DNA from: Rickettsiaceae bacterium
GTDB taxonomy: Bacteria; Pseudomonadota; Alphaproteobacteria; Rickettsiales; Rickettsiaceae
Assembly: GCA_021741085.1 (NCBI GenBank)
Contig: JAIOYM010000001.1
Coordinates: forward strand, 1 to 38,486
DNA length: 38,486 nt
Direction: 5' to 3'
Below the pieces are notes generated by a model, which made no database searches, had not been told where the DNA came from, and saw nothing but the letters and a program-made list of their open reading frames with translations. Shown piece by piece: positions 1-38,486 of the stretch; position 1 is the first letter of the stretch; every line of letters begins with the position of its first letter. The position numbers and the translations under genes are program-made.

Positions 1-230
1 TATTTCTATAACCGCTAGAGGATGTTGCTACGTTCTTAACAGAGTCCACATTCCAACAAATTACAACACTCCCTCGAAAATTTACTCTCTATCCCCCCAC
101 ATTCCTCCAACAACACTCCCTCGAAAATTTACCTCCCTATCTAACTCTTCCCATGTTTGCGCGCCCAACCTTTAGTTGAATATATATGTAGAAGGGATGT
201 TGCTTCTTTTATAATAGAATTGCCGGAATG
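1..230 (-). repeat. Degenerate, inverted copies of the palindromic-element family found at 18.1 kb and 21.9-22.8 kb, plus a local ~48-bp direct duplication
   Basis: Positions 11-24 (accgctagaggatg) are the reverse complement of the box catcctctagcggt that punctuates the 22-kb array. Positions ~191-230 (gaagggatgttgcttcttttataatagaattgccggaatg) resemble the reverse complement of the half-element tail (gcaatccagccattctattaaaaaagcaacatcc). The motif caacactccctcgaaaatttac(t/c)ctc occurs twice at ~63-93 and ~111-141 and matches the reverse complement of 21861-21885. Confidence 0.5.
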
Positions 231-304
231 TATCAATACATAGAACTACTTCACCAGAGCTCTTTGCAAAGCTTAAAAACCCTAGTGACACATTCATAGA
301 CTGA

Positions 305-356
305 ACTTAAAAATCTAACTATAGCTGCACTAGTCAGCCATAGTAATTATAGTTAG
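305..356 (-). terminator. Possible intrinsic terminator of rpoC
   Basis: A 9-bp inverted repeat, ctaactata (315-323) / tatagttag (348-356), overlaps the rpoC stop codon. It contains an inner gctg...cagc pairing. On the minus strand it is followed by ATTTTT. The stem is A/T-rich and the loop is 24 nt, so the structure is weak. Confidence 0.3.
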
Positions 357-3300
357 CTTGTTGGTAAAACTTCTTGCGCTTCAGAAACAAGTTTTTGCTG
401 CTCTAGTTGTTTTTCCATTCTTCTAGCTTCTTTATAAGCTTGAGCTACATATTGCCCAGTACCGGCAGGAATCAATCTACCAACAATAACGTTTTCTTTA
501 AGACCGGTTAAGTTATCCCTTTTACCCGCCACCGCAGCTTCAGTTAAAACCCTTGTTGTTTCCTGGAAGGAAGCCGCAGAAATAAATGATCTGGTTTGCA
601 GAGAAGCCTTGGTTATACCCTGAAGAATCTCTTGAGCTTTAACAATTTTACGGTTTTGTTGCTCTAGTTTTTGGTTAAGCTCATATAAATCTATTTTATC
701 AAGCTTATCGCCTAAGGATAAAGTACTATCACCAATATCCGTAACTTCAACTTTTTGCAACATCTGCTTGATTATAACTTCAATATGCTTATCATCAATT
801 TTAACCCCTTGCAAACGGTATACAGATTGAATTTGTTCAACCATATAATCAGATAATTTAGGCACACCCATAATACGCAATATATCCTGAAGTACTGAAT
901 GCCCATCAACTATCACATCTCCTCTTTTTACTATATCTCCATCCATAGGTATTACATGTTTACCTTTCTGTAAAACATATGATACAGGATCAGAACCATC
1001 AAGTGGATGTAAAATAAGTTTACGTTTAGTTTTATAGTCTTTGCCGAATTCAATTCTCCCCTCAGCTTCAGCTATAATAGCATGATCTTTAGGTCTGCGA
1101 GCTTCAACAAGCTCTACTACACGTGGCAAACCACCAGTAATGTCTTTAGTTTTACTAGATTCTCTAGTAATACGAGCAATCAAATCACCAGCACTAATCG
1201 CTGCACCGTCTTCAACAGTTAAAATAGCATTTACTGGTAAATAATACTTAGCTTCGGATCCGTTAGGTAACTTTATAGGATTGCCCTTGTCATCGTAAAT
1301 ATCAATACGTGGTTTTAATTCTGTTCTGCTGCCGTGATGCCTAGATTCTGTAACTAATTTCTTACTTATACCTGTGTTTTCATCGGTTACGTCACGAATA
1401 GAAACACCCTCAATCAAATCTTGGAAACGAGCAAAACCAGCTTTTTCACTTAATATTGGAATGCTATAAGCGTCCCATTCGGCTATTTTTTGGCGTTTAA
1501 CAACGGTAGCGCCATCTTCAACTAGTAGTTTAGCACCATAAGCAACTTTATAAACACCTTTTTGTAAACCATTAGAGTCTAAAACAACAAGCTCACAAAC
1601 CCTATTCATTACTATTACTTCACCTTTAGAATTCTTAACTAAGTTGGCATTTACTATTTTCACTTTACCATCTATAGAAGCTTCAATAGATGAACTTTCT
1701 GCGCCACGAGTTGCAGCACCACCAATGTGGAAAGTTCTCATTGTCAACTGAGTTCCAGGTTCACCAATAGATTGAGCTGCTATTATTCCTACGGCTTCTC
1801 CAATAGCTACAGGAGATCCGGTAGCTAAATCTCTTCCGTAACATTTACTGCAAACACCATGTATTAATTCGCATGTTAGGACCGATCGTACTTTAATAGT
1901 GTCTATTCCTGAAGTTTGTATCTTTTCAACCCCTATTTCGTCAATCAACTCATTAGTTGCAAATACCAATTCGTTAGTTACTGGATGATATATATTAGCA
2001 GCAGAAACTCTACCTAATATTCTGTCTGCAAGAGATACGATAACATCTACACCGTCAACTACACTGCTAATTTCTAAGCCATTAGTGGTACCACAATCAT
2101 GTGTAGTAACCATACAATCTTGAGCAACGTCAACTAATCTACGAGTCAAATAACCCGAATTCGCTGTTTTTAGAGCAGTATCCGCAAGACCTTTACGAGC
2201 ACCATGACTTGAATTAAAATATTCTATAACTTTCAAACCTTCTTTGAAATTTGAAATAATAGGTGTTTCAATAATTTCACCAGAAGGTGTTGCCATCAAA
2301 CCACGCATACCACAAATTTGCTTTATCTGGTTAGCAGAACCTCTAGCACCAGAATTCGCCATCATGTAAATAGAGTTCAAGCTCTGTTGATTTGTAGCAT
2401 CTTCTGATTTTTTTATAAATGATTTAGAAATTTCTTGCATCAGATCGTTTGTCACTTTATCTGTACATCTAGACCAGGCATCGATTATTTTATTATATCT
2501 TTCCCCATAAGTAATCAAACCCTCGGTATATTGCTTTTCAAATTCCTTTACTTCTTTAGTAGTTTCAGTTACGTGTTTTTCTTTTGTCTTTGGCGTGATC
2601 ATATCGTCCAAACCAAAAGATATACCTGAAGAACAAGCATATTTAAAACCCATTTCCATTAAGCGATCAGCAAATATTACTGTAGCCTTTTGACCAAAAT
2701 ATCTATATACGTGATCTATCAGACCCGAAATATCTTTTTTAGTTAAGGTTTTGTTTATTAAAGACAAATCTGCGTTACTTGAATCTGGCAATAATTGCGC
2801 AAATATCAATCTTCCAGGGGTTATATCTAATAATATGCTGTCTTGTGGACTATCAGCAAAAGCTTTTTTAATACGATAACGAATTTTAGTATGTATTGTT
2901 ATTACTTTATTGAACAAAGCGTGGTGAATTTCTGCCATATTAGCAAAAATCATATTTTCACCAGGTTCATTATCCAAAGCTAAAGTAAGGTAATAAATTC
3001 CAAGAACAATATCTTTATCAGCCACAATAATAGGTTTACCGTTTGCTGGACTGAGAATGTTGTTGGTAGACATCATTAGAACCCTAGCTTCTGTCTGCGC
3101 TTCTATTGAAAGCGGAACATGCACAGCCATTTGGTCACCATCAAAGTCAGCGTTAAACGCTGTACAAACCAACGGATGTAGTTGTATAGCCTTACCTTCA
3201 ATAAGAATAGGCTCAAACGCCTGAATACTTAATCGGTGAAGGGTGGGAGCTCTGTTTAGTAAAATTGGATGCTGTCTTATAACCTCTTCAAGGACATCCC

Positions 3301-4528
3301 ATACCTCTGGCTTTTCTGCTTCCACCATTTTTCTTGCAACCTTAATGCTGTGAGCTATACCATACATCTCTAATTTTGCATAAATAAATGGCTTAAATAA
3401 CTCTAAAGCCATTTTCTTAGGTAAACCACATTGATGAAGCTTCAATTCAGGACCCACAACGATTACAGATCTTCCAGAGTAATCTACACGTTTTCCAAGA
3501 AGATTCTGTCTGAAACGCCCTTGTTTACCTTTTAACATGTCACTCAAAGACTTCAAAGGCCTTTTGTTAGCACCCTTGACAGCTTTACCTCTACGGCCGT
3601 TATCAAATAGAGCATCCACCGATTCCTGTAGCATTCTCTTTTCATTACGTATCATAATGTCTGGAGACTTTAGTTTTATCAGGCTTTTTAATCTGTTATT
3701 TCTGTTGATAACCCTTCTGTATAATTCGTTCAAATCTGATGTAGCAAAACGTCCACCATCAAGTTGAACCAAAGGCCTTATTTCTGGAGGAATAACAGGT
3801 AAAACAGTCATTACCATCCATTCTGGCTTATTCCCAGACTCAATGAAATCTTCTACCAATTTCAATCTTTTTATCAGTTTCTTCTTTTTGGCCTCTGAAT
3901 TGGTTTCTACTATTTCACTTTTAATATCTATAGACAATTTTGCTAAATCTAAAGTGGCAAGCAAATTGTAAATAGCTTCACCACCAATTTGGCAATTGAA
4001 ATTATCTTCACCATGCTCATCTTGTAGCTTTTTTAATGCATCTTCAGAAATTAAGTCACCTCTATTTAAAGCCACTAAACCTGGATCAATAACCACATAA
4101 GAATCAAAATATAATACCTTCTCAAGATCTCTTAAAGTCATATCCAAGAGCAAGCTTATTCGCGAAGGTAGTGATTTGAAAAACCATATATGTACTATTG
4201 GTGTAGCTAAATCTATATGCCCCATACGTTCACGTCTAACTCTTGCAGTCGTGACCTCTACACCGCATTTTTCACAAATAATACCACGATATTTTATTCT
4301 TTTGTATTTACCGCATCCACATTCGTAATCTTTAGTTGGACCAAAAATTCTAGAACAAAACAATCCATCTTTCTCTGGCTTAAAAGTCCTGTAATTAATT
4401 GTTTCAGGCTTAGTGACCAAGCCGTAAGACCAAGATTTTATCTGCTCAGGACTTGCTATGTTAATTTTTATATAGTCGAAATGTTGAACATTGCTAACTT
4501 GACCATAAAAATTGGTAGATTTTGCCAT
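353..4528 (-). CDS. rpoC: DNA-directed RNA polymerase subunit beta' (1391 aa)
   Basis: Full-length ORF. It has the zinc-binding N-terminus [23 protein letters not shown], the catalytic motif [12 protein letters not shown] and conserved trigger-loop/bridge-helix regions. It lies immediately downstream of rpoB. Confidence 0.98.
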
Positions 4529-4882
4529 AATATCCCTTATAGATTTGTTTTATATTATTTTTATAAAATTTTATTTATATTTTCTGCTGCCCGTTTATAT
4601 AATTTTTAATTACAGTATTATTTGCGAATAAGTTTAAATAAAAAATTATACAACCCAAATGTTTAAAAAATTTTTAAGAACCTACTTCTAGCTTTTGTAA
4701 AGTTAACTCAAAATTTTGCTACTGCAATTCAAAGTTATGTTTTCAAAGAAGTATTTCATCATAAAAAATTAACAATTACTCTTTAGAGTTTAACTTTAAG
4801 ATTCTAAAAACAAATTTTTATATCTATGTCATATCAATAACAATGCTGTTTTTTTACAACAAAGATATATTATTCACTAACT

Positions 4883-7800
4883 TCAATTTTCTTCATCTTT
4901 AGATAAACTTATATTCAGCCCCAAAGATTTTAATTCACTCACTATAACGTTAAATGATTCTGGAATTCCAGCTTCAAAGCTTTGAGTGCCGGTAACTATA
5001 GATTTATAATTCTTTATTCTTCCAGCTACATCATCAGATTTAATTGTAAGCATTTCCTGCAAGATATAACTAGCCCCATAACCCTGTATAGCCCAACATT
5101 CCATCTCACCAAATCTTTGACCACCAAAATGAGATTTACCTCCAAGTGGCTGTTGCGTAACCAAACTATATGGTCCAATTGAACGAGCGTGAACTTTATC
5201 ATCTACCAAATGCAGTAATTTTAAAACGTATTTATAGCCAATTGTTACTGGTCTATCCAAAAACTCACCGGTTCTACCATCGATTAATTTAACTTGACCA
5301 GAGCTAGATTCATCAGCAAGATCAAGCATGTGCTGTACATCTTCTACCTTAGCGCCATCGAATACAGGTGTTGCAAAATATACGCCTTTACTTTGAGATT
5401 TAGCGAAACTTACCAATTCATCTTTCGACATATTTTCAATTTTCTCCGAAATCTCTCCTCTATTGAAGACTTTCTTTATAAAAGTCTTAGCAGATGGCAT
5501 TGCAGATTCATCAGACAACATAGCCTCAGCTAATTTATTTATTTTCTTTCCTAATCTAACTGATGCCCAACCTAAACTTGTTTCAAGAATCTGCCCAATA
5601 TTCATCCTTGATGGCAAACCCAAAGGATTTAAAATCATGTCTATAGGAGTTCCATCCTCTAAAAATGGCATATCTTCAACTGGTACTATAGTGGATACAA
5701 CACCTTTGTTACCGTGCCTACCAGCCATTTTATCGCCCGGTTGCAATCTATGCTTTATGGCAATGAAAACCTTAACTACCTTCAAAGCACCCTGTGGTAA
5801 ATCATCCCCAGCCTTTAATTTATCTATTTTTACCGATAGTTTTTTATTAATCTCCGACTTAGTCTCATCGTATTCAGACTTTAGGGCTATAATTTCTTGC
5901 ATTTTTTCTTGATTCGCAATAACAAACTGCCACCATAAAGCTTTAGAAAAACTAGAAAGCAGCTGACGTGTAATCACCTTATCTTTACCCAAAGTCTTAG
6001 GCCCACTTACTATATCTTGACCATCTAACAGTTGGAAAAGTTTACCATAGGTCAAATCATCAACTACAACAAGCTCATCATCTTTATCTTTGGTATATTT
6101 GTCAATCTGTTGACGTTCTATAGAAAGAGATCTTTGATCTTTAGGAACTCCCCTTCTTGAAAGAACTCTAACCTCTATAACGGTTCCCGTGATTCCAGGT
6201 GGAACATACAATGAAGAATCTCTTACATCGGAAGCTTTTTCACCATAAATACAACGCACCAATCTTTCTTCCGGAGTTACCAAAGATTCGCTCTTAGGAG
6301 TAACTTTACCAACTAATATATCACCAGGTTTTATTTCTGCACCTATACGAACTATACCAACCTCATCAAGATTTACACAATGCTCTTCATTAACATTTGG
6401 TATATCTCGAGTTACTTCTTCGGGTCCAAGCTTTGTGTCACGAGCTACTAACTCCAATTCCTCAATGTGAATTGATGTATAAAGATCGTCTTTAACAACT
6501 CTTTCCGAAATTACTATCGAATCTTCGAATGTATAACCTTTCCATGGCAAATAAGCTACTAATACGTTCTTACCCAAAGCAATCTCTCCATGATCAGAGC
6601 TTGGTCCATCAGCTATTACATCACCAGCATTAACCAAATCGCCTAAACTTACTATTGGGTTTTGAGTTATACATGTATTATGGTTAGAACGTTGAGATTT
6701 CAATAAGTTATATATGTCGACCTTTGGCGAATTATCATATTTATTTGCGAAGGTTTTGATAACTATTCTGTTAGAATCTACATATTCTACAACTCCAGAA
6801 TTCAGAGCTACAATAGAGGCCCCAGAATCTTTAGCAACTATACTTTCTACACCAGTTCCAACAAAAGGAGCCTCTGTTTTCATCAACGGAACAGCCTGAC
6901 GTTGCATGTTTGAACCCATCAGCGCACGGTTACCGTCATCGTTTTCTAAGAATGGAATCATTGCTGCACCGATAGAAACAACCTGTATAGGATTTATATC
7001 CATATAATCTACATCCGAAGCAGGCGCTAGTACAAAATTACCGTCCAACCTGCAATTCAACAAATCTTCCTCTATGGTGCCATCTTTAGCAAGCTTAATG
7101 GTTGATTGCGCAATCTTATAATTTGCTTCATCTAGAGCTGAAAGATAGTGGATCTCATTAGTTGCTTTACCATTTACTACTTTTTTGTAAGGAGTCTCTA
7201 TAAACCCATATTTATTAACCTTAGCATAGGTTGTCAAAGAATTAATAAGACCAATATTTTGTCCCTCTGGAGTCTCTATCGGGCATATTCTTCCGTAATG
7301 AGTTGGATGGACGTCTCGAACCTCAAGACCAGCTCGCTCTCTATTGACACCACCGGGACCAAGAGCAGAAAGACGTCTTTTGTGCGTAATTTCTGATAGT
7401 GGGTTAGTTTGATCCATAAATTGTGAAAGTTGCGAACTCCCAAAGAATTCTTTTATTGCAGCCACCAATAATTTAGAATTGATAAGATCATGCGGCATTA
7501 TAGTGTCTATGTCCACAGCATTCATGCGTTCAAATATATTTTTTTGTATACGCAAAACACCTATCCTAAATTGGTTTTCAACTAGTTCACCTACAGATCT
7601 AACTCTTCTATTTCCCAAATTATCTATATCGTCTATTGAACCCTTGCCGTCTTTTATCTCTATTAATTTTTTTATAGTCTCTTTCAAATCGTCAGCCGTA
7701 AGAACTCTTTCGTCTATAGGGGTTTGTAAGTTCAAACTTGCATTAATTTTCACTCTACCAACCTCAGACAAATCATAACGATCTGTGCTAAAAATAAGTC

Positions 7801-8980
7801 TATTTAGCAAATTTTTACTTGTTTCAGCAGTAGCTGGTTCACCTGGACGCAAAACTCTAAAAATATCTATCAAAGCTGTTTCTTTATTATGACCACGATC
7901 AGCCATCAAAGTATTCCTAATATAAGGCCCGCAGTTGTTCTTTATCGCTAAAATCTGTATTTCTTTAATTTTGTGTTTATCTAATAATTCTAAAAGATCG
8001 GTTGATATCTCTTCCCCAGCATGCGCAAGTCTTGATCCGTGCTTATCGAAAATATCTTTAGCTATAAATTTACCAACCAAATAATCAGAACGAAGTAATA
8101 TATTTTGCTCAGGCTCTTGACCTATTTTACGCAAAATTCTAGGATTAATTTTTTGTTCGGCCGCTATAATAATATTTTTAGTATCAGCATTTACTATATC
8201 GTAATCAAATTTTTGAGCAGACAGTAAAGTTGGAGAGAAAGGAGTAGACCAGTTGTTTTCATCTTGCTTGGTGAAAGACGCAAAATTATAATAATATTCT
8301 AATATATTTTCAGCTTCCATCCCTAACGCATAAAGCAATGTAGTTATGGGTAACTTTCTACGACGATCTATTCTAAAAAAAACTGTGTCTTTAGCGTCAA
8401 ATTCAAAATCTATCCAAGATCCGCGATACGGTATAATACGCGCCGAAAATAGGATTTTACCAGTAGCATGATTTTTACCACGATCGTGATTGAAGAACAC
8501 ACCAGGCGAACGATGCATTTGAGAAACCACAACACGTTCGGTGCCGTTAATCATAAAAGTAGCATTTTTTGTCATCAGAGGTATTTCTCCCAGATAAACT
8601 TCCTGCTCTTTTATGTTGCTAATTTCGGCAATTTTAGTGTGTGGATCTATCTCTTTAACTATAAGACGTAAAACTACTTTAAGCCCCGCAGAGTAAGTTG
8701 AGCCCTTTTGTCTGCATTCATCCAAGTCGTATTTTGGTTTTTCTATTTCATATTTTATAAATTCTAAAGTAGCATTCCCAGCTGGGCTTTCGATAGGAAA
8801 AGATGAAAGTAAAACAGAATGCAACCCCTCGTTTTTACGCTTTTCATGAGGAATGTCTGACTGTAAAAAATTTTCATAGGAGCTTTTCTGAGCCTCTATC
8901 AAATTCGGTATTTCAAGTTTTGTATCAATGCTGCCAAAATTCTTTCTAACTCTAATCTTACTTTCTTGGGTAAATTGCAT
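4883..8980 (-). CDS. rpoB: DNA-directed RNA polymerase subunit beta (1365 aa)
   Basis: Full-length ORF with conserved beta-subunit blocks: [31 protein letters not shown] (the rifampicin-cluster region), NMQRQAVPL, and [15 protein letters not shown]. Confidence 0.98.
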
Positions 8981-9033
8981 ATGATAAAAATTTCTACTAA
9001 AATAATATTATTAAACAAACTTAAATTTCGATG

Positions 9034-9061
9034 ATTATAAGGGGAACGAAGCTTTTGTTAC
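9034..9061 (-). promoter_or_regulatory. Candidate sigma70-type promoter for rpoB
   Basis: The minus strand reads GTAACA-N16-TATAAT. The -10 is a perfect TATAAT (plus-strand attata at 9034-9039) and the -35 matches 4 of 6 (plus-strand tgttac at 9056-9061). The -10 lies ~55 nt upstream of the rpoB ATG. This is pattern matching in AT-rich DNA only. Confidence 0.25.
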
Positions 9062-9292
9062 ATATATAAATAGATGATCTGCTAGATTTTTATTAATACT
9101 TGACTCTATATACTTTAATGCTGAGCATAAATTCTTCATGCTATCAAGAAAATAATACTAACGCAACTACATCAACAAAGCAAGTGATTTATGCTTATGA
9201 TTTATTCTTTTTTACAAAATTATTAGTGGGTGTTTTGAATTAATTGGACGGAAATCATAATCTCAAATTATTTATACCCATATCAATTTATA

Positions 9293-10831
9293 TCAAATAT
9301 TTATAGTAAAATTCAAAGCCCCTAATGCATCTGGAAAACCTAAATTAGTTTTTCTTAAAGCAACAAAGCCGTTTAAATTAAAATATTTTGATAATTCAAT
9401 TTGAAACATTGTTCCTATATCCGTTATAGAGGATTTATCTGTATTATGAATTGGATAAACAATCTTACAAAAAGCAAAAAATCTATTATCTTTAATATTA
9501 AAACCAAGGTCTAGTCCAACCAAAAGATTGCTGTTGGTGTATCCAAAATAGTTTCTAGCAATATATCCTGAATCTTTAGTATTTAAATAGAAACCTATAG
9601 TTGTTTTTGCTTCATCGTAATTATTTCTTAAAAATTCTGTACTCGATTCAAATGTCACACTCATATTTTCCCAAATTGGCAAAGTTGCTTGAGCTCTCAA
9701 CTGTGATTTTTCTTCATAATAATTATAACGCAGATTCAAAGTGGGACTATCCTTATTGTCTAGATTAGTTAATTCATATTCTAAATAACAACCAAGCATA
9801 GGAGAATTTTTGTGGTATTTTTCTTTTCTAATAGAAGTGCCTGCAACTAATGAGCTTTTAGATTTAAGTAATAATTTTTTGTTTAGCGCTAAATTATACC
9901 TTCCAATGACGTTAGCAAATATAGTTTTAGTTATATCTTTATCACCAGGATGCCAACTCAATATATTAGTTAATCCTATTGAGAGATCTTCAGAATTCAA
10001 TGTATCTTGCTCTTTAGAGCTAATAAAATAATTGAAATCCAGCATTTTCTCTATTATGAACTCTCTATTATGACGAAAATCATTTGAATCATCCCCTCCT
10101 CTTAATCCAGCGTCATTATTCAGAACTTGACTTTCACGAGATAACATTTGATCGCGATTATGCAAAATTTGTTGCCTGTTATTTATTGGTCTATATTCTA
10201 CTGTATAATTATTTGATGACCCCTGTACTTCTGATAACATTTGTTGATGATGTACTTGTCCAATTTCTTCGTAATACACATTAAACCAAATATCATCTTC
10301 ATAATAATCCTCATGGAAATTATCATTCTCGCTCTCATTTTCGCTCTCGCTACTATCATTAATAGGATTTGCCTGATATTTATTTTTATAATCAAAGATA
10401 TACAAAGAAATTTTGTCTGCAATTTGATCAGTGATTTCTTGGTCATAATCCGATTCAAAGCAACTAAAAGCTCCCCTTACGTCTGTGAATTGATAATCGC
10501 GCCTGCTCTTCTTATTGAGAATATGAGGTATAGCATTTTTTATACCTTGTTCATTTTTTATAAAAATATTTTTTAATTGGTCGCCAGAAATATTATTTAT
10601 TGCATTCTTAACTACATCTACCCTATCTAGATTATTATTTTTAGCTATTATTTCCCAAGAATTTCTATCAAGACTCTCTATTTCTTGCAGACTATCTTTA
10701 TATATTTCGTCCAATTTTTCGTCGGTAAAATTTTTTGCAGCTTTAGCCTGAAATGACAGAATAGTGAATGCTAATAATATTAATAGTAAAGACAGTCTGG
10801 AAAAGAATATGTTAGTCATAACAAAAGGCAT
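9293..10831 (-). CDS. Hypothetical secreted protein (512 aa), possibly an outer-membrane beta-barrel or autotransporter-like surface protein
   Basis: It has an N-terminal signal peptide (SRLSLLLILLAFTILSFQAKA/AKN) and an acidic low-complexity tract (DSSESENESENDNFHEDYYEDD). The C-terminal ~230 aa show alternating hydrophobic/polar beta-strand periodicity and end in LGALNFTINI. I recognise no catalytic motif. Confidence 0.55.
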   Translation of the reverse strand: MPFVMTNIFFSRLSLLLILLAFTILSFQAKAAKNFTDEKLDEIYKDSLQEIESLDRNSWEIIAKNNNLDRVDVVKNAINNISGDQLKNIFIKNEQGIKNAIPHILNKKSRRDYQFTDVRGAFSCFESDYDQEITDQIADKISLYIFDYKNKYQANPINDSSESENESENDNFHEDYYEDDIWFNVYYEEIGQVHHQQMLSEVQGSSNNYTVEYRPINNRQQILHNRDQMLSRESQVLNNDAGLRGGDDSNDFRHNREFIIEKMLDFNYFISSKEQDTLNSEDLSIGLTNILSWHPGDKDITKTIFANVIGRYNLALNKKLLLKSKSSLVAGTSIRKEKYHKNSPMLGCYLEYELTNLDNKDSPTLNLRYNYYEEKSQLRAQATLPIWENMSVTFESSTEFLRNNYDEAKTTIGFYLNTKDSGYIARNYFGYTNSNLLVGLDLGFNIKDNRFFAFCKIVYPIHNTDKSSITDIGTMFQIELSKYFNLNGFVALRKTNLGFPDALGALNFTINI

Positions 10832-11054
10832 TAAATAAATAATTAAAAATACTTTTAAATCTAAGGTAATATATTTTTGTATAGTTATAACCTAGAGATA
10901 AAAATTTACGTGAAGCTATCCCAGCTATATTAATCTTGGGTTATCTTATTTAAAAGTTACTGGTCTATAGGTTGTAATATTACACGAAACCTTAGATTAA
11001 CTCTACGAATTTTTTATACCTTGGGTTAATAAAATCTATTTTTGTCTATAAAAC

Positions 11055-11083
11055 TTGAAAGCTCGGAAGAAAACCTTTATCAT
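11055..11083 (+). promoter_or_regulatory. Candidate sigma70-type promoter for lepA
   Basis: TTGAAA (11055-11060), a 17-nt spacer, then TATCAT (11078-11083). The -10 ends 32 nt upstream of the ATG at 11115. The TTG used as the ORF-track start is the first codon of the -35 hexamer. Confidence 0.4.
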
Positions 11084-11114
11084 CTTTATAAATTTCAATC
11101 AAATTTATAACAAG

Positions 11115-12914
11115 ATGTCATTATCACATATAAGAAATTTTTCTATCATCGCTCACATTGATCATGGAAAATCTACATTAGCAGACTGCCTTATAAGAAT
11201 ATGCGGCGGTTTGCAGGAAAGAGAAATGTCTGCGCAAGTTCTAGACTCTATGGATATAGAAAAAGAGCGTGGCATTACAATAAAGGCTCAAACAGTAAGG
11301 TTGCTTTATAAAGCCAAAGACTCGCAAACATATCAACTGAATTTAATCGACACTCCAGGGCACGTTGACTTTGCATACGAAGTAAGTAGATCTTTATCTG
11401 CATGCGAAGGATCGCTTTTAGTAGTGGATTCAACACAAGGAGTTGAAGCTCAAACTTTAGCAAATGTTTACCAAGCTATAGAGAATAATCACGAAATTAT
11501 ACCAGTATTAAACAAAATAGATTTGCCCGCAGCGGAAGTTGAAGCTACAAAAGATCAAATAGAAAATGTTATAGGCATTGATGCAAGTGAATCAGTATTA
11601 ATTTCAGCTAAAAATGGTATAGGTATACAAGATGTTTTGGAAGCTATTGTAACAAAACTACCAGCTCCGGTAGGTGATAATACAAAACCTCTAAAAGCAT
11701 TATTAATAGATAGTTGGTATGACCAATATTTAGGTGTTGTTATATTGGTAAGGGTTATTGATGGTGAAATTAAAGCAGGTATGCAAATACGTTTTATGGC
11801 AGCCATGGCTAATTACGAAGTAGAAAATGTTGGTTTTTTTACACCTAAAAAACACTCAACTCAATCTCTGAAAGCTGGTGAAATAGGTTTTATTATAGCT
11901 AATATAAAACAAGTAGCTGATTGTAAAGTTGGCGATACGATAACTGAAACAAAAAAACAGTGCGACAAGGCACTACCAGGATTTAAACCTAATTTGCCTG
12001 TAGTATTTTGTGGGCTCTACCCTACTGACGCTTCGCAGTTTGAAAAACTTAAAGATTCTTTAGCCAAACTTCGTTTAAATGACGCTAGTTTTGAATTTGA
12101 GGCTGAAAGTTCTACCGCTTTAGGTTTTGGTTTTAGATGTGGATTTTTAGGGTTACTGCATCTAGAAATCATTCAAGAAAGATTAGAGCGCGAATTTGAA
12201 TTAGATTTAATTACTACAGCACCTAGTGTTATTTATCATGTATATCCCAAAAACGGAGAAAGGCTTGACATACACAACCCAGCCGATTTACCAGACGTTA
12301 CCAAAATTGATCATATAGACGAACCTTGGGTAAAGGCTACTATTATGTTGCCCGATACTTATTTGGGTAACGTATTAAGCTTGTGCACAGAAAAACGTGG
12401 AAGACAGATAGAACTTACCTATTTAGGATCACGTGTTATGGTGATCTATCATTTACCATTAAATGAGATCGTTTTTGATTTTTATGATAAACTAAAATCT
12501 TGTTCCAAAGGCTATGCAAGTTTTGACTGGCATATTGACACCTATGAAGAAAGTGATCTGGTTAGACTGAACATTTTGGTGAATGGTAATGCGGTAGACG
12601 CTTTATCATTGATGCTACACAGATCAAGAGCTGAATCAAGAGGTAGAGAATTATGTGTTAGATTAAAAGATCTAATACCCCAACAATTATTCCAAATAGC
12701 TGTACAAGCAAGTATTGGTAGTAAAATTATAGCTAGGGAAACAGTTAAAGCTTTACGTAAAGATGTACTGGCAAAATGTTATGGTGGTGATATCACTAGA
12801 AAAAGAAAATTATTAGAGAAGCAAAAAGCTGGTAAAAAACGTATGCGTATGGTAGGAGATGTTGAAATACCACAATCAGCATTTATAAAGGTTTTAAGGC
12901 TAGATAACAGCTAA
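11115..12914 (+). CDS. lepA: Translation elongation factor 4 (LepA), ~599 aa from the ATG at 11115
   Basis: GTPase motifs [22 protein letters not shown] and NKIDLP are present, together with the LepA-specific C-terminal region ([25 protein letters not shown]). The track start at 11055 is a TTG that adds 20 non-conserved residues. The conserved N-terminus begins at [14 protein letters not shown]. Confidence 0.95.
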
Positions 12915-12925
12915 ATAAATATATA

Positions 12926-13645
12926 TTGATGCAAAAAATAGAGCAGAAATCTGATTTATCGAAATTACAAACTAACATAGGCTATGAATTTTCAAACTCA
13001 CAGCTTCTAGAACTTGCATTAATGCATCCATCTTTAAAGGCAAAGCCAAAATATACGCAAAGTTATGAACGTCTTGAATTTTTGGGTGATAGTTTGCTGA
13101 ATTTTATCATATCAGAAAAATTATTCACAGATTTTGGAAATTACTCAGAAGGCAAATTATCTAAACTACGTATGGCATTGGTTTGCAAAGAAACTTTGTA
13201 TAAGGTTGCCAAAGATATCCAACTATCAGAGTTTTTACTATTAGATATTGGAGAGGAAATGATGGGCGGTAGAAGTAATCCAAAAAATCTTGAAAATGCT
13301 ATGGAAGCTCTTATAGCTGCTGTATATTTGGATAGCAAACTTGACTATGGTGTAAGCAAAATTACTGAAATAATATTAAAATTATGGGACAAATATTTAA
13401 CCCAAGATATTAGTATTGAAACGGATCCCAAAACCGTATTACAAGAATTTACTCATAAGCATTTTTCAACTACGCCTAAATACACACTTACTGAATCCTA
13501 CGGTCCAGCGCATGATTTGAATTTTAAAGTTATATTGGAGCTTAAAGGTCAAGAGCCTTGCGAAGCTATAGGGAAAAATAAGAAGTCAGCTGAAAAAGCA
13601 GCAGCACTAGCTATGTTAAAAAAATTAAAATTACTACCCCAATAA
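12926..13645 (+). CDS. rnc: Ribonuclease III
   Basis: It carries the RNase III signature ERLEFLGDSLLNF and a C-terminal dsRNA-binding domain (GPAHDLNFKV...GKNKKSAEKAAALAML). The start is either the TTG at 12926 or the adjacent ATG at 12929. Confidence 0.93.
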   Translation: MMQKIEQKSDLSKLQTNIGYEFSNSQLLELALMHPSLKAKPKYTQSYERLEFLGDSLLNFIISEKLFTDFGNYSEGKLSKLRMALVCKETLYKVAKDIQLSEFLLLDIGEEMMGGRSNPKNLENAMEALIAAVYLDSKLDYGVSKITEIILKLWDKYLTQDISIETDPKTVLQEFTHKHFSTTPKYTLTESYGPAHDLNFKVILELKGQEPCEAIGKNKKSAEKAAALAMLKKLKLLPQ

Positions 13646-13653
13646 AAAGCTAT

Positions 13654-14664
13654 ATGGTCAAAATTTCAGTTAATGATAGGTTATATTTATCTTGGCTATA
13701 TGGGTCTTTGATATTTATATTTACCACTATTATAATAGGTGGACTGACTAGACTCACTCAATCTGGACTTTCAATGACAGAGTGGCAGCTACTTAACATC
13801 CTGCCTCCTATTAGTTATCAAGAATGGATGATAGAATTTAACAAATATAAAACTTCTCCAGAATTCCTAATCATAAACAACTCCATGTCTTTGGATGAAT
13901 TTAAACAGATTTTTTGGCTTGAATATATACACAGAATAATCGCAAGACTTGTTGGGCTTGTGATAATAATACCCTGCTGGTATTTCTATTTCAAAGGCAA
14001 ATTTAAAAATATTTTTCAACCTATTTTATATAGTTTATTAGTCATAGCCCAGGGAGTTATAGGTTGGTATATGGTAAAAAGTGGATTAAAAAACGATCCC
14101 CATGTCAGCCATTACAGACTTGCTATTCATTTGCTGGGAGCTACAACATTATACTCTTTAATAATATGGAATTTGTTTGATAGTTTTAAATTGAGCCCTT
14201 CTAAAATAACCTCTCTAAATTCATTGAAAAATTTACTTATAGTATTTTCAAGCCTGATGTTTTGGCAAATATTTCTAGGTGCTTTTGTCGCTGGTCTCAA
14301 AGGTGGACTTGTATATAATAGTTTTCCTTTGATGAACGGATATGTAATACCGCCAGAGATCACAGAATTAGACTTTGCTACTATTTTCAATGACGCAGTG
14401 GGAGTGCAGTTTTTACATAGAATTACTGCTTATATAATATCTTTACTTGCTATAATTATTATTATACGATTATTGAACAAAAAAGAATATATGCTAGCCT
14501 TAATGCTATTTAGCCTGGTTTTTGCACAGATGCTTTTGGGTGTGTTAACCTTATTGTCTTTCATCTCTTTAGATTATGCAATATTACACCAGGGAGTTAG
14601 TATTTTACTGTTAAGCCTAGTTTTAATGTTAACAAAATTTTCTATCAATCAACAACCGCATTAG
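13654..14664 (+). CDS. ctaA: Heme A synthase (Cox15/CtaA family)
   Basis: A polytopic membrane protein of 336 aa with the paired conserved histidines of Cox15/CtaA (EYIHRIIARL, AIHLLGAT, QFLHRITAY, ILHQGVS). The N-terminus GGLTRLTQSGLSMTEW is typical of the family. Confidence 0.9.
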   Translation: MVKISVNDRLYLSWLYGSLIFIFTTIIIGGLTRLTQSGLSMTEWQLLNILPPISYQEWMIEFNKYKTSPEFLIINNSMSLDEFKQIFWLEYIHRIIARLVGLVIIIPCWYFYFKGKFKNIFQPILYSLLVIAQGVIGWYMVKSGLKNDPHVSHYRLAIHLLGATTLYSLIIWNLFDSFKLSPSKITSLNSLKNLLIVFSSLMFWQIFLGAFVAGLKGGLVYNSFPLMNGYVIPPEITELDFATIFNDAVGVQFLHRITAYIISLLAIIIIIRLLNKKEYMLALMLFSLVFAQMLLGVLTLLSFISLDYAILHQGVSILLLSLVLMLTKFSINQQPH

Positions 14665-14670
14665 AAATAT

Positions 14671-15321
14671 ATGACTGATTCGATTGCAAAACTTATACAA
14701 AATCATCTGCTTTTTAAAAAAGAATTTTTTCAAGAAGATACCGAAAAAAAGAAATTATTTGAAGAATTATCAAAAGGGCAGAATCCAGAAATATGCGTTA
14801 TAGCATGCTCTGATTCAAGAGTTGACCCAGCAATTATCACCAATAGCAAACCAGGAGAATTATTTGTTATTAGAAATGTAGCGAATATAGTTCCACCTTG
14901 TGAATATGGTGATAATGGATATCACGGCACTAGTGCTGCTATAGAATTCGCGGTCAGCTTTTTGAAAGTAAAACATATTATAATTTTAGGTCATACTGAA
15001 TGCGGTGGAATAGCCTCTCTTTTTAATGATGAAGATAAATATAAAAATAAACAAAACTTCATAGACAAATGGATGGCTGTAGCTAAAGAAAGTAAGTTTA
15101 AAATAATGCACGATCATATAAATGACCCGACAGAGCATAAGACAAAAATGTGCATGCAGATGTCTATATTAAATTCTTTATCTAATTTATTGACCTTTCC
15201 TTTCATAAAAGATGCTGTAGATAGGGGGGATTTAGATATACATTGCTGGTATTTCGACTTGCAGGATGGTTCAATATATCAGCTAGACAAAAAAAATAAT
15301 GTATTTTCAGTATTATCTTAA
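14671..15321 (+). CDS. Beta-class carbonic anhydrase
   Basis: The zinc-ligand motifs CSDSRVDP and GHTECGG are present. At 216 aa the size is typical of the class. Confidence 0.88.
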   Translation: MTDSIAKLIQNHLLFKKEFFQEDTEKKKLFEELSKGQNPEICVIACSDSRVDPAIITNSKPGELFVIRNVANIVPPCEYGDNGYHGTSAAIEFAVSFLKVKHIIILGHTECGGIASLFNDEDKYKNKQNFIDKWMAVAKESKFKIMHDHINDPTEHKTKMCMQMSILNSLSNLLTFPFIKDAVDRGDLDIHCWYFDLQDGSIYQLDKKNNVFSVLS

Positions 15322-15338
15322 AAGCTTTATAACTCTAG

Positions 15339-16949
15339 TTATTTAAAACCATCATCACAAAAACTCTTCGTAGAATAATTAGAGTATAGATCTTGATCTA
15401 AATTTAGATTTAATTTATCAAACTCATCATAACTAGCCTCTTTAAATCTTTTATTTGAAAGACTTATACTATCTATCTTAGTAGCTTTGGTTTCTTGTTC
15501 AAGTTTATCTAAAGCATCAAAAAAATAAATTTCATGAGAATATAATTTTTCATTATAGCTATTTAAAATTTTTGTATTTTCACAAAGTTTTTGGTGTTTT
15601 TGTAAATTACTATCTAACAAATCATTCAAACGTTTGCCTAATACAATTTTGTTAGAACCTAATGTATTCTCCTTAATTGCTGTTGGCAATTTATTAAAAA
15701 TTACTGCTATAACTTTTTTAATATACTCCGGGCAATGTTTTTTATTAGACGAATCGATCGTAGATAAAACCTCCCAATGCACTTTAGCATCTTGAATATG
15801 TCGCATATTACTTATAAAGCTCCAGTTTCCAGTTTTAAAAGCTACATCTAAAGGAGTGTAACCCTCAAGATTTTCAGCATTAACATCTACGGCAGTGGTT
15901 TGAAAAAAATTATTGTCCGGCAAGGGTTTTTTATAATTTTGTAATGCTAATATATGTAGAACATTATTTCCCGTTTCTTCGTCTTGAGTAGCCAAATTTA
16001 TTTTGTTGCTAACTAACAATTGTAAAACATCTTTCCTATCTGCAAAAAATAATTTTGCAAGGCTGCAACCGTCAATAGCTTCAATCTTATTTGCAATATT
16101 TGCTATTGTTTTTTCATGTAAAATCTCAATATATTTTTGTAATATCGATTGTCCGTTAAACCGCTGTTGGCTATAATATTCTCCGCTAAATCTTTTTGAG
16201 GAGACGGTTATATTTTCAATATTATCTATAAGATATTTAACAAAAGAGCTATTGTTAGCCTCTATAGCTACTTCTATCACATCTTTATCATTGCTATCTT
16301 TTTGTTTTAGAATATAACTTATATTAAAATCTTGATGGCCTTGTATAATAAGATCAAAAAGTGGCTTTAAGATAGATTTATGATATATATTTTTACTAGA
16401 CTCTATAGCGGCAATTTGCAAAGGTGTTTGATTATGATTATTTTTTGTCATGTAAGCTGGAAAAGTATAAAAATTTGGTCCGAATAAAACATATAAAGCA
16501 TCGGCCATATAAGTCATTTTTTCCTTAGCGCTAATATTAGAATATTGTTGTGATAAAACTACTTTTATCAAATGATGTACTAAATTATTACCTTCGTTAT
16601 CTTTCCATAAATGACTTTTTGTGTGTAAAAATTTTTCAACCAAACGTGTATCATAAATATGATATTTTAAAGCTATAAGGTTAAATGTATAGATGTTACC
16701 GAGTATGAGGGTAAAACTAATTCCGTCTTCGGGGGTAAAAAATTCTGCATTAGAGTTTAAATAAATATTATTTATTTTTTCCTTTAACTCCTGGCTAAAA
16801 ATAAAATCATCACTAGATGTTGATTGCTCTTGCTTTCGCTTGGCCTTTTGGTTTAATAATTGAGTTTCTTGAATAAAATTTTCTTTTTCGCTCTCAGAGG
16901 AGTCTTCAAGATTCTTTTCTTCTTGCTTCCTATCAAAAGAAAAATTCAT
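15339..16949 (-). CDS. Ankyrin-repeat-containing protein (536 aa), candidate secreted effector
   Basis: Divergent ANK-like units are present: GNNLVHHLIKVVL, NQTPLQIAAIESSKN, DKDVIEVAIEANNSSFVKYLIDN, TGNNVLHILALQN, and NLEGYTPLDVAFKTGNWSFISNM. It has no signal peptide, and its N-terminus is acidic and Lys-rich. Confidence 0.7.
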   Translation of the reverse strand: MNFSFDRKQEEKNLEDSSESEKENFIQETQLLNQKAKRKQEQSTSSDDFIFSQELKEKINNIYLNSNAEFFTPEDGISFTLILGNIYTFNLIALKYHIYDTRLVEKFLHTKSHLWKDNEGNNLVHHLIKVVLSQQYSNISAKEKMTYMADALYVLFGPNFYTFPAYMTKNNHNQTPLQIAAIESSKNIYHKSILKPLFDLIIQGHQDFNISYILKQKDSNDKDVIEVAIEANNSSFVKYLIDNIENITVSSKRFSGEYYSQQRFNGQSILQKYIEILHEKTIANIANKIEAIDGCSLAKLFFADRKDVLQLLVSNKINLATQDEETGNNVLHILALQNYKKPLPDNNFFQTTAVDVNAENLEGYTPLDVAFKTGNWSFISNMRHIQDAKVHWEVLSTIDSSNKKHCPEYIKKVIAVIFNKLPTAIKENTLGSNKIVLGKRLNDLLDSNLQKHQKLCENTKILNSYNEKLYSHEIYFFDALDKLEQETKATKIDSISLSNKRFKEASYDEFDKLNLNLDQDLYSNYSTKSFCDDGFK

Positions 16950-17242
16950 ATAACAAAGATTTATAAATTAGCAACTAAACAACAACCCGAAATAATCTTA
17001 AGTATAAATCATATTGGGTTATTATTAAATATAATTTTTAATCTGGAGTTGATTTTTTATGCCTGAAATATTATTAGCCTTACTTTATTGGGCAAAAAGT
17101 TTATGCAACATGCCAAAAAAGACTCAGTATATGGCTGTAAAATCTAAAGAACTAATAAAAACTGCGGAATTTTTTGATAGATATTTTAAGGAATATGTGT
17201 GTGTTTACTTGCTACCAGTTTAATTGTTCCTGATAGCAACAT

Positions 17243-17267
17243 AAAAACCCACTAAAAGAACAGTGGG
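17243..17267 (-). terminator. Candidate intrinsic terminator downstream of the 201-aa ORF
   Basis: The minus strand reads CCCACT-gttctttt-AGTGGG followed by TTTTT. On the plus strand the arms are cccact at 17248-17253 and agtggg at 17262-17267, with aaaaa at 17243-17247. It starts 16 nt after the ORF stop. Confidence 0.4.
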
Positions 17268-17282
17268 GTAAGAATTTTATTA

Positions 17283-17888
17283 TTAATAGTCTTCGTTGAG
17301 CTCTAAAGTATATTTACCTAAAGATTTTACTTTATATTTATCATCTTGGTAAAAGATTTTGTTAATCATCTTGTCCATATCTTCATCCGAGTTGCTGATA
17401 TTCTCCACGTATTGATTGTATACAGCTGTAGTAGATACTTTATCAAAGTTGGGGGTAGTGTCGTTGAAGTTGATGTTTTTCAATCTGATCTCATATAAGA
17501 ATTTTTCCATGGCTTCTTCTGGAATAGATTTGAAGTCTATGTTTTGAAACATCTCTTTAAAGACTCCTTCCATCCATTCTTCTTGCGTAAGTTTGTTATT
17601 TTCACCACTGTTGTTGTAAATAAATTCGTTAATTTCCTCGTTCTCCTTTATTTCGTTTTCTTTTTGCGTAAGTTCCTTATTCACAACCGTTTGATCATCT
17701 TTAGTAGTTGTTTTATAGTTTTTTCTGTACACCTCTTCTGCCTGTTTTTCCGTAATTAGCACTTTACCATTGAGTTGAGTAGTTATTTTACAGAATTTTT
17801 TATACGCATCTTTTAGCTCTTGTTCCGTAAGTTCCACTGTTTGACGATCGTCTTGTTTTTGATTGTATTCAGGTTTAGATTTCTTCAT
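17283..17888 (-). CDS. Hypothetical acidic protein (201 aa)
   Basis: An uninterrupted ORF in an otherwise non-coding gap, followed by a terminator-like hairpin. It is E/K/N/D-rich, with no signal peptide, no transmembrane segment and no motif I recognise. Confidence 0.5.
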   Translation of the reverse strand: MKKSKPEYNQKQDDRQTVELTEQELKDAYKKFCKITTQLNGKVLITEKQAEEVYRKNYKTTTKDDQTVVNKELTQKENEIKENEEINEFIYNNSGENNKLTQEEWMEGVFKEMFQNIDFKSIPEEAMEKFLYEIRLKNINFNDTTPNFDKVSTTAVYNQYVENISNSDEDMDKMINKIFYQDDKYKVKSLGKYTLELNEDY

Positions 17889-18090
17889 AAAAAAATGATA
17901 CTTAATAATTTATTAATAACTAAATAATATCTTAGATATTAAAGGGAAAATGTCAAGATTTTTTATTAGCTCGAGAGAGTTTTTCTTTTTCTTTTTTACT
18001 AGGATTGCTTGAATGCCTCAAAAGTTATAGAGTTGTGCACGTCACGCTCTTTGCTCACGTCAAATGGTAGCGTGCAATTATAATGAAAAG

Positions 18091-18375
18091 AAGCAACAAC
18101 CCCTAGAGGTAATGTGGTAGCATCATTGCGAGCTTGCAAAGCGTGGCAATCCAGCCATTCTAATACAGAAGCAACAACATCCTCTAGCGGTAATGTGGTA
18201 GCATCATTGCGAGCTTGCAAAGCGTGGCAATCCAGGACAAACAACTCCTTCCATACAATTTTTAAAAGAAGTTAATAACTGGATCACCACGCTAGTGCTT
18301 GTAGGCACTAGCTCGTGATGACACGAATTCTATGACTGTTAGGCAATCCAGCCCCGTTTAATTCAGAAGAAGCAC
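18091..18375 (+). repeat. RPE-like palindromic element locus: one half-element (18091-18177) plus one full hairpin element (18178-18375; stem arms 18204-18321)
   Basis: The left arm tcattgcgagcttgcaaagcgtggcaatccag occurs twice. The second copy is followed by the loop gacaaacaactccttccatacaatttttaaaagaagttaataa and the right arm ctggatcaccacgctagtgcttgtaggcactagctcgtgatga. It is near-identical to the units at 21.9-22.8 kb and in the same orientation. Confidence 0.85.
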
Positions 18376-18405
18376 CCAAACTACCTCATTATCCAATCTT
18401 CTTCT

Positions 18406-21393
18406 CTACAGAATATTTTCAATATCGCTTATTTCGTAATTTTGACAATCTATCACATTATTATTTTCATCAATAGTACTCTTTAGTAAATCGGGGCCAG
18501 ATATAATTTCTTTATCATTTTTTATAATTTTTCTAAATAAAGGCAACAACTTTCCATGGGAGTTTTCTTGGTAGGTTAGCAAATCGGTGCACGTAATTAC
18601 TATACTATTTGCATCGCAGCCTAATCTTAGAAGTGTTGTAGTGAAATCTTCATGCCATTTTTGTTTAGTTTGGCTGGTTAAATTTTTTACAAAAATATAT
18701 CTAACACTGTGTAGATCGTAATTTTGGCAAGAGTTTCTGTATAATTCTAGCTGATCATTATCTGTAAATAATAATGTTGGTAGATGGTCATAGATAACTT
18801 CTGCTATCAAACTTTGCTTATCTAAATAATTATTCATAAATATTCTTGTACCCGAAATAAAAGGCAGTAGAATTCCGTAAACTAAACCAAAATAATTGTC
18901 TATGGGCATATTATGGACTATTTTATCTTTATACCCCAATACAAATTTGCTTTTAAACATATTGATAGCGAAGTTAATATTAGTCCAAGAAAAACCCGTG
19001 ATTTTGTCGGGAAGTATAAAAAATATTCTAGCGATATTGGTGTTAAAGTCTGTATTGCTAGTGAATTTAGCGATTTTCCTTTCATCATATATTCTTGGTA
19101 GCTTGAAGAAATTTTCAAGCGTTAATATGGTAAAATCTTCATGAAGGTTGACTAAATTTGCCAACTTATGCTTAATAATTTTTTCTGAGATTACTATCTT
19201 TGAAATATTTAGCTGCTTGCAAGCAGATTTTATACGAGTATATTCCAATTTATCATTGATAAATAATATTTTTAACCCAAGCCTTTCTAAAGCTAAAAAG
19301 AAAATAACCGATTTAGGACAGTTGTAGGTTATTAAGGCAATAGTCTCTGATGGGCTAACTTTATGAATGAGTTCCATCTGTATTTTTTTCATTTGTCTTT
19401 GTATACTTCCGTATCTATAAGACTTATGATGGTCTTGTAATATCACGTGAGTAGAGCCGAAATTTGAATCTACAAGAGAAAAAAAGCTTTTGAGATTATT
19501 GTTTTCATAATCCTGCATTTTAGCCAGGGTTAATGTTTCGTGCATAACATCGGATAGAATTTTAGTTAGCACCCTCTTGTCAGAAACTTCAGACAAATCT
19601 TGCAAGCTTATTGCTGGGAATACCCTGATGATAACTTTTGGAAATAGCTGAAGCTTGTGTATTGTTGAACGCGCAAACAAAGTTTTTTCTGTACCAGTAA
19701 CTACTACAGGTAAGATTTTTGCACCGGTTTTGGCGGCTATTAATGCGGCGCCGTTATATATTTTCATCAAACCACCGGTTGTGCTAATTTTTCCTTCAGG
19801 AAAAATACACATCTTATGCCTCTCTGCTACTAGCTTGATTAAATGTTTTATACCCATAGGGTTAAAAGGATCAACAGGTATAGCTTTGCTTATTTTTAAA
19901 ATGGGTTGCATCCACCATGACTTATATATGTTAGTATACATGGCAAATATTATATTTTCAGACAAATAGGTGGAAATTATTGGTGGCTCTAGGTAAGAAA
20001 AATGGTTGCAGATTATTATTAGCTTGCCTTTTTCATTCTTAAAATTTTCTAGCCCAACTACTTCAACCTTATAAAAGAAGTGCAAGAAATAACGAAATAT
20101 TCTCTTTACCACACTTTTTTTCACAAAACCTTTGGCGTAATTCAAACGTACTATTGTAATAGCTACAGGTATATTTGATATACAGGTTATCAATATAACA
20201 TCCGCGGCATTAAAGTTTAACCAATATAAGGCCATTACGAAAGCCAAAGACAGCAACATAAAAATAGCATTATATGTATTATTAGCTGCTACAATTCTTG
20301 ATCTATATTCAGGTGGGCTGAAATATTGTAGTAGTGTGTATAATGGCAGAACATAAGCCCCTGCAAGCGCTGCCATTATAAAAAGATCTATAGTAATTCT
20401 TACATTACTATAGACTGCCAAAAACTGTGTTAAGTTTTGTAGTTCGGTTAACTTGGAGTAATATTCACTTGAGCAGAGATAATAAAAATCAATGCCTACT
20501 AGCGTTATTAATAAGAGTATATTTATGTTATGCTGTACGCTTCTTCTTGCTGCATATATTCTGTTATATATTAGGCATCCTGAAGATACACCGATTGCAA
20601 AAACAATAAAACAAAAGCTGGCTACAATTTCTGTGGCATGCAGAACATTTTTGCATAATTCAGGCAATTGTCCCATGAATACTGAACCCTCTGCCCAGAA
20701 CCAAGATATACCTAAAATATTATAAAATATATTTTTTTTACTATAGGAATATTTCAGTAGATTTACGTTGCTTCTAATTAAGTTGAAATCTATTTTTACG
20801 TCATGCTTGACTGTAGATCCGCTTGGTATAAAGGTACTGGATATGTAGCCAATAATAGCGACAGACATCAAAGTAATAATAACAGCTAGGGGATATACAG
20901 TGTAAAAATTACCCGCTATAGTTCCAAAAAGTATAGCTAAAAACGTACTAGCTTCTATATATGCATTTGCTGGCACTAAATCTGCCTTGCTTAAATGCTC
21001 TGGTAAAAGACTGAATTTTACGGGACCAAAAAATGTCGAATGTAAACCCATAAAAGCTATAGCACATAACAACAAGTAAACCGAGTTAAGTTTGAAGCTT
21101 ATTATAGCAAAAACTACAATAATTACTTCAGCAACTTTAATTAGACGAACAATTTTGGTTTTATCATATTTATCTGATAGTTGCCCTACAAAAGATCCAA
21201 AGATTATATAAGGTAGTACGAATAGAGAATTTGCAAAGTTTATCAAGATTCCAGAGTTAGAGCTCGGCTCTAAAGCTGTATAGGTAACCATTATAAAGAA
21301 AGCATTTTTCAATAGCAAATCGTTAAAGCATCCGCATAGCTGAGTTATAAATAAAGGGAAAAACGCGGTGCTAAAAAATATATTTTTTTGCAT
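18406..21393 (-). CDS. aas: Tri-domain fusion (995 aa): MFS lysophospholipid transporter (LplT-like), lysophospholipid acyltransferase, and an Aas-type adenylation-like domain
   Basis: Residues 1-~420 form a polytopic MFS domain with GQLSDKYDKTK (MFS motif A-like). Residues ~440-600 form a PlsC-type acyltransferase with NHFSYLE (an HX4E variant of HX4D), FPEGKIS and ILPVVV. Residues ~640-995 resemble the N-terminal subdomain of adenylate-forming enzymes, but the P-loop is missing. Confidence 0.85.
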   Translation of the reverse strand: MQKNIFFSTAFFPLFITQLCGCFNDLLLKNAFFIMVTYTALEPSSNSGILINFANSLFVLPYIIFGSFVGQLSDKYDKTKIVRLIKVAEVIIVVFAIISFKLNSVYLLLCAIAFMGLHSTFFGPVKFSLLPEHLSKADLVPANAYIEASTFLAILFGTIAGNFYTVYPLAVIITLMSVAIIGYISSTFIPSGSTVKHDVKIDFNLIRSNVNLLKYSYSKKNIFYNILGISWFWAEGSVFMGQLPELCKNVLHATEIVASFCFIVFAIGVSSGCLIYNRIYAARRSVQHNINILLLITLVGIDFYYLCSSEYYSKLTELQNLTQFLAVYSNVRITIDLFIMAALAGAYVLPLYTLLQYFSPPEYRSRIVAANNTYNAIFMLLSLAFVMALYWLNFNAADVILITCISNIPVAITIVRLNYAKGFVKKSVVKRIFRYFLHFFYKVEVVGLENFKNEKGKLIIICNHFSYLEPPIISTYLSENIIFAMYTNIYKSWWMQPILKISKAIPVDPFNPMGIKHLIKLVAERHKMCIFPEGKISTTGGLMKIYNGAALIAAKTGAKILPVVVTGTEKTLFARSTIHKLQLFPKVIIRVFPAISLQDLSEVSDKRVLTKILSDVMHETLTLAKMQDYENNNLKSFFSLVDSNFGSTHVILQDHHKSYRYGSIQRQMKKIQMELIHKVSPSETIALITYNCPKSVIFFLALERLGLKILFINDKLEYTRIKSACKQLNISKIVISEKIIKHKLANLVNLHEDFTILTLENFFKLPRIYDERKIAKFTSNTDFNTNIARIFFILPDKITGFSWTNINFAINMFKSKFVLGYKDKIVHNMPIDNYFGLVYGILLPFISGTRIFMNNYLDKQSLIAEVIYDHLPTLLFTDNDQLELYRNSCQNYDLHSVRYIFVKNLTSQTKQKWHEDFTTTLLRLGCDANSIVITCTDLLTYQENSHGKLLPLFRKIIKNDKEIISGPDLLKSTIDENNNVIDCQNYEISDIENIL

Positions 21394-21945
21394 AATGCAT
21401 AATATTTGTAATTACACTTAACTAAGAATTATTGTAGGGATTGTAACATATTTAAATTTTACTATCCAGGGAATTATGTGGTTGTTGATAATTGAACCTA
21501 TTAGGATAATATTTTTTATCTTGTAAGGCGCCCATTAAGCTAAATCCTTTATTAATAAAAAGCTTGATATTTTCTCTATAATTAGTTAAAATGTCGTTCA
21601 GTTATTAATAAATTAATAAGTATTTTTTATGGGCCAAAGGGACGATGAGCCTGGGAATGCAGAATTCCGATATTGGGAGCAACTTAACTTGTTAGAAGCA
21701 GCCCAAGAGCAACTAAAAGAAGCATTCCAAGAAAGATGTGATGAAGCAGGGTATCTTCTGGCCCTCCTTGGTGCGCCTGCTGGACTTATACCGCCTCATT
21801 TGTTTGACAATTAGTGAAGAAATTGATAAATGAAATGCGGCGTTGGGTAAAATTGTGGTTAGATAGAGAGTAAATTTTCAAGGATGTTTTGGGATGAGGG
21901 GTCTTTTAAGAAGGTGGTAACATCTTCTAGCGGTAATAAAAATAC

Positions 21946-22061
21946 GTCATTGCGAGCGTAGCGTGGCAATCCAGGATAAACAACTCCTTCTATACAATTT
22001 TTAAAAGAAGTTAATAACTGGATCACCACGCTAGTGCTTGTAGGCACTAGCTCGTGATGAC
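21946..22061 (+). repeat. Full hairpin element, copy 1
   Basis: The left arm is gtcattgcgagcgtagcgtggcaatccag and the right arm is ctggatcaccacgctagtgcttgtaggcactagctcgtgatgac. They flank the loop gataaacaactccttctatacaatttttaaaagaagttaataa. Confidence 0.85.
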
Positions 22062-22220
22062 ACGAATCTAAGACTGACAGGCATTCTGGCAATTGTAATA
22101 TATAAGAGAAGAAACATCCCCTAACGGTAACGCACAAGAGTCATTGCGAGCTTGCAAAGCTTAGCAATCCAGCCATTCTAATGTAAAAAAAGTCACATCC
22201 TCTAGCGGTAATAAAAATAC

Positions 22221-22347
22221 GTCATTGCGAGTGTGAGCTTGCGAACAAACGTGGCAATCCAGGATAAACAACTCCTTCTATACAATTTTTAAAAGAAGTT
22301 AATAACTGGATCACCACGCTAGTTCGCAAGCTCACGCTCGTGATGAC
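22221..22347 (+). repeat. Full hairpin element, copy 2 (variant with compensated inner arms)
   Basis: The left arm gtcattgcgagtgtgagcttgcgaacaaacgtggcaatccag pairs with the right arm ctggatcaccacgctagttcgcaagctcacgctcgtgatgac over ~42 positions. I counted only 4 mismatches and 3 G.U-type pairs by hand. Confidence 0.85.
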
Positions 22348-22506
22348 ACGAATCTAAGACTGACAGGCATTCTGACAATTGTAATATATAAGAGAAGAAA
22401 CATCCTCTAGCGGTAACGCACAAGAGTCATTGCGAGCTTGCAAAGCTTAGCAATCCAGCCATTCTAATGTAAAAAAAGTCACATCCTCTAGCGGTAACGC
22501 ACAAGC

Positions 22507-22626
22507 GTCATTGCGAGCTTGCAAAGCGTGGCAATCCAGGATAAACAACTCCTTCTATACAATTTTTAAAAGAAGTCAACAACTGGATCACCACGCTCGT
22601 GCTTGTAGGCACTAGCTCGTGATGAC
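22507..22626 (+). repeat. Full hairpin element, copy 3
   Basis: The left arm is gtcattgcgagcttgcaaagcgtggcaatccag and the right arm is ctggatcaccacgctcgtgcttgtaggcactagctcgtgatgac. Confidence 0.85.
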
Positions 22627-22848
22627 ACGAATCTAAGACTGACAGGCATTCTGGCAATTGTAATATATAAGAGAAGAAACATCCCCTAGCGGTAATAAAA
22701 ATACGTCATTGCGAGGAGTAAAGCGACGTGGCAATCCAGCCATTCTATTAAAAAAGCAACATCCTCTAGCGGTAGCGTTGCAGTTTCAAGAGCTCTAAAA
22801 TAACCCCTGGAGACTTCGGCTTGTTTTATTATTAAATCTTTACTCTAC

Positions 22849-25800
22849 CTAGACTACTTCTTTTTGGGGAACATAATATTTTTTACTACTAAACAGGTAA
22901 TATAAAATTGGTATAACAAATACAGTAAAGACTGTACTAACTATCATACCACCAACAATCGTAAGACCTATTGAATTGCGCGCTTCAGAACCTGAGCCTG
23001 TTGCTATAATTAAAGGTATAGAACCAAGAATAGTCGCTAAAGAAGTCATCAAGATTGGTCTAAATCTTAATTTACATGCATTTACTATAGCGTCTTTAAA
23101 TACCACTCCGCTAAGCGTTATCTGCTGGTTAGCAAATTCTATAATCATTATAGCATTTTTGGTTACCAAGCCTATAAGTGTTATCATTCCTATATTGCTA
23201 TATAAATTTAGACTACTACCGCCTATTATCAAAGCTAGCAGCGCTCCTGTAATAGAAAAAGGTACAGAACATAAAATTAACAACGGATCCTTGAAGCTTT
23301 CAAATTGGGCAGCAAGCACTAGATAAATGAATGCCAAAGCAAGTAGGAAAGTTGTTATCATTTGGATATTGTTATTAGCCATTTCTTTTATTTGCCCCTT
23401 GAACTCTATTTTTAACTCCGGTGGCAGAATATCTTTTGCCATATCTCTAATATGATTTGCTATCAAAGTAAGATCTTGAATATTACCGAAACTAGAAAAA
23501 ATACCAATTATACTTCGGCCATCCTTGTGTGTGTATGCTGCGACTGAAGGTTCTTCCTGAATTTTAACAAAATCAGCTAAAGAAAACATTGTCCCTTGGG
23601 TATTCTTCAAGTAAATTTTCACTAAATCATTCACCTTATTTATTTTTTGTGGGTCATATCTTAAATAACTTCCATAACTTTCACCCTTTAACATGAAAGT
23701 ACCAACTTGCCTTGACGCTATTAAATATTGTAGGCTTCTGCCAATATTATCCATAGAAACGCCGTAAAGATATGCTTTGTTGCGATCTACTGCTATGTCT
23801 AGTGAAGGTACAGAAGTGTTAATAACGCGTTCCGGATTTAAAAACATTTTATCTTTTAACATAGCCTCAACAAAAATTTCAGAATATTTATCTATAGATT
23901 TAAAATCATCCCCTACTATATTAAATTCTATATCATGACTACCTTGAGAAAAACTAGATGTAGGGTTAAAAGCTCCAACTTTAGCTTCTGTAATATTTGC
24001 AAATTTTTTATTTAGTTCGTCCACAATCTCAGGTTGAGGCCTTTTCCTGTCTTTTACATTTTTTAGCTTCGTGAAACTAAATCCATTATTATCACTACCA
24101 CCAAAACCATTAATAGTAAAAACAACAGCAACTTCTGGGGTATCACCAAGTAATTTTGCTGCTTGCAACATGGCGACTTCTGTATTCTTTAAGGTAGAAC
24201 CATCAGGACCAACAACCCTAACCTGGAAAGAACCAGTGTCCACAGTCGGGTCAAAAGTTTTTGGTACCTTAATAAATCCAATAACCATTATAATAACAGA
24301 GGCAGCTGCGATAGCAAAAAACTTCATTTTATTGTTGAAGAAATATTCTAAATATTCCAAATACACATTTTCTACATAGTGCAATAACTTATTAAAGTTT
24401 ATTGTTAGAATATTGTTAATATGAACATCACGTTTAAGAACTTTACTAGCTAACATAGGCGTAAGCGTAAGAGCAACAAAACCTGAAACCAATACAGAAA
24501 AAGCCAAAGTCCAAGCAAATTCTATGAATAGTTCTCCAATTATTCCTTGTATAAATCCTATTGGTAAAAATACAGCTACTAAAGTTATAGTCATTACCAC
24601 TACAGCAAAAGTAATTTCTCTTAAAGCTAAAATAGAAGACTCAAATGCAGGTACTCCTCCTTCTCTACGTCTATATATGTTTTCCAAAACCACAATAGCA
24701 TCGTCCACTACAAGACCAATTGCTAATACCAAAGCAAAAAGACTGAATAAATTTATAGAATAGCCACATAGCTTCATTAAAGAAAAAGCTCCTACAAGAG
24801 ACACAGGGATTGTGATTAAAGGTATTAAACTTAACCGTAATGAACCCATAAATAAATACACTATAAAAGCAACTAAAAAGACTGCTTCAAATAATGTCTC
24901 ATAAACAGAAGATATAGATTCTTGCAGAGAATCTGCGGTATTGACAGATATAGCCAAACTTACTCCAGATCTACCCGCCTCTTGCAGTATAGCTAGGGTT
25001 TTTTTCACGTCCCTTGAAAGATCTAATAAGTTGGATTCAGGTTTTCTAATAATGCCTATTGCTATTGCATTACTGCCGTTATAACGTACGATAGTATTTT
25101 CGTTCAAAGGCTTCAATGAAACTTTGGCAACATCCTTCAAAAGCACCAGAGTTTTATTGGTATTTTTTTTAACAATAATATTTTCAAATTCTCCTACACT
25201 ATTAAGAGAAGAGTTGATGCTTAAGACAAAATTTTTATTGTCGGTCCTTAATAAACCCGCTGGATAATCTATACTTTGAGTTTTTACAGCTTGCTCCAAT
25301 TCTGATGGAGTCAAATTAAAAGCGTATAACTTCTCAGGGTAGGGCTCTATGTACAACGTATAATCTCTGGAACCATATAATTTTACGGCAGCAACGGTAG
25401 AAATCTTTTCAAATTCGGGTACTATTTCCTTACCTATAATATTAGTAAGAGCCATACTGTCGTATCTATCACTAGAAGCAGATAGCCAAATCACCGGGAA
25501 AGCGTCTATTTGCATCTGCGCTACACTTGGAGACACCATATCCAAAGGTAGACGAGAACTGACATTAGCAACTATAGCCCTTGTGTCATTTAGAGCATTA
25601 TGAATATCAACTCCATATTTAAAATATACACTAATTGTGCTAGTACCAGCGCTACTGGAAGAAGTGAAATAGTCTAATCCTTCCAAGCTTCTAATCACTG
25701 TTTCTAAAACATTAGTCACATTTTGCTCCATATAGCTGGCATCAGCTCCTGGATAAGTGCTAGTTATATTAATTAATGGGAATTCTATGTTAGGAGATTC

Positions 25801-25905
25801 TCTAACTTCCATTCTGGAATAAGCCAATATACCGAATAATATTACAAGAATATTCAGTACAGTCGCAAAAACTGGTCTACGAATACATACTTCTGAAAAT
25901 AACAT
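22849..25905 (-). CDS. RND-family inner-membrane efflux transporter (AcrB/HAE1-like, 1018 aa)
   Basis: The N-terminus is typical (FSEVCIRRPVFATVLNILVILFGILAY) and the protein has the 12-TM, two-large-periplasmic-loop architecture. The conserved TM4 region reads ALVLAIGLVVDDAIVVLENI. It starts 12 nt after the MFP gene stop. Confidence 0.95.
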   Translation of the reverse strand: MLFSEVCIRRPVFATVLNILVILFGILAYSRMEVRESPNIEFPLINITSTYPGADASYMEQNVTNVLETVIRSLEGLDYFTSSSSAGTSTISVYFKYGVDIHNALNDTRAIVANVSSRLPLDMVSPSVAQMQIDAFPVIWLSASSDRYDSMALTNIIGKEIVPEFEKISTVAAVKLYGSRDYTLYIEPYPEKLYAFNLTPSELEQAVKTQSIDYPAGLLRTDNKNFVLSINSSLNSVGEFENIIVKKNTNKTLVLLKDVAKVSLKPLNENTIVRYNGSNAIAIGIIRKPESNLLDLSRDVKKTLAILQEAGRSGVSLAISVNTADSLQESISSVYETLFEAVFLVAFIVYLFMGSLRLSLIPLITIPVSLVGAFSLMKLCGYSINLFSLFALVLAIGLVVDDAIVVLENIYRRREGGVPAFESSILALREITFAVVVMTITLVAVFLPIGFIQGIIGELFIEFAWTLAFSVLVSGFVALTLTPMLASKVLKRDVHINNILTINFNKLLHYVENVYLEYLEYFFNNKMKFFAIAAASVIIMVIGFIKVPKTFDPTVDTGSFQVRVVGPDGSTLKNTEVAMLQAAKLLGDTPEVAVVFTINGFGGSDNNGFSFTKLKNVKDRKRPQPEIVDELNKKFANITEAKVGAFNPTSSFSQGSHDIEFNIVGDDFKSIDKYSEIFVEAMLKDKMFLNPERVINTSVPSLDIAVDRNKAYLYGVSMDNIGRSLQYLIASRQVGTFMLKGESYGSYLRYDPQKINKVNDLVKIYLKNTQGTMFSLADFVKIQEEPSVAAYTHKDGRSIIGIFSSFGNIQDLTLIANHIRDMAKDILPPELKIEFKGQIKEMANNNIQMITTFLLALAFIYLVLAAQFESFKDPLLILCSVPFSITGALLALIIGGSSLNLYSNIGMITLIGLVTKNAIMIIEFANQQITLSGVVFKDAIVNACKLRFRPILMTSLATILGSIPLIIATGSGSEARNSIGLTIVGGMIVSTVFTVFVIPILYYLFSSKKYYVPQKEVV

Positions 25906-25917
25906 GTTCTACCCTAT

Positions 25918-26931
25918 TCACTCTGTTGTTTTTGTTGGATTGTTTATCTCCACAGCTGCTTTATCGTATATTTTATTTAGTCCTTTATAAATTATTAGGT
26001 CACCCTCTTTTATATCATCGCTAATAATTTCTATATACCCGTCTGTTCTAGTCCCCAACTTTACTAGTTGTGCTTTTGCTGTATTATTTTCAAATAAAAA
26101 GACAAACGAACCATCTGGACCTTCTAAAACAGCAGATTCGTCAAGAGCAAGGTTAGTATGTTTGTTAGTAATTATTTTACACATTACTGTGCTGTTATGC
26201 GCAAAATTTCCTTCATCTTTAACTGATGCTGAAACTTTTATCGTTTTAGACACTGGGTCAAGGTAATCGGAAAAAGCTAAAATTGTTGCGTCTACTTCTT
26301 GACCTTTAGAATCCAAAGCTTTCAAAGAAAAATTTGTCGAAACTATTTTCCTAAAGCTTTCTGGTAAATCTAGCATTAAAGTTTTTTTATCTCCATTTGT
26401 TACTGTGAATAAATAATCCCCTGGTTTAATATTGTCGCCTACTTGAAAATTTACTACCCCCATAACGCCATCAAATGGAACTTGCAAAAAATGATTGTGA
26501 TATTGTTGCTTTGCTTCATCTAGCTTAAACTTGGCTGTATCTTGAGCTAATTTAGAATTCTCTAAAGCTTTATCACTAATTATTTTTCTTATATGCAATT
26601 TTATATTGTCTTTGTAAACTTCAGAGGCTATTTTGTAGTTATTTAAAGAGCTCGCAATCAAACTCTCTGCATACTCGGAGTCAACTGTAAGTAAAGTCTC
26701 GTTAGCTTTAACTAACTTACCCTGATTTACTGTTATAAAATCTATGACACCAGCTTGCTGCGCATAAAAATCTTTACTTAAAGAAGCTCTACAAGAAGCC
26801 GGATATTCAAATACTTCCTGAAGACTTTTCTTCTCTATAGCTACAACCTCTACCTTTATAGCACCTTGAGCATAAACTATGCTATTGGTAAAACATAGAA
26901 TGGTTACGATAATTTTAAAAAATAGCTGCAT
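25918..26931 (-). CDS. RND efflux periplasmic adaptor (membrane fusion protein, AcrA/HlyD family)
   Basis: It has a signal peptide (FKIIVTILCFTNSIVYA/QG), a coiled-coil hairpin region, and lipoyl/beta-barrel-like segments (GDNIKPGDYLFTV). It lies directly upstream of the RND gene. Confidence 0.85.
   Translation of the reverse strand: MQLFFKIIVTILCFTNSIVYAQGAIKVEVVAIEKKSLQEVFEYPASCRASLSKDFYAQQAGVIDFITVNQGKLVKANETLLTVDSEYAESLIASSLNNYKIASEVYKDNIKLHIRKIISDKALENSKLAQDTAKFKLDEAKQQYHNHFLQVPFDGVMGVVNFQVGDNIKPGDYLFTVTNGDKKTLMLDLPESFRKIVSTNFSLKALDSKGQEVDATILAFSDYLDPVSKTIKVSASVKDEGNFAHNSTVMCKIITNKHTNLALDESAVLEGPDGSFVFLFENNTAKAQLVKLGTRTDGYIEIISDDIKEGDLIIYKGLNKIYDKAAVEINNPTKTTE

Positions 26932-38486: not shown

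Follow-up and report, generated by a model that had tools for sequence, protein, structure and literature searches.

The window analyzed here, the entire 38,486-bp stretch of DNA, derives from an organism that is not Rickettsia, its LepA being 76 to 77% identical to that of Rickettsia, Tisiphia and Trichorickettsia. Its Aas shares 72% identity with the nearest relative, and the source organism is a member of a sparsely sampled Rickettsiaceae lineage. Between the aas gene and the gene for an RND pump lies a gap that holds a tandem array of repeats, array B, in the following setting.

17891-17967, plus strand: first copy of a 79-nt promoter piece, upstream of a 201-aa gene; left arm of an inverted repeat bracketing the aas segment
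18406-21393, minus strand: Aas-like MFS/acyltransferase/AMP-binding fusion, 995 aa, left of the gap
21394-22848, 1455 bp: gap between aas and the RND pump
21394-21552, minus strand: ancestral aas upstream region, similar to the sister MAG L001
21553-21631, minus strand: inverted second copy of the 79-nt promoter piece; right arm of the same inverted repeat
21629-21814, plus strand (that of array B): putative 61-aa ORF behind the duplicated promoter
21862-21919, plus strand: "leader" module, starting GATAGAGAGTAAATTTTCAAGG, directly before the first box of array B
22849-25905, minus strand: AcrB-type RND pump, 1018 aa, right of the gap

The order within the gap is ancestral aas upstream region (first 238 nt), duplicated promoter piece, 61-aa ORF, leader module and array. 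The initial annotation had the array filling the gap; it does lie there, but it occupies only 21920-22790, the rest being the other modules just listed. Positions 21396-21631 align over 247 nt, at 76% identity, with the intergenic DNA preceding aas in L001, and the promoter piece at 17891-17967 is 85% identical to L001 9763-9841. A promoter-like site (21564-21592) precedes the 61-aa ORF, which has no family matches. This ORF was considered as a partial copy of the 201-aa gene, a candidate rejected in the absence of any BLASTP similarity, and the duplication covers only about 70 to 79 nt of promoter and 5' region. The leader module is found again ahead of another array of the window (array C), and in the metagenome contigs L262 and L263 and the Rickettsiaceae MAG K9G11 it is one among several inter-hairpin spacer modules. 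A GC-skew profile showed no origin- or terminus-like feature at array B, and a tRNA/tmRNA search returned nothing.

Array B alternates long and short units that share one head

Tandem Repeats Finder places array B at 21920-22774 with a period of 286, 3.1 copies and 87% matches (score 1260), and the start-to-start spacings of 194/81/205/81/198/80 nt obtained by repeat search give composite periods of 275 and 286 nt, which bears out the tandem array with these two periods described initially. Composite units start at 21920, 22195 and 22481, and the truncated fourth unit that had been proposed is real, with a head beginning at 22759. The units, all on the plus strand, are as follows.

21920-22113: long unit L1, with box (21920-21936), spacer, left arm (21946-21974), AT-rich loop, inverted right arm (22018-22061), linker and tail
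22114-22194: short unit S1, with box, spacer, left arm (22140-22172) and 22-nt tail CCATTCTAATGTAAAAAAAGTC
22195-22399: long unit L2, with arms at 22221-22262 and 22306-22347
22400-22480: short unit S2
22481-22678: long unit L3
22679-22758: short unit S3, with a spacer of the type in L1 and L2 and the unique inner arm GAGTAAAGCGAC
22759-22790: truncated head, with box ACATCCTCTAGCGGTAG (22759-22775) and then a degenerate remnant ending 58 nt before the RND pump stop codon

Long units of 194 to 205 nt thus alternate with short units of about 81 nt, and the head common to all consists of a 17-nt box, a variable spacer of 9 to 10 nt and a hairpin arm of the form (C)GTC-ATTGC...GCAAT-CCAG. Beyond this head, the long units carry a loop, an inverted partner arm and a linker; modular alignment shows that a long unit equals a short unit plus an insert of about 120 nt placed after GGCAATCCAG. 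The same 10-mer is present again after the insert in L0, a long unit of a further array of the window (array A), where it is intact at both sides, and in L263. All four parts of the composite unit as first described exist, but what was taken for a half-element is a short unit complete in itself, box included, so that the anatomy is simpler than proposed, a long/short alternation with one shared head. The box ACATCCTCTAGCGGTAA occurs 10 times in the window at up to 3 mismatches (0.06 expected), and GTCATTGCGAG 8 times at up to 1 mismatch (0.32 expected).

Between composite repeats, the tails of the long units are 100% and their inserts 92 to 97% identical, figures that support the local amplification suggested at the outset, while the heads are only 71 to 97% identical. 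The heads of S1 and S2 are 97% and their tails 100% identical; L3 has a head close to that of the adjoining S2 (95% identity) and an insert matching that of L1 at 97% identity. The longest exact repeat within the arrays is 90 nt. GC content runs in a wave along the array, with arms at 48 to 59% and spacers at 21 to 35% (in L1, 59% and 55% for the two arms and 21% for the loop). L2 is the sole copy in which the inner regions of both arms are complementary (42-nt arms, 83% complementary), and it folds at -72.9 kcal/mol on the plus strand and -84.4 kcal/mol on the minus strand, with z-scores of -8 and -11. Every long unit contains a sigma-70-like match, CTGACA-16-TAATAT. Within the array we found no intrinsic-terminator-like site, and its hairpins are not terminator-like.

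The hairpin arms bear the hallmarks of the CGTC-tagged superfamily

CGTC-tagged REPs were defined by Di Nocera, De Gregorio and Rocco in 2013 as mainly alphaproteobacterial elements, including those of Rickettsiaceae, with an unpaired CGTC tag (TGTC or CCTC tolerated), A-T at stem positions 1 and 2 and an unpaired tail fitting CCA; their families CGTC-1 to CGTC-4 have stems of 8 to 9 bp and loops of 4 to 5 nt (PMC3733652). All 12 arms of the array units in the window follow the scheme (tag)-AT...AT-CCAG, that is, a tag, an A-T stem start and a CCA tail. Among the left arms the tag is CGTC in four (L1, L2, L3 and S3), AGTC in two (S1 and S2) and CATC in two (S0, the short unit of array A, and L0), and the four right arms, read as reverse complements, carry TGTC. 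An accepted CGTC-type tag is therefore present in 8/12 arms, the other four being one base off, and the canonical CGTC in 4/8 left arms only. On its own strand each arm begins with GTCAT, and the complementary strand reads ATGAC there.

The arms, 28 to 44 nt long, consist of a 5-bp outer stem, an internal loop (GAG / (C)GTG) and an inner helix of 4 to 9 bp, and this inner mini-hairpin is hypervariable. Left and right arms differ in two compensatory pairs (TGC/GCA versus CAC/GTG), so that each arm keeps its own stem and pairing between the arms is weakened. With these unlike stems and unlike inner hairpins, the long unit is a tags-outside (head-to-head) heterodimer, and the short unit is a singleton. 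When single arms were folded, the short left arms had weak z-scores (-0.6 to -2.4) and most right arms scored more strongly (down to -3.6), values that are not decisive alone.

Since a stem of 5 bp plus internal loop departs from the 8 to 9 bp and 4 to 5 nt described, the window arms lie outside all four CGTC families, and their sequence would at best make them a fifth, extended type within the superfamily. Outside loci totaling about 1 Mb show the stem covarying between the fixed flanks GTCAT/ATCCAG (242 hairpins versus 4 to 10 in shuffles), and there a second stem variant of the dRS3 type is equally common. The arm superfamily also takes in Neisseria dRS3/NTS and hairpins of Novosphingobium, Methylosinus and Methylobacterium. 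The array is best read as a mosaic cluster of REP-type hairpins of the CGTC-tagged superfamily, which adds a case to an element type already known rather than revealing a novel type.

The SRM motif, HGTCWYN(0-2)YYVSBRHN(0-5)WNVSBRGN(0-2)RNCYNB, has no match in the window, L262 or L263, and the controls L198 and L264 (R. asembonensis) gave 5 and 2 matches, respectively. The NTS consensus and ATTCCC...GGGAAT are likewise absent from the window. An NCBIfam scan of six-frame peptides of the units gave no match at E of 10 or below, in a scan that had no positive control for the presence of RPE models in the library, and a literature search with the literal arm sequence returned unrelated primers only.

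Further arrays in the window and the inversion of aas

All copies in the window are intergenic and clustered at three sites, array B and the two below.

18096-18372, plus strand: array A, short unit S0 (18096-18176) plus long unit L0 (18177 to about 18372), abutting the 3' end of aas
1-215, minus strand: start of array C, downstream of rpoC; tail-like remnant, motif GGTTGGGCGCGCAAACATGG (151-170), two leader copies and a box (9-25), cut off at the contig start

Array A has a period of 81, 1.8 copies and 94% matches in Tandem Repeats Finder. The aas gene is inverted relative to L001, with a duplicated 79-nt piece and one array at each junction. The arrays flanking aas are in direct orientation and are therefore not mediators of the inversion by simple homologous recombination; from their sequence and orientation, the inverted 79-nt promoter copies would be the better substrate. 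No Ssn/GIY-YIG gene, transposase or recombinase is encoded in the 38.5-kb window.

Occurrence of the family in other genomes and contigs

Rickettsia asembonensis DNA contains intergenic palindromes of the same plan, with fixed flanks GTCAT...ATCCAG and a variable stem (3 strict hairpins versus 0.02 expected), and two of its arm starts, CGTCATTGCGAG, are identical to that of the window. L262 and L263 carry the same family in same-orientation mosaic arrays with different spacer modules, of which there are at least four types across these two contigs and the window; arrays had formed wherever the DNA of the family was visible (L262, L263). K9G11, a related MAG, is alone in showing dispersal of the family, over at least 12 contigs, and it has similar mosaic arrays. 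An IS is inserted inside an arm in L262, with an 8-bp duplication, ATTGCGAG, and L263 has extra insertions of about 90 nt within right arms. The DDE transposase beside the L262 array was considered as the mobilizer of the element and rejected, the terminal repeats of this IS being unrelated and the IS merely interrupting an arm.

A search of genome contigs with Aas as query returned only one relative, L001, at whose locus the element is absent, as it is from about 90 kb of Rickettsiales loci around more distant Aas homologues. The 286-nt composite unit had no blastn match among PLSDB plasmids, and the arms are absent from the R. felis plasmid pRF. A metagenome scan for box plus arm gave 2 matches, about chance level by estimate; one of them, L122, may be a true relative. 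The box alone matched only unrelated coding sequence among viral contigs.

Comparison with known repeat systems

The window arms share with CGTC REPs the tag, the A-T stem start, the CCA tail, the arrangement in tags-outside dimers and heterodimers and the want of an accompanying transposase; CGTC REPs mostly form tags-outside dimers, heterodimers are common, and a dedicated transposase has not been found (PMC3733652). In contrast to the 8 to 9 contiguous pairs and 4- to 5-nt loop of those elements, the window arms have 5 bp, an internal loop and an inner mini-hairpin, half of the left arms carry AGTC or CATC, and the conserved 17-nt box before every forward arm has no counterpart in the CGTC REPs described. 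The window elements are also clustered, whereas grouping of RPEs and CGTC REPs has been called rare in general, although grouped copies are usual in Neisseria, as NIME arrays, and in Wolbachia (PMC3733652, PMC1797815). The initial annotation held such a tandem array to be unexpected, a judgment that agrees with this reported rarity but not with the situation in those two genera or with the arrays of L262 and L263.

R. conorii RPE-4 and RPE-6 correspond to CGTC-4 and CGTC-1, respectively, and Neisseria dRS3 is also part of the CGTC superfamily (PMC3733652). ATGAC within the palindrome is characteristic of RPE-4/6/7 and WPE (PMC3767692), and every window arm has this trait. RPEs are interspersed repeats of 100 to 150 bp in the genus Rickettsia, often in frame in genes; the window copies, in contrast, are intergenic and clustered in a host that is not Rickettsia, and what the window and R. 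asembonensis have in common in their DNA is limited to the hairpin plan and the CGTCATTGCGAG arm start. Calling the elements RPE-like was apt for the hairpin class, given the R. asembonensis plan and the status of RPE-4 and RPE-6 as CGTC REPs, but not for the host, and the arm superfamily is far broader.

The NIMEs of Neisseria, composed of dRS3 and RS elements (Bentley et al. 2007, PMC1797815), resemble the window arrays in their outer flanks (GTCATT...AATCCAG), in having hairpins set apart by several families of AT-richer spacer modules of 20 to 200 nt with a resulting wave of %GC, in a composition that differs between genomes, in IS within arrays and in rearranged or variable neighbor genes. 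The two differ in the stem, TCCCGC...GCGGGA in NIMEs and TTGC...GCAA in the much longer window arm, which does not match the dRS3 pattern ATTCCC-N8-GGGAAT either. NIME arrays are also more heterogeneous, whereas the window repeats a dimer-plus-singleton block in register; the window has no apparent link to phage or recombinase, and its host is AT-rich, probably intracellular and not known for natural transformation.

Ssn GIY-YIG nucleases bind and cut NTS/SRM hairpins as single-stranded DNA, Rickettsia and Wolbachia are listed as SRM rich, and the ssn gene, encoding a small GIY-YIG protein of about 94 aa, is typically flanked by repeats (Nat Commun 2025, PMC11893778). Window arms and NTS/SRM share an oriented hairpin with an upstream (C)GTC and a C right after the palindrome, positions important for SsnA cleavage and binding, and in both cases repeats cluster around particular genes; the window arms differ in missing the SRM motif, and their window in lacking an ssn gene. 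The role published for NTS/SRM, to curb integration of DNA taken up by transformation, may not hold for the window organism.

E. coli REP/BIME clusters and Pseudomonas REPINs likewise combine hairpin singlets with inverted doublets, reiterate a dimer with flanking motifs in higher-order tandem and occupy gene 3' ends and sites between convergent genes. They differ in their GTAG tag and in having RAYT (Y1 HUH) transposases as cognate enzymes, with which CGTC repeats have no association (PMC3733652).

Origin of the array and alternative explanations

Taken together, array B is probably best explained as a noncoding mosaic of CGTC-type hairpins that was amplified in blocks and forms a recombination-prone tract. 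The repeat alignments lead us to propose that the short unit derived from the long one by deletion between two copies of GGCAATCCAG, that the long-plus-short block of about 280 bp was then amplified about threefold by unequal homologous recombination or replication slippage between heads of about 60 nt, and that the heads may later have been partly homogenized or exchanged among neighbors. As block duplication predicts, strict register is kept from one composite unit to the next, down to the short unit after each long one, and the non-arm parts share 97 to 100% identity. If the NIME arrays of Neisseria and the BIMEs of E. coli are taken as analogues, the array would encode nothing; it would perpetuate itself as a tract prone to recombination, with hairpins that form by extrusion when the DNA is single stranded. 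The same analogy suggests that the hairpins may be hotspots for IS insertion, for insertions within an arm and for rearrangement. The recombination-related site that the initial annotation had considered gains circumstantial support from the inversion junctions, from the IS that interrupts an arm and from what is known of dRS3 biology. Again by analogy, a hairpin-specific enzyme with its gene elsewhere in the genome probably acts on the hairpins, and the best candidate for it is an Ssn-type GIY-YIG single-stranded DNA endonuclease. The involvement of an enzyme is pure inference, since the window holds no gene of the Ssn/GIY-YIG, transposase or recombinase type.

We can extend this speculation further, while giving the extension only a small chance of being right. 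Box, spacer and two-tier hairpin might define a distinct fifth CGTC lineage with its own coevolved Ssn-like (or other single-stranded-DNA hairpin-specific) enzyme, which would make its cut within the variable spacer, immediately 5' of the tag, at a position corresponding to that of SsnA cleavage at NTS. Cut-and-rejoin events or template switching there would build mosaic arrays, shuffle modules, add sequence to inner arms and bring about rearrangements such as the aas inversion.

If the units were instead MITE-like mobile elements entering or adjoining an existing copy, for example with GGCAATCCAG as a target-site duplication, the array would have grown by repeated transposition and not by block duplication. 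The presence of GGCAATCCAG on both sides of the insert of about 120 nt in L0 and L263 does resemble a target duplication, and the additional insertions of about 90 nt in the L263 right arms, the dispersal of the family over the K9G11 contigs and the shuffling of spacer modules from array to array all fit such a history. The strict register and near identity of the composite units do not, and a transposase is lacking both from the window and, for CGTC REPs, from the literature (PMC3733652), the sole one seen nearby belonging to the unrelated IS of L262; we therefore regard serial insertion as unlikely.

The array might also act as RNA, forming the 3' portion of a transcript initiated at the duplicated promoter ahead of the 61-aa ORF, with hairpins that would, for example, stabilize mRNA or set the convergent RND operon apart, roles suggested for some REPs and BIMEs. 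Array B lies downstream of, and on the same strand as, the promoter-like site and this ORF, array C lies downstream of rpoC on the same strand, the RNA folds of the long units are very stable, each of these units has its sigma-70-like match, and many REPs are located downstream of coding regions and plausibly transcribed (Di Nocera et al., PMC3733652). Against this, neither strand is favored: as read from the sequence, the mismatches between arms in one stem segment would pair as G-U on one strand, those in the other segment on the opposite strand, and the minus strand folds better than the plus. Moreover, the array has no terminator-like site, array A is antisense to the gene it abuts, and SsnA is inactive on RNA (PMC11893778). 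No Rfam family was found at the gathering threshold, and a permissive scan returned only sub-threshold matches to eukaryotic miRNA precursors, which are generic for long hairpins. The structured ncRNA array envisaged earlier thus finds no support here, and an RNA element seems quite improbable.

In a short-read metagenome, the three composite copies might have been misassembled from dispersed ones. The window is a whole MAG contig that ends inside another element copy, which indicates that the assembler struggled with the repeat, and the family is multicopy. Nevertheless, each long unit has a unique inner-arm sequence, S3 is unlike S1 and S2, typical reads and inserts exceed the longest exact repeat in length, and the same kind of array is present in independent assemblies from other samples (L262 from JGI and L263 from ENA), so that an artifact is very improbable. 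That the gap is a decayed protein-coding gene can practically be dismissed, since tblastx of the gap against related loci finds the aas upstream region only, there are no Pfam or NCBIfam matches, and the small ORFs annotated across the units (P0121, P0125 and K9G11 "hypothetical proteins") are the repeat translated in whichever frame is open, with no other match among 1.8 billion representative proteins.

Implications

Our findings place NIME-like mosaic arrays in an uncultured Rickettsiaceae lineage, where NIME-type arrays had been stated not to be seen outside Neisseria (2007 paper), and they tie together three literatures that are usually read apart, those on Rickettsia RPEs, on Neisseria dRS3/NIME arrays and on Ssn single-strand nucleases. 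The atypical arm, with its short outer stem and inner hairpin, and the upstream box suggest that current motif definitions undercount the superfamily.

Such arrays break MAG assemblies, as at the end of the present contig, and give rise to spurious "hypothetical proteins" in annotation, with at least 20 ORFs deposited for one MAG. They also mark rearrangement junctions. The atypical arms together with the box provide a defined substrate for studying the specificity of Ssn-type enzymes of Rickettsiales, and if the reading as a fifth lineage with its own enzyme were true, the arrays would be active rearrangement engines of reduced Rickettsiaceae genomes rather than passive debris.

A tandem array of composite hairpin units

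The genes for an Aas-like protein and an RND pump are separated by 1455 bp, and the initial annotation's claim that this long gap contains a tandem array was borne out by Tandem Repeats Finder (21920-22774, period 286, 3.1 copies, 87% matches), the array occupying 21920-22790 only and not the whole gap. A repeat search also recovered the proposed 275- and 286-nt composite periods, with unit start-to-start spacings of 194/81/205/81/198/80 nt, and a multiple alignment of the units revealed that long (L) and short (S) units alternate.

Features of the gap and the array
18406-21393, minus strand: Aas-like gene, 995 aa, MFS, acyltransferase and AMP-binding domains
21920-22113: long unit L1
22114-22194: short unit S1
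22195-22399: long unit L2
22400-22480: short unit S2
22481-22678: long unit L3
22679-22758: short unit S3
from 22759: truncated head
22849-25905, minus strand: AcrB-type RND pump gene, 1018 aa

Every unit shares a head made of the box ACATCCYCTAGCGGTAA, a 9-10-nt variable spacer and a hairpin arm, (C)GTCATTGCGAG-[variable]-GYGGCAATCCAG; the window has 10 copies of the 17-nt box (0.06 expected) and 8 of GTCATTGCGAG (0.32 expected). A long unit equals a short unit with ~120 nt placed after GGCAATCCAG, made up of an AT-rich loop, a partner arm in inverted orientation (CTGGATCACCACGC...CTCGTGATGAC) and a linker. The 10-mer GGCAATCCAG is present again directly after the insert in L0, a long unit on the far side of aas, and in one copy on the ENA metagenome contig L263, so that deletion could make a long unit into a short one, or insertion with duplication the reverse.

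In the linker of every long unit, both strands show the same sigma-70-like matches (CTGACA-16-TAATAT / TTGCCA-16-TAGATT), which are consensus matches only, at 9/12 positions, and might drive outward transcription as in Correia elements.

Sigma-70-like matches
22074-22101, 22360-22387, 22639-22666, plus strand
22092-22065, 22378-22351, 22657-22630, minus strand

The array covers no decayed gene: tblastx of the gap against relatives matched the aas upstream region only, and among 1.8 billion representative proteins its translated units matched only other copies of the element. An RNA-level role has no positive support, as neither strand is favored and the array holds no terminators and no Rfam family. 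An assembly artefact is unlikely, given variants unique to individual copies, a longest exact repeat of 90 nt and like arrays in independent assemblies.

The window also contains a separate 69-bp tandem repeat (31560-32494, 13.5 copies, 85% identity) within an ORF at 31241-33382 on the plus strand. It encodes a 23-aa Pro/Gln-rich unit (...PLELPQIAKPAQEQAAPNTTSQQ...) of a 713-aa protein that matches no Pfam family, and GC there climbs to 43%, compared with 34% for the contig.

The single arm as the conserved structural unit

A single arm folds by itself, ATTGC...GCAAT enclosing an inner mini-hairpin. Read on its own strand, the right arm is GTCAT-CAC-GAG...GTG-GTG-ATCCAG where the left arm is GTCAT-TGC-GAG...GTG-GCA-ATCCAG; two base pairs have thus changed compensatorily within the arm, at the expense of pairing between the arms, and what is conserved as a structural unit is therefore the single arm.

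CGTC-tagged REPs have an unpaired CGTC (or TGTC/CCTC) tag, A-T pairs first in the stem and a CCA tail; they are mostly alphaproteobacterial, predominantly form dimers with the tags outside, are rarely grouped outside Neisseria and Wolbachia, and have no known dedicated transposase (Di Nocera et al. 2013, PMC3733652). All 12 arms in the window have the A-T stem start and CCA tail, their tags are CGTC (n=4), TGTC (n=4), AGTC (n=2) and CATC (n=2), and the long units are heterodimers with outside tags. The stem differs, in that 5 bp are followed by an internal loop and an inner helix and 8-9 contiguous pairs are not reached.

Relatives of the hairpins and of the family

When public viral and metagenomic contigs were searched with the bare arm, at least 120 contigs proved to contain TCATTGCGAG-N(4-30)-GCAATCCAG, most of them with 60-70% GC, and the arms there usually form inverted doublets around loops of 16-18 nt; GTCATTCCCGC...GCGGGAATCCAG, a variant, is as common. 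Across ~1 Mb of outside loci there are 242 GTCAT...ATCCAG hairpins, compared with 4-10 in shuffles, and they have fixed flanks and covarying stems (TGC/GCA, CGC/GCG and others). The compact TTGC type is plentiful in replicons of Novosphingobium, Methylosinus and Methylobacterium. Among outside loci, clusters of at least four hairpins are a minority, at 2/145 TTGC-type and 7/191 dRS3-type clusters, and reach 11 hairpins, so that the nine-hairpin array of the window is large and not unprecedented.

Rickettsia DNA found via LepA homologues contains hairpins of the CGTC-4/RPE-4 and CGTC-1/RPE-6 types, inverted doublets, a five-hairpin cluster and two CGTCATTGCGAG arm starts; strict hairpins number 3 against 0.02 expected. 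R. conorii CGTC-1 and CGTC-4 correspond to RPE-6 and RPE-4, and Neisseria CGTC-1 to dRS3 (PMC3733652). The initial description of the elements as RPE-like therefore stands at the level of the superfamily, of which the element is an atypical, extended member in a different host, a sparsely sampled Rickettsiaceae lineage other than Rickettsia.

Metagenomic "viral" contigs of 40-70% GC also hold tandem CGTC-type arrays, of three kinds: a 59-nt array of left arms only, arrays with ~75-nt periods that reach 11 hairpins, and a composite array of 131 nt with alternating orientation. Neisseria uptake sequences were present in just 5/120 dRS3-type loci, and NIME-like arrays seem to be widespread.

Tandem CGTC-type arrays in outside contigs
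L052, 5280-5500
L180, 2347-3035
L198, 3871-4143
L213, 3300-3648

The AT-rich JGI contig L122 (1940-2030) has three different CGTC-type hairpins in 250 nt (stems TCCCGC, CCCTGC and TTGCGAG), and a box-like ...GAAACACTAGCGGTAA precedes the TTGCGAG hairpin; it is possibly a distant relation to the box-and-arm family.

A profile from two translated copies matched 24 further small "proteins," at least 20 of them annotated hypothetical proteins on at least 12 contigs of one Rickettsiaceae MAG (K9G11 tags), and several span two consecutive heads or enter the leader. Repeat translations annotated in this way include P0121 and P0125 in the window and P0122-P0146; one of 50 aa clusters at 90% identity with P0147, a 704-aa "iron complex outer membrane receptor," which suggests either that the annotation is spurious or that a copy lies in frame within a gene.

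Two outside metagenome contigs, L262 (JGI) and L263, carry arrays in which the same heads, all in one orientation, are spaced by different modules (36-nt; ~190-nt with leader; right-arm/linker/tail). In L262 (minus strand, 452-1737), a ~1282-bp IS lies within a hairpin arm, flanked by an 8-bp target duplication, ATTGCGAG; it encodes a 393-aa DDE_Tnp_1 transposase, and its terminal repeats, CTGATCCATCCCCACGAAATT, are unrelated to the element. This echoes reports of REPs as IS targets. Long-unit right arms in L263 (minus strand, ~250-310 and 590-670) have an extra ~90-nt inner insertion (CCAAGCAGCCGAAC...TTTGCAAGCGCAAAGAGC), so the inner arm takes insertions besides being hypervariable. Mosaic arrays are therefore usual for the family, and DNA insertion has a hotspot in its arm.

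Amplification and rearrangement

Between composite repeats, long-unit tails and S1/S2 tails are 100% identical and inserts 92-97% identical, and heads are only 71-97% identical, with inner sequence particular to each left arm. Such a pattern marks duplication en bloc of a ~280-bp long-plus-short block, through unequal recombination or through slippage between heads, and a hypervariable site inside the arm; the array probably grows and shrinks by the same route. Adjacent heads are alike (S2/L3 and S0/L0, both 95%), a likeness that points to local conversion or to slippage in 81-nt steps. Only L2 has two arms whose inner regions complement each other (42-nt arms), implying templated correction between arms.

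Further arrays and junction features
very start of contig, minus strand: beginning of array C, leader then box, then contig end
17891-17967: 79-nt promoter piece, first copy
18096-18372, same strand as main array, far side of aas: array A (S0+L0)
21553-21631: 79-nt promoter piece, inverted copy
21629-21814: 61-aa ORF, no family match, then leader

The leader of array C is identical to that preceding the main array, GATAGAGAGTAAATTTTCRAGG. The window is one entire contig of 38,486 bp, and since it ends just past the array C box, the assembly evidently broke inside the repeat.

The segment 21396-21631 is the ancestral aas upstream intergenic region (76% identity over 247 nt to the sister MAG), and a 79-nt promoter-bearing piece of it is found twice, in inverted orientation and with matching -35/-10 hexamers, once at either end of the aas segment. 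Gene order matches the sister MAG across the stretch from rpoB to the ankyrin gene, aas is turned round, and synteny is lost downstream, which places the two arrays at the two junctions of an inversion with a duplicated junction. The inverted promoter copies are the more likely direct substrate, because the arrays are in direct orientation.

The Aas-like protein has 995 aa, compared with ~1140-1160 aa in most homologues, and only the first ~113/384 positions of the AMP-binding profile are matched. Its two closest relatives share the short form (992 and 995 aa), so the acyl-ACP synthetase domain seems to be reduced or divergent in this lineage.

Relation to known hairpin arrays

NIME arrays combine dRS3 hairpins with intervening 50-150-bp RS elements of many families; they show a %GC wave, differ from strain to strain, acquire IS insertions opportunistically, act as sites of prophage integration, are proposed recombinase targets, and were reported in 2007 as "not observed in non-neisserial genomes" (Bentley et al., PMC1797815). 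The window arrays have a NIME-type GC wave (arms 48-59%, spacers 21-35%, contig 34%).

The NTS is an oriented 28-nt version of dRS3, CGTCATTCCCGCGMAVGCGGGAATCYRG, which, like related SRM hairpins, is bound and cut as ssDNA only by small GIY-YIG Ssn nucleases; cleavage is set by nucleotides just upstream of the palindrome and binding by the C just after it, and SRM-rich taxa include Rickettsia and Wolbachia (2025, PMC11893778). The window arms differ, with 0 matches to the degenerate SRM motif or the NTS consensus in a search whose controls matched (5 in L198, 2 in R. asembonensis), and the window contains no GIY-YIG gene, transposase or recombinase. By analogy, an Ssn-like ssDNA nuclease, or some other hairpin-specific enzyme, might conceivably be encoded elsewhere and use the hairpins as substrates, and its activity would add to rearrangement and to the shuffling of modules.

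The array is real, non-coding, built of CGTC-type hairpins and amplified en bloc; it belongs to a multi-copy mosaic family and lies at a rearrangement junction. The initial observation was a good one and its interpretation partly right: the array is a somewhat atypical, NIME/BIME-like cluster of CGTC-tagged REPs and no new kind of element. The conserved 17-nt box and the two-tier stem that escapes the SRM motif deserve specialist attention, as does the 9-10-nt variable spacer, which sits where Ssn enzymes cut.
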